The notes beneath the pieces were generated by a model. The model did not search any database and was not told the origin of the DNA. It worked only from the letters and a program-made list of their open reading frames with translations. 64,000 nt of DNA from a virus (taxonomy: Duplodnaviria > Heunggongvirae > Uroviricota > Caudoviricetes). Below are positions 1 to 64,000 of the stretch, one piece after another. The stretch spans positions 1-64,000 of IMG/VR virus record IMGVR_UViG_3300028797_000099; one strand, given 5' to 3'. The translations under genes were made by a program, and so were the position numbers. Position 1 is the stretch's first letter, and every line of letters begins with the position of its first letter.

Positions 1-376
1 GCAAGGGAGTTTTCTACCTGTATATGAAGTACGGTTACCTCTGTGTTTCGATAGAGTATACCAAGAAGGGTGAGTTCAAGGAGGTGAGGGGTTTTCTTTC
101 TATCGGGTGGGAGAATCCTACTTGCAGCCGTTTTTACTTTCCGAACTATTACAATTTTGGGGGAGTAAGGAGACTGGACAGGGATTATGTGGAGAAGTGT
201 ACCGTTACATCTACTAACGTGATGGTAGCCATAAGTGACATGTTCGAGAAGATAGAGAGTCTTACCAAGCGATAAGATATCTTCCTGCCGTACATCCCAT
301 ACATGATGACTCCCCTGGGTGGTTAACTCAGGGGATTTTTATCATAGGGGTTTATTGACTACGAGTTTTTTCATGG

Positions 377-997
377 TCATGCGAAGAAGTAGTTTCCCTT
401 GTGTTGTGTAAGGTAATCCAGTTGGGCCTGGGACTGGTCCATATACCTGCGGTTTAGATAGAGCCATTCGTAAGCCTTGTAGGAGAGCATCCAGTCGAGG
501 TTGTCAATCTCTTCGATTGAATCCCATCTTACATGGAGGGCATCGACATTGAATACATCCGTGATGACATAGCGGAGTTTGCTTTCGAAGTGTGCGGAGA
601 TGTATGTGCCCTGATGTTTGAACTGGAATCCGTTTTCGCCCCATCCGTCGCAGAACTGTTCGTCGATGTTGTCGACAATCTTCTTGAGGGCATCCTTGAA
701 GGGTTCCGGGGAGGAGTCTCGGAGGATATCGTTCTTGAAGTAGTAGCCGACGCAGAGGAGGATTCCTTCCGTGGGGGAGTAGGCGAGGTAGTGCTGGGCT
801 GGCTTGACGCCTTCCGGGAGGTCTTCCGTCTTATGGGGGAAGTGGTTGCCCATGTATGTCATCGAGAACGCCCAGAGCAGTTCGGGGAAGTAATCCCGTT
901 GGAGCAGGTAGGGGTCATAATCGCAGTCGTCATCCTTGCGGGATGATGTCTTGACCTTGAAGTAGAGCTTTACGAGGGAATAATCTAGTTCGTTCAT
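377..997 (-). CDS. hypothetical protein, DGWGENGF-motif family (paralog of 7718-8434)
   Basis: 206-aa ORF. It shares the blocks QFxDGWGENGF, LLCVGYY/IVLCMGVY and a VRW...I(E/D)N(L/I)(D/N)WML tail with ORF 7718-8497. Confidence 0.6.
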   Translation of the reverse strand: MNELDYSLVKLYFKVKTSSRKDDDCDYDPYLLQRDYFPELLWAFSMTYMGNHFPHKTEDLPEGVKPAQHYLAYSPTEGILLCVGYYFKNDILRDSSPEPFKDALKKIVDNIDEQFCDGWGENGFQFKHQGTYISAHFESKLRYVITDVFNVDALHVRWDSIEEIDNLDWMLSYKAYEWLYLNRRYMDQSQAQLDYLTQHKGNYFFA

Positions 998-1021
998 AGG
1001 GATTATTTTTTGATTTTTTGG

Positions 1022-1687
1022 TTACTTGATGGTTTCGGAGGTGATGACAGCGATGTTCTTTTCCCTGGCAATGTGTTGGAGACCGAGGAGGGATTCCTTT
1101 TTTATCATGTAGGGGGAGATGGTGGCTTCCAGGGCGTCAATGACGAGGACATCTATGTGGGGATGTTCCTTGGCTTCTTCGACGAGCTTGATTGCGTTTC
1201 TTATCTCGGCGGTCATGCACATGTTTGTCCATCCGTTCCTGAGATAGATTGGTTTCTTGTCCAGGGGGAAGTCTGCCATGTTCTTCAGGCGTTCGTACAG
1301 GGTTTCCACCTTGGTCTTGGAGGAGATGAAGAATACCTTGCTGTCGGACTTGGCTGCATCGAGGGCAATCTTGCAGAGGGATTCCAGGATATTTTGGAAG
1401 GATGTATCGGTAATGATGTGTATCTGGCCTCTTTGGAGGGAGAGGGAATCCAAGTATTCGTTTTGGAGGATGGAGCCTTCCGGGAGCTTTGCACAGTACT
1501 TGTAGTTGGATTCCTTGGTGATTACCGGGTAATCCCTATTTGGGATGTAGGCTAGGACATTTGCTATGTCAAAGGCATCTTCAGAATCGCCTACGGCCAT
1601 CTGTTCTCCCTTTTCGGGGAAGACGACTGGTTCCTTTGGATTGAATACGGGGAGGGCCTTGTTTTTGTAGCTTAGGGTTTTAATCAT
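1022..1687 (-). CDS. hypothetical protein (possible RecA-like NTPase fold, no clear Walker A)
   Basis: 221-aa ORF. Alternating beta/alpha pattern. DVLVIDALE resembles a Walker-B-like hhhhDE. Confidence 0.3.
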   Translation of the reverse strand: MIKTLSYKNKALPVFNPKEPVVFPEKGEQMAVGDSEDAFDIANVLAYIPNRDYPVITKESNYKYCAKLPEGSILQNEYLDSLSLQRGQIHIITDTSFQNILESLCKIALDAAKSDSKVFFISSKTKVETLYERLKNMADFPLDKKPIYLRNGWTNMCMTAEIRNAIKLVEEAKEHPHIDVLVIDALEATISPYMIKKESLLGLQHIAREKNIAVITSETIK

Positions 1688-1693
1688 GGTGAT

Positions 1694-1990
1694 TTAATTC
1701 CTTTTTGGTATGGTGTGTTGCACGCACTTGTATTGGATGTTCAGGTTTTTAGCCATCCAGTCCTTTGCCGGGTCGTTACGGACATATTTGTAATGTCGGT
1801 TCATGCCCTCGATAAGGACCAACGATTCCCCGCCGTCCTTCTTATAGAAATCGGTGATTTCCTTTCCAGTCGCCTCGCATTCTTCCTTGGTAGAGAAGTC
1901 GATGGTTTCCGACGTGAGGCCGCCAGAACCGCCGCTACGGAATCCCCCGCCTGTCGAGAATGCAAATACGATAATAAGGGTCCAAATCAT
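1694..1990 (-). CDS. small membrane-anchored Gly-rich protein
   Basis: Internal ATG at 1990 preceded by AAAGAGG. N-terminal TM helix IWTLIIVFAF followed by GGGFRSGGSGG. Confidence 0.5.
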   Translation of the reverse strand: MIWTLIIVFAFSTGGGFRSGGSGGLTSETIDFSTKEECEATGKEITDFYKKDGGESLVLIEGMNRHYKYVRNDPAKDWMAKNLNIQYKCVQHTIPKRN

Positions 1991-1994
1991 GGGT

Positions 1995-2288
1995 TTACCT
2001 CTTTGTTGGAATAATTGCGTTGTAATGCTTTTCGAACGTGGACATGCAGTCGCCAATCTTGGTTTGGAGGCCGTCTACGGACATGGGCAAGTCGGTGGGG
2101 TCCGCCTCGCCGTATTCGGGGTCGTCGATAGAGCATACCTTGTAGGTGTTCGGGAACAGGAAGCCCTCGCCGATTTCGACATTGAACACCATGAGCAGGT
2201 TGTGCTTTTCGAGGGTTTCTTTGAGTTCCTTGATTTTCTGGTTTACTTCGCTCTCCGCTTCGGGAGTGATTACGATTGGTTTGGACAT
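1995..2288 (-). CDS. hypothetical protein
   Basis: 97-aa ORF packed tightly in the minus-strand operon. Confidence 0.5.
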   Translation of the reverse strand: MSKPIVITPEAESEVNQKIKELKETLEKHNLLMVFNVEIGEGFLFPNTYKVCSIDDPEYGEADPTDLPMSVDGLQTKIGDCMSTFEKHYNAIIPTKR

Positions 2289-2309
2289 AGGTTTAATTCC
2301 TTTTGGTTG

Positions 2310-2468
2310 TTATTCCCCGTATTCTTTTTTGAATTTTTCCATTTCCTGTTCCCTGAGTTCTTCTGGGCATAGATTCTGGATACGGTATAGTTTCTTTTCC
2401 TTCTCGGACATGGTGCATTCCCATGAGCCGAGAAAGTCATATAAATCTGTTGTTTCCCAGTCTTCCAT
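2310..2468 (-). CDS. small hypothetical protein (52 aa, absent from ORF track)
   Basis: ATG with AGGTAA RBS. Fills the 2289-2470 gap. The stop lies 2 nt from the next gene. Confidence 0.45.
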   Translation of the reverse strand: MEDWETTDLYDFLGSWECTMSEKEKKLYRIQNLCPEELREQEMEKFKKEYGE

Positions 2469-2470
2469 GG

Positions 2471-2962
2471 TTAATTACCTGCCAATTTAGCAAGCGCTTC
2501 AAGATTTTCCTTGTCCGTCATGCTGATGTAGGATTTTTCAACAATCAGGTCGCCCCTGAGAGCTGTCATGGCAGCTTGCCAATGACCCCTGATAGCCAAG
2601 TCGTGGAACTTGTCGATATTCTCTTGTGCGGACATTAGTCGGAGCAGACATCCTGCATCGTCGTCATTGGTATATACCGTCTGGGCTGTTCCGTCTTCAA
2701 GCTGGAACTTAATCCTGTATTCGTACGGGATGTCCACCTCGATTGGGTCGTAACTGAGCGGGTCCTTCGGGTTAATCCTGCGGTGGACAGTTCCTTTCTG
2801 GATGAATTTTCCCCTTTCGGTGGAGAGGATTTTAACGCTGTTCTGGCCGTGTTTAGCTTCCGAGACATTGAACGAGGGGAAGAACGGGTAGATTGGGGCG
2901 AGCTTGTAGGCGCACCAGATGCCCATGACAGGAACAGATGAAACTTGATATACTTCTTCCAT
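2471..2962 (-). CDS. hypothetical protein
   Basis: ORF start trimmed to MEEVYQ, which is preceded by a GAGGTG RBS. Confidence 0.5.
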   Translation of the reverse strand: MEEVYQVSSVPVMGIWCAYKLAPIYPFFPSFNVSEAKHGQNSVKILSTERGKFIQKGTVHRRINPKDPLSYDPIEVDIPYEYRIKFQLEDGTAQTVYTNDDDAGCLLRLMSAQENIDKFHDLAIRGHWQAAMTALRGDLIVEKSYISMTDKENLEALAKLAGN

Positions 2963-2964
2963 GG

Positions 2965-3222
2965 TTATTTCACCTCGATGCACTGGTAGCCGTACTTTAC
3001 CAAGTCGGTATATACGGTTGAATAGAGCTGGGTGGTATCCTTTCCGAACAGGGGTCTATCCGTCTGCCTGAAGAAGTACCTTGTCTCGGGGGCATTGACA
3101 ACGAGTTCATATCCTGCGTTTTCGCAGTTCCTGAGGGAAGTGTAGCCTGGGATTGATGTGGAGGACAGGCCTCCTGCATTGCTTCCGTGGTAGAGTACTG
3201 TAAATACGATGAGTGTCCACAT
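2965..3222 (-). CDS. small secreted/membrane protein
   Basis: 85 aa with a hydrophobic N-terminus MWTLIVFTVLYHGSNA. Confidence 0.45.
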   Translation of the reverse strand: MWTLIVFTVLYHGSNAGGLSSTSIPGYTSLRNCENAGYELVVNAPETRYFFRQTDRPLFGKDTTQLYSTVYTDLVKYGYQCIEVK

Positions 3223-3235
3223 GGTGTTGCTTCCT

Positions 3236-3826
3236 TTAATCAGATTCAGTTAAGCCTGTAACGATGGTCTTGGATTCTTCTTTTTTGGCGAAATAGGCCG
3301 CTTTCGCCTCATGGAGTCTCTTGGCAAAGTCGGGGAAGAGTTCCTTGTAGAGTTCTACATTGTCCTTATCCTTGGCTTCGACAAGTTCTTCGAGGATAGG
3401 TGGCATGAAGCTTTTTCCGCCGCCGAAGACGATGGGCTTGTCGGTAAAGCCGTTCTTGTCTTCCCAGCATACGAGGTCTTCGCACCATGTCTTGAACTGG
3501 ATGAACTCTGGGTCCTTTCTCAGTTCTTCCCTGGACCTGGGTTCCTTCTTTTCGTGCAAGTCCTTGCGGGCCATCTCCAGGAGGAAGTCGTCGCACATCT
3601 GATTGATGCGTTCCTCGGTCAGGTCGGCGAGGTATCCCACGATGACATTGACATAGGGTTCATGGACATAGGGGGTAAGCGAGACGACGATATGGGTCTT
3701 TGCGTACTTGGTCAATTTTCTGTCCAAATCTTCTTTATAGCAGGCTCTTTCAGTGATGGTTTCGAACCGTTGCTCATAACGGTGGCCTTGAATCATCTGT
3801 GAGTTGATAAATGTGTTTTCTGCCAT
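3236..3826 (-). CDS. hypothetical protein
   Basis: 196-aa ORF. It is the first gene downstream of the promoter at 3857-3886. Confidence 0.55.
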   Translation of the reverse strand: MAENTFINSQMIQGHRYEQRFETITERACYKEDLDRKLTKYAKTHIVVSLTPYVHEPYVNVIVGYLADLTEERINQMCDDFLLEMARKDLHEKKEPRSREELRKDPEFIQFKTWCEDLVCWEDKNGFTDKPIVFGGGKSFMPPILEELVEAKDKDNVELYKELFPDFAKRLHEAKAAYFAKKEESKTIVTGLTESD

Positions 3827-3856
3827 GGGTTAGTTCCTTTTGTGTTTGACATGGAT

Positions 3857-3886
3857 AATATACATAAATAAATCCCCTCTGTCAAG
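3857..3886 (-). promoter_or_regulatory. sigma70-like promoter (TTGACA-18-TATATT) with -35 in hairpin loop
   Basis: Read in the transcribed orientation: CCCCCTCTTGACAGAGGGGATTTATTTATGTATATT. Confidence 0.5.
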
Positions 3887-3915
3887 AGGGGGTTGGAAAT
3901 TTTTTTGTATCGGGC

Positions 3916-4119
3916 CTATAAGATACCCCGTTTTTCCACCGTTTTGGCATCCAAGGAGAAAGTGGCACCGCAAACGGAGCAACGCTTGATATAGACGAGT
4001 TTTCCTGTTAGAGGGTCCCTTCGTGGTTCCACGTCGCCCGCCAAGTTGGAAATGACGGGCTTGACGGAATCTTCCCCGTTGCACAGGGGGCATCGTGACC
4101 AGGTGTGCGTAAGTGTCAT
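3916..4119 (-). CDS. zinc-ribbon protein
   Basis: CPLCNG...CSVCG gives a C4 zinc ribbon. 67 aa. Confidence 0.5.
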   Translation of the reverse strand: MTLTHTWSRCPLCNGEDSVKPVISNLAGDVEPRRDPLTGKLVYIKRCSVCGATFSLDAKTVEKRGIL

Positions 4120-4120
4120 T

Positions 4121-4306
4121 TCATCTCCTGTATCTTTCCTTGTATATCAAATCCAGCAGGGTCCAGAAGGAAGCGGTATTGACGATGACGAAGATGACGA
4201 GGCCGACTATATGGAGAACGGAGAGTTCTGCCGTATATAGGAGGTAGATTCCTAGTACTACGGCGACCATATTGATGAAGCAGATGTAGTCTTTATTGTG
4301 GTTCAT
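4121..4306 (-). CDS. small membrane protein (2 TM)
   Basis: 61 aa with two hydrophobic helices. Confidence 0.45.
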   Translation of the reverse strand: MNHNKDYICFINMVAVVLGIYLLYTAELSVLHIVGLVIFVIVNTASFWTLLDLIYKERYRR

Positions 4307-4321
4307 GCGGCTACTCCGTGG

Positions 4322-4894
4322 TTAGAACGGGTCGTGCATCTTCTTTTCCATAGTCCAGTAGTACTTGTGGATTGCGTTAATGAACATGGTTTCAATCAAC
4401 GACCATATCCTTTCGTTCGTGTCCTTGGAATGTCCGTAGTGTTGGAATCCTTTACGGAGGTTGCCAAGCATTATGTCGGCTGCCTTCTTTCCGTTGATAT
4501 ACGTACGAATCACGTAACAGGCATGTACGCATGCCTCCTCGGGATGTGTCATATCGTCGAGCCACCTGGTAATGTGCTTTCGGTCTGTAACTCGGTTGAA
4601 CCCCATGAAGCCAGGGAAGCAGTGCCTGTGGGACTGGTACAGGAAGCGGCATAGGCTGTTGACCAGCTCCACGGGTATCATCTGCCCGTTGGATACATAG
4701 GAGAACATCTTCTCGGTGAAACGACGTTTTTCCTCATCGTAGCATTTCCTGACCTCACGGTTGTTATTTATCTCGTCTTCGAGCGTTGCTGCTTCGCTCT
4801 TATCGAGGGTATCACGAATCTTAGCCAACTCGGCCTGACATCCGTCGTGGTTCAGTGTTCGGATATACCTTGTTATCTCGGTTACTTTCTGCAT
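4322..4894 (-). CDS. hypothetical protein
   Basis: 190-aa ORF. Confidence 0.5.
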   Translation of the reverse strand: MQKVTEITRYIRTLNHDGCQAELAKIRDTLDKSEAATLEDEINNNREVRKCYDEEKRRFTEKMFSYVSNGQMIPVELVNSLCRFLYQSHRHCFPGFMGFNRVTDRKHITRWLDDMTHPEEACVHACYVIRTYINGKKAADIMLGNLRKGFQHYGHSKDTNERIWSLIETMFINAIHKYYWTMEKKMHDPF

Positions 4895-4914
4895 GATGTT
4901 CCAATTAGATTTAG

Positions 4915-5103
4915 TTAGGAAATTACTAGATAATACGGGCCGACCCTATTGTGGCATACAACTTTTTGTTCAGAGTCAACATCGAAAATCGGTTCGAAAT
5001 CTGGGTATAGCCAACCCTCTTCCCTGACTGGTTTCATACATTCCATGTCGCCGTGTTTCTCGATTTCGGCTTGTATCAGTTCTATCAATTCGGATGCTTT
5101 CAT
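4915..5103 (-). CDS. small hypothetical protein
   Basis: 62-aa ORF. Confidence 0.35.
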   Translation of the reverse strand: MKASELIELIQAEIEKHGDMECMKPVREEGWLYPDFEPIFDVDSEQKVVCHNRVGPYYLVIS

Positions 5104-5131
5104 CAGTTCGCTCCTATGACCTCTTTACCAT

Positions 5132-5160
5132 AATATAGGTAATTAAAGGCGTGTTGTAAA
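5132..5160 (-). promoter_or_regulatory. promoter variant TTTACA-17-TATATT
   Basis: Read in the transcribed orientation: TTTACAACACGCCTTTAATTACCTATATT. Confidence 0.4.
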
Positions 5161-5179
5161 GGGAAGTTGTGTAAAATTT

Positions 5180-5449
5180 CTATTTTTTCTTTTCTGCGTA
5201 AATCATCATGCCGAAGCCGTCGCTTACTTCGTCGAGGTAGACATCGTCTTTTAGGTACTCGCTGATGCGACCGAAGAACATGAGGTCAGTTGGGGTGTTC
5301 TTGCACCTGACGTAGCTTGAACATGCCCCTGCGCTTCTCTGCCAGTGGTTGGCGTGGGTGGTCTTCCAAGTTGGAATATCCACCTCGTAGCCGAGTTCTT
5401 TCTTGATGCGTTCGGCGAGTTTTTCACGGAGGGTCTTGCGTTTAGGCAT
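5180..5449 (-). CDS. hypothetical basic protein
   Basis: Start trimmed to MPKRKTL behind an AGGAGA RBS. Confidence 0.45.
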   Translation of the reverse strand: MPKRKTLREKLAERIKKELGYEVDIPTWKTTHANHWQRSAGACSSYVRCKNTPTDLMFFGRISEYLKDDVYLDEVSDGFGMMIYAEKKK

Positions 5450-5459
5450 GGTTGTTCTC

Positions 5460-5684
5460 CTAGCAATAGTCCAGTGTCCAAATCCAGTCGGCTGTTGCGG
5501 ATATCCAATTAGATTCATTTATGTATTCATCCCTCTTGGGGAATTCCTCGTCGATGGCGTACTCGTTGTTGGAAATCATTTCATCGGCTTCGTCATCGGT
5601 GAGGTAGCCGGGGCCGTCGTCGAGGGGGAGGAGCTGGGAGGTGAGGTTCTCCTTCACCTTTTTCCTGAATGTCGCTTTATCCAT
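5460..5684 (-). CDS. small highly acidic protein
   Basis: 74 aa, D/E-rich (DDEADEMISNNEYAIDEE). Confidence 0.45.
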   Translation of the reverse strand: MDKATFRKKVKENLTSQLLPLDDGPGYLTDDEADEMISNNEYAIDEEFPKRDEYINESNWISATADWIWTLDYC

Positions 5685-5694
5685 AGGGCATCCT

Positions 5695-6216
5695 TTAACC
5701 GAGGAGGATTTTCGTAAGGGCTTCGGTGAACTTCTTGTCGAGCTCTACTATGGCATCCGTCACGGTAAGCACAAGGTTCATCCTTGCACGGCAGACGCTG
5801 TTCAGGTCGTACGGGCTATTGTATCTACCGTCGGAATAGCGTTCGTATTGCTCGGCCTTGCAACGGAACGAGTCGGAGCCAGCGGCGAGCTTGTCGAGTG
5901 ACTTTAATGTGGTCTTGATTGCTGCGACCTTCCTTATTTCCGTCGTGGTGACTAAGCCACTCTTGGCGAGGTCGATTAGTCTGTTCATGAAGTACAGCTT
6001 GATGTCACTCATGTCCTGCAGGTATGCGTTCTGCGCCTTCACGCCGATTTCCGCATCGAGGACCTCGAAGTCTTTCTCAGTCCATGTCTCGTCGAACTTA
6101 ACCTGTCCGCACAGGGTTTCGAACTCGTATGCCTCATTCGGTGTCATCTTCTTGAGTTCAGGGTTCGTACGGAGGTATTTTTCGAGAAATTCACGGGTGT
6201 TCTTAAAGTAATCCAT
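5695..6216 (-). CDS. hypothetical protein
   Basis: 173-aa ORF. Confidence 0.5.
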   Translation of the reverse strand: MDYFKNTREFLEKYLRTNPELKKMTPNEAYEFETLCGQVKFDETWTEKDFEVLDAEIGVKAQNAYLQDMSDIKLYFMNRLIDLAKSGLVTTTEIRKVAAIKTTLKSLDKLAAGSDSFRCKAEQYERYSDGRYNSPYDLNSVCRARMNLVLTVTDAIVELDKKFTEALTKILLG

Positions 6217-6226
6217 TTTGGTTTCC

Positions 6227-6805
6227 TTATAGTTTCAATTTGCCTCTGATTGCCTCGCACCATTCCTTGCGAAGAACCTGGAGGAGGGTCTTCTGCATCT
6301 CTATGGTATCGGGGTCGTCGGCACAGAGGTATGTCGTTCCAGACCTGTCCTGGATGAAGATGCAGTCTTCAGCCTGCTTGATTGTGCTTTTCAGCAGAGT
6401 AGTCTTCCAAGCGTCGTCGAGAACGAGTGTCTTCTCGGTTTCCTTGGCTATTTTTCGAACAAAGTCGCTTCCTTCGGTTACGACGGTTTTCCAACCGAGG
6501 GTAGGGTAGTCAACCTTGGGTTTAAATACTTTCTTCTTTTGGCGGTAGTAATCCTGAAAGCATCCCTTGTAGTTCTTCCGGCGGACACAGTAGTGGTGGC
6601 AATCCCACCTGTTACCGTGAGTGTTTTCGCATCCCATGGCCTTGCATTCCTCGAAGGTATGCTTCGGGACGAGGGCGTAGGCTTCCTCTTTGAGTTCGTC
6701 TATCTGGGCAACCAGCTCGTCGATACGCTTGCTAATTGATTTCAGTTTAGCCCAGGTCTCTTCCGAGATGGATTCCATCTGTGGCGGTTGCGGTTTCTTA
6801 TCCAT
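6227..6805 (-). CDS. hypothetical Cys/His-rich protein (possible zinc-binding or HNH-like)
   Basis: CENTHGNRWDCHHYC cluster. 192 aa. Confidence 0.4.
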   Translation of the reverse strand: MDKKPQPPQMESISEETWAKLKSISKRIDELVAQIDELKEEAYALVPKHTFEECKAMGCENTHGNRWDCHHYCVRRKNYKGCFQDYYRQKKKVFKPKVDYPTLGWKTVVTEGSDFVRKIAKETEKTLVLDDAWKTTLLKSTIKQAEDCIFIQDRSGTTYLCADDPDTIEMQKTLLQVLRKEWCEAIRGKLKL

Positions 6806-6821
6806 GGGGGAAATCCTGTTG

Positions 6822-7280
6822 CTACATGATTTTCATGCGGTCTTCGATTGAACCTTCGTCATTGTCGAAGGCTGACTTTTCGAGGAGGCCCACCAGATAC
6901 TTTCGCTTGGCTTCCTCGTCCTTGCTGTCCCATGCGAGATGACGGAACAAGTCTTCGAGCTTGTAGAAGCGGAAATACTTCTTCCATTCCTCCGGGTTCT
7001 TGTCCTTGCTGTACACCTTCTTGATGTTGAAGAGGTTGAGGTAGAGTCGCTTGATAGCCTTTTCCACTTCACGGTGGATTTCGAGCTGCATGCAGTAGGA
7101 GTAGCCCTTCATGAAGCAGTCAATGGCGAGGTCTTTGTCCGCATCATTGACGCCTGCGATGTCGGCAAGGTCCTTAGCCTGTTCTTCGACATAGTTGAAC
7201 ACTTCTTCTGCTTCCTTCTTGGTCTTTGCGATGGGGAAGAGCCATTTGAGGTCGTTGTGGGTCTTTGTAAACTTTCTCAT
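6822..7280 (-). CDS. hypothetical protein
   Basis: 152-aa ORF. Confidence 0.5.
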   Translation of the reverse strand: MRKFTKTHNDLKWLFPIAKTKKEAEEVFNYVEEQAKDLADIAGVNDADKDLAIDCFMKGYSYCMQLEIHREVEKAIKRLYLNLFNIKKVYSKDKNPEEWKKYFRFYKLEDLFRHLAWDSKDEEAKRKYLVGLLEKSAFDNDEGSIEDRMKIM

Positions 7281-7284
7281 GGGA

Positions 7285-7629
7285 TTATCCTTTCTTTTCG
7301 AAACAAGTTTTGATATACGCTTCCCTCATGATTCTGAGGATGGGGTTGTCTTCAATCTGGCATTCGGCTTCAATCTTTTCGAGACGGCTCCTGAGGTAAG
7401 CCTCCTTTACCGCATCGTCGATGATGATACGCTTCCATGTGCCCGTGAGGTTGAGTCTTCTGTCGCCAACTTCGAGTACCCTTCTGTAGTCGTTGAACAT
7501 AAGGGGCTGTCCGCATTCTACGCAGAACTTGTCTCTACTGTAAACGGTCTTTCCGCATACGGGGCAGCAGCAGCTAATCCACGGGGAACCGTTCTGAACA
7601 TATACATGGGCTTCTTTTGGGTTTGCCAT
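7285..7629 (-). CDS. zinc-ribbon protein
   Basis: Start MANPKE behind an AAGGAT RBS. CCCPVCGK...CVECG motif. Confidence 0.5.
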   Translation of the reverse strand: MANPKEAHVYVQNGSPWISCCCPVCGKTVYSRDKFCVECGQPLMFNDYRRVLEVGDRRLNLTGTWKRIIIDDAVKEAYLRSRLEKIEAECQIEDNPILRIMREAYIKTCFEKKG

Positions 7630-7663
7630 TGGTTGAATCCTTTCTTGATTGGTTACAAAAAAC

Positions 7664-7692
7664 AATATAGCTAATTAAAGCTATATTGTCAA
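7664..7692 (-). promoter_or_regulatory. promoter TTGACA-17-TATATT (42-nt near-identical copy of 13744-13772)
   Basis: Read in the transcribed orientation: CTTGACAATATAGCTTTAATTAGCTATATT. Confidence 0.55.
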
Positions 7693-7717
7693 GGATTATT
7701 TTGATTTTTTTGATATT

Positions 7718-8434
7718 TTATGTCTCGAAGAACATGTCGAGGTGTTCCTTGATGTAGTTGAACCGTTGCATCGTGTAGTCCTTTTCAGGGGGTATGCCGA
7801 ACCTCTTGAGCATATCGAGATGGTCCTGAATTTCCGCCTTGCTCTCATCGGGCCTGTACAGCATGTTGAAGGCACCGTTGCCATGGTAGAGCATCCAGTT
7901 GATGTTCTCGATTGCCTCGGTATTCTTCCACCTTACGCTGAAGTTGGCACAGTGACCCTGCACGGATGCGACGATGCCTACAAGGTTGCTCGTACTGAAC
8001 TTGCAGTAGTAAGGCTTGTCTCCGCTTTCGAAAAGGAATCCGTTTTCGCCCCATCCGTCGTTGAACTGGCCGTCGATTTCGTCTTCCAGCTTGTAGAGGA
8101 CTTCCTTGGTCTTCTCGGTGTCGCTGAGGATGCGGGAGTCGATGTAGACACCCATACAGAGGACGATGCCGTGGTCCTTGTCGAAGGATATGAAGTGGCC
8201 TCCCGCCTTGGTTCCTTCGGGGAACTGGTCGTCGCACAGGGGGTATGTCTTGCCCATGAATGAGGACTGGAAGGCTGAGAGCAGGTCTGGGAGCAGCTGC
8301 TTCTTTTCCTGTTCGCTGAGTTCGGTTTCATCGCCGTTCTCGTCGTTCCCGGTGAGTTCGATGCGGTAGAAGAGCTGGATGTTGTTGCTGTAATCGCAGT
8401 AGAATGGTTTTCCTGTATGTTCGTTCTTAGACAT
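7718..8434 (-). CDS. hypothetical protein, DGWGENGF-motif family (paralog of 377-997)
   Basis: Shares the DGWGENGF block with 377-997. Start MSKNEH overlaps the upstream gene by 8 nt. Confidence 0.6.
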   Translation of the reverse strand: MSKNEHTGKPFYCDYSNNIQLFYRIELTGNDENGDETELSEQEKKQLLPDLLSAFQSSFMGKTYPLCDDQFPEGTKAGGHFISFDKDHGIVLCMGVYIDSRILSDTEKTKEVLYKLEDEIDGQFNDGWGENGFLFESGDKPYYCKFSTSNLVGIVASVQGHCANFSVRWKNTEAIENINWMLYHGNGAFNMLYRPDESKAEIQDHLDMLKRFGIPPEKDYTMQRFNYIKEHLDMFFET

Positions 8435-8990
8435 TGTCTTTACCCTTGTTAGCCTTTGGAAGATAAATTCCCGCAACTTTCCTGTTGTATGGCTCAACCC
8501 CGTTGCGCCTACGGTAGCTTTGCTTCATCTTGTCGAGCCACGCTTCTGCTTCCTGTCTGCTCATGGACTTGAGGTCACCTCTCTTGATAAGGTCGGCAAC
8601 TACCTGGGGACAACCAGCGACCTGTGTGAAGGTAAACTGTGTTGCAATTTCACGGGCGCCTCGGGTACCTTTGTCCTTGTCGTACCAAATCATCAGGCAT
8701 ACGCCGTTCATGTAGAGATATTCGTGAGTACGGTTTTCACACGAGGGGTCGAACCCACGGTAGAACAGGGTGTAACAAATCTGGTACGAATTCTCTTTCG
8801 TGAGAAGCATGAACTCGTTCTTGTGGGCAAGGTTAACTAGCGTCTTGCATGCGGCAAGCCTTGCCTTGAGAGCGGCGATTTCCTTTCGGGCGCCGTCAAT
8901 ATTATATGATAAATTCCCGATGGTCTTTTCCATCTCGCCAGGGATGCGCTTCTGGCCACGCTTTACATATTTGAAATCGTATTCACTCAT
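8427..8990 (-). CDS. hypothetical protein
   Basis: Start MSEYDF behind an AGGAAG RBS. Confidence 0.5.
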   Translation of the reverse strand: MSEYDFKYVKRGQKRIPGEMEKTIGNLSYNIDGARKEIAALKARLAACKTLVNLAHKNEFMLLTKENSYQICYTLFYRGFDPSCENRTHEYLYMNGVCLMIWYDKDKGTRGAREIATQFTFTQVAGCPQVVADLIKRGDLKSMSRQEAEAWLDKMKQSYRRRNGVEPYNRKVAGIYLPKANKGKDNV

Positions 8991-8992
8991 GG

Positions 8993-9196
8993 TTAATCTT
9001 CCTTGATATGGAGTTTCGACCAATCATCCCATCGGTCTGCACCTACTTCACGGACGAGACATCCGTCGCATTCATTGTCGGGCTTGCGGAAACGAATCCC
9101 GTTTTGACAAACATACTGGGTCTTTGTTTCACGCACTACCGTGTAAACGCTCTCTCCGCCTTTAACGAACGGATTTCTTTTAACAATAGTCTTCAT
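8993..9196 (-). CDS. small hypothetical protein
   Basis: 67-aa ORF containing a CDGC motif. Confidence 0.4.
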   Translation of the reverse strand: MKTIVKRNPFVKGGESVYTVVRETKTQYVCQNGIRFRKPDNECDGCLVREVGADRWDDWSKLHIKED

Positions 9197-9198
9197 GG

Positions 9199-9792
9199 TT
9201 AGTCCTTATAAAGCTGGTACTTCTTGCTGAGCTTATGGCTCTGTTCGTCGGGGAGGGGCTTGAACCAGATTCCGACACGGCAGAACTTCTTGCCCGTTTC
9301 CGGGTCTTCGGAGTCCGGGGTCAATTCGGTGAGGCAGGCATCGTCGATGAAGTCGTAGTCGACGCCCTTAACCAGACCGAGTTCCTTGGCGGTTTCCTCG
9401 ACCTTCATTAAGTGGTTGAGGTTCCTGGCTTCACAGATGGTCTTTGTGAAGATGCCCTTGACATAGTCCTCCCAGATATCCTTTGGGATGTTAACCGTAA
9501 CTGAAATAGATTTGTCTGGATTCTCCCTAGGATAGGTAAACTCCTTCAGGCCAGCCTTGTGAGCTTCCTCAGCCTTCTCGAAGATTGCGGGATTCCGATA
9601 CCTTATCCAGTAGTCGGGGTCGCTCGGGATTTCCGTAGGCAGGGTCATGAACTCGTTGTCCGTGACGCCAAACAGGAGGGCGAAGTGCTTTATGAGGCTT
9701 GTCCAGTAGCCTTCGGCGCAATGGGCGACCATGGCGGCCAGCTTGCCTGGGGAGAGGTGCAAATCCTTTCTGATGATGAACAGTCTACGCAT
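9199..9792 (-). CDS. Pth2-family peptidyl-tRNA hydrolase-like protein with C-terminal extension
   Basis: N-terminus RRLFIIRKDLHLSPGKLAAMVAHCAEG matches the PTH2 signature (vvR.DL.mg.GK.aAQ..HA). Confidence 0.55.
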   Translation of the reverse strand: MRRLFIIRKDLHLSPGKLAAMVAHCAEGYWTSLIKHFALLFGVTDNEFMTLPTEIPSDPDYWIRYRNPAIFEKAEEAHKAGLKEFTYPRENPDKSISVTVNIPKDIWEDYVKGIFTKTICEARNLNHLMKVEETAKELGLVKGVDYDFIDDACLTELTPDSEDPETGKKFCRVGIWFKPLPDEQSHKLSKKYQLYKD

Positions 9793-9819
9793 TTTCAGTT
9801 TCCTTTGGGGTTAATTTAT

Positions 9820-10884
9820 TTAATGTCTCACTTCATAGATGGTTCCGTGGTATTTAACATTGAAATACCGCAAGAGGATTGCTTCGGTCTGGTGGTGGTC
9901 CAGATATCCGCTTTCATCATACTTGTTTTTACCGAGGGCGGCTGCCCTATATTTATCGAACTCATCGTACTGCTTATAGACAACAAGGCTCCTGTTGGCT
10001 GGAATCCATGCTGGTTTTGTCAGGTAGTGAGTAGGGTCGTCGGTCTTTTCCATGTTGTTCTCAATGAAATCGGAAAAGTCCTTCAGGTTCATGTCGATAC
10101 GGCTGATGAAAGTAAGGTAGTTGCAAACATAGAGTGCGATGTTGTTGAGAACCTCGTTTCCGCACGGAGTTATTTTGGACACGCTTTGGATACGCTGCTG
10201 TCTTATCGGATATCGCTCACAGCAACTATACTGATATTTTTCCAGCTTTGGCTTCCATGCTTTCGGGAGATATATGGAGTCAAAGTTAACCATAATGCAC
10301 CAGCTAGGACTCTTCCCCGCCTTCTCACTGGTCGTATTGAAATTGTCGTTTTCCTTGAAGTATTCCTGCCCTACACTGAATACAGTCTCCCATCCATTAT
10401 CACCACAAGGAGCAATACTGAGGCGACGCCGTTGTACCCTATATAAGGTTGACTTTTCCTTCACGATGCGGAAGTACGTCATAAAGACATCCCTCAGGCG
10501 CACATCTTTACTGTCAATCAATTCCCTAGGAGGTTGGCCCATTGCTGTTCTAATCTGGTCTTCAATAGTTGGTGAAACCCTTATGTCACGAGCACCGAGC
10601 AAGCCCTTGGAACCACCAGTAAGCGTCCAGTCTTTCTTGAAACCAACTTCAGGCAGGTCAATCCACATGCCCTTATTACGGAAATGTCTTTCGACCATTT
10701 TTTCAAGGCGCAGGAGAGCGTACATCAGGATTCTCGGACCGCTGTTCTGGAACAGTCGGGGAGCGACACGGAACTTTGTGATAACATCATGTTCATTAAA
10801 CGGAACCCATTTTCCGTCTGGCGTCATCATCTGGCACGGTTCGCCGTTTGCGGCATGTTTCTTGCATTCGTCAAGTGACAGCAT
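9820..10884 (-). CDS. hypothetical protein
   Basis: 354-aa ORF with no recognisable motif. Confidence 0.5.
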   Translation of the reverse strand: MLSLDECKKHAANGEPCQMMTPDGKWVPFNEHDVITKFRVAPRLFQNSGPRILMYALLRLEKMVERHFRNKGMWIDLPEVGFKKDWTLTGGSKGLLGARDIRVSPTIEDQIRTAMGQPPRELIDSKDVRLRDVFMTYFRIVKEKSTLYRVQRRRLSIAPCGDNGWETVFSVGQEYFKENDNFNTTSEKAGKSPSWCIMVNFDSIYLPKAWKPKLEKYQYSCCERYPIRQQRIQSVSKITPCGNEVLNNIALYVCNYLTFISRIDMNLKDFSDFIENNMEKTDDPTHYLTKPAWIPANRSLVVYKQYDEFDKYRAAALGKNKYDESGYLDHHQTEAILLRYFNVKYHGTIYEVRH

Positions 10885-10915
10885 ATTTTATCCTTTTAGT
10901 TGGAGCACAACTTTC

Positions 10916-10944
10916 AATATAGAAAATTAAATCGGTGTTGTCAA
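10916..10944 (-). promoter_or_regulatory. promoter TTGACA-17-TATATT
   Basis: Motif match. Confidence 0.5.
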
Positions 10945-10948
10945 GGGG

Positions 10949-11329
10949 TTATCGAACTTCGTATCCTACACCCTTTGTTTCAAACAGGGGGATGCAGATG
11001 CTTTCGTAGTTATCCCAGTCAGGCAAGTCGGAGAAATCGACAATCCTTAACGAGAGTCGTTCCTTCATGTATTCGAAGATGTGGTCGAAGTTGTTAGGGG
11101 TTGCTGGCCACTGGCGGTCTTCAACCTTCTTCATGACATCGTTGAGGATAGTCAGCGATGCCCACAGACGGGCGATAGGTTCCTTCAACATTTCGAGGTC
11201 TTCGTCATTCTTCGGGTAATCGTAGGAATAGAACATCGCCGTCAGTGCGTTGGCGACGGATTCCGCAAAGCTGGTGAAGTCGTTGTCGCCGATACGGATT
11301 ACGAGATAAGGTGCATTTCCTGGTTTCAT
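10949..11329 (-). CDS. hypothetical protein
   Basis: 126-aa ORF downstream of the 10916-10944 promoter. Confidence 0.5.
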   Translation of the reverse strand: MKPGNAPYLVIRIGDNDFTSFAESVANALTAMFYSYDYPKNDEDLEMLKEPIARLWASLTILNDVMKKVEDRQWPATPNNFDHIFEYMKERLSLRIVDFSDLPDWDNYESICIPLFETKGVGYEVR

Positions 11330-11338
11330 AGGATACCC

Positions 11339-11749
11339 CTAGTTTGTTTCGGCATAGACTTCGTCTGGGTGCTTGCCGTACTCGTAAAATGGTTCAAACG
11401 AAATGTTCTCTTCATTGATGGGTTTAGCCATTTCGGGCGGGATATAGTCCACATTGAAGATGTAGACCTTCGTCTTGCATTCGTAGAGCTGGTCGTCATG
11501 GGGGCCGACACCCCACATGAACCGAGTCATTCCTTCGGCCTGGAAGACGCAGCCAGGATGGTACTTCTGGTCCGGGTTCTTCACATGGACATGCCAGTTC
11601 GGGAGATTATCGTCGAGACTTGCCACATTGGATTTGGCACAGGCGATAAGATGGTTCAAGTCGGGGCTGAGGGACTGGTACAGCGTCACTGTGCCAATCC
11701 CTTTCTTGGTAAGGTTCTTTTCGTGGCTGATTCTTCTGAACAGATACAT
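11339..11749 (-). CDS. hypothetical protein
   Basis: 136-aa ORF downstream of the 11781-11809 promoter. Confidence 0.5.
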   Translation of the reverse strand: MYLFRRISHEKNLTKKGIGTVTLYQSLSPDLNHLIACAKSNVASLDDNLPNWHVHVKNPDQKYHPGCVFQAEGMTRFMWGVGPHDDQLYECKTKVYIFNVDYIPPEMAKPINEENISFEPFYEYGKHPDEVYAETN

Positions 11750-11780
11750 GGTTGTTTCTCCTTTGATGGTTACATCAAAG

Positions 11781-11809
11781 AATATAGATAATTAAATATC
11801 AACTGTCAA
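11781..11809 (-). promoter_or_regulatory. promoter TTGACA-17-TATATT
   Basis: Motif match. Confidence 0.5.
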
Positions 11810-11825
11810 GAGGATTCGCCAAAAA

Positions 11826-11993
11826 TTATTTTTTCTTTCGCCTCGGTTCAAGGAGCTTCACTTTGAACTGATTTCCACCTGGGTCGGCCACATCTTCCAT
11901 CATAGCGTCCCGCAGCATGTTGAGCGCATCTTCGCTTGTGTGCCCATGGGCATCTATTTCTATGACTCGTGTATAACTTGCTCGATAAATCAT
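11826..11993 (-). CDS. small hypothetical protein (55 aa, absent from ORF track)
   Basis: ATG with an AAGGAG RBS 8 nt upstream. Sequence MIYRASYTRVIEIDAHGH...RRKKK. Confidence 0.5.
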   Translation of the reverse strand: MIYRASYTRVIEIDAHGHTSEDALNMLRDAMMEDVADPGGNQFKVKLLEPRRKKK

Positions 11994-12253
11994 CTTGAAC
12001 TCCTTATTTTTTCTATCCAGAATGTAGCCCCGCTGCCGTCATCGGCTATGACGAATCGGTTCAGCGAGAAGTTTGTATCCATGCACATTTCTTCGAGTGC
12101 AAACCTGTTGTTGTCCGCTCGGGTATTACCCGTGTTCCTGAGATACGTATTGAACCTTTTGAGGGGAAACGAGAAATCTTTCAGTTCGTCGAAATCCGTT
12201 TCGGCTACGTCAAGTTCAATCTTACCTTTGGTGGTGACCTTAAAACAAATCAA
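11990..12253 (-). CDS. hypothetical protein
   Basis: 87-aa ORF. Confidence 0.45.
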   Translation of the reverse strand: MICFKVTTKGKIELDVAETDFDELKDFSFPLKRFNTYLRNTGNTRADNNRFALEEMCMDTNFSLNRFVIADDGSGATFWIEKIRSSR

Positions 12254-12254
12254 G

Positions 12255-12545
12255 TTAGGCCTCCTTGGTTTCGCCCTTCATTTTACCCCAGTCACCGAAC
12301 TCGATTACATCCTTTACCGCCGAATCAATATCGGTCACAGGCTTTGTTGCAACCAGTTCATCATCTTCATTGTACCGTTCAAAACTTTGTTTTGTGTCAT
12401 CGAATACAAGAAGACCGTCTTCGCCATAGAAAACACATCTGGGCACGTCGTTGATTACGATGGTCTCTATTTCGATGTTAACTTCATCGGCAGCAAACTT
12501 AGGGTCATTCTTGACAGCGGATGCAAGTTCTTCTTTACTTACCAT
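12255..12545 (-). CDS. hypothetical protein
   Basis: Start trimmed to MVSKEE behind an AAAGGAAAG RBS. Confidence 0.45.
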   Translation of the reverse strand: MVSKEELASAVKNDPKFAADEVNIEIETIVINDVPRCVFYGEDGLLVFDDTKQSFERYNEDDELVATKPVTDIDSAVKDVIEFGDWGKMKGETKEA

Positions 12546-12855
12546 GTTGTTCGCTTTCCTTTGACTTTTCGTCGCATGACTTGATGAATGCTTCAACAAA
12601 TTCCTTGAATTGGGTCGGGTCGGTATTCCAGCCGTACTGGAACTGGGAAACCCATAAATGGTCCTTTGCTGTGTAGAACATGGCGTTGTGGAAGTACATT
12701 GTTCCGAACTTCACATCCTTCCATGACACAATCACGTTAGACCAGCCAGTAGAATGAGGCTCGTCCAGCGGGTCCAGCGGAACCGTCCTGTCCTCCTCGA
12801 AGTCCATCGTGAATCCACGAGATTCGAGGTATTTAAACATTTCAGTGTAGTTCAT
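12535..12855 (-). CDS. hypothetical protein
   Basis: 106-aa ORF. Confidence 0.45.
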   Translation of the reverse strand: MNYTEMFKYLESRGFTMDFEEDRTVPLDPLDEPHSTGWSNVIVSWKDVKFGTMYFHNAMFYTAKDHLWVSQFQYGWNTDPTQFKEFVEAFIKSCDEKSKESEQHGK

Positions 12856-12860
12856 CGTTC

Positions 12861-13289
12861 CTACTTACGGTAGCGGATATCTCCAGAGAGTGTGTTCACA
12901 CTCCCCTTGACCAACCCATTTACTTCAACATCACCCGACGTGGTGTTTATGCTGCCACCAACATCACCACCGATTTCGATGTTTCCAGATGTGGTTTCAA
13001 CATCGCCATTGGTCATTCCCCCTACCTTGACATTCCCAGATACCGAACTGGCTCTCTTGACATCGCCAGTGACGCTTACATTGCCAGCTGCAGTATCGAC
13101 GCTCTCAACATTGCCCGTGATTGTAATTTCAATCTTACGGTCGTTGATTTTGATATCCTTGCCGTCGATGATTACGGTGTCGTTGTCCACCTGAATGCTA
13201 CGGCCACCGACATAATTGCCGTTTATTGTAATAGTTGAGCCACTAGCGATGTTCTTGATAGTAGCTAGAATAGATTTAAAATGTCCCAT
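12861..13289 (-). CDS. bactofilin-like polymer-forming protein (beta-helical repeats)
   Basis: Tandem degenerate repeats SGNV.V.G / SGDV.V.G / TSGNIEIGG typical of the bactofilin (DUF583) fold. Confidence 0.5.
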   Translation of the reverse strand: MGHFKSILATIKNIASGSTITINGNYVGGRSIQVDNDTVIIDGKDIKINDRKIEITITGNVESVDTAAGNVSVTGDVKRASSVSGNVKVGGMTNGDVETTSGNIEIGGDVGGSINTTSGDVEVNGLVKGSVNTLSGDIRYRK

Positions 13290-13299
13290 GATAATCTCC

Positions 13300-13719
13300 T
13301 TATACGACGAGAGTCTTTACAGAAACATCTCTCTTGATTTCGTCTGCGGACACATTCTCGATTCTCTGCACGAGTACATCGACCGAGAAGTATCCATGAT
13401 AGAGTTGCGCCTTCCCGTTCTTCCACGCTTCAACGACATCCTTGCTAGGTGCATGCTCATTGTAGTCCACGAGCACGTCGATGGTCATGAGGAAGCGGCC
13501 ATCCTCGATGTTGGAGACCTTCCACTTGTCGATGGGGTAGTAGGTGTCCGTGGGAGATATCGCAGCAAGCAACCCGCTAATGGAATCATACTTGCCCGGA
13601 TACTTAATATCGTGGCCACCTCGGCACTGGGCCTTCGGCATCCAGCCTTCCTTCGGGTCGTCAGGATAGGCTTCGAACAGGGTTATCATCGCCGTGCGGA
13701 CATAGAACAGTTTCTTCAT
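13300..13719 (-). CDS. hypothetical protein
   Basis: 139-aa ORF downstream of the 13744-13772 promoter. Confidence 0.5.
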   Translation of the reverse strand: MKKLFYVRTAMITLFEAYPDDPKEGWMPKAQCRGGHDIKYPGKYDSISGLLAAISPTDTYYPIDKWKVSNIEDGRFLMTIDVLVDYNEHAPSKDVVEAWKNGKAQLYHGYFSVDVLVQRIENVSADEIKRDVSVKTLVV

Positions 13720-13743
13720 GTTGACTCCTTATGTTACAAAAAC

Positions 13744-13772
13744 AATATAGCTAATTAAAGCTATATTGTCAA
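13744..13772 (-). promoter_or_regulatory. promoter TTGACA-17-TATATT (repeat of 7664-7692)
   Basis: Motif match. Confidence 0.55.
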
Positions 13773-13798
13773 GAGGTGTAACAACAAAAATTTAATAA

Positions 13799-14548
13799 TT
13801 AGTCTTTCCAGAAGCAGTAGAGGCATCCGTGTGGACAACGTCTGGGCTTCACATTCAGTATCTGCTTCTTGGCTAGGCACTTACACTCGGCCCTCTGTTT
13901 CTTTTCTGGCTGTCCATATTCCCGGTCATCCACACCGAGGATATTGAGGTCTTTGTAGCTTGCACAACCACATTCAAGAATGTTGTATGGCAACAGCTTT
14001 GGGTCGGCACAGGCTTCGAACGTGAAGGTATGGTAGTAGGGTGCCAACAGGGCGTCTACACGCCTGAAAACGGCGTCCGGGGCGGTGAAGGTATCGTAGA
14101 ACACATTGTATCCTGCTGCATCGAGCCTCTGTTTCACATGGGGATAGAGGTCGACGACGGAGACACGGCAACGCATGAACGCCTTCCGTTCCTGCACGAC
14201 CGTCGCCCACATGGATAGCACCTTCTGGATGTTAGCCTGAGTTTCAGCCGACCAGAGGATAATCGGGTCGAGACGGAGGACGTAATGACGATAGTCGAAT
14301 CCACGGTCGAGCAGCTTCTTGAACTGTTCAAACTCATGCTCGGGAGTCTGTACGTTCGGTTCGAGTATCGTTCCGCCCTGTCCCGTTACGGTATGGTGGA
14401 ATATAACCCTGTCCTGCACGACGAGGAGCTTTTCAATCATCTCGTCGTTCAGTTCCTTTGATATGACGATGTTGGCTTCGAGCAGTTTCGTTTCCCAGTC
14501 AGGTACGAAACAGGGGTCGAAAGTTTCCGTGATACCTATTTTCTTCAT
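13799..14548 (-). CDS. hypothetical protein with C-terminal Cys cluster
   Basis: ECGCASY...ECKCLAKK...RRCPHGCLYCFWKD gives a C-terminal metal-binding-like cluster. 249 aa. Confidence 0.45.
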   Translation of the reverse strand: MKKIGITETFDPCFVPDWETKLLEANIVISKELNDEMIEKLLVVQDRVIFHHTVTGQGGTILEPNVQTPEHEFEQFKKLLDRGFDYRHYVLRLDPIILWSAETQANIQKVLSMWATVVQERKAFMRCRVSVVDLYPHVKQRLDAAGYNVFYDTFTAPDAVFRRVDALLAPYYHTFTFEACADPKLLPYNILECGCASYKDLNILGVDDREYGQPEKKQRAECKCLAKKQILNVKPRRCPHGCLYCFWKD

Positions 14549-14554
14549 GGCATT

Positions 14555-15430
14555 TTACTCCTTTGAGGCAGCCTTCTTATTGAGCTTTTGCGTTATTCCT
14601 TCCCAGAGGAATACGTGAATAGGTACTAAGCTGATGTATGTCGAGAGAAAGCCAAGCACAGCGCAATCAAATTTCTTACCAAGATTAAAGAATATGATGA
14701 ACCACATGACCAGGAACACTTCCAACGACAGCTTTCCGACATCTTTCCAAAGTCTACGCCAATTTACTTTAGACTTGTTCTCCGATTCGACAGCCTTGGC
14801 ATCGGCTTCGTCAAGAACTTCTTCAAGCGGCTTGCCTACCATGTCTTCCGTGATTTTTACACTCAGGAAGCGGTTAGTCTTCGGGTGGGTGTAGTTGTAA
14901 GTGCGGCCTACATAGTCCTCGGTAATTATCTGGCGGTCCCTAGCTTCGGTATCTGTCGCTTCCGACTCGATTGCGGAGATAGTTTTCATATAGACTACTT
15001 CGTCATTCGTTGAGCCGCATTCTTCAAACCCTCGCTTTTCAAAGAACAGTTGAGTTAATTTGTTCTGGTTCGACTTATGCAAGGTAAAGTAGACATACGG
15101 GAGATGTTCAGCCGTTGCCACCTCGATTGCCTTATTCAGCAGCACAGAGCCAAGCCCTTCCCCTTCCTTGATTGAACGGAGCGAGCATATCTTCAAATGA
15201 TTCTCTCTTGGAATAATTGGACATATCTCGCTGTTCACATCATACCAGGATTCCCGTTTGAGAATCATCAATGCGACGATGGTTTCCCCATCCTTGACGA
15301 CATAAGCATCCCGATGGGAGACTTGTAACAACCACTGGTCGAACTTCGGATAGAGTTTACGGAAGTGGTCGAATATGCCATCTCTTGCATCAAGGTATCC
15401 GACACGGGTTTTATCAAGTAAATAAACCAT
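14555..15430 (-). CDS. GNAT-family N-acetyltransferase with C-terminal TM segment
   Basis: LKICSLRSIKEGEGLGSVLLNKAIEVA...YVYFTL...FFEKRGFEE gives GNAT motifs A and B. C-terminal hydrophobic helices. Confidence 0.55.
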   Translation of the reverse strand: MVYLLDKTRVGYLDARDGIFDHFRKLYPKFDQWLLQVSHRDAYVVKDGETIVALMILKRESWYDVNSEICPIIPRENHLKICSLRSIKEGEGLGSVLLNKAIEVATAEHLPYVYFTLHKSNQNKLTQLFFEKRGFEECGSTNDEVVYMKTISAIESEATDTEARDRQIITEDYVGRTYNYTHPKTNRFLSVKITEDMVGKPLEEVLDEADAKAVESENKSKVNWRRLWKDVGKLSLEVFLVMWFIIFFNLGKKFDCAVLGFLSTYISLVPIHVFLWEGITQKLNKKAASKE

Positions 15431-15438
15431 GTTTAACC

Positions 15439-16074
15439 TCACTGTTTGTCTTTAGGAAGTTCGATATTTGCAAAGTCATCGATTGACGCTTTCATGTTAT
15501 CGTAGCGTTCGACCCATGCCGTCTTGTTGTTCTCCACGGCATCAGTTATGTCGGACAGCTCGCATTCCTCGAACTGTGCCATCACCTGTTCGAATTCATG
15601 CTGATGATTCCATCTGGATACTTGTTTAAGAGGTAAGATATTAAATTCGCTATCCCTATTGTCGAACCTAGTAATGTCCTTAGCCTCGTGTTCTTCGATA
15701 ATTGTTGGGCCCTCTATATGCAGAGTATCATCTAATTTTACACTGAGTATACGAATGTAGTAATGGTGTCTGCGGTTGTATAGGTACTTCCCACGGAGCC
15801 ACTTGGAAAATTCGTGACGGAATTTCTCGATAAGTACAGGTTCTTTCTTTTCCAGGGCCTCCCGCATGGCTTCGGCAGTTACATTCGCCACCGTCAATTT
15901 GTCAATAAGGTTGGTTTCCTCCTCGGTAGGGTTCATCATCCTTTTCAGATTCTGGAGAATACTGTCCCTACGCTCGGAGTCTGCCGATGAATACTTACTG
16001 CATTCATCCCAGTTATCGAAAATTGCGTTAAAGGTGTCTATTACGGAGCGTGGTATTTCAAGTTTCTTTTTCAT
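15439..16074 (-). CDS. hypothetical protein
   Basis: 211-aa ORF. Confidence 0.5.
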   Translation of the reverse strand: MKKKLEIPRSVIDTFNAIFDNWDECSKYSSADSERRDSILQNLKRMMNPTEEETNLIDKLTVANVTAEAMREALEKKEPVLIEKFRHEFSKWLRGKYLYNRRHHYYIRILSVKLDDTLHIEGPTIIEEHEAKDITRFDNRDSEFNILPLKQVSRWNHQHEFEQVMAQFEECELSDITDAVENNKTAWVERYDNMKASIDDFANIELPKDKQ

Positions 16075-16085
16075 GGGGCACCTTT

Positions 16086-17183
16086 CTAATTCAATCCAAT
16101 TAAATCAGGATGAACAAACTTGCCGTCTTCCTGGATGAGCTGGTCGTCGAACCATACCTTACCGCCACCGTATTCCTTGGTCATGATGAGGACCAAATCC
16201 CAGTGGATAGCAGACTGGTTACCATTGAACGCATCCTGATATGCGTTGCCCGGTGTAAAGTGGATTGAGCCAGCAATCTTCTCGTCGAAGAGGATGTCGC
16301 ACATCGGACGGTTAACCATCTTGTTGAGACCCATGGCGAACTCGCCTACGAAACGGGCTCCCTCATCCGTGTTGAAGATTGCGTCGAGAGCTGCCTGGTC
16401 GCCAGAACCGCACTTGGCTTCGACAATCTTGCCATCTTTAAAGACAAGGCTGATGTTGCTGAACGGCTTCCCGAGATACACGGTAGGCGTGTTGTAGGTG
16501 ATTGTTCCGTTTACGCTGTTCTTGACCGGGGCCGTATATACTTCGCCGTCAGGGATGTTCTTTTCGCCACAGCAAGGAATAGCGGGCAACCCCTCAATGC
16601 TGAAACGCAGGTCGGTTCCCGGTGCGACGATACGGACATTACGGGTCTTGGTCATGAGGTCAGCAAGAGGCTTGGCTGATTTTGCCATCTGAGTGTAATC
16701 CACGAGACAGGCATCGAAGTAGAAGTCCTCGAACGCATCGGTGGACATCTTTGCTTCCTGTGCCATGGCAGCGTTCGGCCAACGGGTGATGCACCACTTG
16801 GTATGGTCAACTCGATAGCGGAGAACGGGCTTCATAATCTGCTTGTACTCCGTGAGGATTTCACTAGGCACATCCGCCATTTCGAACGCATTTTCTGCGC
16901 CACGGACTGCGATGTACGCCTGCATTTCCTTCATGAGTGAAAGTTCGAAATTAGCACGGAATTGCTTGGCTTCCTTTGATGCGTACGTCACGAACTCCCT
17001 TTCCACACTGCTGTCATGGGTACGAACAATGGGTTTAGCACCAAGACCCGTAGCGAGGAAAGTCAACGCCTTCGAAATGCTCGACGGAGTATCGGTACAT
17101 TCAATAAGAATGTGGTCCCCTTTTTTCAAATTAACTGATTCAATGAGACGGTCGGCAAGGTTGAGAACTCTCGTATCAAACAT
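16086..17183 (-). CDS. M29-family aminopeptidase (AmpS/PepS-like)
   Basis: 365 aa. GEVYTAPV, FVGEFAMGLN and SIHFTPGNAY blocks resemble thermophilic aminopeptidase T/S. AAGGAG RBS. Confidence 0.65.
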   Translation of the reverse strand: MFDTRVLNLADRLIESVNLKKGDHILIECTDTPSSISKALTFLATGLGAKPIVRTHDSSVEREFVTYASKEAKQFRANFELSLMKEMQAYIAVRGAENAFEMADVPSEILTEYKQIMKPVLRYRVDHTKWCITRWPNAAMAQEAKMSTDAFEDFYFDACLVDYTQMAKSAKPLADLMTKTRNVRIVAPGTDLRFSIEGLPAIPCCGEKNIPDGEVYTAPVKNSVNGTITYNTPTVYLGKPFSNISLVFKDGKIVEAKCGSGDQAALDAIFNTDEGARFVGEFAMGLNKMVNRPMCDILFDEKIAGSIHFTPGNAYQDAFNGNQSAIHWDLVLIMTKEYGGGKVWFDDQLIQEDGKFVHPDLIGLN

Positions 17184-17197
17184 AAATTACTCCTTGA

Positions 17198-17365
17198 TTA
17201 TTTTCGTTTATTCTTGGGTTTCCACGACTTGACCATCGAGTTCCATTCGAAATTGTCGCAACAGTCGCTGATGCACGAGTTCTTCTTTTCCTCGCCGCAC
17301 CACTTCACACGGTCCTTTTTGTGGAAATGCTTGCACCAATAACATGATTTTTCAAACTCTGACAT
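17198..17365 (-). CDS. small Cys-rich protein (55 aa, absent from ORF track)
   Basis: MSEFEKSCYWCKHFHKKDRVKWCGEEKKNSCISDCCDNFEW. Fills the 17184-17374 gap. Confidence 0.4.
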   Translation of the reverse strand: MSEFEKSCYWCKHFHKKDRVKWCGEEKKNSCISDCCDNFEWNSMVKSWKPKNKRK

Positions 17366-17374
17366 GACAATACC

Positions 17375-17584
17375 TTACATGAAGATGAGGATGCCGCCAG
17401 CAATGGCAGCGATTGGATATAGGATGGAAATGCAGATACATCCGATATTGGACCAGTGATACCACTTTGCGTAGGGATAGCCCATTCCGATGCCTAACGC
17501 CCATGCGAACAGGGCGACGACATAGATGATGAGTGCGACTATGGTATAAATTCCGATATACAGTGCTGTCATTTCAATACCCAT
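17375..17584 (-). CDS. small membrane protein
   Basis: 69 aa, almost entirely hydrophobic with two TM helices. Confidence 0.5.
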   Translation of the reverse strand: MGIEMTALYIGIYTIVALIIYVVALFAWALGIGMGYPYAKWYHWSNIGCICISILYPIAAIAGGILIFM

Positions 17585-17610
17585 TGGTTATGTATTGTCT
17601 ACATGCAATA

Positions 17611-17638
17611 ATGTAGGCAATTAAATCGAAATTGTCAA
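17611..17638 (-). promoter_or_regulatory. promoter TTGACA-16-TACATT
   Basis: Motif match. Confidence 0.4.
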
Positions 17639-17653
17639 GAGGTTTATGAAGTT

Positions 17654-17851
17654 TTATTCCATACATTTCAGGTACAGCTTGTATGAGCCATTCACGAAAG
17701 CTTTCAATTTCATCTGGATGAAATGGTAGATACGCTGCATGATTTTATGGTCGAAGATACGGGCCTCGTATTCACGACGCTTGAATGTGTAACGGAGGTC
17801 TGCGGCCTTATGGTTAAGCCACGAAAGGACGGATGCACTAAACTTCTTCAT
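17654..17851 (-). CDS. small basic protein
   Basis: Start MKKFSAS behind a GGGGGA RBS. Confidence 0.4.
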   Translation of the reverse strand: MKKFSASVLSWLNHKAADLRYTFKRREYEARIFDHKIMQRIYHFIQMKLKAFVNGSYKLYLKCME

Positions 17852-18002
17852 CGTTATCCCCCTTGATTGCTTCGTCATAGATGTCCGAACAGATGTCTGC
17901 CAGGTCGTTAGAGAGTTCGTTGTATGTATCCCGTCCGACGGCATCAACAAGGAGTTCCTTCATACGCTGTGCGGCGCATGTCATTACAGAAATCTTGCTG
18001 GC
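17838..18002 (-). CDS. small acidic protein
   Basis: Start MASKIS behind a GGAGG RBS. Confidence 0.4.
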   Translation of the reverse strand, partial: ASKISVMTCAAQRMKELLVDAVGRDTYNELSNDLADICSDIYDEAIKGDNDEEV

Positions 18003-18015
18003 CATAGAACCTCCG

Positions 18016-18441
18016 TTATGCCTTTGCCTTCTTGCGTTCTTCAATCTGTCTGTTAAGGGCCTCGCCAGCCTTGATGAGAACATCGGCCAAGCACTCAATT
18101 TCTGCATCGCCCTCGACAACGATTGATACTGCGTTGTCGGTATCAATTTCTTCAACATTTTCTGCATCACGAAGCATTGACTCATACGACCTAATCCCAG
18201 CTACGCTATCGAGCTTGCTAGTCCTTGTACCCATGCAGAACCCTTCATGTCCAAACAAAGTAAGGACTGCCCTTGCACCATGGCCTGCATCACCACCATG
18301 CAAGCCGTTGGTTCCAGCAACATAGGTAAGGTAAGCGACATCTATTGCGGTATCAGTCTCGCACGGGACGGCTTCCCCATCGACCATGAGATTCATCTGG
18401 CGTTTGCCTTCAAACTCTGTATTGAATTTATGCTTTGACAT
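18016..18441 (-). CDS. hypothetical protein
   Basis: 141-aa ORF. Confidence 0.5.
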   Translation of the reverse strand: MSKHKFNTEFEGKRQMNLMVDGEAVPCETDTAIDVAYLTYVAGTNGLHGGDAGHGARAVLTLFGHEGFCMGTRTSKLDSVAGIRSYESMLRDAENVEEIDTDNAVSIVVEGDAEIECLADVLIKAGEALNRQIEERKKAKA

Positions 18442-18453
18442 AATTAAATCCTT

Positions 18454-18837
18454 TTAGAAATGTTCGTTGTTAATGACCTTGCTGAGTGCGCTCATGTTTT
18501 CAATGGCAGCATCTATAAGGGATTTCTGTGCGGCAGTAATTCCTTCCATCTTCCGTGCGGCATAGAGCTTATTCTTAAATTCACTGGCAGCCCTACCGAA
18601 GGCGTGGCCGACATCAGTATCCTTGGCATTAAGCCTGTCTGCTGCCTGTTGAGCAAGCAGGTAGGTGGAATAATACTTCTCGTTGCGATACCGTTCGCTT
18701 TTGAGGTCGGATTTCTTCTTGAATTGAATTGCATCGACTTTATAGCAATATGTTGCCGAACTGAAATACACATAATAGTGCATATCAGAGCGTTCGTCAT
18801 ATTCCTTTACCTGTTCTTCAAATGTTTTTTCGGCCAT
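18454..18837 (-). CDS. hypothetical protein
   Basis: Start MAEKTF. Downstream of the promoter/hairpin at 18875-18911. Confidence 0.5.
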   Translation of the reverse strand: MAEKTFEEQVKEYDERSDMHYYVYFSSATYCYKVDAIQFKKKSDLKSERYRNEKYYSTYLLAQQAADRLNAKDTDVGHAFGRAASEFKNKLYAARKMEGITAAQKSLIDAAIENMSALSKVINNEHF

Positions 18838-18874
18838 TGTTGTATTCCTTTGCCAATAATTGGTTGGCATTATG

Positions 18875-18911
18875 AAATATAACTAATTAAACCCACTCTG
18901 TCAAGTGGGTT
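18875..18911 (-). promoter_or_regulatory. promoter TTGACA-17-TATATT with -35 in loop of AACCCAC/GTGGGTT hairpin
   Basis: Motif plus hairpin. A T-run lies on the plus side. Confidence 0.5.
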
Positions 18912-18943
18912 TTTTATTTTTTATTCGCCTTTCATTCAGGTCC

Positions 18944-19291
18944 TTAATCGTCCATGCCGAACACAGGCCCGTAAGCCCAAGGCAGCAAGTCATTATCATC
19001 CTCTGGGCTCATGTCTTCAACCATTTCCTTCCGTTCGGTCTTGTTCAAGATGCGTTCCTTTGTAATCTTGACATCGTGACGGTATGCCGACCTGCTGTTG
19101 TCGGACGGACCTGGCTTGGAACAAGTCATGCGGATTGCCGAATGCAAGTCCTCGATTGTCATGTTATACGACCTATCCAGGTCAGCCTGTGCCGCTTTTT
19201 CCTCTGGGGTCGGCAATTTATATGTTTCGTCGTGAGCTTTCAGATAGCGTCGGCGCTTCTTGTCTCGACGGTCCTTAACTGTATTGAACAT
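18944..19291 (-). CDS. hypothetical protein
   Basis: 115-aa ORF. Confidence 0.45.
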   Translation of the reverse strand: MFNTVKDRRDKKRRRYLKAHDETYKLPTPEEKAAQADLDRSYNMTIEDLHSAIRMTCSKPGPSDNSRSAYRHDVKITKERILNKTERKEMVEDMSPEDDNDLLPWAYGPVFGMDD

Positions 19292-19310
19292 CGGTAATTC
19301 CCTTGATTAA

Positions 19311-19622
19311 CTACACCTGATATCCGTGGAATTTTAGAATCTTTTCGAATGCCTCTTTCAGGTCGTTGACTGTGCCCATATCAATGTTCCTGTAGTTGTC
19401 CCACAGGCCGCTTAGACCAACTTCTTCAACCATGTCGAACACAGGGTTGTCACATTCGATGTCGCCTTCTTCGAGGTTAGCAAGTTCGTTGCATGACTCA
19501 TCAATTTCATCAAGCATATTGGCAATCGTAGGAAGCTCATATTCCGGCAATGCCTTTCGGATTTTTTTGACGGTTTCCCTGATATTGTCTACTGGCGGGT
19601 CAATCTCATCTGTATGAATCAT
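19311..19622 (-). CDS. hypothetical acidic protein
   Basis: Start MIHTDE behind an AAGGAGA RBS. Confidence 0.5.
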   Translation of the reverse strand: MIHTDEIDPPVDNIRETVKKIRKALPEYELPTIANMLDEIDESCNELANLEEGDIECDNPVFDMVEEVGLSGLWDNYRNIDMGTVNDLKEAFEKILKFHGYQV

Positions 19623-19719
19623 TTGATTCTCCTTAATTAAACTTAATCTAGTTAGGTGTGATTTCGAACGTGGCATTGGCTGAAAGAAATTCTTCGATGT
19701 AATCCATATTCATATAAAT

Positions 19720-20118
19720 TTATTCCTTTACTTTTACGGTCGCTTTCTTTTTCAGGAAGTTAAGCATATATTCCTTGTCTTTGGTAATGGTGCAGTCACG
19801 CCACTGGTCATATACTGCATATTCCCCACGAGGAAGCAAGGCGACGATTGCATTGTACGGTTCAGTACCTCCACGGAAGCATATCCAGCCACAGGTACCC
19901 TCGTCCTTCATGATACATTCAGGAATGTACTTTTTGCACAGTTCGATAAACGCTTGAACTTCCATAGGAGGTTCATATTCAGCCTTCTTGTCTTTCTTGC
20001 TGCCAATGGGTTTCGGACGGAGATATGCCTGAGCCCTCTCAATCACGACATCGATTTCTTTTCGCAGTTTGATTAGACGGTCAACCTCTTCCTGAGTAAA
20101 TTCTTTCTGAGGTTCCAT
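19720..20118 (-). CDS. hypothetical protein
   Basis: 132-aa ORF. Confidence 0.5.
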   Translation of the reverse strand: MEPQKEFTQEEVDRLIKLRKEIDVVIERAQAYLRPKPIGSKKDKKAEYEPPMEVQAFIELCKKYIPECIMKDEGTCGWICFRGGTEPYNAIVALLPRGEYAVYDQWRDCTITKDKEYMLNFLKKKATVKVKE

Positions 20119-20120
20119 AA

Positions 20121-20264
20121 CTATCTCCTTACGTCGATGGTAACGTCGATATGGTCAACGGTCTTCGTTCCTGTGCAATAGGCATCTATAACGAGGGTTC
20201 CGTCTGGGGTCATTCCCCTCACTTCGCTCTTTACGAGTTTCAATTCATCAGGCCATTCAGACAT
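20121..20264 (-). CDS. small hypothetical protein (47 aa, absent from ORF track)
   Basis: ATG behind a GGAGG RBS. MSEWPDELKLVKSEVRGMTPDG... Confidence 0.45.
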   Translation of the reverse strand: MSEWPDELKLVKSEVRGMTPDGTLVIDAYCTGTKTVDHIDVTIDVRR

Positions 20265-20265
20265 A

Positions 20266-20433
20266 TCAATCCTCCGCACCTTCGTGCATTTCTTTCATTT
20301 CGTATTTGAGCTTCTGCTTTTGTTTATACTGGTCCAGAGCATGATGGTAGTCACGCTTGCTGAATAGGTAGCCGTAGCTACGCTTTCCAGTCTTGGCCCA
20401 GTACAAAAATCCCCAGAAAAAATGTTGCGCCAT
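20266..20433 (-). CDS. small hypothetical protein (55 aa, absent from ORF track)
   Basis: MAQHFFWGFLYWAKTGKRSYGY... The stop lies 1 nt from the downstream ATG. Confidence 0.4.
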   Translation of the reverse strand: MAQHFFWGFLYWAKTGKRSYGYLFSKRDYHHALDQYKQKQKLKYEMKEMHEGAED

Positions 20434-20447
20434 AATGCCCCCATTTA

Positions 20448-20921
20448 TTATTTCACTTTAAATTTCTTTATCTCGGCATCAATATCGTCCAGCTTACTGT
20501 CATATTTGGCAAGGGCGGCGTTTTTCTGTGCAAGAATCCTTTTACGCTCGTCTTTCAGAGCATTGACCTTTTCTTCAGACAGTTCTGCCAATATATCCTC
20601 TTCACTCATGGACAGGTAACGAACAGGGACTTTCACCATGGTGAACCTACACCCTTGACACATTGCAGCACAGTAGCTCGGGCGGCAGTATATCGTCTCA
20701 TGCCCTTCGTTGTACTGCCACTGATAGCTCGACACCCAGCTCATCTTCTTTGCTAAGTACGGCAAAGCACCCGGCTCAGACACATTTAAACTCTGAGTAT
20801 TCACAAGAACAGTGACAATGCTTTTCAGTTTTTCGACGAGTCTTTTCTTCGCATCAAGATACTCGTCGAACACATTCTTGTCAGTGCAAGTTATGCCGTT
20901 ATCTTCTTTTGTAGTTGTCAT
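20448..20921 (-). CDS. hypothetical protein
   Basis: 157-aa ORF with a C-terminal coiled-coil-like region. Confidence 0.5.
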   Translation of the reverse strand: MTTTKEDNGITCTDKNVFDEYLDAKKRLVEKLKSIVTVLVNTQSLNVSEPGALPYLAKKMSWVSSYQWQYNEGHETIYCRPSYCAAMCQGCRFTMVKVPVRYLSMSEEDILAELSEEKVNALKDERKRILAQKNAALAKYDSKLDDIDAEIKKFKVK

Positions 20922-21309
20922 AACCTAATTCCTTTGCATGATTATTCAACCAAATGCTGTCAGCGACATACTGATTGCGGAGGACCGAACACCCGATATC
21001 CCCAGTCTCGCATACCGATGCAATTCTTACACCTCGATGATACAATTCAGCCGCATCGTTAACGAACTGTCGTTCACCGTACGCACGGGAATTGAACCCC
21101 CATGCGCATATCCCTAGTAGCAGAGCCAGGGAAGCACACACCGACCACCAAGGGCAAAATCCGTATGGGTCACTGTCGTCCTTGATATCGTATTCTCGAT
21201 GCTTCGCAAAAAATACTGCCAAGCAAACAAATACGATAAAGCCAACAATGCATATACACATCAGCCATGTCTGGATGGTAAACCAAGTTTCTAAACAGAG
21301 TACGTTCAT
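20899..21309 (-). CDS. membrane protein
   Basis: AGGAGG RBS. TM helices LMCICIVGFIVFVCLAVFFA and ASLALLLGICAW. Confidence 0.5.
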   Translation of the reverse strand: MNVLCLETWFTIQTWLMCICIVGFIVFVCLAVFFAKHREYDIKDDSDPYGFCPWWSVCASLALLLGICAWGFNSRAYGERQFVNDAAELYHRGVRIASVCETGDIGCSVLRNQYVADSIWLNNHAKELGYDNYKRR

Positions 21310-21317
21310 TTTTCCTC

Positions 21318-21497
21318 CTATTTACTGTGCAACGTGATATACAGATTGGCAAACTCAACGCCCGCTTCGAATCCTTGACGGAACCCCGCCTTAAACTCGA
21401 ATTCGTCGCATTCATCGTCAAACCTACAGGATTCCAGCGCACGGTCGAGAGCACTTTTGCAGCCCTTTTCTTGTTCTTTCTCAGGTATAAAATACAT
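21318..21497 (-). CDS. small hypothetical protein (59 aa)
   Basis: ORF in a different frame from track ORF 21170-21454, which I take to be spurious. Weak RBS. Confidence 0.3.
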   Translation of the reverse strand: MYFIPEKEQEKGCKSALDRALESCRFDDECDEFEFKAGFRQGFEAGVEFANLYITLHSK

Positions 21498-21499
21498 AT

Positions 21500-21721
21500 T
21501 TATCCCAACAAGGCAGAAGCTTTTACTTCAACGGAGAATTTGTTTTTGCAGTCCTCTTCCGGGCACTGAACTTCAATCCAGCGTTTGCCGTTAGGACAGC
21601 GTTCGGCACAGGTTGAATACTCGTCCGTATCGAACTCGCAGCCACATTTCGGGCAAGTAAATGTTTTGACAGCCTTAGCCTTCGGTTCCGGCTTGGTTCC
21701 ATGCTTCTTGATTTCGACCAT
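21500..21721 (-). CDS. zinc-ribbon protein
   Basis: CPKCGC...CAERC...CPEEDC. 73 aa. Confidence 0.5.
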   Translation of the reverse strand: MVEIKKHGTKPEPKAKAVKTFTCPKCGCEFDTDEYSTCAERCPNGKRWIEVQCPEEDCKNKFSVEVKASALLG

Positions 21722-21750
21722 ATGATACCTCTTTTAAGAATACTTAATTA

Positions 21751-21778
21751 AATATAGCATATTGCCGTAACTTGTCAA
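21751..21778 (-). promoter_or_regulatory. promoter TTGACA-16-TATATT
   Basis: Motif match. Confidence 0.45.
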
Positions 21779-21838
21779 GTCATTTTCCCGGAAAAGATGA
21801 AAAATATAGTTTAATTGCAAAACATCACAGGAAACCAA

Positions 21839-21982
21839 ATGGCAGCAAGAATCGTTGATACCGTATGTGCCACGCTCGTAATGCTGGCGGTCGCACTCGT
21901 CTCCCCACTCCTCATCGCAGCATACACGGAAGCAAAGAAGGCGGAACCCTGGCTAGACAAGAATCTTGACACGCAGAAGTAA
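21839..21982 (+). CDS. small membrane protein (47 aa, absent from ORF track)
   Basis: ATG behind an AGGAAACC RBS. TM helix VCATLVMLAVALVSPLLIAAY. Confidence 0.4.
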   Translation: MAARIVDTVCATLVMLAVALVSPLLIAAYTEAKKAEPWLDKNLDTQK

Positions 21983-21992
21983 ATTGTATATC
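21966..21992 (+). promoter_or_regulatory. plus-strand promoter TTGACA-15-TATATC
   Basis: Precedes the plus gene block 22020-24648. Confidence 0.35.
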
Positions 21993-22019
21993 TTTTACAT
22001 CAAGCTAAAAGGAAATAAT

Positions 22020-22304
22020 ATGAAAACTTATTGCGACAAAAAGCATCGAATCAAGCACAGGAAGGACGGAACATTCGCCACTCCTCAATGGAAGGGGCTT
22101 TTCTTCTGGCACAGCTACACTTACTATCCGCTAGACATGGTGATGGGCAATTTGGTCCTGTACTGCGAACCTCGCCATCCAGAGTTCGACACATTTGACC
22201 GTGCCCTCAAATTCATCCACGCTGCGATGGAAAACGAAAAGAACGGGGGCGCCAAAATCGGCGTCGTGCTAGGCCGAGAAGACGGGACAGAAGACTGGAG
22301 GTAA
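22020..22304 (+). CDS. hypothetical protein
   Basis: Start MKTYCD behind an AAAGGAAAT RBS. Downstream of the plus promoter at 21966-21992. Confidence 0.5.
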   Translation: MKTYCDKKHRIKHRKDGTFATPQWKGLFFWHSYTYYPLDMVMGNLVLYCEPRHPEFDTFDRALKFIHAAMENEKNGGAKIGVVLGREDGTEDWR

Positions 22305-22311
22305 CGGCAAT

Positions 22312-22671
22312 ATGATTAAATCTACTATACAGCAACAGCTATTCGACAAATATGCACCTGACCCATCGGGTGGCACATGGAACATCCAGCGTCTTGCCGA
22401 TACAATATCCGATAGGCCATCCCCTTCTGGAGACATACTGCGAAAGTGGTTGTTCCGTCTTGATGAAACCTGTATCAAGACACGTATACACAAGGAGGGA
22501 ATTTACGAATTTATCGTGGCTAACGACTGCTGGCTCTTTATCAATGACCCCAACGATTTAAAGAATGGCGTTACATGGCGTACAAATAGCGTCGCCTGGG
22601 CCAATGCTACCGACCAAGATGTCGAACAGTGCCTGAACAACTTAACCGAGTATTTTAAAACCTTAAACTAA
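22312..22671 (+). CDS. hypothetical protein
   Basis: 119-aa ORF. Confidence 0.5.
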   Translation: MIKSTIQQQLFDKYAPDPSGGTWNIQRLADTISDRPSPSGDILRKWLFRLDETCIKTRIHKEGIYEFIVANDCWLFINDPNDLKNGVTWRTNSVAWANATDQDVEQCLNNLTEYFKTLN

Positions 22672-22683
22672 ATAAAGGATACT

Positions 22684-23556
22684 ATGCTTCTAGGAGAACT
22701 TGTCCCCCTATACAAAAAACACGGCGACTTGCCCATCTACTACCGTGATTTCGACGGAATGATGATAGAGGCGGGCTGCCATTACATACACTCATCAATC
22801 CAGGGCTTCCACAAGCTGATTATCCCGTGCGACGAGATGGAAACTGTAATGCGTCTCGGCACAGGGAAGGTAGTGACCCGGCAGAAAGCCCAACCATGTA
22901 CATTAAAGACGGTTGTCGATGAAGCATCAGAGGAGTGCGACATCCCAGTCTATGTCAAGTATTTCACCGACACAGACTTCAACCCGAACAGCGCACGATG
23001 TGAAGTCATGGACGGAAAGCTGGTGTTCTACAACGACAAGGATGTCTGGGATGAATGCGAGAACTACAAGAAAAAGCGTGACGAAGCCCAGCGTGAGCGC
23101 ATGAAACAGAGCGGAGGCGCCTTCGATGTCCAGCTCCCAATCATTCGCAATGCTCAGCCTCAACTTCTCTCAACCCTACTCGTCGGGGTTGAACCGATTG
23201 AAGGCCCGCTTCCACGAGTAGACGTTACGGCAGGCGAGAAAAAAGAATCCAAAATGGAGGCCGCACACAGGCTGTACAACAGTTTCTGCGGCCCGTACAA
23301 GGAGAAACTGGATGCTGCACACAGGCTGTACAAGTCCACCGCATCTACTATAATGACCGAGCTCGAATTCTGGCAGGAGATGGCATACCGACTCGCCGAG
23401 AGCGCCGATACAGCAAGCCGAGCATCCAGAAGGGAACACGAGCATTTCCTTGCGTACCTGTCTGAACTGGATGCAAAGGAAAAGGAATTCAAGTTTCCAC
23501 ACAAGTCCCCTACCGAAATCTTCAAGCAGTGGGAAGAAAAGAAGCCGTCGAAGTAA
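22684..23556 (+). CDS. hypothetical protein with internal AAHRLY repeat
   Basis: 290 aa with a duplicated MEAAHRLYNSF / LDAAHRLYKST segment. Confidence 0.5.
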   Translation: MLLGELVPLYKKHGDLPIYYRDFDGMMIEAGCHYIHSSIQGFHKLIIPCDEMETVMRLGTGKVVTRQKAQPCTLKTVVDEASEECDIPVYVKYFTDTDFNPNSARCEVMDGKLVFYNDKDVWDECENYKKKRDEAQRERMKQSGGAFDVQLPIIRNAQPQLLSTLLVGVEPIEGPLPRVDVTAGEKKESKMEAAHRLYNSFCGPYKEKLDAAHRLYKSTASTIMTELEFWQEMAYRLAESADTASRASRREHEHFLAYLSELDAKEKEFKFPHKSPTEIFKQWEEKKPSK

Positions 23557-23593
23557 AAATTCTGTTTACATTCATTATTTTTTCGCTCGTGTA

Positions 23594-23622
23594 TTGACAC
23601 GGGCGATTTTATTATGTATATT
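23594..23622 (+). promoter_or_regulatory. plus-strand promoter TTGACA-17-TATATT overlapping hairpin CGCTCGTG...CACGGGCG
   Basis: Motif match. Confidence 0.5.
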
Positions 23623-23652
23623 TAATTACGTAATTAAAACAAAGGAGGCCAC

Positions 23653-23787
23653 ATGGCTGAGAACAATAACGAACAGGTTCAAGAAACCACACAGACCGCT
23701 TTCGAACGCAGTCTGAGTGGCGAATCCATTCAGGAAAGCATCATGGCTATGGCCCACCTCAACGACATGTCCAAGTGGGACGAATAA
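23653..23787 (+). CDS. small hypothetical protein (44 aa)
   Basis: AAAGGAGG RBS. Downstream of the plus promoter at 23594-23622. Confidence 0.45.
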   Translation: MAENNNEQVQETTQTAFERSLSGESIQESIMAMAHLNDMSKWDE

Positions 23788-23803
23788 ATAAAAAGGAGAC
23801 ATT

Positions 23804-24172
23804 ATGCCTACAATCACATCATCAGATATCATTTCCTATTACGCATCCTTGGCTGAATTCGGTCGTCACCGTCTCTTTGAAGGCATCCGATTCGATAGCG
23901 GAAAGGGAAAGTTCGTCAAACTGCCTTACCCCACTGGCAGCCACTTCGATAGCCGCATCGGTCAATTCGTCAAGGGAGAACCCGAAGCCATCGAAATTCC
24001 CGAACCCGATTGGGAAAATCGACATGGCCAGTACAGCATGGTCCTCAAAGTTGTCGACCCGAGCCGTGATTTACCCGTGGAAAAAATCAGTGACAGGAAT
24101 TCCAAGTTGATGTGCAACGACGATTACTACAAGGAGTCCTTGCACAAACTCTTGGCAGAACACGGCTATTAG
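23804..24172 (+). CDS. hypothetical protein
   Basis: AAAAGGAGA RBS. 122 aa. Confidence 0.55.
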   Translation: MPTITSSDIISYYASLAEFGRHRLFEGIRFDSGKGKFVKLPYPTGSHFDSRIGQFVKGEPEAIEIPEPDWENRHGQYSMVLKVVDPSRDLPVEKISDRNSKLMCNDDYYKESLHKLLAEHGY

Positions 24173-24182
24173 GAGACATCGT

Positions 24183-24398
24183 ATGCCCGTATATATTGGT
24201 GAAGGTCCGAGAGAGAAGTATTGGCAGGACAGTCAAGGCAAATGGCATCACGCTCTCGGGAACGGCAATTCATTCGACACAAAGGAAGCTGCCGAAGATG
24301 ATTACAAGAGCCAGGGTCATGTAGGGTGGGTAGAAACCCCGCAAGGCTTCATCTGCATGGTGGCACTATTCCTGATTCTACTATTCCTTTGTCACTAA
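24183..24398 (+). CDS. small protein with C-terminal TM helix
   Basis: 71 aa with a C-terminal ICMVALFLILLFLC helix. Confidence 0.45.
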   Translation: MPVYIGEGPREKYWQDSQGKWHHALGNGNSFDTKEAAEDDYKSQGHVGWVETPQGFICMVALFLILLFLCH

Positions 24399-24408
24399 AG
24401 GAGGAACA

Positions 24409-24648
24409 ATGTATAATGAACAATTAGCAAAGATGCTGGCCGAATATCTTAAAAAAGACCTTGTTTCGGTCAGGATTAGCGGAACCAATAAGCATCTGAA
24501 AATCATCAATGTCGAGGACAGCTGCGATGTGGGGATGCTTGATATCGTGGTAGAACCCTTTACGGATGAAATCAATTATTACTCGGAAACCCATGACTAC
24601 GCAAACATAATTGAGAAGTCCGAGAAAGACGAAAACAGGATGGCTTAG
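24409..24648 (+). CDS. hypothetical protein
   Basis: AAAGGAGGAACA RBS. The stop sits inside the terminator hairpin. Confidence 0.55.
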   Translation: MYNEQLAKMLAEYLKKDLVSVRISGTNKHLKIINVEDSCDVGMLDIVVEPFTDEINYYSETHDYANIIEKSEKDENRMA

Positions 24649-24664
24649 CCATCCTTTATTTTAT
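24637..24664. terminator. bidirectional rho-independent terminator
   Basis: AGGATGGC-TTA-GCCATCCT, then TTATTTTAT. Sits between convergent genes. Confidence 0.6.
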
Positions 24665-24845
24665 CCCATCTTTTTGATAGTTCATTAACCTTGTCAGCCA
24701 TCTTCTGCTCATAATAGGCGGTAGATGACACACAGGCGTCAGGATACTTGTCCACCAGAGGCTGCAGGTCAGCTTCGTCGTAGACAGGGATAGAATCCTT
24801 CGTTCCGTAACCGTTAGGATATACGATGAATACTGGACTGGACAT
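24645..24845 (-). CDS. small hypothetical protein
   Basis: Start trimmed to MSSPVF behind an AGGAGG RBS. The longer upstream reading looks like an Arg-rich artifact. Confidence 0.45.
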   Translation of the reverse strand: MSSPVFIVYPNGYGTKDSIPVYDEADLQPLVDKYPDACVSSTAYYEQKMADKVNELSKRWDKIKDG

Positions 24846-24852
24846 ATTCCTC

Positions 24853-25173
24853 CTACGACCAGGTGATGACGTAGTACACCTTGTCCTTCTCGGCTCCCCA
24901 CGCCGGGTTTCCCGTCCGCATTTCAATCTTTGGGTTCTTGAACACCATGCGGCGAGACATGTCGTCAGCCTTTGGATAACCCAGGGTAAACACAAGGGTA
25001 TCAAACTCCCTCGGAACATCGGGAATGGATATGCGCCCATCGGCATAGTCAATAACTGGTCGCATCAACCGCTTGGTCCAGAACGGCTTGATTTCACGGT
25101 ACTCTTCCGTTTTCACCCCGCTCTTAATCAAGTCGAACCATTTCTTTTTCAAAGTAAGGGTAAGCGTAGCCAT
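24853..25173 (-). CDS. hypothetical protein (possible ASCH/PUA-like fold)
   Basis: 106 aa. The N-terminal LTLKKKWFDLIKSGVKTEEYR pattern is reminiscent of ASCH domains. Confidence 0.3.
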   Translation of the reverse strand: MATLTLTLKKKWFDLIKSGVKTEEYREIKPFWTKRLMRPVIDYADGRISIPDVPREFDTLVFTLGYPKADDMSRRMVFKNPKIEMRTGNPAWGAEKDKVYYVITWS

Positions 25174-25174
25174 A

Positions 25175-25483
25175 TCAATAATCCTTCCTCTCGCTCATGT
25201 ACTTATGATAGCTGTTGATATACTTCTTGGCATATTCCAGCAAATCAAATCTAATTTCATTGACATTACATACGTGATAATTGCCACGACCCCCATATGT
25301 GTCGCCACAACCCATTTCGCCCGTATTTTTATCAAGGACGATAAAATATTCCAGCAAGGGAACATCCGGGAGCTTGAAGAGATAACTGCGGGGTTCTTTC
25401 TCCATCACCCATGTATGTTCCGTACAAATAAACCCGAGCGGTTCAAGGATTTCTTTAAGCTTATCTACATTCCACTCAGCCAT
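25175..25483 (-). CDS. hypothetical protein
   Basis: 102-aa ORF. Confidence 0.5.
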   Translation of the reverse strand: MAEWNVDKLKEILEPLGFICTEHTWVMEKEPRSYLFKLPDVPLLEYFIVLDKNTGEMGCGDTYGGRGNYHVCNVNEIRFDLLEYAKKYINSYHKYMSERKDY

Positions 25484-25484
25484 A

Positions 25485-25757
25485 TCAGACCTTCTTTACC
25501 CCGAAACGCAGCATATTGTATTCCTTCAACGCCTGTCTCTCCATGCGGTTCTTACGCATTTGGAGTTCGGCGTTCTTGCCATGCCCGAGAGCGCTGATGA
25601 TAAAACTGAGGTCTGTGGTGGACTTGCGGTTCCTGCTCAGCACTCGCTTGGCAAGATATATAGCATAGTCGTATTCCGTATCGAATACAAGGTTCTTCTT
25701 CTCGTCGACAAAATACGGGTTGCCGACAAGGTCCAACTGATGTTTGGCTTTTTTCAT
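25485..25757 (-). CDS. hypothetical protein
   Basis: Start MKKAKH. Downstream of the promoter at 25783-25811. Confidence 0.45.
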   Translation of the reverse strand: MKKAKHQLDLVGNPYFVDEKKNLVFDTEYDYAIYLAKRVLSRNRKSTTDLSFIISALGHGKNAELQMRKNRMERQALKEYNMLRFGVKKV

Positions 25758-25782
25758 GTGAAATCCTTTTATGTTTCCATTA

Positions 25783-25811
25783 AATATAGAAAATAAAAAG
25801 ACGGTTGTCAA
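25783..25811 (-). promoter_or_regulatory. promoter TTGACA-17-TATATT
   Basis: Motif match. Confidence 0.45.
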
Positions 25812-25815
25812 CTTA

Positions 25816-26007
25816 TTAGATTGAACCTACGGAATCGTTCTTAAATACAGAGTATTCTCCGTGCAGCCCGTCGAGTTTCCATGATGTGACAATGGCCTTT
25901 ACATCCTTTGTCGTATCAGCCAGTCCGAACTTAGCACCACGCTTTGTTGTGGCCCCAAGAATAACGAAATATTTAGACCCAGTATCTAGCAAATGCCCTT
26001 TGCTCAT
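25816..26007 (-). CDS. small hypothetical protein
   Basis: 63-aa ORF. Confidence 0.4.
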   Translation of the reverse strand: MSKGHLLDTGSKYFVILGATTKRGAKFGLADTTKDVKAIVTSWKLDGLHGEYSVFKNDSVGSI

Positions 26008-26028
26008 GTCAACCTCCTTATATTAATA

Positions 26029-26622
26029 TTATATATTTTCCCTTATCTGTTTCAGGCACTCGTCGATACTCTTCATATGCTTTCGTATATTCGCAACCGA
26101 CATGCTTTTTCTTGCCATAGGGTTCCTAGCTATAAACGCATAATTAGGGTCGACTCGACAGAAGCCTTCATCCCGTTTAGCTTTTCTCAACTGGATTACG
26201 GCATCGTCCATCAACCTCATCGCCGTACACAGGTCATATACTTCAGCCCCAAGTCCTATACCTTGCAGCATTTCCTTAAGCTCTGTCATCAGATATGTTC
26301 CGTTAGGACTATTCGACAAATTAGAATCCTCGGTTGCCATTCTGAACGGGTTAAGCATGGAGTCCACCTTATCCAGCATCCTCTTGATTCTCTGTATCTT
26401 CAGGTCTTCTTCCTTGGGTGCTTCGGTGAAGGCAGAACCCTCTGTATTAGGCTCATCAGGGCTCTCAGGAACATCCTGGATATCAGCATGGGTTTCATCA
26501 TTTTCTGGGTCAAGCGTGGACTCGAACAGGGAAATGACAGTGTCTTCCTTATCTTTCGACATGCCAAGTTTATGAACGCTTTCCAAGAACAACTTTTTGC
26601 GGAATTGATTGTCGCAGAACAT
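26029..26622 (-). CDS. hypothetical acidic protein
   Basis: The track start is a GTG. The first ATG (MFCDNQ) is used here. Confidence 0.45.
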   Translation of the reverse strand: MFCDNQFRKKLFLESVHKLGMSKDKEDTVISLFESTLDPENDETHADIQDVPESPDEPNTEGSAFTEAPKEEDLKIQRIKRMLDKVDSMLNPFRMATEDSNLSNSPNGTYLMTELKEMLQGIGLGAEVYDLCTAMRLMDDAVIQLRKAKRDEGFCRVDPNYAFIARNPMARKSMSVANIRKHMKSIDECLKQIRENI

Positions 26623-26665
26623 AGTATAAACCAAATTCACTTGACTATAGTTTATATAATAAAAA

Positions 26666-26688
26666 CCCGCACGGAAGTTCCGTACGGG
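26666..26688. terminator. hairpin terminator CCCGCACGG-AAGTT-CCGTACGGG
   Basis: One-mismatch stem flanked by an A-run and a T-run. Confidence 0.45.
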
Positions 26689-26703
26689 CCATTTAAATTG
26701 GAT

Positions 26704-26898
26704 TTACTTGGAGTTCTTTTCCTTTCTCAGCTCATGGTTCTCTTTCAAGATGTCAATAAGCTTGCAGGTCAGGATTCCCATTAAAAATCCTACACAAACA
26801 CCAATCAGTACAATCATTCTTCCAACCTGCTCATGTTGATTCCCGAGAAGTTCGGCGTGATTGTGTTGGCTTCTGCGCCAGGGAACTTTCCGTTCCAC
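26704..26898 (-). CDS. small membrane protein
   Basis: TM helix MIVLIGVCVGFLMGILTC. The start is uncertain; an ATG at 26820 is an alternative. Confidence 0.35.
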   Translation of the reverse strand: MERKVPWRRSQHNHAELLGNQHEQVGRMIVLIGVCVGFLMGILTCKLIDILKENHELRKEKNSK

Positions 26899-27761
26899 CT
26901 TTCGAGACGGGCCATTGTTTCTTCATGCTTCCATGCGCTCTGTTGGATTGCATAGTTGGCTGCAATAGCCTTGTTCTTGGCAATCATAGCCTTAGCTTCG
27001 GCTTCGGCTTCCACGATGGTCGCCTGGGCGTTACGCTTAGCGATTTCGAGTTCGTTTTCGGCCTTGTTAAGAGCGTTACGGTAGGTGGCAGAGTCGGCCT
27101 GCAACTGGGCACGGGCGGTAACAACCTTCTTTTCGTTGATAGCCTTTTCGATTTCCACATCAGCCTTTGCAGTCTTTTCCTTCTGCGTCTTAATCATGGT
27201 CTCCTTAATCTGATTATCGAAGTCATCCGTCCAATCCCAGTTGGAAATGTTCACGTCCTGAATCGTAATCGGCATCTTGGCGCACTTGACTTCCATCATC
27301 CTCTTCAACTCGTCGGAAATCTTGTCGGTTTCCTTGGTCAAGTCGTAGATGGAGTACTTGCCGATGACAACCTTCAATGTGGCCTTCATGTTGGACTTGA
27401 AGAAGCTTTCCAATGAAGACTTTGTGTAGTTGCGGACGAAGTTTTCGGCTTCGTCTTCGTTGAACGCATAGATGATTGACATGGAAACGCCCACCGTCTG
27501 CATGTCCTTAGTGATTGCACCGTCATCGCCCACGGCATAGGTGAAGTCATCCTTCTGCGGGGAGAGTTCGATTGTGGTTACACTCTGGACGACCGGAATC
27601 TTGAAGGTAACGCCGTTTCCACGGGGAATAGTGCCAGAAATCTTACCCAAGGTCTTGACGACGGCAACTTCGTTCGGTTCCACGTTCGTGAAAGAGAAGA
27701 GGGCGCCAACACCAAGTACGGCGATAACGGCGACGATGATGAATACTTTGAGCTTACTCAT
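26814..27761 (-). CDS. SPFH/Band-7 (HflC/prohibitin-like) membrane protein
   Basis: N-terminal TM, then the SPFH core EVAVVKTLGKISGTIPRGNGVTFKIPVVQSV. C-terminal coiled coil rich in A/E/K. Confidence 0.7.
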   Translation of the reverse strand: MSKLKVFIIVAVIAVLGVGALFSFTNVEPNEVAVVKTLGKISGTIPRGNGVTFKIPVVQSVTTIELSPQKDDFTYAVGDDGAITKDMQTVGVSMSIIYAFNEDEAENFVRNYTKSSLESFFKSNMKATLKVVIGKYSIYDLTKETDKISDELKRMMEVKCAKMPITIQDVNISNWDWTDDFDNQIKETMIKTQKEKTAKADVEIEKAINEKKVVTARAQLQADSATYRNALNKAENELEIAKRNAQATIVEAEAEAKAMIAKNKAIAANYAIQQSAWKHEETMARLERWNGKFPGAEANTITPNFSGINMSRLEE

Positions 27762-27798
27762 TGTGTTTTCCTTTGTTGAGGTGATTGATTAGATTAGA

Positions 27799-28053
27799 TT
27801 AGATTAAACCATCGAAGGCACCTAGCCCCGCATACAAACTGATTATGCGTCTAGCATTGTTGCTTTCGGCACGCTCCAACCGGGCTGCAGCCTCTGGGTA
27901 AATCAGTTGGTGCTCAACATTTTTCAACCCGAAGATGGCATCCCTTGTGCGGTCAAAGTGTTCCTCGTCAGATGCAAAGAATCGTTTGCACCAGCCGATA
28001 TGAATCCATTTGCCACGATATTCGTATTGGAGGTAGGTGTGCTTCATGTACAA
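27799..28053 (-). CDS. hypothetical protein
   Basis: 84 aa. Downstream of the promoter at 28054-28082. Confidence 0.45.
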   Translation of the reverse strand: MYMKHTYLQYEYRGKWIHIGWCKRFFASDEEHFDRTRDAIFGLKNVEHQLIYPEAAARLERAESNNARRIISLYAGLGAFDGLI

Positions 28054-28082
28054 AAATATAGCACATTAAAAGTCGGCTGTCA
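28054..28082 (-). promoter_or_regulatory. promoter TTGACA-17-TATATT
   Basis: Motif match. Confidence 0.5.
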
Positions 28083-28086
28083 AGGG

Positions 28087-28404
28087 TTATCCCTCCTTTT
28101 CTTTAAAATCTTCTGAAGAAAATTCAGTCGACTTCGTTGGAGGATTGTCTTTCCGATTCCTTCTCTCAACAAGAAGGACATTCTCTCGGACAATGTCCAC
28201 GGCATCTTCCTTAGTGTAGTAGATAGTAGTTCCACCATAGATTTCACGCTTCTTGTATTTATGTACACAGTCATAAAAGCTATAATCGACAGGAAACCAC
28301 CAGAACAGGCCTTTCTCCTTGATATAGTACATCAGACGGTCGTACTCGGGACAATAAAATTCAACAACCTTGTACTTCTTAGGTTTCTTTTTAAACCATT
28401 CCAT
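28087..28404 (-). CDS. hypothetical protein
   Basis: 105-aa ORF. Confidence 0.45.
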   Translation of the reverse strand: MEWFKKKPKKYKVVEFYCPEYDRLMYYIKEKGLFWWFPVDYSFYDCVHKYKKREIYGGTTIYYTKEDAVDIVRENVLLVERRNRKDNPPTKSTEFSSEDFKEKEG

Positions 28405-28424
28405 GTCATACCCCTTGCACTTTG

Positions 28425-28793
28425 TTATCCCTTATCAGCCTCTGGTTTGAAACTGTATATAAGGGCGATATTGCCGATACGTTTCTTGAACTCGTCAAGC
28501 CCAACCCCGAGCTGCAATCTCGTGCGGTACGTGTTGAAACGGATGCTGCCGTCTTGCTCGGCAAACACGTCATCTGCCGGGATTGAAACCCATTTGCCGA
28601 ACGCCAGGTAAATCTGGCGGTGCATCATGTCGATAAATACGTCCCGACGGAAAAGGCTTTCGTGCCTCATCCTCTTGGCGACATCGACCATCGCACCGAC
28701 AATATTGTCGAACTTGCAGTTGGAGGTGTCCATCTTGGCACCAGCCCTCAGGTCTTTAAGTATTTCTTCATCAACCGCTTCTGAACTGCTCAT
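28425..28793 (-). CDS. hypothetical protein
   Basis: 122-aa ORF. Confidence 0.5.
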   Translation of the reverse strand: MSSSEAVDEEILKDLRAGAKMDTSNCKFDNIVGAMVDVAKRMRHESLFRRDVFIDMMHRQIYLAFGKWVSIPADDVFAEQDGSIRFNTYRTRLQLGVGLDEFKKRIGNIALIYSFKPEADKG

Positions 28794-28795
28794 AT

Positions 28796-30007
28796 TTACT
28801 CCGATGCCTTGAAGTTATATACAGGCTTGATTGTTTCGACAATATCGCAACTGTCCTTGATGTTCTCGATGATTTCCTTTGCTGGCTTGTAAGCCATCGG
28901 GGATTCATCCAAAGTGGATTTATTTACACATGTACTGTAAATGCCACGCATGGACTTCTGGTACGCTTCGAGCGAGATGCTTTCCTTCGCATGAGAGCGT
29001 GACATCTTTCTTCCTGCTCCATGCGGTGCAGAGAAGTTCCAATCAGAGTTTCCCTTGCCCGTGCAAATAAGAGCCCCGTCCCTCATGTTCATAGGAATAA
29101 TCAGGCGTTCGCCTTCCTGTGCGGATACAGCTCCCTTACGGAGAATCATGTGCTTCATGTCGATGTAATTATGCAAGGTGCAGAACTTGTCCACGACATG
29201 CAGACGGAGCGCCCTGACAATCTCTTCAAGCATCGCTTCACGGTTACGTGTTGCAAAGTCCTGTGCCAACGCCATGTCATGCAGATATCCGTCGAACGAC
29301 TTGCCAGTGAGGTAAGACAGTTCCTTCGGGGGAGGGAAATGAGGGATGCTTGCCAACGCTGCGGGAAGCTCGTCTTCACGACCCTCACTCTTATACTTGG
29401 CTATTATGGCACCACGCTGCTGAGTCAGGTCGTTGCATTCGTCGATTGCAACTCCCTGCCAGTAATCACAGGTTGCCAACCCAAGATGTCGGGAACCTGA
29501 GTGGATTACGATGTACAGGTTACCATGAGAATCCTTGTCGCATTCGCAGAAGTGATTGCCTCCGCCCAAACTTCCAAGCGACAACAACTCGGTATATTCC
29601 ATCTTCCCTTCCTTGTAGACAATCATATCCTCGATAGGAAAGTCCTTTGCCATCGAGTGCTTGCTTTCACGATGGGACTTCCCAGACGGAATCCTTTCAC
29701 GGATAACCTTGTCCAATTTATCAAAATCAACCGAACGGTCTTTCAACTTGGCAACAAGCATACCACACCCAATGTCCACCCCGACGAGATTAGGCACAAT
29801 CTTGTCCTTAATCGTCATGGTAGTGCCAACGGTGCAGCCCTTCCCAGCATGCACATCGGGCATGATTCTAACCTGCATGTCCTTAGCCCAGCACTGACAC
29901 ATCATGTTCAACAACTGTGTATATGCATCTGGGTCGATATTGTCGCTGAATACCTTGGCGGTATTAAACCTACCCTGTATATCAATCATAATAAACCTAT
30001 CTACCAA
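28796..30007 (-). CDS. rtcB: RNA-splicing ligase RtcB
   Basis: 403 aa with the diagnostic RtcB motifs MPDVHAGKG, GCGM, GGGNHF and HGAGR. Confidence 0.9.
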   Translation of the reverse strand: MVDRFIMIDIQGRFNTAKVFSDNIDPDAYTQLLNMMCQCWAKDMQVRIMPDVHAGKGCTVGTTMTIKDKIVPNLVGVDIGCGMLVAKLKDRSVDFDKLDKVIRERIPSGKSHRESKHSMAKDFPIEDMIVYKEGKMEYTELLSLGSLGGGNHFCECDKDSHGNLYIVIHSGSRHLGLATCDYWQGVAIDECNDLTQQRGAIIAKYKSEGREDELPAALASIPHFPPPKELSYLTGKSFDGYLHDMALAQDFATRNREAMLEEIVRALRLHVVDKFCTLHNYIDMKHMILRKGAVSAQEGERLIIPMNMRDGALICTGKGNSDWNFSAPHGAGRKMSRSHAKESISLEAYQKSMRGIYSTCVNKSTLDESPMAYKPAKEIIENIKDSCDIVETIKPVYNFKASE

Positions 30008-30353
30008 TCAATTCTTTTTTATAACCATAGGCAATATCAAATGCCTTACCCATCTCAATCGCCGCTCGGATAGCCTTCTTGATGTCATTATCCTTCACAA
30101 CGCAGTCGTACAGATTTCCGAACGCAACTGGACTCGAATACTCCCGGTCACGAGTACGTATTTCACTCCACATGAGTGTATTGCCGTCATTAGTATCCTT
30201 GTCCTTGTAGAAAGACATGTTCAAAACGGTGTTATTGAACGTGATATTCAACATGCTACCGTCAGCAACTACTCCACAGTCAGGCAGATAGTGCATAGCG
30301 AAATCAAGGTCATCCTTCTTGATTCGCAAATATTGAAGATTCCGTCGTGCCAT
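29997..30353 (-). CDS. hypothetical protein
   Basis: Track ORF trimmed to MARRNL (AAAGGAAT RBS). The longer N-terminus would read through the tRNA. Confidence 0.45.
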   Translation of the reverse strand: MARRNLQYLRIKKDDLDFAMHYLPDCGVVADGSMLNITFNNTVLNMSFYKDKDTNDGNTLMWSEIRTRDREYSSPVAFGNLYDCVVKDNDIKKAIRAAIEMGKAFDIAYGYKKELIGR

Positions 30354-30375
30354 AGTATTCCTTTTCAAAAAGTTA

Positions 30376-30449
30376 ATCGGGCAGGTGGGATTCGAACCCA
30401 CACTGAAGGGGGTTTAAACCCCATTCCTCTACCAGTTGGGTTACTACCC
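30376..30449 (-). tRNA. tRNA, anticodon UAA (Leu-type decoding) with short variable loop and imperfect D-stem (atypical)
   Basis: Minus-strand cloverleaf. Acceptor CGGGUAG/CUGCCCG (one G-U). D-loop AACUGGUA. Anticodon stem GGGG/CCCC. Loop UUUAAAC, anticodon UAA. T-arm GUGGG-UUCGAAU-CCCAC. No encoded CCA. 74 nt. Confidence 0.7.
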
Positions 30450-30462
30450 GAACCAATTCAAT

Positions 30463-31611
30463 TTAGTCAGAAAGCAGACGCTTGATTCTGTCACGAGCCC
30501 GCATGAAGTTTTCATGGTAGGTTCCGTTCAGATAAACAACATCTTCTGTGCAGTAGTGCTTACCGAGAATGCTCATCAAGACCTGATACTGCTTCTTCCT
30601 ATCTTCGAAGCTGTTCGTGAGGCAATCCCTGCTTCCGTCCTGCACCCAGCTATCTTTTTTCGGAGGCATAACGAAGATGAGGTCGTATTTCAGGAACTTC
30701 GCATTGGCTTCGATAAGCTTATAGTCGTCTTCGGTGATGGCATACCTGTCATCCATCGAGTAATACTTAGCGTACATGAGCGTTGTCATTGCGTCACTGT
30801 CACAGATGTTGACCTTATGCCAACTTGCCGAGTTGACTCTGTACTGCTCGTTAAGAAAACGAAGGTAGTCATTAAAGGTCAGCTTGGTATCATCAGGCTG
30901 CGGTTCCTTTCCGTTTTGAGCGGCGATGTAAGTGTGACCGTATTCCTCGGTGTACCCAACATCGAAGTATCTGGCAAGGTCTTTCGTGAGCGTGGACTTG
31001 CCTTCCGATGCCGTACCGATAATCAGGACACGCTTGGCGAACTGAGCCTTGAACTCATGCCCAATGATTTCGTCCCAATACTTCATCGGTTCCTTGCGTA
31101 TCTTTGTTGCAGAAATCTGATTGAGCTCTCTCGGCAACAGATACACATTGGGGCCTTTACTGACCAACGACATGATTGCCTGTCTGTACGACGGTTCGCC
31201 AGTAAAGACAGTCGTTTTCTGAAGCAATTTCGTACACTTTCGCTTGCTGACATCAGCATTGCCGTACACGATTTCAGCGAGCTTATCGCTGAGAGCTTCC
31301 AACCATTCAGACCATTTGTCCATGTAACCTGCAATGCCGATATCGTTATCCTTCATCATGACGACGTGAACAAGCGGGTCGCCTTCAAACATCTTCTTGA
31401 TGATTTCATAGCGACGTTCAATCGGAAGACCGATTCTCGTACCACGGTCGCCATCAAGCCCGCAAACGGCAATGATTGCACCCTTAGAGCAGAGCTTCTT
31501 CGCTGCCATTACGAGGTCAAGATGACCTGTATGCATCGGGCTGAAAGACCCGAGGACAACCCCGTATTCACGAGGGCCACCGCTGATTTGGTTAATCACG
31601 TCGTCAAGCAT
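30463..31611 (-). CDS. nadR: bifunctional NMN adenylyltransferase / ribosylnicotinamide kinase (NadR-like, no HTH)
   Basis: N-terminal nucleotidyltransferase motif GSFSPMHTGH (H/TxGH). C-terminal P-loop kinase GTASEGKST. Domain order matches NadR. Confidence 0.75.
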   Translation of the reverse strand: MLDDVINQISGGPREYGVVLGSFSPMHTGHLDLVMAAKKLCSKGAIIAVCGLDGDRGTRIGLPIERRYEIIKKMFEGDPLVHVVMMKDNDIGIAGYMDKWSEWLEALSDKLAEIVYGNADVSKRKCTKLLQKTTVFTGEPSYRQAIMSLVSKGPNVYLLPRELNQISATKIRKEPMKYWDEIIGHEFKAQFAKRVLIIGTASEGKSTLTKDLARYFDVGYTEEYGHTYIAAQNGKEPQPDDTKLTFNDYLRFLNEQYRVNSASWHKVNICDSDAMTTLMYAKYYSMDDRYAITEDDYKLIEANAKFLKYDLIFVMPPKKDSWVQDGSRDCLTNSFEDRKKQYQVLMSILGKHYCTEDVVYLNGTYHENFMRARDRIKRLLSD

Positions 31612-32295
31612 TTAAGCCTCCACAGTGTCTGTTTCAAGCTTCTTCTCGGTATGAGACCATTCGACCCAACCGTAGATGGTGTTGATAAACCAGCAAACAT
31701 ACATCGCCACCATTGCCCATTCGCCAATGAGTGCGAAAGTCACGATGGAAATGCCATCAAGCACAAACCAGAAGAACCACTGTTCACGGTAGCAAGTGAT
31801 AATGAGAATCTGAGCAATGACCGTGAAGCTTATGCTCAACGCATCCATGTACGGAACTGCACCGTCAAGAACAAACTTGTCGAACGTACCGAAGCCAACG
31901 GTAAGAACGATTGTCGCAATAATCGAAATAACCCATGCCTTAGGAGAGAGTCGCTTCGGAATAACGTGCGTTCTGTCCTTTTCGAGCTGCTTGTACCATG
32001 CGTACAAACCATACACCATCGTCACGTTGTAGAAGATATATTCGCCAAATTCAAGCCACAGGCGGCTTTCCCAACAGATGTACATATACATGAAGTTGAA
32101 AACGAAACTCGGTGCGTAAGCCCAGATGTTCTTCTGTGCAAACATCACGGTTGAAATCGTTCCCAGGAGTGCCGTCAGCATGGCAAACCACATTGCGGTA
32201 TGGCCATCAGGCATCATGATGGTGAAGATGATGGTGAAGATGATGAACGCTGTCATGTACAGCGCACGGAATTTATTTTTGATAAAAGACATATT
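31612..32295 (-). CDS. pnuC: nicotinamide riboside transporter PnuC-like membrane protein
   Basis: 227-aa Trp-rich polytopic membrane protein directly upstream of nadR, the classic pnuC-nadR arrangement. Start MSFIKN behind an AAAGAAGG RBS. Confidence 0.55.
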   Translation of the reverse strand, partial: NMSFIKNKFRALYMTAFIIFTIIFTIMMPDGHTAMWFAMLTALLGTISTVMFAQKNIWAYAPSFVFNFMYMYICWESRLWLEFGEYIFYNVTMVYGLYAWYKQLEKDRTHVIPKRLSPKAWVISIIATIVLTVGFGTFDKFVLDGAVPYMDALSISFTVIAQILIITCYREQWFFWFVLDGISIVTFALIGEWAMVAMYVCWFINTIYGWVEWSHTEKKLETDTVEA

Positions 32296-32330
32296 GCCTT
32301 CTTTGTTGATGGTTTTTGTTGTTTGTGAAA

Positions 32331-32359
32331 AATATACTAACTTCATTCCCCTCTGTCAA
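32331..32359 (-). promoter_or_regulatory. promoter TTGACA-17-TATATT driving pnuC-nadR; -35 in CCCC/GGGG hairpin
   Basis: Motif match. Confidence 0.5.
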
Positions 32360-32375
32360 GGGGGTTGCTCGATTT

Positions 32376-33104
32376 TTAACCACCTGCGGGCCAGTCAACG
32401 TAGCACTTACCCTTATTTTTCTTCACATAGGAAATAATCATGCGCTGCATCTGCTTGTACTCCTTGTCACTGCACTCGTCGGTGTTCTGAATAATGACAG
32501 CATCATTGTCAAGGATAAAGGACGCAAGGTCGCAGAAGTCCAAGTAAGAATTGCAGCTGTCATCTACGCTCAGAATAGACAAGTCTGCATTGGGCTCGGT
32601 AATCTTGTCAATCGTCCTGAGCATGTAGCTCATAATGATAGACTGGAAGGATTCATGCCCATAGCATCCGTTCGAAGCCCAATATTTCGGCCCAATGTAT
32701 GCACCGTTTTTCTTGGACTCTACTTTTGTATTCTTGATGGTAAGAGTGATATTCCAGTGCTTCTTGAAGCTCTTCTTCATGTAAGCAATGAACTTGCGAT
32801 ATGCAGCAACAATTTCATCATTGCGCTTGATTTCCTTAGCGGTAATGTTCAGGTAGCCCTTCTTTTTCTCAGACCACTTGCCACAAGTCAACTTGTCGCA
32901 CCAGTATTTCATGATGATTAGGAAGCAGTAGCTAGCCTTTTCTTCAGGCAGCTTCCTTTCGATAAGCGTTCTCTCGCTAAAATCCATCTCACCGTCAATA
33001 CAGACCTTGACGGGTTCCTTGTTGAATACGCTACCCCTCGGGATGACGATTGCGTGCATCGAGGAAGAGTTCGTCTCGAATGTTGATTCTCGTATCGTTT
33101 TCAT
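32376..33104 (-). CDS. hypothetical protein, FETNSSS-motif family (paralog 1 of 4)
   Basis: N-terminus MKTIRESTFETNSSSMHA is shared with 38194-38673, 40169-40882 and 40892-41326. Confidence 0.6.
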   Translation of the reverse strand: MKTIRESTFETNSSSMHAIVIPRGSVFNKEPVKVCIDGEMDFSERTLIERKLPEEKASYCFLIIMKYWCDKLTCGKWSEKKKGYLNITAKEIKRNDEIVAAYRKFIAYMKKSFKKHWNITLTIKNTKVESKKNGAYIGPKYWASNGCYGHESFQSIIMSYMLRTIDKITEPNADLSILSVDDSCNSYLDFCDLASFILDNDAVIIQNTDECSDKEYKQMQRMIISYVKKNKGKCYVDWPAGG

Positions 33105-33113
33105 TCCATTCTC

Positions 33114-33623
33114 CTATCTGATAATCGTGATATTACCGAAATCCTTAGCGGGATTGAGTAAAAGTATGTTGTGGTGAGGACGGGTATTGTGTTCCTCGTC
33201 CTTGACAAGGTCGTCTATGATGACATAGTCGTAACCGTCGTACCTGCTCAGGTCGTTGTTGGCAAGCTGTTCCGCCACCAGATGAATCTTACCGAGTCCG
33301 TATGCGGCCATCATGCCTGGGTGGAGGACTTCCTCCCTGTCGGATTCCTTCAACCATTCCCGGCTGATTGCGTAATCAACCGAGTCATTCTTAGTAAAGA
33401 CACAGCCACGGGGGAACCCGTACAATCCAAACCTGTCGAAGATGCTATCGACGACATCATCACGGATATCATCCTTGGTCTTCCATCCCCATGTGAACAA
33501 ATGCACGAACAGGGGTTTGTAACGGTCGATGAACCCCTTAATCTTCTCGCAGTTTTCCTGCATGAAGTTGAGCGATGTCAGGTCATCTACGACTGTATTT
33601 TCAATATCTAATACCAGCTGCAT
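33114..33623 (-). CDS. hypothetical protein (possible HAD-like hydrolase)
   Basis: N-terminal LVLDIENTVVDD and distal YDYVIIDDLVKD resemble HAD motifs I and IV. Weak call. Confidence 0.3.
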   Translation of the reverse strand: MQLVLDIENTVVDDLTSLNFMQENCEKIKGFIDRYKPLFVHLFTWGWKTKDDIRDDVVDSIFDRFGLYGFPRGCVFTKNDSVDYAISREWLKESDREEVLHPGMMAAYGLGKIHLVAEQLANNDLSRYDGYDYVIIDDLVKDEEHNTRPHHNILLLNPAKDFGNITIIR

Positions 33624-33625
33624 CT

Positions 33626-34198
33626 TTATTCCTTGTTGTAATCTCTAACTTTCTTTACATAACTGGAAATGTCGAGTTCCTCGGGGTGGAGCTTGCCTTG
33701 ACTGAAATACTCGAACTTCAGTAGCGTGGCGATTTCCCTTGGTGCGTCCTTAACGACCTCGTCGTACGCTTCGGCACTATCAATCAATTTATTCATGGCA
33801 CACTCACGGCAGTACGGGCTAACCCATCCAGTCCTCACCATGGGCACATCAAGCTTTCCACAGACGATGCAGACATTCCGTGATATCGCACAGTAGGCTT
33901 CGAGGATTTCGAAGAGTTTGTCGCTCATGGCTGACGGGTAGATACGGAGTTCGCCGAACTTCTCCTTGATGTCGCAGAAGTAGAACTCATCTCTGGCTTC
34001 CTTCTTCCAGGTGTTTACCTCGTTCTGGATATCCTCGAACATCAGGATGCCAAACGCCTTCGCCCATCCTTCAGGTAGATGGTCCATACAGGTATAGCTG
34101 TAATCGTATCCGTCAACTACCTTTCCCGTGAACGCATTCTTCGGGAGAAGTATCGGGTACTTCTCGATGAGAGCCTTATTTTCTTCCACCGTTCGCAT
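33626..34198 (-). CDS. hypothetical protein with CxxC...CxxC zinc motif
   Basis: CIVCGK...CRECAMNK. 190 aa. Confidence 0.5.
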   Translation of the reverse strand: MRTVEENKALIEKYPILLPKNAFTGKVVDGYDYSYTCMDHLPEGWAKAFGILMFEDIQNEVNTWKKEARDEFYFCDIKEKFGELRIYPSAMSDKLFEILEAYCAISRNVCIVCGKLDVPMVRTGWVSPYCRECAMNKLIDSAEAYDEVVKDAPREIATLLKFEYFSQGKLHPEELDISSYVKKVRDYNKE

Positions 34199-34553
34199 CT
34201 TTCTTTCCCTTTATGTTGACTTCGATACACATCTTCACATAGTCCTCAATAGAACGTATCTCGTACTTCTTGCCGTTGGTTTCAACGAGGGTGGAACCAC
34301 CGTGGGAAATAGTGTCCAGAGCCTCGTACATGAACCATTCGGCGCCTTCCTTGCTTTCGTAGAGGAATGCCATCAGCCAGTCGATAATGCGGTTATCAAC
34401 AAGTTGAACCGGGCCAAGATACATCGAGCGGGAATCCCCTCCAAGAGCCTTGTCCATATTCGAGTTAAACTGTTCAAGTTCCTTTTCCATGCTGTCACGG
34501 AGTTCTACCAGCCGTTTAAGCAAGTCAATGAGCAATTCTTCTGTGTTTGCCAT
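34176..34553 (-). CDS. hypothetical protein
   Basis: Start MANTEE behind a GAGG RBS. Downstream of the promoter at 34572-34601. Confidence 0.5.
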   Translation of the reverse strand: MANTEELLIDLLKRLVELRDSMEKELEQFNSNMDKALGGDSRSMYLGPVQLVDNRIIDWLMAFLYESKEGAEWFMYEALDTISHGGSTLVETNGKKYEIRSIEDYVKMCIEVNIKGKKDANGGRK

Positions 34554-34571
34554 ATAAACCTCTTTTTTCCA

Positions 34572-34601
34572 AAATATACATACTTCTTTTGAGATTGTCA
34601 A
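34572..34601 (-). promoter_or_regulatory. promoter TTGACA-18-TATATT
   Basis: Motif match. Divergent from the clpX promoter. Confidence 0.45.
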
Positions 34602-34633
34602 GGGAAATACCTAATTATTTTTCCACCAACCCC

Positions 34634-34662
34634 TTGCCACCCTATAAAAAATATACTATATT
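34634..34662 (+). promoter_or_regulatory. clpX promoter TTGCCA-17-TATATT
   Basis: Motif 24 nt upstream of the clpX RBS AAAGGAATTACC. Confidence 0.5.
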
Positions 34663-34685
34663 AATTCAAAGCAAAAGGAATTACC

Positions 34686-35945
34686 ATGCCAAGCAACAAA
34701 AGACCTACACAAAACGACACCCCGGTCTGCAGCTTCTGCGGACGCCCGATTGAAGAAAACACCCTTGCCGTACGTGGCATGTCCCCGATAGGAGCATTCA
34801 TCTGCTCTGATTGCGCCAAGCTCGCCAGCAACATTATGGATGCAAGAGCAGCACAGCAACAGCAGAATGGTCGCAAGAAAGAGATGCAGCTACCGTCTCC
34901 GCACAAGATTAAGGAACACCTTGACACGTTCGTCATCGGACAGGACAAGGCCAAGGAAGCCCTTTCCATTGCGGTGTACAACCATTACAAGAGACTGGAA
35001 TACAACGAAATCCGCTCAGACGATGATGTGGAAATCGAGAAGTCCAATGTCCTCCTCGTAGGCCCGACGGGCTGCGGAAAGACGATGCTTGCAAGGGCTA
35101 TCGCAAAGATGCTCAATGTCCCGTTCGCCATCGCCGATGCAACCGTCCTGACCGAAGCTGGCTATGTGGGCGAAGATGTGGACAGCATCATTTCCCGCCT
35201 CCTCCAAGCGGCAAACATGGACGAGAAGGAAGCCGAGCACGGCATCATCTTCCTCGACGAAATCGACAAGATTGCAAGGAAGAGTGCCAACCCGTCCATT
35301 ACCAGGGACGTATCGGGCGAAGGCGTACAGCAGGGCCTGTTGAAGCTCCTCGAAGGAACTGAGGCCAAAATCAATCCGCAGGGTGGCAGAAAGCATCCCG
35401 AACAGAAACTGATTACCATTGACACCAGGAACATCCTCTTCATCTGCGGTGGAGCTTTCGAGGGCCTTGACGAAATCATCTCCGAACGTACTGAAAAAGG
35501 CGGCATGGGATTCGGTGCAGCCATCCACACGAGGGAAAAGAAAAGCCTCAGCGAACTGTTCGATAAGTGCGAACCTGATGACCTCGTGAGGTTCGGACTC
35601 ATGCCGGAACTCGTTGGCAGACTTCCCGTTACCGTCGCCCTTGACGAACTCGACGAGGACGCCCTCCGCAGAATCCTGACCGAACCGAAGAACGCTATCA
35701 TCAAGCAGTACACCAAGCTGCTCGAACTCGACGGAATCAAACTTTCGTTCGACGAGGAAGCGCTCGGGGAAATCGCCCGCCTGACCATCGAACGCCATAC
35801 TGGCGCCCGTGGCCTCCGTTCCATCGTCGAAGAGTTGCTCCACGACGCAATGTTCATGGGCCCCGACAGCAAGGAAAAGGAACTCCGCATCACGCAGGAT
35901 ATGGTCATGGAACACTTCCATATCCAAGAGCGGAAAGCTTCCTGA
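34686..35945 (+). CDS. clpX: ATP-dependent Clp protease ATP-binding subunit ClpX
   Basis: N-terminal C4 zinc finger CSFCGR...CSDC. Walker A GPTGCGKT. Walker [10 protein letters not shown]. Sensor and arginine-finger regions. 419 aa. Confidence 0.9.
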
Positions 35946-35967
35946 TTTGCCATCATACAATAAAATA

Positions 35968-35993
35968 GCCAGCGATAATCGCTGGCCTTTTTT
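35968..35993. terminator. bidirectional terminator after clpX
   Basis: GCCAGCGA-TAA-TCGCTGGC, then CTTTTTTAT. Confidence 0.65.
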
Positions 35994-36435
35994 ATACTTT
36001 ATGTTCAGAACACTTAATCGCAATCCTCATTGAACGGAGTACTGAATCATCGTTTACCATTGTCTTGAGGATTTTACGAAGTTCTTTTGGACTATCACAC
36101 TTTACCAACTCGCAGTTTTCAAGTTTTAGCGGTTTCACATAGACTGGATAGAATTCCGAATAAGAAATAGCGGCAAACTTATTGCGAACAGCGCTTTTTG
36201 TTTTCGTGTTCGTGTAAGTCAACACAATGCGGTAGTTCTCGTCCTGTGCGTCATCATTGAAAAATATCCTAGACTCTTCTTCAATAATAGGTTGAAGGAC
36301 AATCTTCGCTACTCCTTTCGTAAGTCTACAAACCTCGTCATTCAACCTGTCGAGTTCATCCTCCACCTTTTCTTTGCTCCGCCTTTCTATGTTTTCTAGT
36401 TTTTCCAAATCAAAGTAATCGGAAGCCATGTTCAT
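35992..36435 (-). CDS. hypothetical protein
   Basis: 147-aa ORF. Confidence 0.5.
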   Translation of the reverse strand: MNMASDYFDLEKLENIERRSKEKVEDELDRLNDEVCRLTKGVAKIVLQPIIEEESRIFFNDDAQDENYRIVLTYTNTKTKSAVRNKFAAISYSEFYPVYVKPLKLENCELVKCDSPKELRKILKTMVNDDSVLRSMRIAIKCSEHKV

Positions 36436-36812
36436 CCCTCCCGTTTCACGATGTCATCGTACGTCAGACAAGGCTCGACCTTAGGAAGTAACGCCCTCTC
36501 CTTCATGCGGATAGTTTCCGACTTGCTCAGCTTGTTACGGAGACGCACACAGTTCTGCCTGAGACTCTTTATAGTCTTAGCATCCTTTTTCGCCTGTGCC
36601 TTGTTTCCTTTGGCCTCGTTCTGCAGCTTCGCAAGAGCAGCGGCATACTCCTCGTTCGTCATAGGACGGGCGTTCTGCTTCGTAAGCTGTTTGAGAATCT
36701 TCTTGACATCGTCGTAACGGCACCAACGGCCATCGGAGTCATCTACGGCACGGATACCCATGTCGGTAATCTTCATCGAAAATCGTCTCAATTCATTCAT
36801 CTTGCACCTCAA
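36432..36812 (-). CDS. hypothetical basic protein
   Basis: 126 aa, K/R-rich coiled coil. Confidence 0.45.
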   Translation of the reverse strand: MRCKMNELRRFSMKITDMGIRAVDDSDGRWCRYDDVKKILKQLTKQNARPMTNEEYAAALAKLQNEAKGNKAQAKKDAKTIKSLRQNCVRLRNKLSKSETIRMKERALLPKVEPCLTYDDIVKREG

Positions 36813-37011
36813 TTTTATGGAGTTCGGCGTCGTACTCGTCCACGGTCAACTCTTTTGGTTTCAAGTGTTTAGCCTTCGCCAGCAAGGAAACGTGAACCAG
36901 CATATTTCCATCCTTACACAGTACATACGCCCAACTCGATTTCACCTTTCGAGTTTTCGCAACCGTCTGCCGTGCAAGCAATTTACCCAGTTCTGGTATG
37001 GAAGTCTTCAT
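36793..37011 (-). CDS. small hypothetical protein
   Basis: 72-aa ORF. Confidence 0.4.
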   Translation of the reverse strand: MKTSIPELGKLLARQTVAKTRKVKSSWAYVLCKDGNMLVHVSLLAKAKHLKPKELTVDEYDAELHKIEVQDE

Positions 37012-37024
37012 ACTCCCTCCTAAG

Positions 37025-37435
37025 TTAATCCAAGTTAATTAAGTTAATGCAATCCACGATGAACTGACCGAAGTCGTCCTGAATCGCAGCAGCAATGTTA
37101 GGGTCTAACCTTTTGGTTCCTGTGAGATATCCCCATCCACGCACATCGAGGTCAATCTCGTCGCCGTCAGCCTTGAACCTAACCACTGCGGAACTCTGGG
37201 AGCCCAAGTACTCGGGATGCCCGAAAGACTTCTTCATAGGGGGTTCCTTACCCTCTAGGACTGCATTCATTGCATCTACAATAGCCTTGAAATGCTCATC
37301 GGCAGTGCCCGTGAAGGCAGCGTCAGACATCGAACTGGTTGTACGGTTCCCTGCAGAATCCCAGATGGTATCTAGGCAAATCTGGTCGTTTTTAAACGGG
37401 GATATAAAGTATTTTTTCCATTTGTATTCGTTCAT
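37025..37435 (-). CDS. hypothetical protein (leaderless or very short leader)
   Basis: The annotated N-terminal 13 aa overlap the promoter TTGACA-17-TATATT, whose -10 ends 6 nt before ATG 37435. Start trimmed to MNEYKW. Confidence 0.45.
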   Translation of the reverse strand: MNEYKWKKYFISPFKNDQICLDTIWDSAGNRTTSSMSDAAFTGTADEHFKAIVDAMNAVLEGKEPPMKKSFGHPEYLGSQSSAVVRFKADGDEIDLDVRGWGYLTGTKRLDPNIAAAIQDDFGQFIVDCINLINLD

Positions 37436-37441
37436 AGTTAA

Positions 37442-37470
37442 AATATAGTTAATTTTTTGTAATTTGTCAA
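37442..37470 (-). promoter_or_regulatory. promoter TTGACA-17-TATATT, -10 ends 6 nt before ATG
   Basis: Motif match. Confidence 0.45.
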
Positions 37471-37505
37471 TCAATTAAAAGAATCGGGGCAAAAACACCC
37501 CGATT
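37469..37505 (-). terminator. terminator AATCGGGG-loop-CCCCGATT plus T-run
   Basis: Ends the 37651-38175 transcript after a GC-rich 3' UTR. Confidence 0.5.
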
Positions 37506-37650
37506 GTGTCCCGCATCACGGCGTCGGTGCGTACGTCACCGCCTTTGTTTTCAGCTTGTCCATAGGGTTTCAAGGCTTTGGGCCGCCACCTGCCGTTACG
37601 CATCCGTTCATTTAACTCCGCAAGTCCATCGTGCGGAGACGAGACAATCG

Positions 37651-38175
37651 TTATGGCTTCTCCTTGGAAGGAGGAGCGAAGATTTCATCTGATTTCTTCT
37701 CAAATTCACGAATCATGTAAGCAACGATGTTCCAGTCAGGTTCCAATAGGGATGATTCCAGTTCCTTAAACTTCGTTTTAATCCACAGTCGCCAAGTAGC
37801 CAGTCGGCCATAGCCTTTAAACATATCATCAATCCACTTGTCGATATAAGCATCGTCCCATTCCTTGTAGTCACCAAGCAAGGACGTACCCATCATTCCA
37901 ACCGCAGACTGGGTATGGATGAACTCATACTTGTCCTTCGGAGGATACTTCTGGGTCACACAAGGAGAGTGTTCCGGGTCGTTAACAACGCTTCTGAAAA
38001 CGACGCCGAAAGCTTCCTTGTCATTTCCAGAGTAGATTTTCAATGCAATATCGGTTGGCGACGTACGTTTAAGTACGTAGCTCAAATTACCAATAACGCA
38101 TTCCTTGTAATCGCCAGCATGAGAAATTTCATCCTTGCTAGTAATTCGTTCCCACAATCTATCAATAAGGCTCAT
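37651..38175 (-). CDS. hypothetical protein
   Basis: The track start is TTG. ATG MSLIDR behind a GGAG RBS is used. Confidence 0.5.
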   Translation of the reverse strand: MSLIDRLWERITSKDEISHAGDYKECVIGNLSYVLKRTSPTDIALKIYSGNDKEAFGVVFRSVVNDPEHSPCVTQKYPPKDKYEFIHTQSAVGMMGTSLLGDYKEWDDAYIDKWIDDMFKGYGRLATWRLWIKTKFKELESSLLEPDWNIVAYMIREFEKKSDEIFAPPSKEKP

Positions 38176-38193
38176 TTTCAATCTCCGTTGATT

Positions 38194-38673
38194 TTAACCA
38201 TCGAACCACACAGCGTTTGCCTTCACATATATCTGACCATTCTCTTCAACCTCAGTAATGCCCGATTTATCGTAATCATAATCACCTTCAGAGGTGAAAT
38301 TGTCGGAAAGCTCCTTCATTTTAAGGTAACTGCAAGCAACATGTGATGTATTCAGATGATACATAAGAGATTCGAGCGGACCGTAACCCTCTCCATACTT
38401 CACAGAAAGCTTGATAAATTCCACGACAAAGTCCTTAGGCAACTTGCCAATGCTTTCCGGCTCGTTCTTCATGAGGTAATCAGCATAGTCATGTACGTCG
38501 ACTATGTCATCCCTCTTATCCCACGGTCCGCTGCCACCCATCGGGTTACACAGAAGCCAAACCAAGTTCGGGTCACCTGCGACAAACCTGTCCCATTTTT
38601 CCTTCGGCGTATACGTCAAGGCGTGTGCCGAAGACGAATTAGTTTCAAATACTGAATATCGTACTGTTTTCAT
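38194..38673 (-). CDS. hypothetical protein, FETNSSS-motif family (paralog 2)
   Basis: Start MKTVRYSVFETNSSSAHA behind an AGAGGA RBS. GGSGPW..DDIVDVHDYADYL block is shared with paralog 4. Confidence 0.6.
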   Translation of the reverse strand: MKTVRYSVFETNSSSAHALTYTPKEKWDRFVAGDPNLVWLLCNPMGGSGPWDKRDDIVDVHDYADYLMKNEPESIGKLPKDFVVEFIKLSVKYGEGYGPLESLMYHLNTSHVACSYLKMKELSDNFTSEGDYDYDKSGITEVEENGQIYVKANAVWFDG

Positions 38674-38692
38674 AAGTTCCTCTAATATACCA

Positions 38693-38730
38693 CAATATAA
38701 CAAAAAAGCGGATGGCTGTCAACCATCCGC
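38693..38730 (-). promoter_or_regulatory. terminator hairpin GCGGATGG/CCATCCGC with TTGACA in loop, plus -10 TATATT
   Basis: Hairpin followed by a T-run on the minus strand after lemA. A -10 lies 18 nt downstream of the loop TTGACA. Confidence 0.5.
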
Positions 38731-38751
38731 AAGGCACGTAAAGAAAATTTA

Positions 38752-39348
38752 TTAGAACTTTACCGTCGGGGCCACATCAGCGCCAGTAACAGCGGAGAAC
38801 GGCACCTTCGGGGTCACTCCGGCGAATCCCGCCACGAAGACACCGGGGAATGTTCTGACCTTGTTGTTAAGGTTGTTGACTGCCACATTGAACTGGCGTC
38901 TGGACTCGGCGATACGGTTTTCGCATCCTTCAAGCTGAACACGCAGGTCACGAAAAGCGGCGTTAGCCTTCAAGTTCGGATAGTTTTCTGTAACCATCAT
39001 GAGACGCTGCAATGCTCCACCGAGGCTGTTCTGTGCTTCCTGGAACTTCTTCATTGCACGTTCGTCACTGAGCATGCTTTCATCCATCTTAATCACGCCA
39101 CCCATACGGCTACGAGCCTCGATGACTTCGGTGAGCGTACTCTTCTCGAAGTTGGCTTCGCCCTTCACCGTTTCGACGATGTTCGGAATAAGGTCGTAAC
39201 GACGCTGGTACTGGTTTTCGACGTTAGCCCAGCTCATCTGCACACCGTTTTCAAGAGTGCGAAGGGAGTTGAACTGGCCGATGAAAGCGCATCCGCTGAT
39301 AAAGGCGAGCACGACAATGACGATAAGTACGAGTTTACCCGTAGACAT
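38752..39348 (-). CDS. lemA: LemA-family membrane protein
   Basis: N-terminal TM, then the LemA core NSLRTLENGVQMSWANVENQYQRRYDLIPNIVETVKGEANFEKSTL...RQFNVAVNNLNNKVRTFPG. Confidence 0.7.
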   Translation of the reverse strand: MSTGKLVLIVIVVLAFISGCAFIGQFNSLRTLENGVQMSWANVENQYQRRYDLIPNIVETVKGEANFEKSTLTEVIEARSRMGGVIKMDESMLSDERAMKKFQEAQNSLGGALQRLMMVTENYPNLKANAAFRDLRVQLEGCENRIAESRRQFNVAVNNLNNKVRTFPGVFVAGFAGVTPKVPFSAVTGADVAPTVKF

Positions 39349-39385
39349 TTTATACCTCTTTGGTTTAGATTGTTGGTTTTGTTGA

Positions 39386-39415
39386 AAATATAGCATTTAA
39401 CTTGGTGCTTGTCAA
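39386..39415 (-). promoter_or_regulatory. promoter TTGACA-18-TATATT
   Basis: Motif match. Confidence 0.45.
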
Positions 39416-39418
39416 GGG

Positions 39419-40159
39419 CTACCATCCGCCATGACTTCCGCCACCGCCGAAACTGCCTCCGCCGAATCCGCTGCTGCCTCCGCCACCCTTGCCTCCGCCA
39501 AGACATGACAGTATAACGAGAACGGTACTCAACACGGGAATATCAGTGAGCGCCTCGATGATACCAAGTAGGATTAGGACGACGATTACTATGGCTACCA
39601 CGATGGCTACCGTGGTTCCGCTCACCTTCTTTTCATCGGCAGGGGCGAGCTGAGCCGTATCAAGGGTTGCCGTGAGCGTAATCTTCTTCTCTTCTTGGAC
39701 CTTCGTGGCAATCATGCTTGCAAGCTTGATGATGCCCTGACCACCCTCTCCACTCTGCAATGCGGGGATAAGGGAGGTCTGCTGCATATGTTCCACGAGG
39801 ACATCAGGCAAATACCCCTCGGAACCGTAACCCACATGTACGCCTCGGTAGTGCGGGTCCATCACGACATAGATGAATACACCCTCGTTCGAATCCTTGC
39901 TGCAGATTGCCCACTTCTGGGCTACACGCAAACTGAATTGAACCGGGTCTTCACCGTCAATCGTCTTGAATGTCGCCACGGCAAGGCCGAAACGAGCGTT
40001 CTTGGCAAGGTCGGACGCAATCGAATTTAATTGGTAGACCTGGTTTGCCGACATGATTCCCGCCCCGTCGTAAACGAACGAGTTGGTTGGAATCGGTGGG
40101 ACCTCGATGGCCGAAACCAACGAGACAAGTAGCACTAATATGGCTAGGATTTTCTTCAT
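39419..40159 (-). CDS. TPM-domain (YgcG-like) membrane protein with Gly-rich C-terminus
   Basis: Signal peptide, TPM domain, TM helix and a GGGKGGGGSSGFGGGSFGGGGSHGGW tail, typical of the LemA-associated TPM phosphatase family. Confidence 0.65.
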   Translation of the reverse strand: MKKILAILVLLVSLVSAIEVPPIPTNSFVYDGAGIMSANQVYQLNSIASDLAKNARFGLAVATFKTIDGEDPVQFSLRVAQKWAICSKDSNEGVFIYVVMDPHYRGVHVGYGSEGYLPDVLVEHMQQTSLIPALQSGEGGQGIIKLASMIATKVQEEKKITLTATLDTAQLAPADEKKVSGTTVAIVVAIVIVVLILLGIIEALTDIPVLSTVLVILSCLGGGKGGGGSSGFGGGSFGGGGSHGGW

Positions 40160-40168
40160 GTTTCCCTC

Positions 40169-40882
40169 TTAGCTGTGATAGAATGTTAGGCTGATGCGTT
40201 TTCTGAGAAGGTCTCTCGGCATGTCATGCTTCTTCTCGTACAGGTCTTCTCGCCAATCCTCGGGACCGAAGAAAGTCATAGCACCTCTAAAGGAGTCACT
40301 TGTCAGACAATTACCTGTAATGCCGACGTAATGAGCAAGCTTCGGACAGTTCGGATAATCGCTGTTCTCGTTGAACCGTTTTAGCATGTCATCGTATTCA
40401 TCACGGGGCATGTCAGCAGGGTCATACTCGCAGTTCCGATAATCCTGTGGCTCATTGCCGTCGATGACAACCTTGTCGCCATCCACGGTCAGTGCATAGC
40501 AACGATAGTCCTTGACCTCGGGAAGACCGAACTCTTTATACACATCATTGATGATGTCAAGGAAATCCTTTCGGTTCCTTTCCATGATATCCTGACGCAC
40601 GACATAGCTAACCTTCCCGTCCTTATCGACCTTTCTATCGATAAGGCAGGAGAATACAGACTGGGCGGCGAGATACTGGATAATCCTCTTGACATCGTCA
40701 GTGTCGCACTTGGAGTTGCTGGACTGCCAGAACGTATCCAGCTCGATTTCAAGCAATCCGTTCTCGTCGGGCAGCGGGAACTCCGACTTGTCTCGAAGGG
40801 CAGGTTCAGTACCCTGTGGATAAGTGAAGGCGTGTTCAGACGAGGAGTTCGTCTCGAAAACATTCATTCTGATGGTTCTCAT
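40169..40882 (-). CDS. hypothetical protein, FETNSSS-motif family (paralog 3)
   Basis: N-terminus MRTIRMNVFETNSSSEHAF. 237 aa. Confidence 0.6.
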   Translation of the reverse strand: MRTIRMNVFETNSSSEHAFTYPQGTEPALRDKSEFPLPDENGLLEIELDTFWQSSNSKCDTDDVKRIIQYLAAQSVFSCLIDRKVDKDGKVSYVVRQDIMERNRKDFLDIINDVYKEFGLPEVKDYRCYALTVDGDKVVIDGNEPQDYRNCEYDPADMPRDEYDDMLKRFNENSDYPNCPKLAHYVGITGNCLTSDSFRGAMTFFGPEDWREDLYEKKHDMPRDLLRKRISLTFYHS

Positions 40883-40891
40883 AGAGTTACC

Positions 40892-41326
40892 CTAATCGTT
40901 GTCGTTTCCCATGGAGATTACAGAGCCGCTGAACACAAAGGTGAACAGTTCCTCTGGGTCATCAAGCATGTTGCCAATGCGACGGCTATCTTCGTCTTGG
41001 GCAGGTGCGCTCTGGTGGTCGATGTAACCAGACGGTTCATCATTGAAGTCGAAATCGACGATAACGCCACGCTCTTCGAAGTATTCCTGGATTGCAGGGA
41101 GCTTTTCACGGAGGCCTTCGTGGAAGATATACTTGCCAGCCACGAGAGCATAGTCGAGGTGGTCATCAGGTGTTTCCACATCTGGGCCATACCAACCATA
41201 CTCACCGCTGCCAAATACCCTGATGCGGGGATAACGCTTCGGGTCGAACTTTTGTTCAGTGACTATGCAGAACGTATGGGCACTCGAACTGTTTGTTTCA
41301 AAAACAGAATCTCTAATTGTCTTCAT
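40892..41326 (-). CDS. hypothetical protein, FETNSSS-motif family (paralog 4)
   Basis: Start MKTIRDSVFETNSSSAHTF behind an AAGGATGG RBS. FGSGEYGWYGPDVETPDDHLDYALVAGKY block. Confidence 0.6.
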   Translation of the reverse strand: MKTIRDSVFETNSSSAHTFCIVTEQKFDPKRYPRIRVFGSGEYGWYGPDVETPDDHLDYALVAGKYIFHEGLREKLPAIQEYFEERGVIVDFDFNDEPSGYIDHQSAPAQDEDSRRIGNMLDDPEELFTFVFSGSVISMGNDND

Positions 41327-41327
41327 T

Positions 41328-42278
41328 TTACCATCCTTGGGTTGTAACCTGAAGCAGGTCATGAATGTTTTCCTTACCCGTGAACGAGTAACGCTTGTCC
41401 AGAGCTGCGGTGCTCATGCGGGCTACCTGCATGTTCGGAACGTCGATGTACATCGTGGCACAGGTGATGTTCCCGTCAGCATCCTTCACATCCGTGTCGG
41501 AACCCTGGAACAGCGTATTGAAATCCTTGTCAGAGATATTGAGAGCCGTCTTCGGGTCCAACTGTTCTATGCCGAGGCAGTCGAACGACATCACCTTAAA
41601 GGGAAGAATCGAGCGCATCATCATGAATTTCAGCCAGTTGATATTAGCCTTGATTTCATCACTGTGCTTTTCAAGCATGGCATGACCACGACGCAAATCC
41701 TTGTAACCAAGGATAAGCACCTTCCTGTCGCTCAATGCAGGGAGGTCCTTCGCAGTCAAGATGCCCGCAATGGTATGGATTACAACATTGTCGCCGAGCG
41801 TGTCGATGAAGTCGAAGTCTTCCTTGTTGCTGGAATCCGTAAGCGAGATGCCGATACCGTGAACGAGACCGTCGCCCACAATCTTGCAGATGATGTCCTT
41901 GTACGGTTTCAGGTGACGCTGGTTGATTGTGATGTTTGCGATTACACCCTGTTCCTTCAAGCGTTCGAGGAACCAGACGAGGTCAGGATGGGCCAAGGCG
42001 TTGCCACCACCGATAGCGCACTCGGTTCCTGAATGAAGGGTAGCAATCATCGGTTCCAATGCCCTGAGGTCGCCATGCTTGCCATTTACCGTAGAGTTTT
42101 CATGGCAGTAAACGCATCCACCGTCGCACTGGTCGGTAATCTTGATGTCAAAGTTCTCGGGAAAATCATATGTGAAATGGTCGGCCATCGGGTCGAGCGT
42201 TTCCTTGATTTTGGTGCCATCCGAGTAGATGGTCACCATATGGTTGCCGTTTGTATATGTGTTAAGTATCGTTCGCAT
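41328..42278 (-). CDS. radical-SAM enzyme (candidate 7-carboxy-7-deazaguanine synthase QueE-like)
   Basis: CDGGCVYC is the CxxxCxxC radical-SAM cluster motif. It is adjacent to and co-oriented with the QueC-like gene. Confidence 0.5.
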   Translation of the reverse strand: MRTILNTYTNGNHMVTIYSDGTKIKETLDPMADHFTYDFPENFDIKITDQCDGGCVYCHENSTVNGKHGDLRALEPMIATLHSGTECAIGGGNALAHPDLVWFLERLKEQGVIANITINQRHLKPYKDIICKIVGDGLVHGIGISLTDSSNKEDFDFIDTLGDNVVIHTIAGILTAKDLPALSDRKVLILGYKDLRRGHAMLEKHSDEIKANINWLKFMMMRSILPFKVMSFDCLGIEQLDPKTALNISDKDFNTLFQGSDTDVKDADGNITCATMYIDVPNMQVARMSTAALDKRYSFTGKENIHDLLQVTTQGW

Positions 42279-42279
42279 C

Positions 42280-43257
42280 TTAGTCTCGCCAACGGTTTCT
42301 CTTCATTTCTTCAATGAATCCTTCGGGGTAGTACAATTCGTTAGACATTCCATTGTACGTTCCCGACATGTGAATGATTTCCGACGTAGCCTTGTCGTAA
42401 GTCTGGCATGCAACGCAATGTCCGCAACGACCCTTGTATGTCGGGCTATAACAGAAGCTACACAGTTCGATAGGGAAATGACGGTAGTTCAAGTTACGGA
42501 TAATATCCGCCTTTGTCAGGAACTGAAGGGGATAGCTGAACATGATATTCTTCTGCCCAACCACCGTCAACAGATGCTCCTGTGCGGCAAGGATATTGTG
42601 CGACCAGTTCCAGAAGTCGTCACCCTTGTGATATCCGAAGTGGTAGCAGGTCTTATTCCTGCCACACAGAGATACCATCGAGGCCATAAAGGGTTGTTGG
42701 AAAAGAGACGGTTCCGAACCGTTCCAGTTATCCATATTCCCTTCAAGCTTAATGAAATCTCGTTTAGGTTCATAGTCGTACTTCTTAGCGAGATATTCGA
42801 GAATCTTTTCCTGAGAAGCAACTTCAGACAAATAGTGATGGGATGTGCCAAACTGTTCACACCGGAAGCTGAGCAAGCGTGGCTTGATACCCTTTTCGAG
42901 CAAATCAACGAGAATAAGCGTACTGTCAAGACCACCACTGAATACTACCGCATTGTTGATAATATCTTCAAACTTCTTTGTAATAGGCTTTACTTCATGG
43001 AGCCTATCGAAGACCTTCTCTGCGGCAGATTTGAATTGGTGGGTTTCCTCAGGCGATTCGACATCGCACAAAACTTCTTCGGGAGCGGCGTCGCACAATT
43101 CCGCTTCATCTTTCTTTTCATCCTCAGCGTCCACCTTCAATTCAGCCTTATACGGCTTCTTTTTGGCCACGAGAGCTCGCTTCAACAGGGTGCCGTATTT
43201 CGGTTTAGACTTTGTTTCTGGACGAATCTTTTCGTTTGATTGTTTCTTTTTAGTCAT
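42280..43257 (-). CDS. queC: QueC-like PP-loop ATPase (7-cyano-7-deazaguanine synthase-like) with Lys-rich N-terminal extension
   Basis: PP-loop SGGLDS plus a C-terminal zinc cluster CSFCYSPTYKGRCGHCVACQ, typical of QueC. About 70-aa K-rich N-terminal tail. Confidence 0.55.
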   Translation of the reverse strand: MTKKKQSNEKIRPETKSKPKYGTLLKRALVAKKKPYKAELKVDAEDEKKDEAELCDAAPEEVLCDVESPEETHQFKSAAEKVFDRLHEVKPITKKFEDIINNAVVFSGGLDSTLILVDLLEKGIKPRLLSFRCEQFGTSHHYLSEVASQEKILEYLAKKYDYEPKRDFIKLEGNMDNWNGSEPSLFQQPFMASMVSLCGRNKTCYHFGYHKGDDFWNWSHNILAAQEHLLTVVGQKNIMFSYPLQFLTKADIIRNLNYRHFPIELCSFCYSPTYKGRCGHCVACQTYDKATSEIIHMSGTYNGMSNELYYPEGFIEEMKRNRWRD

Positions 43258-43289
43258 GTGATGCCTTTTGTTGAGTTTTGTTTAAAAAA

Positions 43290-43319
43290 AAATATAGTCT
43301 TTTAAATCCTTTTTGTCAA
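43290..43319 (-). promoter_or_regulatory. promoter TTGACA-18-TATATT (upstream of QueC-like gene)
   Basis: Motif match. Confidence 0.45.
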
Positions 43320-43338
43320 GCCAAACCACCGAAAGTCA

Positions 43339-43367
43339 TTGACAATTTACAAAATAATAACTATTTT
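43339..43367 (+). promoter_or_regulatory. plus-strand promoter TTGACA-17-TATTTT
   Basis: Divergent from the 43290-43319 promoter. Confidence 0.4.
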
Positions 43368-43404
43368 CTACTCAAACTAAACCAGACAACCAAAGGAGTC
43401 CACT

Positions 43405-43593
43405 ATGTATACAATTACAATAGACCAGTTCGCACTCATGGCTTATCTGGCAGCAGTCACTATGTTGCTTGTAGTCATGTCGATACAGCTTATCAAGATA
43501 AAGAAAAAACTGAACTCAATCGAATCAAGTTGGCATTCTTTTATCCTGGGACCACACAAGCGCAAGCACAAATATCCACTGGACCATGTATAA
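43405..43593 (+). CDS. small membrane protein
   Basis: AAAGGAG RBS. TM helix LMAYLAAVTMLLVVMSIQLI. Downstream of the plus promoter at 43339-43367. Confidence 0.5.
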   Translation: MYTITIDQFALMAYLAAVTMLLVVMSIQLIKIKKKLNSIESSWHSFILGPHKRKHKYPLDHV

Positions 43594-43596
43594 GAT

Positions 43597-43866
43597 ATGT
43601 CTAAGCATTCCGACTTTTACGATGAGATACTAGGCCACAGCGATACCCCAGATACAAGCAGCGAGTACGACCCTTACGACCCGCTCGGGTTATCTAGCGG
43701 ACGAACGTCCTGCACAATGCGACCAGTTGCCAGCCCTCTGGCGGAGGAAATGGCCGATGTGTTCATACAGGACTCCAAAGGCAACTGGGTGGAGGACAAA
43801 GAATCCGAGGAGAAACGGGAGATTCTCATGAGACGCCTCCAGCACATGAACTATTTTAGTGACTAA
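43597..43866 (+). CDS. hypothetical acidic protein
   Basis: 89 aa, followed by the terminator at 43875-43903. Confidence 0.5.
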   Translation: MSKHSDFYDEILGHSDTPDTSSEYDPYDPLGLSSGRTSCTMRPVASPLAEEMADVFIQDSKGNWVEDKESEEKREILMRRLQHMNYFSD

Positions 43867-43874
43867 CCATATAA

Positions 43875-43903
43875 AAAAGACCGCCAATTAAGGCGGCCTT
43901 TTT
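43875..43903. terminator. bidirectional terminator
   Basis: AGACCGCC-AATTAA-GGCGGCCT (one mismatch) flanked by an A-run and a T-run. Confidence 0.5.
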
Positions 43904-44171
43904 AAATCCAAGCCCAATCGTTATCCCAAATGTATTCAATAACTTCTTTTGGAGTGCATAGAATTTCCTGTTCACCATTGCCATCTATGCAGATATAGTT
44001 CTTAGCATCCTCATCGTATATGATTTGACCATCCCCAAATCGAACCACATTACATGCTCGATGAATTGCAATGCCGTATCGCCTATATTTGCCTAATACA
44101 TTCATCAAGGAATCTACACCACGAGCATATCGTGGTGCATTGATTCCATATGTCTTTCTCTGACTACGCAT
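43902..44171 (-). CDS. hypothetical protein
   Basis: 89-aa ORF immediately downstream of glf. Confidence 0.45.
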   Translation of the reverse strand: MRSQRKTYGINAPRYARGVDSLMNVLGKYRRYGIAIHRACNVVRFGDGQIIYDEDAKNYICIDGNGEQEILCTPKEVIEYIWDNDWAWI

Positions 44172-45427
44172 TAGACTAAACCAAAGATGCAGCCGGGTTC
44201 GGCAGGGTGTTCCGTAATCAATCTGTCATCGACCAATGCAGCCTTAATCACGTCGTCCATGTCCATGTACTTGTACAGACCGAGACGGCCAGTAGGGACA
44301 TACTTTTTCGGCAAGTAACCAATTATCTTCTGGTACTTTTCATTCTCGCTTGCAAGAGGATAGTATCGCTCGCACTTGCCACGTTCGTACTTCACAGGGT
44401 ACTCATAAGTAACAAGGGTCTTTTGTTCGTCAAGTTGTTCATTGTTGAAGAACTTGTGCTCAATGCTCCTCGTGTACGCTACTTCTGGCGAAGTGTAGTT
44501 CACAACAGCATTTCCCTGCCAGTTGTCAGTAGGAAGCAGCTTCTCTTCAAACTTCAATGAACGCCAGTCAAGCCAGTAATCTTCAAACCCGTCCTCGTGA
44601 ACAAGTCCAGCAAACAATTTGCTGTCGTTCATCAAAGAGTTCAACAGGTCTGATACATCACCAGAATAGAACACCTGGTCAAACTTGTTCTTGCTCATTC
44701 CATGTACACTGTGGTTGAATATATCTTCGCAGAAATCTTCACCATAGTGAATAGGATGCCCTTCGAACATGTTCTCAATCCATGTGGTATATCCTTCCTC
44801 GGGAATACCCTGATAGATGTCATTGAAGTAGTTGTTGTCGTAGGTGAACCTAAGCGGCAAACGCTTGATTATCCACGGTTCCAACTCTGTGCATGGCTTT
44901 CCCCACTGCTTTTCAGTGTAGTGCTTAATCAACTTTTCATACACGGTAGTTCCAACAAGGGAGATTGCCTGTTCTTCAAGGTTCCTTGGGGATTCAAACG
45001 GATGTTCCTCCTTGTACCGTTTGATTTCGGCTTGAATAATACCTTTCACAATGCTAGGAGACACAATATTCACACCAAGATTCCGTTCGAACAAGCGAAC
45101 AAATGTATTCATGTTGAACGGGAGATTGTAGGTCTCCGATTCCTTACTAGCCTGATTGTAATACACGGCAATCGGACTGTTCACAAAGTTGTTGAACTTA
45201 GCGAACTTGTTCGCAAACTTCCATACAGCAGGGTCAGACGTATGGAAGATATGTGCGCCATACTTGTGAACGGTGATACCTTCTACCTTTTCAGTATAGC
45301 AGTTACCGCCAAGGTGTTTACGCTTCTCGATAATCGTGATGTCTGCCGGATTGACACCAAACTCATTAACGAGTCGCTGATAGATTACTGCATTGTAAAG
45401 GCCCGCACCTACGAACAGATACTTCAT
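44171..45427 (-). CDS. glf: UDP-galactopyranose mutase
   Basis: N-terminal FAD-binding KYLFVGAGLYNAVIYQRL. C-terminal RLGLYKYMDMDDVIKAAL block characteristic of UGM. Confidence 0.7.
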   Translation of the reverse strand: MKYLFVGAGLYNAVIYQRLVNEFGVNPADITIIEKRKHLGGNCYTEKVEGITVHKYGAHIFHTSDPAVWKFANKFAKFNNFVNSPIAVYYNQASKESETYNLPFNMNTFVRLFERNLGVNIVSPSIVKGIIQAEIKRYKEEHPFESPRNLEEQAISLVGTTVYEKLIKHYTEKQWGKPCTELEPWIIKRLPLRFTYDNNYFNDIYQGIPEEGYTTWIENMFEGHPIHYGEDFCEDIFNHSVHGMSKNKFDQVFYSGDVSDLLNSLMNDSKLFAGLVHEDGFEDYWLDWRSLKFEEKLLPTDNWQGNAVVNYTSPEVAYTRSIEHKFFNNEQLDEQKTLVTYEYPVKYERGKCERYYPLASENEKYQKIIGYLPKKYVPTGRLGLYKYMDMDDVIKAALVDDRLITEHPAEPGCIFGLV

Positions 45428-46326
45428 TCTGCGGCCTCCGCATAAAGTATTGTCGGCTGGTCCTTGTGGACGCCCGCACTGAACTCACCGACCGTCATGT
45501 TGAATCCAGTTACGTCAATCTTTTCATTAACCTTTCTGTAATTCTTCTCGATACGGTCGATATCCTCTTCCGTCAAATAAAGATGGTCAGAGGTTTCTTC
45601 AAGCTGTTCCTCGGGTCGAAGGAGTTCATTCAATGTTCTGATATCAACCTTGTTCTGCATAGCCCAGACCAGCACCGCATGCAACATACGATACTCTTCT
45701 GTCGGCTTCACAACGGTCGTCTGGTCGATATACTTCGAAGCATTGAACGGACGGACAATCAGGTGAATGCCAGTCCTTGACGGAACACGAGCCACAATCA
45801 TGTCCTTGGGGTCAACCTTCACGTTCATACCAGGCTGCATAATCTCCGCCTCGAACGCCTTTACAATAGGGCTGTCAACCGTGCAGTCGTCAAGGTCGAT
45901 AAGCCATGTGGTGGTAGCTCTCGGTTCGGAACTTACCTTTCCACATGCCGTACTCATTGCACGGAACGGGTTGCGTTGCGGGTCAAGCTGATGATGTTCG
46001 AACTGCTTGGTGTCGTTCTCCTTGGCACGGTAGATGAACTCCCGGACATAGTGCCATCCGATGGCCGTGTAGTTACGACGGTTCAAACGGATATACGCAC
46101 GGGCGTTGAACTCATGGCAGAGCTTGATGATTTCGTCACGGAGCTCTTCGAGGTGGCCTTCGTGGTTCAAGAGAATCTCTCGAATCGTGCGGTCGCCATT
46201 GTTATGCTTTCCCTGGACATTGTTTCCATCCTTGGCACGAAGCAAGATTTCAAGGTAGTAGCAGTCGCCGACTCGTTCGAATTTAAGCAGACTGCTGATT
46301 AGTTTAAAGTTGTCTATAATTTTCAT
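45424..46326 (-). CDS. hypothetical protein
   Basis: 300 aa, co-transcribed upstream of glf with a 4-nt overlap. Confidence 0.5.
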   Translation of the reverse strand: MKIIDNFKLISSLLKFERVGDCYYLEILLRAKDGNNVQGKHNNGDRTIREILLNHEGHLEELRDEIIKLCHEFNARAYIRLNRRNYTAIGWHYVREFIYRAKENDTKQFEHHQLDPQRNPFRAMSTACGKVSSEPRATTTWLIDLDDCTVDSPIVKAFEAEIMQPGMNVKVDPKDMIVARVPSRTGIHLIVRPFNASKYIDQTTVVKPTEEYRMLHAVLVWAMQNKVDIRTLNELLRPEEQLEETSDHLYLTEEDIDRIEKNYRKVNEKIDVTGFNMTVGEFSAGVHKDQPTILYAEAAE

Positions 46327-46706
46327 GTTCGCCTCACGTATTCGGTTGATAATGTAAGGTAATGGTCTGTTATGTTATACCCCGTTATGGGGAGGATGTC
46401 ACAAATCCTGACCTCCTCGGTATCCCTTCTTATATAAACAAATCTTCTTTGCCCGTTCAGAGGGATGTCATACGGATGTTCATACGGGCGTGGCGGAAGC
46501 ACCAGACGATAGCCGAGAGCAGTATCCGGGTCGCTAACCTGTTCACGAACCCTTGTCGGAACATAGTTCTCGTCGGAAAGGGTTATGTATTCAGGTTCAA
46601 CGACCTCTTCCTCTTCGACAAGAGGATAGTCGTCTTCATAGCCTTCTGGGGCCTCGATGACGACGAACTCGTCATCGTCCGATGAAACTACCGTTAGTTC
46701 CCCCAT
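46323..46706 (-). CDS. hypothetical highly acidic protein
   Basis: 127 aa. N-terminus SSDDDEFVVIEAPEGYEDDYPLVEEEEVVEPEY. Confidence 0.5.
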   Translation of the reverse strand: MGELTVVSSDDDEFVVIEAPEGYEDDYPLVEEEEVVEPEYITLSDENYVPTRVREQVSDPDTALGYRLVLPPRPYEHPYDIPLNGQRRFVYIRRDTEEVRICDILPITGYNITDHYLTLSTEYVRRT

Positions 46707-46990
46707 GTTCGAATTTCCTGTACCTTCGGTTCACGGGGAGCTGGCACCACCGTACCATCCTTCTCGACCCTGTCGCCCTGTCCATACAGGATGTGGTTGA
46801 CAAAATCATACCGCACATGGCTGATAGCATGGCGAGGGAAACGGATGGTCAACGTAGTGTCGTTGAACTGGTATGTACCAATGTATCCTTCGTCCGTCTT
46901 TACACTGGATGTGCGAACACCGTACTGGATATTCGGCTCACCAGCAAAGGCAAGAGCCACTCCCAAAAGGAGTGCTGCAATCGTTTTCAT
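46694..46990 (-). CDS. small secreted protein
   Basis: Signal peptide MKTIAALLLGVALAFAG. 98 aa. Confidence 0.5.
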   Translation of the reverse strand: MKTIAALLLGVALAFAGEPNIQYGVRTSSVKTDEGYIGTYQFNDTTLTIRFPRHAISHVRYDFVNHILYGQGDRVEKDGTVVPAPREPKVQEIRTWGN

Positions 46991-47169
46991 TACGCCCCCT
47001 TCTTCTTTGAACGGGATTCCGCCCTTTCCTTGGCCATCTTGGCTAGGCCCTTGTTCAATGCCTTCATGGAACGGTCGATACGACCAACGCTTGCGGCAGA
47101 CTTCTTTTCACGGAATGTCTGGGTGGGTGCGAACTTTCCTGCTGTCTTTATATCATAGATGCTTTTCAT
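46990..47169 (-). CDS. small basic protein (59 aa, absent from ORF track)
   Basis: GAGGAAAAT RBS. Its TAATG overlaps the next gene's start. K/R-rich. Confidence 0.45.
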   Translation of the reverse strand: MKSIYDIKTAGKFAPTQTFREKKSAASVGRIDRSMKALNKGLAKMAKERAESRSKKKGA

Positions 47170-47195
47170 ATTTTCCTCTTATTTTATCGCCCCAA

Positions 47196-47224
47196 AATAT
47201 AGTACATTATTAACTACTTGGCAA
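47196..47224 (-). promoter_or_regulatory. promoter TTGCCA-17-TATATT
   Basis: Motif match. Confidence 0.45.
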
Positions 47225-47687
47225 GAGGGGCGTCCATAAAATATAATTTTGTGCGGTCTTCTTTCATTTCATCGAACTGGGTAAACAGGATTCGTTTAAC
47301 CTCGTCTGGAGAGACTTTCCTAATACCTGGCCCGCTCACTTTCTCCATTTCCCCAGGATGACGGTTGCTTCTCCGATAAGTCTGCATCGTCCACGGATTG
47401 TTTCCATCATGATTGGCGTCCTCGGCAATCTTCATGTACAGTTCCCATCGCAACGGATATGACGTACGGTAGAGCACACGGCCATCCACGACCAGCGTGT
47501 AGTGGACATTCACCATGTCGTTCATGGGCTCTATACGGACATCCATCACCCGGATAACATGGTCAATCATGCTTGACGCACCTTCCTTATGCTCAATGTA
47601 CTCGGCGACCGCATCGACGCCTTGATACTGATTGAAGAGTTCGTTACTCATCTTTCTTATAAATGCTTCATCCATACGCATCCCTAA
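47214..47687 (-). CDS. hypothetical protein
   Basis: Start MRMDEA. Overlaps the upstream gene by 4 nt. Confidence 0.45.
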   Translation of the reverse strand, partial: LGMRMDEAFIRKMSNELFNQYQGVDAVAEYIEHKEGASSMIDHVIRVMDVRIEPMNDMVNVHYTLVVDGRVLYRTSYPLRWELYMKIAEDANHDGNNPWTMQTYRRSNRHPGEMEKVSGPGIRKVSPDEVKRILFTQFDEMKEDRTKLYFMDAPLAK

Positions 47688-48145
47688 TGAATAAAATCGC
47701 AACTGTCAACAACGGCTTCCATAATCTTGGCCTTTTCTTCGTCGCTCAGCTTGGGCAAGTCATGATACGCATTGTCGATTTTCCATTTGGCCTTCAACAT
47801 CCAGTAGAAATCCCTCATGCGGTAGTCCATGTCTTCGAGGAGTTCTTTATCCTTTCCATCTTCGAAGAAAGCCAGCATTTCGGAATTCAGGCTACCCTTT
47901 GAGGCAGTGTATCCTTCCTTCAACTGATTGCACTTCTGGGCGTGAACATACGCATCCTCTCGGTTGAGAAACACGATTTTACCATCGACATTTGCGGCAA
48001 ATCCATCCGTACCCAGATTATACACCCCATACACCTGCAGCAGGTGCTTGAAAGCCTCGCCATGGTCGTGACCATGTCCGAACGGGCACATTATCGGCTT
48101 TCCCGATTGAGTGAACTTGGATAGAGAAACGGCAGCGATAATCAT
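47684..48145 (-). CDS. hypothetical protein with CPFGHGHDHG motif
   Basis: Start MIIAAV behind a GGAGG RBS. A His-rich cluster suggests metal binding. Confidence 0.45.
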   Translation of the reverse strand: MIIAAVSLSKFTQSGKPIMCPFGHGHDHGEAFKHLLQVYGVYNLGTDGFAANVDGKIVFLNREDAYVHAQKCNQLKEGYTASKGSLNSEMLAFFEDGKDKELLEDMDYRMRDFYWMLKAKWKIDNAYHDLPKLSDEEKAKIMEAVVDSCDFIH

Positions 48146-48157
48146 TATTTCCTCCAA

Positions 48158-48997
48158 TTAAATCGGCTTAGAACCGCACGCTCTGTATTGTTCGCTTCTG
48201 CACTTGTCGAAACAATTACCATTCATCATGAGTTCATCCCAAAGCTTAGTGAAGAATCCAGTTTCCTCTTCACAGGTCATCGCACACAGGCCGACACTAT
48301 GTTTGGAAGCACACTTATGCCATACCGCAAGCTTCGGGGCGATTTCTTTCATGTGCCTTTTACGCTCCTCTTCCCGTTGCAGTTCAGCTGCGAGGAGGTC
48401 GTTACGGCCACTCATCCAACAGGTCACATTACCTTCCTCGTCGAAACATTTGGTCACGTCATCGACTTTCCAACGCTGCACCTCACCCGTCGGATAGTAC
48501 CATGTTTCTCGCCAAGTCTTCTCGTAAGGTTCCTTGACATAGACGGTCTTACCTTCAAGGTTATACACGAACTCCACATTGTCCTTGAACTCGTGTACCT
48601 TGGTTCCGTTAATGTACTCGCTATGGTCGTTATAGTTTCGCCAGTACACGATACCTTTACGGCGTTCGGCAATGATACGGCGACCAAGGTCGATAAGGGT
48701 AGTATCCTTCTTTTCGATGACTCGGTAGATATCGTTCCCGATATACTTTCCGCCTTTCATCTGCATGGTTTGAAGAACTGCAACCCATTCGGTCATCTTG
48801 TAGATTTCAAGATGCTGAGCTTCCAGGTCGTCAATACGGGAGTTCAACTCGTTGTTCATCTGAATGATGGTCGCTCTCGTCTGTTCTATCTTGTAATAGT
48901 TATCCAGAGCCTGACCCTTGAGGGCCGACACATCACCACGAATACCCGTTGTTGCGACATAGGCGCCAAAGGCACCAAGGAAAAGTTCAAAAAGCAT
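48158..48997 (-). CDS. hypothetical membrane-anchored protein
   Basis: N-terminal TM LFELFLGAFGAYVATTG, then a coiled coil. 279 aa. Confidence 0.5.
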   Translation of the reverse strand: MLFELFLGAFGAYVATTGIRGDVSALKGQALDNYYKIEQTRATIIQMNNELNSRIDDLEAQHLEIYKMTEWVAVLQTMQMKGGKYIGNDIYRVIEKKDTTLIDLGRRIIAERRKGIVYWRNYNDHSEYINGTKVHEFKDNVEFVYNLEGKTVYVKEPYEKTWRETWYYPTGEVQRWKVDDVTKCFDEEGNVTCWMSGRNDLLAAELQREEERKRHMKEIAPKLAVWHKCASKHSVGLCAMTCEEETGFFTKLWDELMMNGNCFDKCRSEQYRACGSKPI

Positions 48998-49035
48998 ATT
49001 TATCTGCCTCCATGCAGTTGATTGTTACATGGATA

Positions 49036-49064
49036 AATATACATAATTAAATAACGCCTGTCAA
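49036..49064 (-). promoter_or_regulatory. promoter TTGACA-17-TATATT
   Basis: Motif match. Confidence 0.5.
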
Positions 49065-49079
49065 GGGGGTCATTCAAAT

Positions 49080-49244
49080 TTAATGCAATTTTCTTTTAAA
49101 CTTTCTGGATATTTCTAAATGAGCCAAGGGGTTGACGCCCTTTATGTGGGTAGACAGCAGCATATCGTCGTTGGAAACGGCATTCTCTTTCTTGAACCGT
49201 TCCTCAGCGGCAATAGCCTTTGCCCAGGTGTTCTTTCTTTTCAT
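49080..49244 (-). CDS. small hypothetical protein (54 aa)
   Basis: Fills the 49024-49250 gap. Weak RBS. Confidence 0.3.
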   Translation of the reverse strand: MKRKNTWAKAIAAEERFKKENAVSNDDMLLSTHIKGVNPLAHLEISRKFKRKLH

Positions 49245-49250
49245 AACAAC

Positions 49251-49475
49251 TCATTTCAGTTTGAACCCAGTATGCTTAAACCTGTATCCGAACGCCTTTC
49301 CGTCGTTAGCACATCCGACATCGCCAGACATGATATACATGCGCTCCTGTATCGAATGCTCTAAATCCTTCTCGACCGCTTTAACGAGGGCATCGTCAGC
49401 AAGACCGAAGCTGCTGTAAGTTTCGACTTCCAGGTCTATTACCAGTTTTTTCTTAATCAAAATCTTGTTAGGCAT
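49251..49475 (-). CDS. small hypothetical protein
   Basis: 74-aa ORF. Confidence 0.4.
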   Translation of the reverse strand: MPNKILIKKKLVIDLEVETYSSFGLADDALVKAVEKDLEHSIQERMYIMSGDVGCANDGKAFGYRFKHTGFKLK

Positions 49476-49632
49476 CTTCTTCCTTTAAGATATGGATAGT
49501 TTCAATGTTTTCACCGAACTTGCTGTAAATCCAGTCAAGGAGTGACTTGCGGTCCTCGGCTTCATGCTCCATGTTGTGAACGAACTTCTCGTTCTTGAAG
49601 TTCTCTATAACCACGAAAAAGTACGCTTTCAT
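49468..49632 (-). CDS. small hypothetical protein (54 aa, absent from ORF track)
   Basis: GAGGTAGAAG RBS. Its stop overlaps the downstream ATG. Confidence 0.4.
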   Translation of the reverse strand: MKAYFFVVIENFKNEKFVHNMEHEAEDRKSLLDWIYSKFGENIETIHILKEEDA

Positions 49633-49635
49633 CTT

Positions 49636-50007
49636 CTACCTCGAATTAGGTTTAATTTTACACTTGTTCTTCTTGACTGAATAGATTGCACCCGATTCAA
49701 GAGGGATTGTCGTAACCTCGTCCTCCTGCATAAACCTGCATACCATCGAATAGTGTACCGTCATCACAGTGCCCGTATAATCAGTAGTCGTACTCACGCA
49801 TGCCCCGCATGGCGTAGTCACGATTACCTCATTGTTCTTGAATATCTTAATGGAATGTCCATCCTCCCAGAACTCCTCGGGATGTTCCTTGCGGTATTTT
49901 TCACGAGACTCGTGATATTTTTGTAAACAAGTAAGTACGAACCCGGCAATAAATACCAGCCCAATAACAAACAAGATTAACCAATAATAACGCTTTATGA
50001 AACTCAT
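49636..50007 (-). CDS. membrane-anchored protein
   Basis: N-terminal TM YYWLILFVIGLVFIAGFVLTC. 123 aa. Confidence 0.5.
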   Translation of the reverse strand: MSFIKRYYWLILFVIGLVFIAGFVLTCLQKYHESREKYRKEHPEEFWEDGHSIKIFKNNEVIVTTPCGACVSTTTDYTGTVMTVHYSMVCRFMQEDEVTTIPLESGAIYSVKKNKCKIKPNSR

Positions 50008-50486
50008 GCCAACCTCATGTTATAGTCGATAATTTTATCCTTCAAGCGTTCTATCATGCGATTTCGCACGATTTCCAGTTCGAACGGGCTTCTCGACTTA
50101 TCTTCGTATCCAGCAAGAAGATTGTCGATATCCTTGATTGTATGGACATCGTTCAACATATTGTCAAAATACCCAAGGTTCAGCATATCGGTAAGGCTAG
50201 GGCTTGCCATCTTGCTCAGCCTAATCGCATTATCGGTATCGGAAAGCCACTTCCACCCCTGAGGCGTAAGGTAGCCTTTTACCACATCACATGACGCAAC
50301 TATCAGATGGCTGCCCCTTTCCCAAATCAATTCAATCAGCTCTTCACGATTCATCGAAGTGGCCACCATCCACATATTTTCAATATAATGGGACCAGTGT
50401 TCGCAAACCCGCTTTATGATTCCGTGAATTTTATCTGTATTTTGTGCATCGGTAACGATGATGTAGAAGTTAAGTTCCTTAGTCAT
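50004..50486 (-). CDS. hypothetical protein
   Basis: 160-aa ORF. Confidence 0.5.
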   Translation of the reverse strand: MTKELNFYIIVTDAQNTDKIHGIIKRVCEHWSHYIENMWMVATSMNREELIELIWERGSHLIVASCDVVKGYLTPQGWKWLSDTDNAIRLSKMASPSLTDMLNLGYFDNMLNDVHTIKDIDNLLAGYEDKSRSPFELEIVRNRMIERLKDKIIDYNMRLA

Positions 50487-50796
50487 TTTGCTTAGCCTCG
50501 GGACTTTTATTCATGATTAAGTGCGGATAGAGACGTTCCTTGTTCTCATCAATCCACTCCAACAGTTCTGCAATCGCAGAAACCTCGGTTTCCGTAAATT
50601 CCTTTATGGGTTTCTTTTTGAATTTGTCGAGAAACACATAGGTGATATGGTTGTCAGGATGAAACTTCTGGATAATGCGTATCCTGGAACCAGAAAGTTC
50701 GTACTCCCTGATTTTGCAACCAGTTGATACTTCGCCATGCCAGAAACTCTTCTTGGTTTCGCTATACCATGAACTCATATAAGAAAAACTAATCAT
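50479..50796 (-). CDS. hypothetical protein
   Basis: 105-aa ORF. Confidence 0.45.
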   Translation of the reverse strand: MISFSYMSSWYSETKKSFWHGEVSTGCKIREYELSGSRIRIIQKFHPDNHITYVFLDKFKKKPIKEFTETEVSAIAELLEWIDENKERLYPHLIMNKSPEAKQND

Positions 50797-50802
50797 GCTG
50801 CA

Positions 50803-51348
50803 TTATTCCTTCGGTGATGGTTTCAGTTTTTCCAACTCCATGATAATGGAATCAGTGGTCCTGAAATCCGTCCCATCGTAAATATCGCACAAGAGACCCG
50901 CTCTACTTGGCGACCAATATTCTTTGTAAACCTCTTCCCAGAATGACTCACGAAGCTCCCAGTCAGGCAAGTCAAACCCATCATCAGTCTGGTTTTGATA
51001 CCAGAACTCTCGAAGTTCAACATTTTCCTTCAAGAACTTAGCCGTCGCATTGCTCGGAAAGAACTGCAAGGCGATGTAGTTAACCCCGTTCACTTCCCGT
51101 GCGAACAAGGTACACTGAAGTTGATAATCCCAGAGCCCACCTTTTTCTGGACACTTGGTATCATCTTCCAACTGTTTTAGACGCCCAAAATTGTCCAGCT
51201 CCAACAGCTTAGGCCATTTCAACATGTCGTTCGGGACCCACTTGATGAACTTCTGGCGCAATTCGTTGACATATTTAGTCGCTTCGTAAATGTCCTTAAA
51301 CTCTGCATTTTCCTTGAAGAGATATGCGTAAAACACTCTCATGCTCAT
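50803..51348 (-). CDS. hypothetical protein
   Basis: 181-aa ORF. Confidence 0.5.
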   Translation of the reverse strand: MSMRVFYAYLFKENAEFKDIYEATKYVNELRQKFIKWVPNDMLKWPKLLELDNFGRLKQLEDDTKCPEKGGLWDYQLQCTLFAREVNGVNYIALQFFPSNATAKFLKENVELREFWYQNQTDDGFDLPDWELRESFWEEVYKEYWSPSRAGLLCDIYDGTDFRTTDSIIMELEKLKPSPKE

Positions 51349-51638
51349 ATGGTTTCCTCTTTGTTAAATAAGTTTGCGATTTCAGGAAAGTCCTCTAATT
51401 TCACACTCCTCTTAGGGAACATGTGGTCTAACAACATTGTCACGCATTCACGTCTGTCAGACGGCAACGAATCAGTCAAGATGTCGTACGTCGGCGCATT
51501 TTTTCCAGTGAAGTGTATGGCTGCACCTACCGTATAATGCTCAACAGAAACATCCATCTGGTTTAGTCCGGCAACTGCAACAAACGCACAGGCAATGCGA
51601 TGCCCAAGCAATCCTTCTAATACTTTAAGTGCATCCAT
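51345..51638 (-). CDS. hypothetical protein
   Basis: 97-aa ORF. Confidence 0.45.
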   Translation of the reverse strand: MDALKVLEGLLGHRIACAFVAVAGLNQMDVSVEHYTVGAAIHFTGKNAPTYDILTDSLPSDRRECVTMLLDHMFPKRSVKLEDFPEIANLFNKEETI

Positions 51639-51639
51639 A

Positions 51640-51750
51640 TTACGGGACCCCTTTTACGATATAGGTTACAATAGCAATGAGTATACCCCAGGACACCACA
51701 CACGCCGACATGATGCTCACCAGGCATACCGCAGGACTGTATCTTTCTTT
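51640..51750 (-). CDS. small membrane peptide (36 aa)
   Basis: GGAGG RBS. Hydrophobic core VCLVSIMSACVVSWGILIAIVTYIV. Confidence 0.35.
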   Translation of the reverse strand, partial: KERYSPAVCLVSIMSACVVSWGILIAIVTYIVKGVP

Positions 51751-51761
51751 GGCTTTCATCG

Positions 51762-52535
51762 CTAAACCTCCACGGTAAAATCGTCTGCGGTCAAATTGTG
51801 CAAAGCGAACGGAGTTTCCCGGTCGCTGCCATAGCCAAGCGGATTCAACATGACCTGTGTATCGCCAATCATCAGCTTATGAGCATCGTGAGTATGACCA
51901 CAGCCCCAGTATTTGATTCCCGCATAGTCGAACTGTCCAATGTTGAAATAGAAAAACTTATTCTTATCAGAACCACGGTATTTCGGATTAATGTTACATT
52001 GCCACGGTGCAAAATGGCTCAACACAATAGTCGGCTTAGCACCCGTGACAATTTCAAGCTTACGCCTTTCGTTATAGGCAACGTCCTCAATATCGGCATC
52101 CTTTCCCCAATATTTACCGTCATACCATGTAGTCTCCCATTCATATTCAGTGTGAAGGTCATACTTTACGTAATCCCAAATTCCCATCGTACCACCAATG
52201 AGAATATTGTCAACCATGGTAAGGTTCTGACTGGTTCCCAACAGGGTAGCATTGTTTAACTTAGACGCAAAGTCTTCAATACGCTTTATCTTTTCCGCAG
52301 TAGTCTTAATATCGGGGTCCCATTCCACAGTCAAGTCGTGGTTGCCAAGGACAAAGACGAACTGCTTGCATGAGTTCGATATAAACGACAGGCATTGCTG
52401 GATTGTCGCTAGGTTGTCCCCATAGTCCCCAGAAAGCACAAGTAAGTCAGCGCCCTTACCATACGCCTCAATCTGTTTTCTTTTTTCCTCAGTAGCATAT
52501 TCATAATGAATGTCTGACAGAAACTTCACTTTCAT
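51762..52535 (-). CDS. calcineurin-like metallophosphoesterase
   Basis: Motifs LSDIHYE (DxH), LVLSGDYGDN (GD), VLGNHDLT (GNHD/E) and GHTH-like. Confidence 0.75.
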   Translation of the reverse strand: MKVKFLSDIHYEYATEEKRKQIEAYGKGADLLVLSGDYGDNLATIQQCLSFISNSCKQFVFVLGNHDLTVEWDPDIKTTAEKIKRIEDFASKLNNATLLGTSQNLTMVDNILIGGTMGIWDYVKYDLHTEYEWETTWYDGKYWGKDADIEDVAYNERRKLEIVTGAKPTIVLSHFAPWQCNINPKYRGSDKNKFFYFNIGQFDYAGIKYWGCGHTHDAHKLMIGDTQVMLNPLGYGSDRETPFALHNLTADDFTVEV

Positions 52536-52566
52536 ATTTATCTCCAGGTGGATGTCTATAATAAAA

Positions 52567-52593
52567 AATATAAATAAATAAACAATTTGTCAA
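52567..52593 (-). promoter_or_regulatory. promoter TTGACA-15-TATATT (metallophosphoesterase operon)
   Basis: Motif match. Confidence 0.35.
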
Positions 52594-52884
52594 TAGGCGC
52601 TTCAATATTTTTAATTAAATTGATTGTAAATACTTTTTTACATAAATCATCCACAATAACCTTATAGACTTAGTACAATAAACTATATGTATGGACCATG
52701 GAAAGACTATCATGAAAATTCAGATGTTGGTTATAGGAGCCCACATACTGAGAAAACGAGAAGAAGGCGTAGATGAATCATCTAACGTCCTCGCTAGGCA
52801 GTGGATTGACGAACACGGCCTAGAATTCAGGAAGCTTTTCCAAACCGTCAGCAGCATAGTGAAATAATTATTTATATTGCCCCT

Positions 52885-52912
52885 TGACAACCCGTTTTTA
52901 ATTTTGTATATT
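52885..52912 (+). promoter_or_regulatory. plus-strand promoter TTGACA-16-TATATT
   Basis: Precedes the NUMOD3 gene. Confidence 0.5.
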
Positions 52913-52930
52913 AGAGGGTAAACGTATAAA

Positions 52931-53506
52931 ATGAGGTACACTATGCAAACTGAACCTAATATCAAAGATACAGATATGGCTGGTACCGCTGATGTATCAA
53001 GCGGAGCAGAAAATATGGTCAATCAATCTGCTGCACCAGCCCAAGAAACAACTACAACACCCAAAAAGCGTGGACGCAAGAAAGGATACCACCATTCAGA
53101 AGCGACCAAAGCCCAAATGAGACGAGCACGCATTGGTGTACATCCATCGGAAGAAACGAAGGAAAAGATTTCCAAATCCAAGGAAGGCAAGACTCAGTCG
53201 GAAACGGCGAAGCTCAAAATGAGCGACACCCGTCGTTACAACTTCCTCCGAAAGAAGATTGAATCCGCCTTACACGGAACGTCAACAATAGTTGATGTCG
53301 TTGCGCTTTTCAACCGAAAGGACGCAATCACTGTAACCATGTCAGAGTTCGCAGAGAACATATACAAAATCGCACACGACAAGGTCGATGGACTCATTAA
53401 CACAAAGGCTGACCGAAAGGCACAAAATGCCGCCTATAAGGAAATCCTCAGACAAATCAAGGAGCTTTACAATGAGCGAATCAAAGAACTCTCAAACGCA
53501 AACTAA
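52931..53506 (+). CDS. NUMOD3-repeat DNA-binding protein (no nuclease domain)
   Basis: Repeats KKGYHHSEATKAQMRRARIG / VHPSEETKEKISKSKEGK / TQSETAKLKMSD match the NUMOD3 motif of homing-endonuclease DNA-binding modules. Confidence 0.5.
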   Translation: MRYTMQTEPNIKDTDMAGTADVSSGAENMVNQSAAPAQETTTTPKKRGRKKGYHHSEATKAQMRRARIGVHPSEETKEKISKSKEGKTQSETAKLKMSDTRRYNFLRKKIESALHGTSTIVDVVALFNRKDAITVTMSEFAENIYKIAHDKVDGLINTKADRKAQNAAYKEILRQIKELYNERIKELSNAN

Positions 53507-54140
53507 CGAAGAAGAGGCCGAACACGAAAAGGTTGTATTCGACGAAATGGGGTTCCCGGAGCGTGAACGCCCGAAATCGTTGAGCGACCTGATACGGTTC
53601 TGCAAGAACCGCCTAGGGAAGAATGCCGAGTTCGGGTATTGGGACGATAAAGGGTTTCCTGCATGCACTTACTACAAGGCGTTCCTTGGCCTCCTAGGGA
53701 ATGGTATTCTTGCATACGATAGCGAGGAAATGATTGCACAATGCGCAGAAGATTGCGACATGTCGTATGAAGAGGCGATGGAGGCTCTCGACTACAACAC
53801 ATTCTGCTGCTACATGGGCCCCCAGACTCCTAAGCACATCACTCCTGTCAAGTTCCCCGAGAATCCCGAAGAGGAATTCAAAGAGATGGAAGGAGACATG
53901 CTCACGTACATTCCTGACTGCGACAACGCCCTTGTCGGATTCATGGAAACACCTACCGGGCTTTGCTGCGTTTACAACATGAAGCTTCTTCCTGACTCTG
54001 TGAAGAACTGCAAGTACATGAGACGAGACCTACTGCTCGACCCGTACGAAAAGATTCCGTTCGACCGACAGGCCTTGAAAAAGAAGCTCGAAGCCGCAAA
54101 GGCAAAAAAGGCTAAGAAGAAGGCTAAGCATAGACGCTGA
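53469..54140 (+). CDS. hypothetical protein with Lys-rich C-terminus
   Basis: Start MSESKN behind an AAGGAG RBS. Overlaps the upstream gene by 38 nt. Confidence 0.45.
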   Translation, partial: TMSESKNSQTQTNEEEAEHEKVVFDEMGFPERERPKSLSDLIRFCKNRLGKNAEFGYWDDKGFPACTYYKAFLGLLGNGILAYDSEEMIAQCAEDCDMSYEEAMEALDYNTFCCYMGPQTPKHITPVKFPENPEEEFKEMEGDMLTYIPDCDNALVGFMETPTGLCCVYNMKLLPDSVKNCKYMRRDLLLDPYEKIPFDRQALKKKLEAAKAKKAKKKAKHRR

Positions 54141-54190
54141 CGCCTCTTCCTACCTTGATAAACTTTATGCGAATTGGGCAGGTAACTAAA

Positions 54191-54586
54191 ATGACTTACG
54201 AGAAATTTTGCAACATAATGAGAAAGAGCAGACTGCTTTCAAAGGTCAGCGTAATCAATTCTGACAGGCAGTATTGCATCATCGACAGAAAATGCCCCGA
54301 GCGGAAAGTAATCATCGCCCCGTCGGACAACGGAGGCGTTACGGTTGCTTTCAACAAGGTCGGCATTGGCAGCTACCCGTTCAAGTCACTTCACCTGACC
54401 CTATCCGCAAATGCGGTTTTCGACATCCCGCCTCAGGAGATGCAAACGAGCATTGACGTAAATATTCTTTTACATTGGGCAATATCCGAATGTTTCCTCG
54501 GAAAGCCAGAACGTCCGTTACTGAAACGGATGTGGATAAAGATGATAAGGACGTGGCAGCACTTCCTTATCAGGTTCAGACATTAA
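54191..54586 (+). CDS. hypothetical protein
   Basis: Start MTYEKF. 131 aa. Confidence 0.4.
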   Translation: MTYEKFCNIMRKSRLLSKVSVINSDRQYCIIDRKCPERKVIIAPSDNGGVTVAFNKVGIGSYPFKSLHLTLSANAVFDIPPQEMQTSIDVNILLHWAISECFLGKPERPLLKRMWIKMIRTWQHFLIRFRH

Positions 54587-55251
54587 GCCCAGCTGGGCAG
54601 TTTATCCGTCAATGTCTTGTCGAAGACGGTACGCTTTGCGTCATATATCCTGAATCCATTGTATCTAAACCACGGTTCCATGAAGTATTCGCAAATATAC
54701 CCATCAATTCGTGGGCTTTTAAACTTATGGATTTCATCAAAGTCTTTAAGAACCCCATTGAATATAAAATCAAAGAACATATTGGCAAGTCCCTTACGGC
54801 AAATAAACATGTTTCCAAGGTAAATATGGTCACCAATAAAGTTCGTTTTAAAATAGTTCGCCATATCTTTGCCGAAATTCACCTGGACGACGGCCAAGCC
54901 TAGTGCAAGTTCATTGCGCTTCCCGGTCATAGTCATGTGTTCCATGGCGTTCTGTTTCAATTCACTCCTGAACATGATGACATCATTCTTTTTAAGGATG
55001 CCACGTATTTCGAAATCAGAAAGCAGGGTTCCGTTATCGTTGGTGAAGTACCTTCTATAATGTTCAAGGCCTACGATATCGTCATTACAATGCTTCCATA
55101 GGTAATACATGCCCGTAAGCTCACTATACCAAGGGTTGAGCGAATCTATATTATCGCCATCATGGTCAACATCGACCAAGAACTTCTCCCTAATATCATC
55201 AAGAGGTCGAAACTTGGTTTTGCTGCTTCCTACAACATATATCTTAGTCAT
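54583..55251 (-). CDS. DUF4422-like putative glycosyltransferase
   Basis: NPWYSELTGMYYLWKHCND block resembles the DUF4422 signature (NxxYCELTxxYWxWKN) of polysaccharide-biosynthesis transferases. Confidence 0.45.
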   Translation of the reverse strand: MTKIYVVGSSKTKFRPLDDIREKFLVDVDHDGDNIDSLNPWYSELTGMYYLWKHCNDDIVGLEHYRRYFTNDNGTLLSDFEIRGILKKNDVIMFRSELKQNAMEHMTMTGKRNELALGLAVVQVNFGKDMANYFKTNFIGDHIYLGNMFICRKGLANMFFDFIFNGVLKDFDEIHKFKSPRIDGYICEYFMEPWFRYNGFRIYDAKRTVFDKTLTDKLPSWA

Positions 55252-56389
55252 GGGCCAACCCAGCCTTCTTTTCTTCCAGTTTCTTGACAAATCTCTGAAC
55301 ATCGGCGTCAAATGAATTTAATTCAGGTACATCACCGACATCCCCAAAGAACGCCTCATTGTTCTGTACCGTCCGAGAATCTGGATGTATAGCCTTCGCC
55401 ATCTCATGATACCGCTTTCCAGTCAGCTTGTCTCCAGTGTACCAGTAGCAGCAGCTGAGCCAAATCAGGCTCAAGAAATTGAATTCGGTATCCTCCTTGA
55501 AATACTCGCTAGTGTGGCCAAGACCGTTCACGATGGCAAGGAAATACATAGCCGCCTCCTTGTACTTCTTCGTGTTGTACAAGGCCAATGCGCAGTTGTA
55601 TAGAAGACGGTTGCTCATCCCGTACTTGACGATGGACCGGGCCAGGAAGGAAATCATGTCCTCAGTCATTCCGGCATTGCCGATGATTTCTGCGGACATC
55701 CGTGTAGCCTCGATACAGTCCTCAACCCAAGAATCATTCTGCTTGAAGAACTTGGAAAACCATTCGAGAGCCTCCTCGTTTTCTCCATTCCAATACAGCT
55801 CCTTAGCAAAGTAGAGCATATCCCTCGTGTTGAACTTTACATTCTCCTTCAACTTTTCTTTGAAGATTGCCAGGTTCCTTCCCGAATCACGAGCAATGCT
55901 GTTTGCGGGCTTGCTATGAGTAACAGTGAAGTCCAAAGTTATTCTGGGTGTAGTCGATGCCAGATACTCATGAACGAATCCTGCCCATCGGCATGAACCT
56001 CTCTTAATGATACGTGTTACCGTAGTCGTCAGGTCATTACCTACATAGTACTTCGCCATGAAGGCGTCGCACACAAATGAGGACAAGGTATGTTTATACT
56101 CATTGATAGCTCTCTGGTTAGCCTCGTCAATGACATCGTCACAATCCAGCCACATCACATAGTCCTGTGTAGCTTTGTCGAAACTAAAATTCCTTGCTGC
56201 GGAAAAATCATTTATCCACTTGAAGTCGAATACCTTGTCAGTATACTTGGATGCGATTTCCTTTGTGTTGTCGGTCGAACCCGTATCAACAACGACAATC
56301 TCGTCAGCGAACGACTTTACACATTCAAGACACCTTCCTATAACCTCGGATTCATTCTTAGCAATGATGCAAACGCTCAATGTACTCAT
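55244..56389 (-). CDS. family-2 glycosyltransferase (GT-A) with C-terminal TPR-like region
   Basis: N-terminus SVCIIAKNESEVIGRCLECV...DEIVVVDTGSTDNT...WLDCDD (DxD). Confidence 0.75.
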   Translation of the reverse strand: MSTLSVCIIAKNESEVIGRCLECVKSFADEIVVVDTGSTDNTKEIASKYTDKVFDFKWINDFSAARNFSFDKATQDYVMWLDCDDVIDEANQRAINEYKHTLSSFVCDAFMAKYYVGNDLTTTVTRIIKRGSCRWAGFVHEYLASTTPRITLDFTVTHSKPANSIARDSGRNLAIFKEKLKENVKFNTRDMLYFAKELYWNGENEEALEWFSKFFKQNDSWVEDCIEATRMSAEIIGNAGMTEDMISFLARSIVKYGMSNRLLYNCALALYNTKKYKEAAMYFLAIVNGLGHTSEYFKEDTEFNFLSLIWLSCCYWYTGDKLTGKRYHEMAKAIHPDSRTVQNNEAFFGDVGDVPELNSFDADVQRFVKKLEEKKAGLAHD

Positions 56390-56470
56390 GTTAATCTAAT
56401 TAGTTTCAATCTATCAGTAAAATACATTTTTTAACTTTTTACATTTTTTGTACTTTTTTTCAAAACCCTC

Positions 56471-56499
56471 TTGACAATCATGTTTTAATTATGTATATT
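56471..56499 (+). promoter_or_regulatory. plus-strand promoter TTGACA-17-TATATT
   Basis: Precedes the secreted protease homolog. Confidence 0.5.
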
Positions 56500-56527
56500 A
56501 GTATCGTAAACCAAAAGGAGTATAACC

Positions 56528-57190
56528 ATGAAAAAAACAATCATCCTCATCATCTGCATCTTGGCGACCGCCCTGTTCGCTAACCAAGAAAAGCATAACA
56601 TCACAAAACTATACGGAACAGGCATTGCATTCAACGAACACTACATCGTCACCACAGGCGATATTGCTCGCCATACAAAGAAACTGGATTCCATCGTCGT
56701 TATGGTAAACGACGAGCCAATTATCGCCAGAGTAGAACATTCGGCAGACACCCTGCTCGATAGTACAAAGAATGAATATGTCAATTTGGCTATTATCCAA
56801 GTTGACAACAAGGTATGGCTCAACTCGTGCAAAATCGAAGACCGAGCAATTCGAACAGGTGAGCCCGTCACCGTAACTGGATATCTCGAAACAAATCCAA
56901 AAGTTCAGCCAAATGCGTTCCCTGCGAAGGTTATTACCGACACGAATTTCCCGGAGTATGTCGCCCGTGCGATTGACACCCGATTGCCAGGTGGGTTCAG
57001 CGGTTCCGCAATATCTAGTCACGGAAAGGTAATCGGATTGGGTTTCCGAAACGGCACGAACAACCAAGGCAAGTCATTCTTCTATGACGGAATGCTATTA
57101 TCAAGATACATCTTGAACCAAAACAGGCCGTCAACGACCGATGTATCAAAATGCACATACCAAGTGCGAAGCTACGTTACCGTGAAGTAA
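56528..57190 (+). CDS. secreted trypsin-like serine protease homolog (paralog of 62768-63436; catalytic His possibly substituted)
   Basis: Signal peptide. GTGIAFNEHYIVTTGDIA aligns to GTGFFVNSKYIVTAYHVV of the paralog. GFSGSAI is a GDSGG-like Ser motif. Confidence 0.55.
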   Translation: MKKTIILIICILATALFANQEKHNITKLYGTGIAFNEHYIVTTGDIARHTKKLDSIVVMVNDEPIIARVEHSADTLLDSTKNEYVNLAIIQVDNKVWLNSCKIEDRAIRTGEPVTVTGYLETNPKVQPNAFPAKVITDTNFPEYVARAIDTRLPGGFSGSAISSHGKVIGLGFRNGTNNQGKSFFYDGMLLSRYILNQNRPSTTDVSKCTYQVRSYVTVK

Positions 57191-57198
57191 CTCAAAAA

Positions 57199-57227
57199 GC
57201 CCCTCGCATTGAGGGGCTTTTATATAT
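57199..57227 (+). terminator. rho-independent terminator
   Basis: GCCCCTC-GCATT-GAGGGGC, then TTTTAT. Confidence 0.65.
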
Positions 57228-57241
57228 GGATAATTTCTTGG

Positions 57242-57745
57242 TTAAGCCTGTTTCTTGCTTGCCAGGTACTGTTGATATGCTGCAGCGGTTTTCGGGCCCC
57301 ACTTGCCATCCACATCAAGATTTGCGCCAAGCTGCTTGTTCAGGAACGTCTGCCAACGCTGGATGCGCCCCCTCTGCTCTTCATTGTAAACAACATTGTG
57401 GTAATTACCACCAGCGACAGACTTTCCGGCATCGGTCATCGCTTTTAAATCGCCACGAGTCGCTTTGCCTGCACTGTTCTTTGTGTTCATCATCTTTTGA
57501 AGCATCTTATCATCCGTCTTCATGAGGTCCTTCATGCTCTGTTCTGCGAACATGTTGTTATCCTGGAAAGATGCGTTCTGCGTCCTATCTTGCGATGGAG
57601 CAGTTTGCTCAGGCTGTTCGTTACCGACAGGTTCTCCTTCGTCAGCTTCAAGGCAAGCCTTGAAACAATTCGTAACCGCTTCCAGCTGAGGTTTGCTCAA
57701 ATTCAGTTGGGACGCATAATAATTAAACATATCTACATTGGACAT
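57242..57745 (-). CDS. protein with C-terminal peptidoglycan-binding domain (PG_binding_1-like)
   Basis: C-terminus IQRWQTFLNKQLGANLDVDGKWGPKTAAAYQQY matches the PG_binding_1 consensus (DG.fGp.T..A...fQ). Confidence 0.55.
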   Translation of the reverse strand: MSNVDMFNYYASQLNLSKPQLEAVTNCFKACLEADEGEPVGNEQPEQTAPSQDRTQNASFQDNNMFAEQSMKDLMKTDDKMLQKMMNTKNSAGKATRGDLKAMTDAGKSVAGGNYHNVVYNEEQRGRIQRWQTFLNKQLGANLDVDGKWGPKTAAAYQQYLASKKQA

Positions 57746-57852
57746 TGTTGTATCCTTCAAGTGTAATTCTGCATATAGTTTATATCATCGAAACATTCAC
57801 CCAATATGCAAAAAAGGTTATAAACTATTGGTGAATATCACAATGGTATATT

Positions 57853-58686
57853 ATGGATTTCATTGAAGATTACAAAAATATGTTCGACCTGGTAGCAGAC
57901 CTCCCAGAAGACGACCCTTGCGGCAGTTATACGAGCCTCATGAGGCCCGTCGAACTGAAAGAGACAGCGGAAGCAAAGAAGTTTACTGGTGGGAAGGATG
58001 ACGACAATCCAGCCAGCGCATCGTTCGTTGAAACCGAAGAAAAGAAGGATTTCAAGGAAGTGAAACCCAGCAAGGACACCGCCCTTAAACCAAAGGTGTC
58101 TGGTGCAGCTGAGGTCATGAAGAAGAACGGCGTTGTCACCGAAGTCGATATGCCCGAGGCTACAAAAGAAACTGTCAAAGAAGAACTCACCAAAATCCGC
58201 AATGGCAATTCAGACGAAGCTTCGTGGGACAAGAAGGCAAATCAAGTCAAGAACATGTTCAACAACAATGTTGCAAAGATAGCAAAGCCTAGACAAACAA
58301 GAAACATCATCAACGCAGTCGCTGACCCCACTACCGACGACAAAAAGTTTCCGAAAATAAAGAACAACCCAGAATTCCTGAAAGTCAAGGACATACAGCC
58401 AGTAACCAAGGTGAAGGTTGAAAAGGTGAAGGCCGTGAACAACAATACGGTGGGCTATGACGAGCTTGATATCCCAGTCAACACTAAGTTCGTCTGCGAC
58501 GACTGGGACGAGAACGCCGACGAGGCACTCCAGAAGTTCAGGGACATGGTGGACAAGATGAAGGGCATGGGAAAGTACACGGACGAATACAAAAACCGTT
58601 GTGCATCGCTCCTCCGCAAGTACAAGGACCTCCCGAAGCCTCAGTTCGAATCCCTCTGCAAGATGATGGAAAACGTAAACCGATAA
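57853..58686 (+). CDS. hypothetical Lys-rich protein
   Basis: 277 aa. The start is uncertain; TATATT lies immediately before the ATG. A terminator follows. Confidence 0.45.
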   Translation: MDFIEDYKNMFDLVADLPEDDPCGSYTSLMRPVELKETAEAKKFTGGKDDDNPASASFVETEEKKDFKEVKPSKDTALKPKVSGAAEVMKKNGVVTEVDMPEATKETVKEELTKIRNGNSDEASWDKKANQVKNMFNNNVAKIAKPRQTRNIINAVADPTTDDKKFPKIKNNPEFLKVKDIQPVTKVKVEKVKAVNNNTVGYDELDIPVNTKFVCDDWDENADEALQKFRDMVDKMKGMGKYTDEYKNRCASLLRKYKDLPKPQFESLCKMMENVNR

Positions 58687-58710
58687 TCTAATTTACATTG
58701 GATAAAACAA

Positions 58711-58742
58711 AAGCAATCGGATTTCCGATTGCTTTTTCATTT
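58711..58742. terminator. bidirectional terminator
   Basis: AAGCAATCGG-ATTT-CCGATTGCTT, then TTTTCATTT. An A-run lies on the other side. Confidence 0.6.
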
Positions 58743-59157
58743 AGGTTTGACTTGAACTCGTGTCGGCACAGATGTTTTCGTTTGACAGCGCCGAACTCTT
58801 TCCGAGGACTGTACGTCCGGGTCCGCCCCAAGTTCCCACACGATATCCCATCTGGCTTTCCTTCGATGACGCAATCAAGTTCTTGACCGTGGGGTCACCC
58901 GAAGCGATTTTGCTTTCTGGGAACCACTCTGAGTCGAAGTTGCCGTATCCAACTTCCTTCTTGCCCATAAGGCTAGGAAGGCGGTTTATCTGGCCCGTAT
59001 GACGCCAGGGAATAGGAGACTCCGGGTTAGGCTTTGCGTTTACGTCGAAAGCAACCTGTTCAAAGCACGCCTTGTGTAGGCCAGCAATGCACTCGAACAC
59101 GGCTGAATCCAGTCCTAGCGACTGTATTGTGTTGACGAATAATGAATGCCTACTCAT
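58741..59157 (-). CDS. hypothetical protein
   Basis: Start trimmed to MSRHSL behind an AGGGGA RBS. Confidence 0.45.
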   Translation of the reverse strand: MSRHSLFVNTIQSLGLDSAVFECIAGLHKACFEQVAFDVNAKPNPESPIPWRHTGQINRLPSLMGKKEVGYGNFDSEWFPESKIASGDPTVKNLIASSKESQMGYRVGTWGGPGRTVLGKSSALSNENICADTSSSQT

Positions 59158-59167
59158 TTGGTTTCCC

Positions 59168-59920
59168 CTAGAAGCTGGAACCAGCATCAGAAGGGTTAAA
59201 CTGGAAGTTAACCGTGTCAAGACCTTCCGAATCAGATATGTTTCCACGGATATCGTGTATATGGCCGCACTTAGGGCCGTTGTTCCTTCCGCCGCCTATT
59301 GGGACATATCCGTTAGCAATAACGTCGAATTGACCGTCGCTGTACTGCACGATGGCCGCCTCGTGGTTTTCCGTAGGGACAGCAGCGACGATACGCTTCG
59401 GGTGAAGCGCTATCTCCGGCTTGTCTGGAGGAGGCGGGGGAAGAGGCCGAGGCGGTATAGGCGGCATCGGGCCAATCGGATTAGGCCAGATTGGCTTAGG
59501 ATGGCAACCGCAGTCATGATGGAACACGGGAGCAACCGGGCGCATCGGGCCCATACATCCGCAGACTGGCGCCTGCTGAGGCATGCACTGGTAACGGAAT
59601 GTCGGATGCGGATGCCAATGCTGGTGCCACGGGTGGCCCCAGTAGTTAGCCCAGAAATGCGGGTACGGTTCCTGAACATGCGGCAACCCGAAACTTCCAC
59701 ACGGAGGCGGTGCCGGGTACATTCTCGACGGGGTGTATTCCCAAGGGCCTGCCTGTCTCGGTGGAGGCGGAAAGCACGGTCCAAACCATGGAGGTGGCTG
59801 GAACGGCATGAAAAGTGGTGGAGGAGGCGGACAGCAATGATGGAACGCTGGGGTCTGCCTCATGTATGGCATCCTGTCATAAATATCGTTAGGTACGCCG
59901 TTGTTGCATCCGCAGCTCAT
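59168..59920 (-). CDS. Pro/Cys/His/Trp-rich low-complexity protein
   Basis: 250 aa with CCPPPPP, PPPPRQAGPW, HFWANYWGHPWHQHWHPHP and PPRPLPPPPP. The locally GC-rich coding sequence produces several antisense shadow ORFs. Confidence 0.5.
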   Translation of the reverse strand: MSCGCNNGVPNDIYDRMPYMRQTPAFHHCCPPPPPLFMPFQPPPWFGPCFPPPPRQAGPWEYTPSRMYPAPPPCGSFGLPHVQEPYPHFWANYWGHPWHQHWHPHPTFRYQCMPQQAPVCGCMGPMRPVAPVFHHDCGCHPKPIWPNPIGPMPPIPPRPLPPPPPDKPEIALHPKRIVAAVPTENHEAAIVQYSDGQFDVIANGYVPIGGGRNNGPKCGHIHDIRGNISDSEGLDTVNFQFNPSDAGSSF

Positions 59921-59937
59921 ATCACATTACCTCACGC

Positions 59938-60354
59938 TTAATTCTGTTTGGCTTCTTCTACCTTTTCTATTCGTTTTTCGATACTTGCCAAAGTAGATTT
60001 AATTCCAGATAGGGTCTCGTTAATCGAATTCAGTGCGACCGTAATCTGCTCAAGCTTAACATCGACCGTCTTCAAACGGTCCTTTACACCATCGACATCC
60101 TTCTGGATAAGCTCAATCTTGTGTTCGAGGAGAAGCATCTTCTCCCGATAAGCAGCTTCCTTCTTCTGGTATTCAAGTTCCATTTCGAGGAACTTCTTGT
60201 CCACATTACTAAATTGTTCGTTGCGTTTAACCCCTGTATCCTTCCTTTGCGTCTCTATCCTTTTTATCAGATAATACAATCCAAGAGCCACCAACGTGAA
60301 TATCAGCAACGCTGGACTATTCGTCTTCAAAGCCGCTATCCACATGTCTGCCAT
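59938..60354 (-). CDS. membrane-anchored coiled-coil protein (spanin/holin-associated-like, speculative)
   Basis: N-terminal TM ALLIFTLVALGLYYLI, followed by a long coiled coil. Confidence 0.35.
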   Translation of the reverse strand: MADMWIAALKTNSPALLIFTLVALGLYYLIKRIETQRKDTGVKRNEQFSNVDKKFLEMELEYQKKEAAYREKMLLLEHKIELIQKDVDGVKDRLKTVDVKLEQITVALNSINETLSGIKSTLASIEKRIEKVEEAKQN

Positions 60355-60412
60355 AAACCTATCCTCGGGCATGTAACCATACCCTTAGTTTATAGTTTCG
60401 GGCCCCTTCAAA

Positions 60413-60805
60413 CTAAAAGTTTTGAATAGCTTTTTCCCTCAAATCTCGTACAATTTCCTTATAAATTTGCAGCACGTCACGAACGAAATCGACGACGTTC
60501 ACGTCGTGCTTCGAGACGCTTCCACACAGGGATACACCGCCCATCTTGTTGAAGTTGAACAGGCAGTGGTAGTCGGTGCAAAGTTGTTCGTAATACTCGT
60601 AGAACTCGTCCTCCACGCTTATGCTTTCGCTCGAATCGAGCCATTCCTTATCTCTCTCATCATCCCAGCAAATGAATGGGTAGCAACGTATTGCGGGCTT
60701 TCCGCTTGAATCCAGTTTACCAAATGTGATATTGTCATAGATTATCATCCCATCCTTGGTTACTGTGAGGCCCATGGATGTCAGCCTTCTGATTAGCTCT
60801 TTCAT
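60413..60805 (-). CDS. hypothetical protein
   Basis: 130-aa ORF. Confidence 0.45.
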   Translation of the reverse strand: MKELIRRLTSMGLTVTKDGMIIYDNITFGKLDSSGKPAIRCYPFICWDDERDKEWLDSSESISVEDEFYEYYEQLCTDYHCLFNFNKMGGVSLCGSVSKHDVNVVDFVRDVLQIYKEIVRDLREKAIQNF

Positions 60806-61018
60806 GAGAAGAGTTCCTGTATGTCTAATAAGGGTTTATACTTATTCCAGGACGGCATACAAAACAAGGGCCGCCAGCCTTATGCTGACGACCCCAGGAA
60901 CCTTTTCTACACTTGCAGATAGGCAAAATAGATAAGTGCCAGCAACGGTCCCATGCCTATATGATGGCGACGCAATCGCTGACACTCATCTATTTGTTTA
61001 TACAATGAATTTTACAGG

Positions 61019-61456
61019 TTATTTTTTGCCCGTGCTTCCAAAGCCGCCACGGTTTTCACCCGTAAGTTCAGATTCAATGAAGTTGAGCTTCGGCTGGTTT
61101 TCAATCACACGGAACTGTGCAATGCGGCTACCCTTTTCGATTGTGGTATCTTCCGTTGCATAAACAGGAAGTTTCCACCAGTCATTCGGACCGCAGTAAG
61201 AACAGTCGACCACACCGACACTGTTGGTCTGGAGAACCTTGAAGTTCTTGTATGTGGAGCTACGAGGTGCGAGATGCGCTTCGTAACCCTGCGGCAACTG
61301 CATAGCAACGCCAAGATGGATAAGCTTAAATTCACCCTTCTTCAACGTAACAGTTTCGGCTGCTGCCAAGTCAATCCAGTCAGACTTGCCTGCAACATAG
61401 GTCAGGCGGGCGATGCTGTCGTCAAGGTACTTGATTTTGATATTCAATTCACTCAT
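61019..61456 (-). CDS. dut: dUTP diphosphatase (dUTPase)
   Basis: Start MSELNI behind an AAAGGA RBS. Motifs GVVDCSYCG (motif 3) and RGGFGSTG (motif 5). The longer track N-terminus is in frame but has no RBS. Confidence 0.8.
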
Positions 61457-61475
61457 TTTTTGATTCCTTTTTTGA

Positions 61476-61862
61476 TTAAAACAGGTCAGACGAATCCGTT
61501 TCGTCAGACTCTTCCGTCGGTGCATACTTGCCCTCGATTGTAGCAGTAAAGTCAAACATCGAAGACACAGATACATCCACATTGGAATATTCCACATCGT
61601 AGTGAGAAAGCGTATCTTCAAGGTCAGATGCAATCCTCTCTTTCAAATACGAGTCAAGCGAAGTTTCTGTCTCGAACTTAGCCCCATCCGGGTTCGCCAC
61701 AGCCCAGTCCTTAGAATGGTATGCCACAGTGATGACGACAACATTGCCTGCATCCTGGTCCATTTCGCTTTCTACTTTCATGCAATCGCAGTCAATTTCA
61801 AGTTGGTCCTGAAACCATTCCTTGACATCAACGCTCAAATCTTCAAGCTCTTCATCGTTCAT
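61476..61862 (-). CDS. hypothetical very acidic protein (DNA-mimic candidate)
   Basis: 128 aa, about 26% D/E, few basic residues. Confidence 0.45.
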
Positions 61863-61874
61863 ACGAACCTCCGA

Positions 61875-62768
61875 TTACAATATAGTATTTACACCCTTTT
61901 CTTTCAAGAGGGCAAAGAACTTTTCTGGCGTAATAATCTTAACGCCGAGCTGTTTTGCCTTCTTGGACTTCGTGGAGGTAGAGTTTTCGTCAGCCTGTAC
62001 GAGATAGTCCAGCTTTGCGCTTACGCTTCCCTTTACCTGTCCACCAAATGTCTTCACAGTGCGTTCAAGGTCGTCACGGTTGTATTCCATAGCTCCCGTG
62101 AAGCAGAACGACATTCCGCCGAGCGCATCCATTTCTACAGGTTTCTTGAAAGTGAATTTGCCCAATTCAAGAACCCCGACGATTTCATCGAGAGCAGCGA
62201 ACATCTGGGTAAACAGATTCATTTTGACATCATATGCGCTAAACCCATTGATTGCTAGCGTGGAGAGTCTTTCCGGGGTATACGAGCTGAATGTAGCCAT
62301 TGTCGAAAGCGGATTTTCATACCATCCGCCGAACAATTCAAGCGTTTCCAATCCAGACAGCTTTGCTTCGGAGAAACCATCAAAGTCAAACATAGACAGG
62401 AACTTGCTCATTGAAATCGGCTTGCTTAACGCAGCAAGCATATTGTTTCGCAACTTAGCCCCGTTTACCTGGCTCTTCATGGCAAGCGAAATGTCGTTTC
62501 CGCCAGACACAGCATCGGAAATCAGCTCAGGAATCTTTTTCATTCCCACTTCGTTGACAAGGGCGGTAACACAACTTTCGCCTGCACCGTCTATTTCCAA
62601 CACGTCGAAGAAGTTGGCAAACTTGTGGACAATCTTCTGCGGGCACGACGGGTTCACGCAGCAAACCATCCCGTTGTCCATTACATTCAACTCTCCGTGG
62701 CATACAGGACATTCCTTAGGGAACGCAATGTTAGATGCCACATATTCTTTGTACTTTTCTGGAACCAT
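61875..62768 (-). CDS. ligA: NAD+-dependent DNA ligase, C-terminal fragment (Zn finger, HhH, BRCT)
   Basis: CPVCHGEL...CVNPSCP zinc finger, helix-hairpin-helix region, and BRCT SFCFTGAMEYNRDDLERTVKTFGGQV...DYLV. The start overlaps the protease stop as TAATG. Confidence 0.7.
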   Translation of the reverse strand: MVPEKYKEYVASNIAFPKECPVCHGELNVMDNGMVCCVNPSCPQKIVHKFANFFDVLEIDGAGESCVTALVNEVGMKKIPELISDAVSGGNDISLAMKSQVNGAKLRNNMLAALSKPISMSKFLSMFDFDGFSEAKLSGLETLELFGGWYENPLSTMATFSSYTPERLSTLAINGFSAYDVKMNLFTQMFAALDEIVGVLELGKFTFKKPVEMDALGGMSFCFTGAMEYNRDDLERTVKTFGGQVKGSVSAKLDYLVQADENSTSTKSKKAKQLGVKIITPEKFFALLKEKGVNTIL

Positions 62769-63436
62769 TATAACTCCCATGCAAGTTTAGCTGACTTGAA
62801 CTCATCCAGCGAGTTCAAGATACTGATGACACATTTTTTAACATTTTTGGTGTTCGGATATTCCGTCACACCGTTTCTTTCAAGCATACGAATAACCTCC
62901 GTAGACTTAACCAAGTTGCTCGTATTGCGTTCTACCGTCGATACCGACCTGCTTACGCCACCAACCCTTCCATCCCTGGTAAAATTGGGCCCGCCGGACA
63001 TTCCAACCTGCAGTAGTCCATTCATGCGATAAAAACTAGGTTCGCCTTCATAGTTGTACAACAAGCGTATATCCATCGGTATAATAGTCGGATTATGCTC
63101 GATAAACGGCTGAGGATAACCATACGCAGTTAGCTTCTCCCCGATAGGCAGTTCCGTATGGGCTAAGCGGCATACCATAGGCAATGAGGTAGGAGTCTCT
63201 TTCAACTTTAACAAGGCAATATCAGACAGCGAGTCGTAATCCACTATACGGACCTGGTAGCAAGTATCATTCTTCATGTCATAATAGCATGCATGTCTAT
63301 AATTCGACACTACATGATATGCAGTCACAATGTACTTGCTGTTTACAAAGAACCCCGTTCCTCCATGCACATCCTCGACAACCTCAGCAAAGGAAGCGCA
63401 AGCGAACAACAAAATGATAGCGAGTAGTTTTTTCAT
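62768..63436 (-). CDS. secreted trypsin-like serine protease (S1 family)
   Basis: Signal peptide. His motif TAYHV, Asp DIALLKL, Ser GMSGGP. Confidence 0.7.
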   Translation of the reverse strand: MKKLLAIILLFACASFAEVVEDVHGGTGFFVNSKYIVTAYHVVSNYRHACYYDMKNDTCYQVRIVDYDSLSDIALLKLKETPTSLPMVCRLAHTELPIGEKLTAYGYPQPFIEHNPTIIPMDIRLLYNYEGEPSFYRMNGLLQVGMSGGPNFTRDGRVGGVSRSVSTVERNTSNLVKSTEVIRMLERNGVTEYPNTKNVKKCVISILNSLDEFKSAKLAWEL

Positions 63437-63462
63437 GATGTTACCTCTTTGTTTACACCTAA

Positions 63463-63491
63463 AATATACCTAATTAAATGTTTCCCGGCAA
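63463..63491 (-). promoter_or_regulatory. promoter TTGCCG-17-TATATT inside the split ligA locus
   Basis: Drives the protease gene and the ligA C-terminal fragment. Confidence 0.45.
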
Positions 63492-63508
63492 CACCTTTAA
63501 TGTAAAAT

Positions 63509-64000
63509 TTAATTTACAACCTTATCGACCTGCGGAATCACTTCGCCGTGACGGGAGATTTCCACCTTGCAACCAATCTGAATACCCATCTGCATCATCT
63601 TGTTCAAGTTCGAGAGGGAAGCTCGTTCGACAGTCACCCCGTCAAGCTCGGTCGGAACCAAGATGGCAACAGGGGAGAGATAACGACCCTTGCAGCTCCA
63701 TTCTATTCCAATTAGAGTTGTAATCGCCGTTTCCAGCTCGAACTTCACAGCACACTGAGTCATCGGGGTCTTTCTACGGAGGTCGTCATAGTCGATGTCG
63801 TTAATCTTGACGACAATGCCGTCGCAACCATAGTCGATAGTCTTCTTGCGGCTTGCATACACCTTTTCACGGAACGCATTTACCTGTTCGAGGGTATCGA
63901 CCAGCTCGTACATCGGGACTTCAAATCCGCAGGATTCGAGCCACTGCATCTTTTCCAGCTCGGTCTTGAACTGGGTCGGAGCCCTGTTAAGAACATCGTA
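63509..64000 (-). CDS. ligA: NAD+-dependent DNA ligase, N-terminal fragment (adenylation/OB domains; 5' end outside window)
   Basis: DGIVVKIND, AVKFELE and GEVIPQVDKVV match the end of the LigA NTase and OB-fold domains. The ORF runs off the window edge. Confidence 0.65.
   Translation of the reverse strand, partial: YDVLNRAPTQFKTELEKMQWLESCGFEVPMYELVDTLEQVNAFREKVYASRKKTIDYGCDGIVVKINDIDYDDLRRKTPMTQCAVKFELETAITTLIGIEWSCKGRYLSPVAILVPTELDGVTVERASLSNLNKMMQMGIQIGCKVEISRHGEVIPQVDKVVN

Follow-up and report, generated by a model that had tools for sequence, protein, structure and literature searches.

Is a DNA ligase gene that is broken in two, with a foreign gene in the break, still the source of an active enzyme? 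At one end of the window, the whole stretch of 64,000 nucleotides that was analysed, a LigA-like coding sequence is divided into two reading frames, here termed LigN and LigC, and a gene for a predicted exported protease lies between them. The DNA belongs to a very large phage, sampled from rumen or gut, with related contigs of up to ~420 kb. We consider it likely that the locus encodes a two-polypeptide NAD+-dependent ligase, LigN plus LigC, with an unrelated protease gene between the subunit genes, and that the two polypeptides form a heterodimer like that of T5-like phages.

Organization of the locus

On the minus strand, the 3' part of LigN is followed by a promoter, the protease gene and LigC (Table 1). 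LigN is open from the window edge (coding part 63512-64000) to a TAA codon at 63511-63509; its 5' truncation is the end of the window and has no biological cause. Full-length LigN in relatives comprises 443-449 aa. The start of the gene, including the KxDG motif, lies outside the window; it was read from orthologs, whose shared part is 92-98% identical. A NadR-like NAD-salvage gene is also present within the window.

Table 1. Features of the ligase locus and position of the protease paralog
Feature	Position	Strand	Basis
LigN 3' part (ligase N-subunit gene)	63509-64000	-	Translation, Pfam, PDB LigA matches
Promoter TTGCCG-N7-TTTAATT-N3-TATATT, 5' of protease gene	63463-63491	-	Scan and recurrence
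Shine-Dalgarno-like GAGG, 7 nt 5' of protease ATG	63444-63447	-	Sequence
Protease gene, 222 aa, predicted secreted/periplasmic trypsin-fold serine protease	62768-63436	-	Pfam, PHROG, PDB
Shine-Dalgarno GGGAG, 5 nt 5' of LigC ATG, within protease gene end	62774-62778	-	Sequence
LigC (ligase C-subunit gene), 297 aa	61875-62768	-	Pfam, PDB, PHROG, AF2 model
128-aa acidic protein ("x"; gene 61862-61476) and dUTPase	61019-61862	-	ORFs; order in relatives
Distant protease paralog, 220 aa (promoter 56471-56499, gene 56528-57190)	56471-57190	+	BLASTP, hhalign, alignment

LigN and LigC match complementary parts of LigA

The earlier note had assigned the end of the LigA adenylation domain and the OB domain to the LigN fragment, and the profile searches agreed. 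The fragment covers the last part of the nucleotidyltransferase domain, with motifs IV (DGIVVK) and V (KF), and then the OB fold; its C terminus is ...GEVIPQVDKVVN, followed by TAA. It matched Pfam DNA_ligase_aden (profile positions 165-250 of 253, E 1.2e-8) and DNA_ligase_OB (PF03120, E 5e-16), and its PDB LigA matches covered E. coli residues 257-391. A full-length LigN ortholog matched PF01653 with an E value of 2.8e-25. In the orthologs the KxDG motif is K187-C-D-G, which was invariant in a 37-sequence alignment including canonical LigA; K187-D189-G190, D343-G344-V346-K348 and K369 were all invariant in alignments with canonical LigA.

The NAD+ specificity of LigA resides in NMN-binding Tyr and Asp residues of domain Ia (Y22, D32, Y35 and D36 in E. 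coli). An Ia-like motif, YYNG..SDDxYD, is kept in the full LigN orthologs of 445-446 aa, in the region beyond the window, with Y106, D115, Y118 and D119 invariant between them and canonical LigA. The Pfam Nlig-Ia model stayed below threshold, with no match recorded for the LigN clade; the assignment of domain Ia rests on the motif and on the AF2 model of LigN (pLDDT 89.6), which has Ia-like helices at 91-136. LigN also carries an extra, clade-specific N-terminal helical domain of ~90 aa, and a Pfam search with the clade-specific N-terminal 150 aa gave no credible match.

For LigC, a four-Cys zinc finger (C20, C23, C37/38, C42), a helical HhH-type DNA-binding domain and a BRCT domain were found, the same three domains that had been proposed from the sequence at the outset. 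The protein matched Pfam BRCT (E 1e-12) and aligned with E. coli LigA residues 400-669 in the PDB search. The Pfam HhH model remained below threshold on LigC, and the HhH assignment rests on motifs and structure models. C20, C23, C37 and C42 were invariant in 27 sequences, as were the G/T residues of the BRCT domain. The AF2 model (pLDDT 88.9) gave Foldseek alignments with E. coli LigA (291 columns) and with subunit B of the PR1 phage ligase (288 columns).

The two pieces matched complementary parts of the same full-length LigA family: in PHROG phrog_3869, LigN covers positions 12-381 and LigC positions 386-655. The break thus falls exactly within the OB/zinc-finger linker, and almost no residues are lost there compared with the unsplit Fibrobacter LigA. 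The reading of the ligase as two polypeptides is upheld by these matches. Both genes are under strong constraint, with dN/dS values of 0.047 for LigN and 0.074 for LigC.

The start codon of LigC shares the sequence TAATG with the protease stop codon, an overlap that had been pointed out before and is present in the sequence; it is a property of the window's own group (the window and L001-L004). Every relative has a GGAG 5' of the LigC start, even where the spacer is 26 nt long. A second candidate start of LigC, at 62780 (MGVIM...), was discarded because it is absent from L005 and L006, while the GGAG-spaced ATG at 62768 is kept in both. An exact-sequence look-up of the window LigC protein returned no contig on record.

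In the proposed enzyme, LigN of ~446 aa would contribute the extra N-terminal helical domain, domain Ia (NMN-binding), the nucleotidyltransferase domain and the OB fold. Judging from LigA biochemistry and the T5-like precedent, it would adenylylate its own motif-I lysine from NAD+. The DNA-clamping HhH/Zn module would come from LigC. By analogy with the T5-like heterodimeric ligase, the two subunits may join non-covalently around the nick and seal it. Translation of LigC is probably coupled to the end of the protease gene through the TAATG overlap.

The gene between the subunit genes encodes a trypsin-like protease

The intervening gene had been described as an autonomous unit, a signal-peptide serine protease with a promoter, and this description was borne out. 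The protein matched Pfam Trypsin_2 (E 2.5e-16) and PHROG 9683, "protease"; its PDB matches are the protease domains of HtrA1, DegS and DegP (HtrA1 with E 8e-12 in the sequence search), and its orthologs carry the JGI name "S1-C subfamily serine protease". It resembles the HtrA/DegS/DegP (S1C) proteases in its trypsin fold and His-Asp-Ser triad. It differs from them in its size of 222 aa, its four conserved Cys residues, its occurrence in this phage clade only and the lack of a PDZ domain, since only the protease domain was matched in Pfam and PDB. His41, Asp72, Ser147 and the four Cys were invariant in 18 orthologs, and dN/dS was 0.142. A Sec-type signal peptide (MKKLLAIILLFACASFA, followed by E) was predicted at the N terminus, as judged by eye.

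Taken alone, the promoter (TTGCCG-17-TATATT, read from 63491 to 63463) is a 9/12 match to the sigma-70 consensus. Its recurrence is stronger: TTGMC-N18-TATATT occurs in 21 copies in the window compared with 0.08 expected, the protease promoter being one of them, and TTTAATTNNNTATATT in 17 copies compared with 0.13 expected. TTGACA...TATATT is kept 5' of the protease gene in L009, L010 and L011 despite a protein identity of 35-52%, and AAAGAGG at the Shine-Dalgarno site is kept in L001-L006. A terminator scan found none after LigN or after the protease gene; therefore, read-through from LigN into the protease gene is likely.

The same promoter motif precedes the paralog on the other strand. The earlier note had listed this gene as a paralog, and the homology is real but distant (27% identity in BLASTP, E 3e-6; hhalign probability 96.6%, E 6.5e-10). 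The paralog has a signal peptide, its catalytic His is replaced by Asp, and it gave no Pfam match. The protease most likely acts in the periplasm or envelope of the host and has no role in ligation. Both the fast-evolving protease, with its predicted export, and its catalytically dead paralog may take part in interactions between the phage and the host envelope.

The label "moron", which had been given to the insert, fits it poorly. A conserved promoter of its own is present, and the end of the gene overlaps LigC with no terminator-like site. The presence of the gene is not sporadic, as it was found in every clade contig examined, down to 44% LigC identity. Because the whole clade has the gene and it is under purifying selection, we regard it as old and fixed, not as a recent sporadic insert.

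Conservation of the arrangement

IMG/VR was scanned by pattern for relatives. The order LigN-protease-LigC was present in at least 11 independently assembled contigs (L001-L006, L024, L009-L011 and L029) at 44-98% identity, and the identity of the C part among contigs with this three-gene order went down to 44%. The contigs come from different samples (JGI, ENA, Logan, NCBI), and some are ~420 kb long. LigN and LigC are always adjacent in the window's clade, and the longer block LigN-protease-LigC-x-dUTPase is common to L004, L009-L011 and L029. A search of GenBank phage DNA gave only short dUTPase matches in SPbeta-like phages and no close cultured relative.

Comparison with known split ligases

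A two-subunit LigA is already known from T5-like phages, and the present locus adds a separate lineage. The T5 ligA/ligB genes are annotated in PMC3632103; two jumbo-phage reviews (PMC7824862, PMC11662467) mention NAD+ ligases, and split ones are absent from both. The T5-like ligA/ligB split was not mentioned in the earlier note.

The ligA and ligB genes of the T5-like phages (Demerecviridae; T5 AAU05253/AAU05254, BF23 BF23_00133/134) are likewise two reading frames, each with its own start, and are broken at the same OB/Zn-finger linker, with equivalent break positions in BF23 and Athena. In both the T5-like phages and the window phage, the N parts end 9-10 residues after G-x-[VI]-IP and the C parts begin 8-19 residues before CxxC. 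The window phage differs from them by the ~90-aa N-terminal extension of LigN and by the protease gene in the gap; in BF23 the gap holds a predicted promoter and no insert. LigN scored 249 bits against the full-length PHROG 3869, compared with 135 bits against the T5-A family PHROG 3359, and the corresponding scores of LigC were 126 and 86 bits; the T5-like ligA/ligB families are PHROG 3359 and PHROG 3498. In a neighbor-joining tree, the T5-like LigA fell among full-length LigAs, far from the window's clade. LigC is 22-24% identical to T5-like LigB and 37-41% identical to Fibrobacter LigA. Because of these higher scores against PHROG 3869, the separation in the tree and the closer similarity of LigC to Fibrobacter LigA, the split is taken to be independent of the T5-like one; by these sequence comparisons, it is the same kind of enzyme with an independent origin.

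The PR1 phage ligase, solved on nicked DNA (PDB 9HU3 and 9I5I, released in 2026) and described here by its deposit titles, shows that a LigA in two pieces can act on a nick as a heterodimer. Its chains A and B were matched by the AF2 models of LigN and LigC with Foldseek E values of 1.5e-21 and 8.9e-9, at 20-23% identity. Unrelated genes between the subunit genes, as in the window, are also seen in Vibrio phage Athena (Thalassavirus), where the order is ligA-gp58-gp57-ligB. Athena belongs to the T5-like ligase lineage, and the two hypothetical genes in its gap encode neither a protease nor a signal-peptide protein.

Relation of the protease gene to the split

That the insertion created the split, as had been proposed, is unproven: in relatives the halves are separated by other inserts or by no insert at all. 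In L022, of the same ligase family, five other small reading frames lie between the halves, and in a Fibrobacteraceae MAG (MAG72, JABUUT010000005.1; L018/L028) only an in-frame TAA separates them, at the same linker. Unlinked halves occur as well: L012 and L030 have a C subunit with no adjacent N subunit, and in the related phage contigs L016, L020 and L023 the 4-5 kb around the N subunit contain no BRCT gene. Since close relatives are split by other reading frames, by a bare stop codon or by unlinking of the halves, the break in LigA may well be older than the protease insert. The gap between the subunit genes probably served as an insertion site whose occupant was later frozen by conserved synteny.

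A functional reason for the position of the protease gene seems unlikely, although several observations would suit one. The order LigN-protease-LigC is strict across a deep clade. In the relatives, the promoter of LigN is a variant without the TTTAATT box and differs from that of protease-LigC; the TAATG overlap joins the protease gene to LigC in the window and L001-L004; and no LigN carries the clade-specific N-terminal domain unless the protease is present as well. A separate promoter class might time LigC, and hence the active ligase, together with an envelope-acting protease; alternatively, the protease might process a ligase subunit. However, the predicted Sec signal peptide and the four conserved Cys suggest an exported protease, removed from a cytoplasmic ligase, and the inserts in other split ligases are unrelated or absent. 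The flanking x and dUTPase genes are equally syntenic, so the conserved order does not single out the protease. The likely read-through from LigN also speaks against such coupling.

A related idea, which we hold to be improbable too, is that the split is regulatory and not accidental: with LigN and LigC on different promoter variants and LigC coupled to an exported protease, nick sealing would be gated by the stage of infection. If true, the locus would represent a temporally gated two-component replicative ligase, independent of T5, from a family that Fibrobacter and its huge phages have exchanged.

Unlikely alternatives: separate, inactive or rejoined halves

Some viral NAD+ ligases lack the C-terminal domains. 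LigN might accordingly be a minimal, self-sufficient ligase and LigC a separate BRCT/HhH DNA-binding or scaffold protein, and the contigs with unlinked N or C subunits would fit such independent products. Because some related phages have one subunit without the other nearby, the halves might sometimes work alone. As an account of the present locus we judge this to be quite unlikely. Both genes are always adjacent in the window's clade and similarly constrained; domain-deletion work on LigA has established that the HhH module is required for efficient nick binding and sealing; and the solved T5-like enzyme is, by its PDB title, a heterodimer on nicked DNA. In the contigs with a single subunit, the partner may sit elsewhere in the genome.

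Very little speaks for a disrupted pseudogene, in which the insertion killed the ligase, the halves are decaying and the phage uses the LigA of its host. The reading frame is interrupted by a stop codon and a foreign gene, and a TAA in frame, with nothing else, stands at this position in the related Fibrobacteraceae MAG. Against decay stand dN/dS values of 0.05 for LigN and 0.07 for LigC at dS ~0.8-0.9, the retention of all catalytic and zinc-binding residues, the integrity of both reading frames across lineages at 44-52% identity, and the conserved Shine-Dalgarno site and ATG of LigC. This strong constraint argues against a relic, and with it against the truncated ligase that the earlier note had offered as a second option.

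The clean break at a domain boundary, with hardly any residues missing compared with Fibrobacter LigA, might suggest that the halves are rejoined, as one polypeptide or one mRNA, through an intein, an intron or translational bypass. Such rejoining is hardly credible, as had been argued before for an intron or intein. Three in-frame stops follow LigN, and LigC is read in a different frame. The insert is itself a protease gene under constraint, with a signal peptide, a conserved promoter and Shine-Dalgarno site, and no Hint or homing-endonuclease domain (Pfam found trypsin-like domains only). The intron idea was dropped because a Rfam scan of 61000-64000 at E<=1 matched no intron or other RNA family. 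An assembly artefact, that is, a contiguous ligA broken by a misjoined protease fragment, can be dismissed with near certainty: the window is metagenome-like and without a close GenBank phage relative, and its exact LigC protein is absent from the record, but the identical architecture in the independent contigs refutes a misjoin, and the stop, promoter, Shine-Dalgarno and start signals at the junctions are conserved.

Relation to Fibrobacter and occurrence of split ligases

The closest relative of both halves is the chromosomal LigA of Fibrobacter/Fibrobacteraceae (630-634 aa), with 55-59% identity to LigN and the LigC identity given above. This LigA is unsplit in L014 and L025-L027, where its surroundings are bacterial, and the protease gene does not accompany it. 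Because it is closest to both halves, gene exchange with a Fibrobacter host is proposed. Ligase orthologs were also binned with Fibrobacter MAGs, and the phage host is probably Fibrobacter. The affinity of the ligase and the binning together provide a host lead for a clade of ~420 kb rumen phages.

Since the break is at the same place as in the T5-like phages and arose independently, the OB/Zn-finger linker appears to be a site at which LigA tolerates fission and has undergone it repeatedly. The locus adds a well-conserved independent example and does not overturn the current understanding. A scan of bacterial genome contigs with a restrictive pattern returned at least 5 loci. Among the best 150 representative clusters (50%-identity clusters), 50 had C parts of stand-alone size, and stand-alone Zn-HhH-BRCT subunits therefore seem to be common in metagenomes. 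The pipeline labels "truncated ligase" and "BRCT protein" for such genes probably mislabel functional subunits.

A probable two-subunit ligase with a protease gene between its parts

The NAD+-dependent DNA ligase LigA is encoded on the minus strand by two ORFs, LigN (adenylation and OB domains) and LigC (Zn-finger, HhH and BRCT domains), with a protease gene between them, as an earlier note had claimed. In the LigN fragment, Pfam profiles matched the end of the adenylation domain (profile positions 165-250 of 253, E 1.2e-8) and, C-terminal to it, the ligase OB fold (E 5e-16). This piece is incomplete solely owing to the window edge. When both pieces were aligned to E. coli LigA, the check advised in that note, the LigN fragment corresponded to residues 257-391 and LigC to residues 400-669. 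The N part matched positions 12-381 and the C part positions 386-655 of the 656 positions in the full-length phage LigA family (phrog_3869). By profile coverage the two pieces are thus exactly complementary, and the description of a LigA in two ORFs was correct. LigN is followed by a spacer of 72 nt before the protease ORF, whose TAA overlaps the LigC ATG as TAATG, also as described. A GGAG-type Shine-Dalgarno sequence precedes this ATG in every relative; an upstream ATG at 62780 was rejected as the LigC start because it is not conserved in relatives.

Coordinates of features in the window
Feature	Position	Strand	Content
LigN, 3' part	64000 (window edge) to TAA at 63511-63509	-	translation ...DGIVVK...KF...GEVIPQVDKVVN
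Probable promoter before protease gene	63491-63463	-	TTGCCG-17-TATATT
Protease ORF	63436-62768	-	222 aa; Trypsin_2, E 2.5e-16
LigC ORF	62768-61875	-	297 aa; CxxC...CxxxxC zinc finger; BRCT, E 1e-12
Pro/Cys/His/Trp-rich protein	59168-59920	-	250 aa
Protease paralog	56528-57190	+	
Huge-phage-type auxiliary genes	28796-31611, 34686-35945, 41328-45427		
NadR-like protein	30463-31611		cytidylyltransferase-like + AAA_28
M29 aminopeptidase	16086-17183		

Conservation of the three genes

Searching IMG/VR with the C part turned up six contigs of 28-419 kb from different metagenomes, with the three genes in identical order in 6/6 (identities to the window: N part 92-98%, protease 65-68%, C part 83-87%). 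Remoter contigs keep the block LigN (443-449 aa), Trypsin_2 (215-226 aa), LigC (285-307 aa), small ORF and dUTPase, at C-part identities of 52% (L009/L010), 46% (L011) and 44% (L029). The three genes were also found on a 101-kb contig of a sheep reticulum MAG. An assembly misjoin, for which the earlier note had proposed a check, is ruled out by the recurrence of this order in independent contigs with C parts down to 44% identity.

Pairwise dN/dS values in the close group were 0.047 (N part), 0.142 (protease) and 0.074 (C part), which indicates that all three genes are maintained by selection. In alignments with canonical bacterial LigA, the Ia-type Y/D/Y/D residues, KxDG and motifs IV and V were invariant, as were the four zinc-finger cysteines and the BRCT core. 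A decayed relic is contradicted by the low dN/dS and these invariant catalytic and structural residues. AlphaFold2 gave confident models of LigC (pLDDT 88.9) and of a LigN ortholog (89.6). Their Foldseek matches included LigA of E. coli and Thermus, as well as chain B (for LigC) and chain A (for the LigN ortholog) of the 'PR1 phage heterodimeric DNA ligase'.

Identities of the ligase halves were discordant between genomes (N part 98% and C part 83% in contig L006; 94-95% and 87% in L001), a pattern implying that lineages have recombined within the protease gene or close to it. In the protease-containing clade, LigN carries an extra N-terminal helical domain of ~90 aa, seen outside the window in a close relative (L004:3927-4200, residues 1-90). 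This domain had a pLDDT of ~90 and no Pfam match; neither Fibrobacter LigA nor the other split N subunits have it.

Relation to known ligases and order of events

Two-subunit LigA is already known from T5-like phages. In BF23, ligA (323 aa) comprises the adenylation and OB domains; ligB (259 aa) has BRCT and weak HhH matches and starts 8 residues before a CxxC, and the gap of ~200 nt between them contains a predicted promoter. Vibrio phage Athena has two hypothetical genes separating ligA from ligB. These ligases and that of the window are broken in the same linker, and a heterodimeric phage ligase has been solved on nicked DNA (PDB 9HU3, 9I5I; released 2026). LigN scored 249 bits against the full-length PHROG compared with 135 bits against the T5-A PHROG, and LigC 126 bits compared with 86 bits for T5-B. 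A neighbour-joining tree built from 116 sequences of the N region placed T5-like LigA within the full-length ligases and far from the clade considered here. LigC shares 22-24% identity with T5-like LigB, against 37-41% with the C-terminal part of Fibrobacter LigA. These comparisons place the window ligase in a lineage distinct from the T5-like ligases. It adds one more case, of independent origin, to the two-subunit phage NAD+ ligases already known; what sets its lineage apart is a conserved gene, for a probably exported protease, that separates the two subunit genes.

Following established LigA biochemistry, LigN would self-adenylylate with NAD+ via its Ia and NTase domains, and most DNA binding would come from the HhH/Zn module of LigC, which would close the clamp round the nick. 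With adenylylation and clamp on different chains, LigN and LigC would have to associate, like the T5-like heterodimer. The NadR-like gene is consistent with the phage maintaining its NAD+ supply.

An exhaustive HMMER search with LigC was performed on 1.84 billion cluster representatives. Among the 150 best matches, 79 had full-length size and 50 stand-alone size (201-330 aa), 46 of the latter with a CxxC inside the first 45 residues. Other relatives are split differently. In L022 (130 kb) five small ORFs separate the N and C parts. In the T4-like contigs L016, L017 and L020 and in L023, other genes come after the N subunit, and BRCT genes are absent within 3-5 kb. These phages may have their C subunit at another place, or their ligase may consist of the N subunit alone. 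L012 and L030 carry a C subunit without an N subunit beside it. Together with the stand-alone-size matches, these relatives indicate that LigA fission at the OB-Zn linker is frequent. That the inserts differ so much is consistent with the gap between already separate subunit genes being a permissive insertion site, and we infer that the split preceded the insert, an order that the neighbour-joining tree cannot settle. The observation in the earlier note is confirmed and its interpretation supported in part: the ligase in two polypeptides and the promoter-driven protease gene stood, whereas the split may well be older than the insertion said to have created it. LigN of L016, L017 and L020 (T4-like portal) showed 52-55% identity and is followed by a Dam methyltransferase instead of a C subunit.

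Beyond the phage clade, the nearest relatives were chromosomal LigA genes of Fibrobacter and Fibrobacteraceae MAGs, whose products share 55-59% identity with LigN. This Fibrobacter-type LigA is, unlike that of the phage, a single protein of 630-634 aa in L014 and L025-L027; bacterial genes (mnmA, bioD, ZIP transporter, uvrB) are its neighbours in L014, L025 and L026. Database entries for protease orthologs and for some ligase fragments bear the name 'MAG: Fibrobacter sp.', and gene exchange with a Fibrobacter host, in either direction, appears probable. In Fibrobacteraceae MAG72 (JABUUT010000005.1 = L018:5001-6950; also L019, L028), a chromosomal LigA adjoins NADH dehydrogenase genes. One in-frame TAA in its OB-Zn linker yields ORFs of 354 and 290 aa in the same frame, parted by the TAA and three further codons (9 nt; ...VDEIVG*RGAKMITSK...). 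The TAA may be a sequencing error or be read through, or this essential gene may truly be split. Three Fibrobacter-family MAGs from the same scan (L025-L027) have LigA unsplit.

Promoter and transcription

Judged by itself, the element upstream of the protease gene scores no more than 9/12 as a sigma-70 site, and matches of that grade numbered 7 in the region compared with 3.6 ± 1.9 in shuffles. It belongs to a recurrent motif, TTGACA-N7-TTTAATT-N3-TATATT. TTGMC-N18-TATATT occurred 21 times in the window (0.08 expected), and TTTAATTNNNTATATT with ≤1 mismatch 17 times (0.13 expected). The copy upstream of the protease gene is kept in all relatives, reading TTGACA...TTTAATT...TATATT in the most divergent, where the flanking proteins are merely 35-52% identical. 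Recurrence and conservation make the proposed phage promoter very probably real. LigN in relatives is preceded by a variant without the TTTAATT box. No terminator-like site was found after LigN in a sequence scan of the region, so the protease and LigC genes are probably transcribed both from the internal promoter and by read-through from LigN. The 21 sites span 3857-63491 (e.g. 7664-7692, 13744-13772, 49036-49064, 56471-56499), mostly on the minus strand upstream of ORFs; a subset without the TTTAATT box (e.g. 32331, 34573, 37442, 38694) suggests two promoter classes.

The protease, its paralog and other genes

The trypsin-like assignment of the protease was confirmed: His41, Asp72, Ser147 and four cysteines are kept in 18/18 orthologs, all of which, judged by eye, have at the N terminus the succession of basic, hydrophobic and AxA-like stretches that usually marks a Sec signal peptide. 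The closest solved structures were the protease domains of HtrA1, DegS and DegP; a PDZ domain is absent from the protease. The family occurs in this phage clade only, identity dropping sharply to 30% beyond it, and its non-synonymous evolution is three to five times faster than that of the ligase halves. The protease is probably exported and would act on proteins of the host envelope or periplasm. The proposed paralog is a true, distant homolog (hhalign probability 96.6%, E 6.5e-10) with a signal peptide, preceded by the same promoter motif, so that the active protease and the paralog share a promoter class. Its catalytic His is replaced by Asp and, in the hhalign register, its catalytic Asp by Asn; it is probably an inactive pseudo-protease.

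The auxiliary genes comprise RtcB RNA ligase, NadR-like NMN adenylyltransferase/kinase, ClpX, a radical-SAM protein, a QueC-like protein and UDP-galactopyranose mutase. The Pro/Cys/His/Trp-rich protein, with PPPPP runs and many CG/HH pairs, had no Pfam match and is conserved in L004 (8855-9595).
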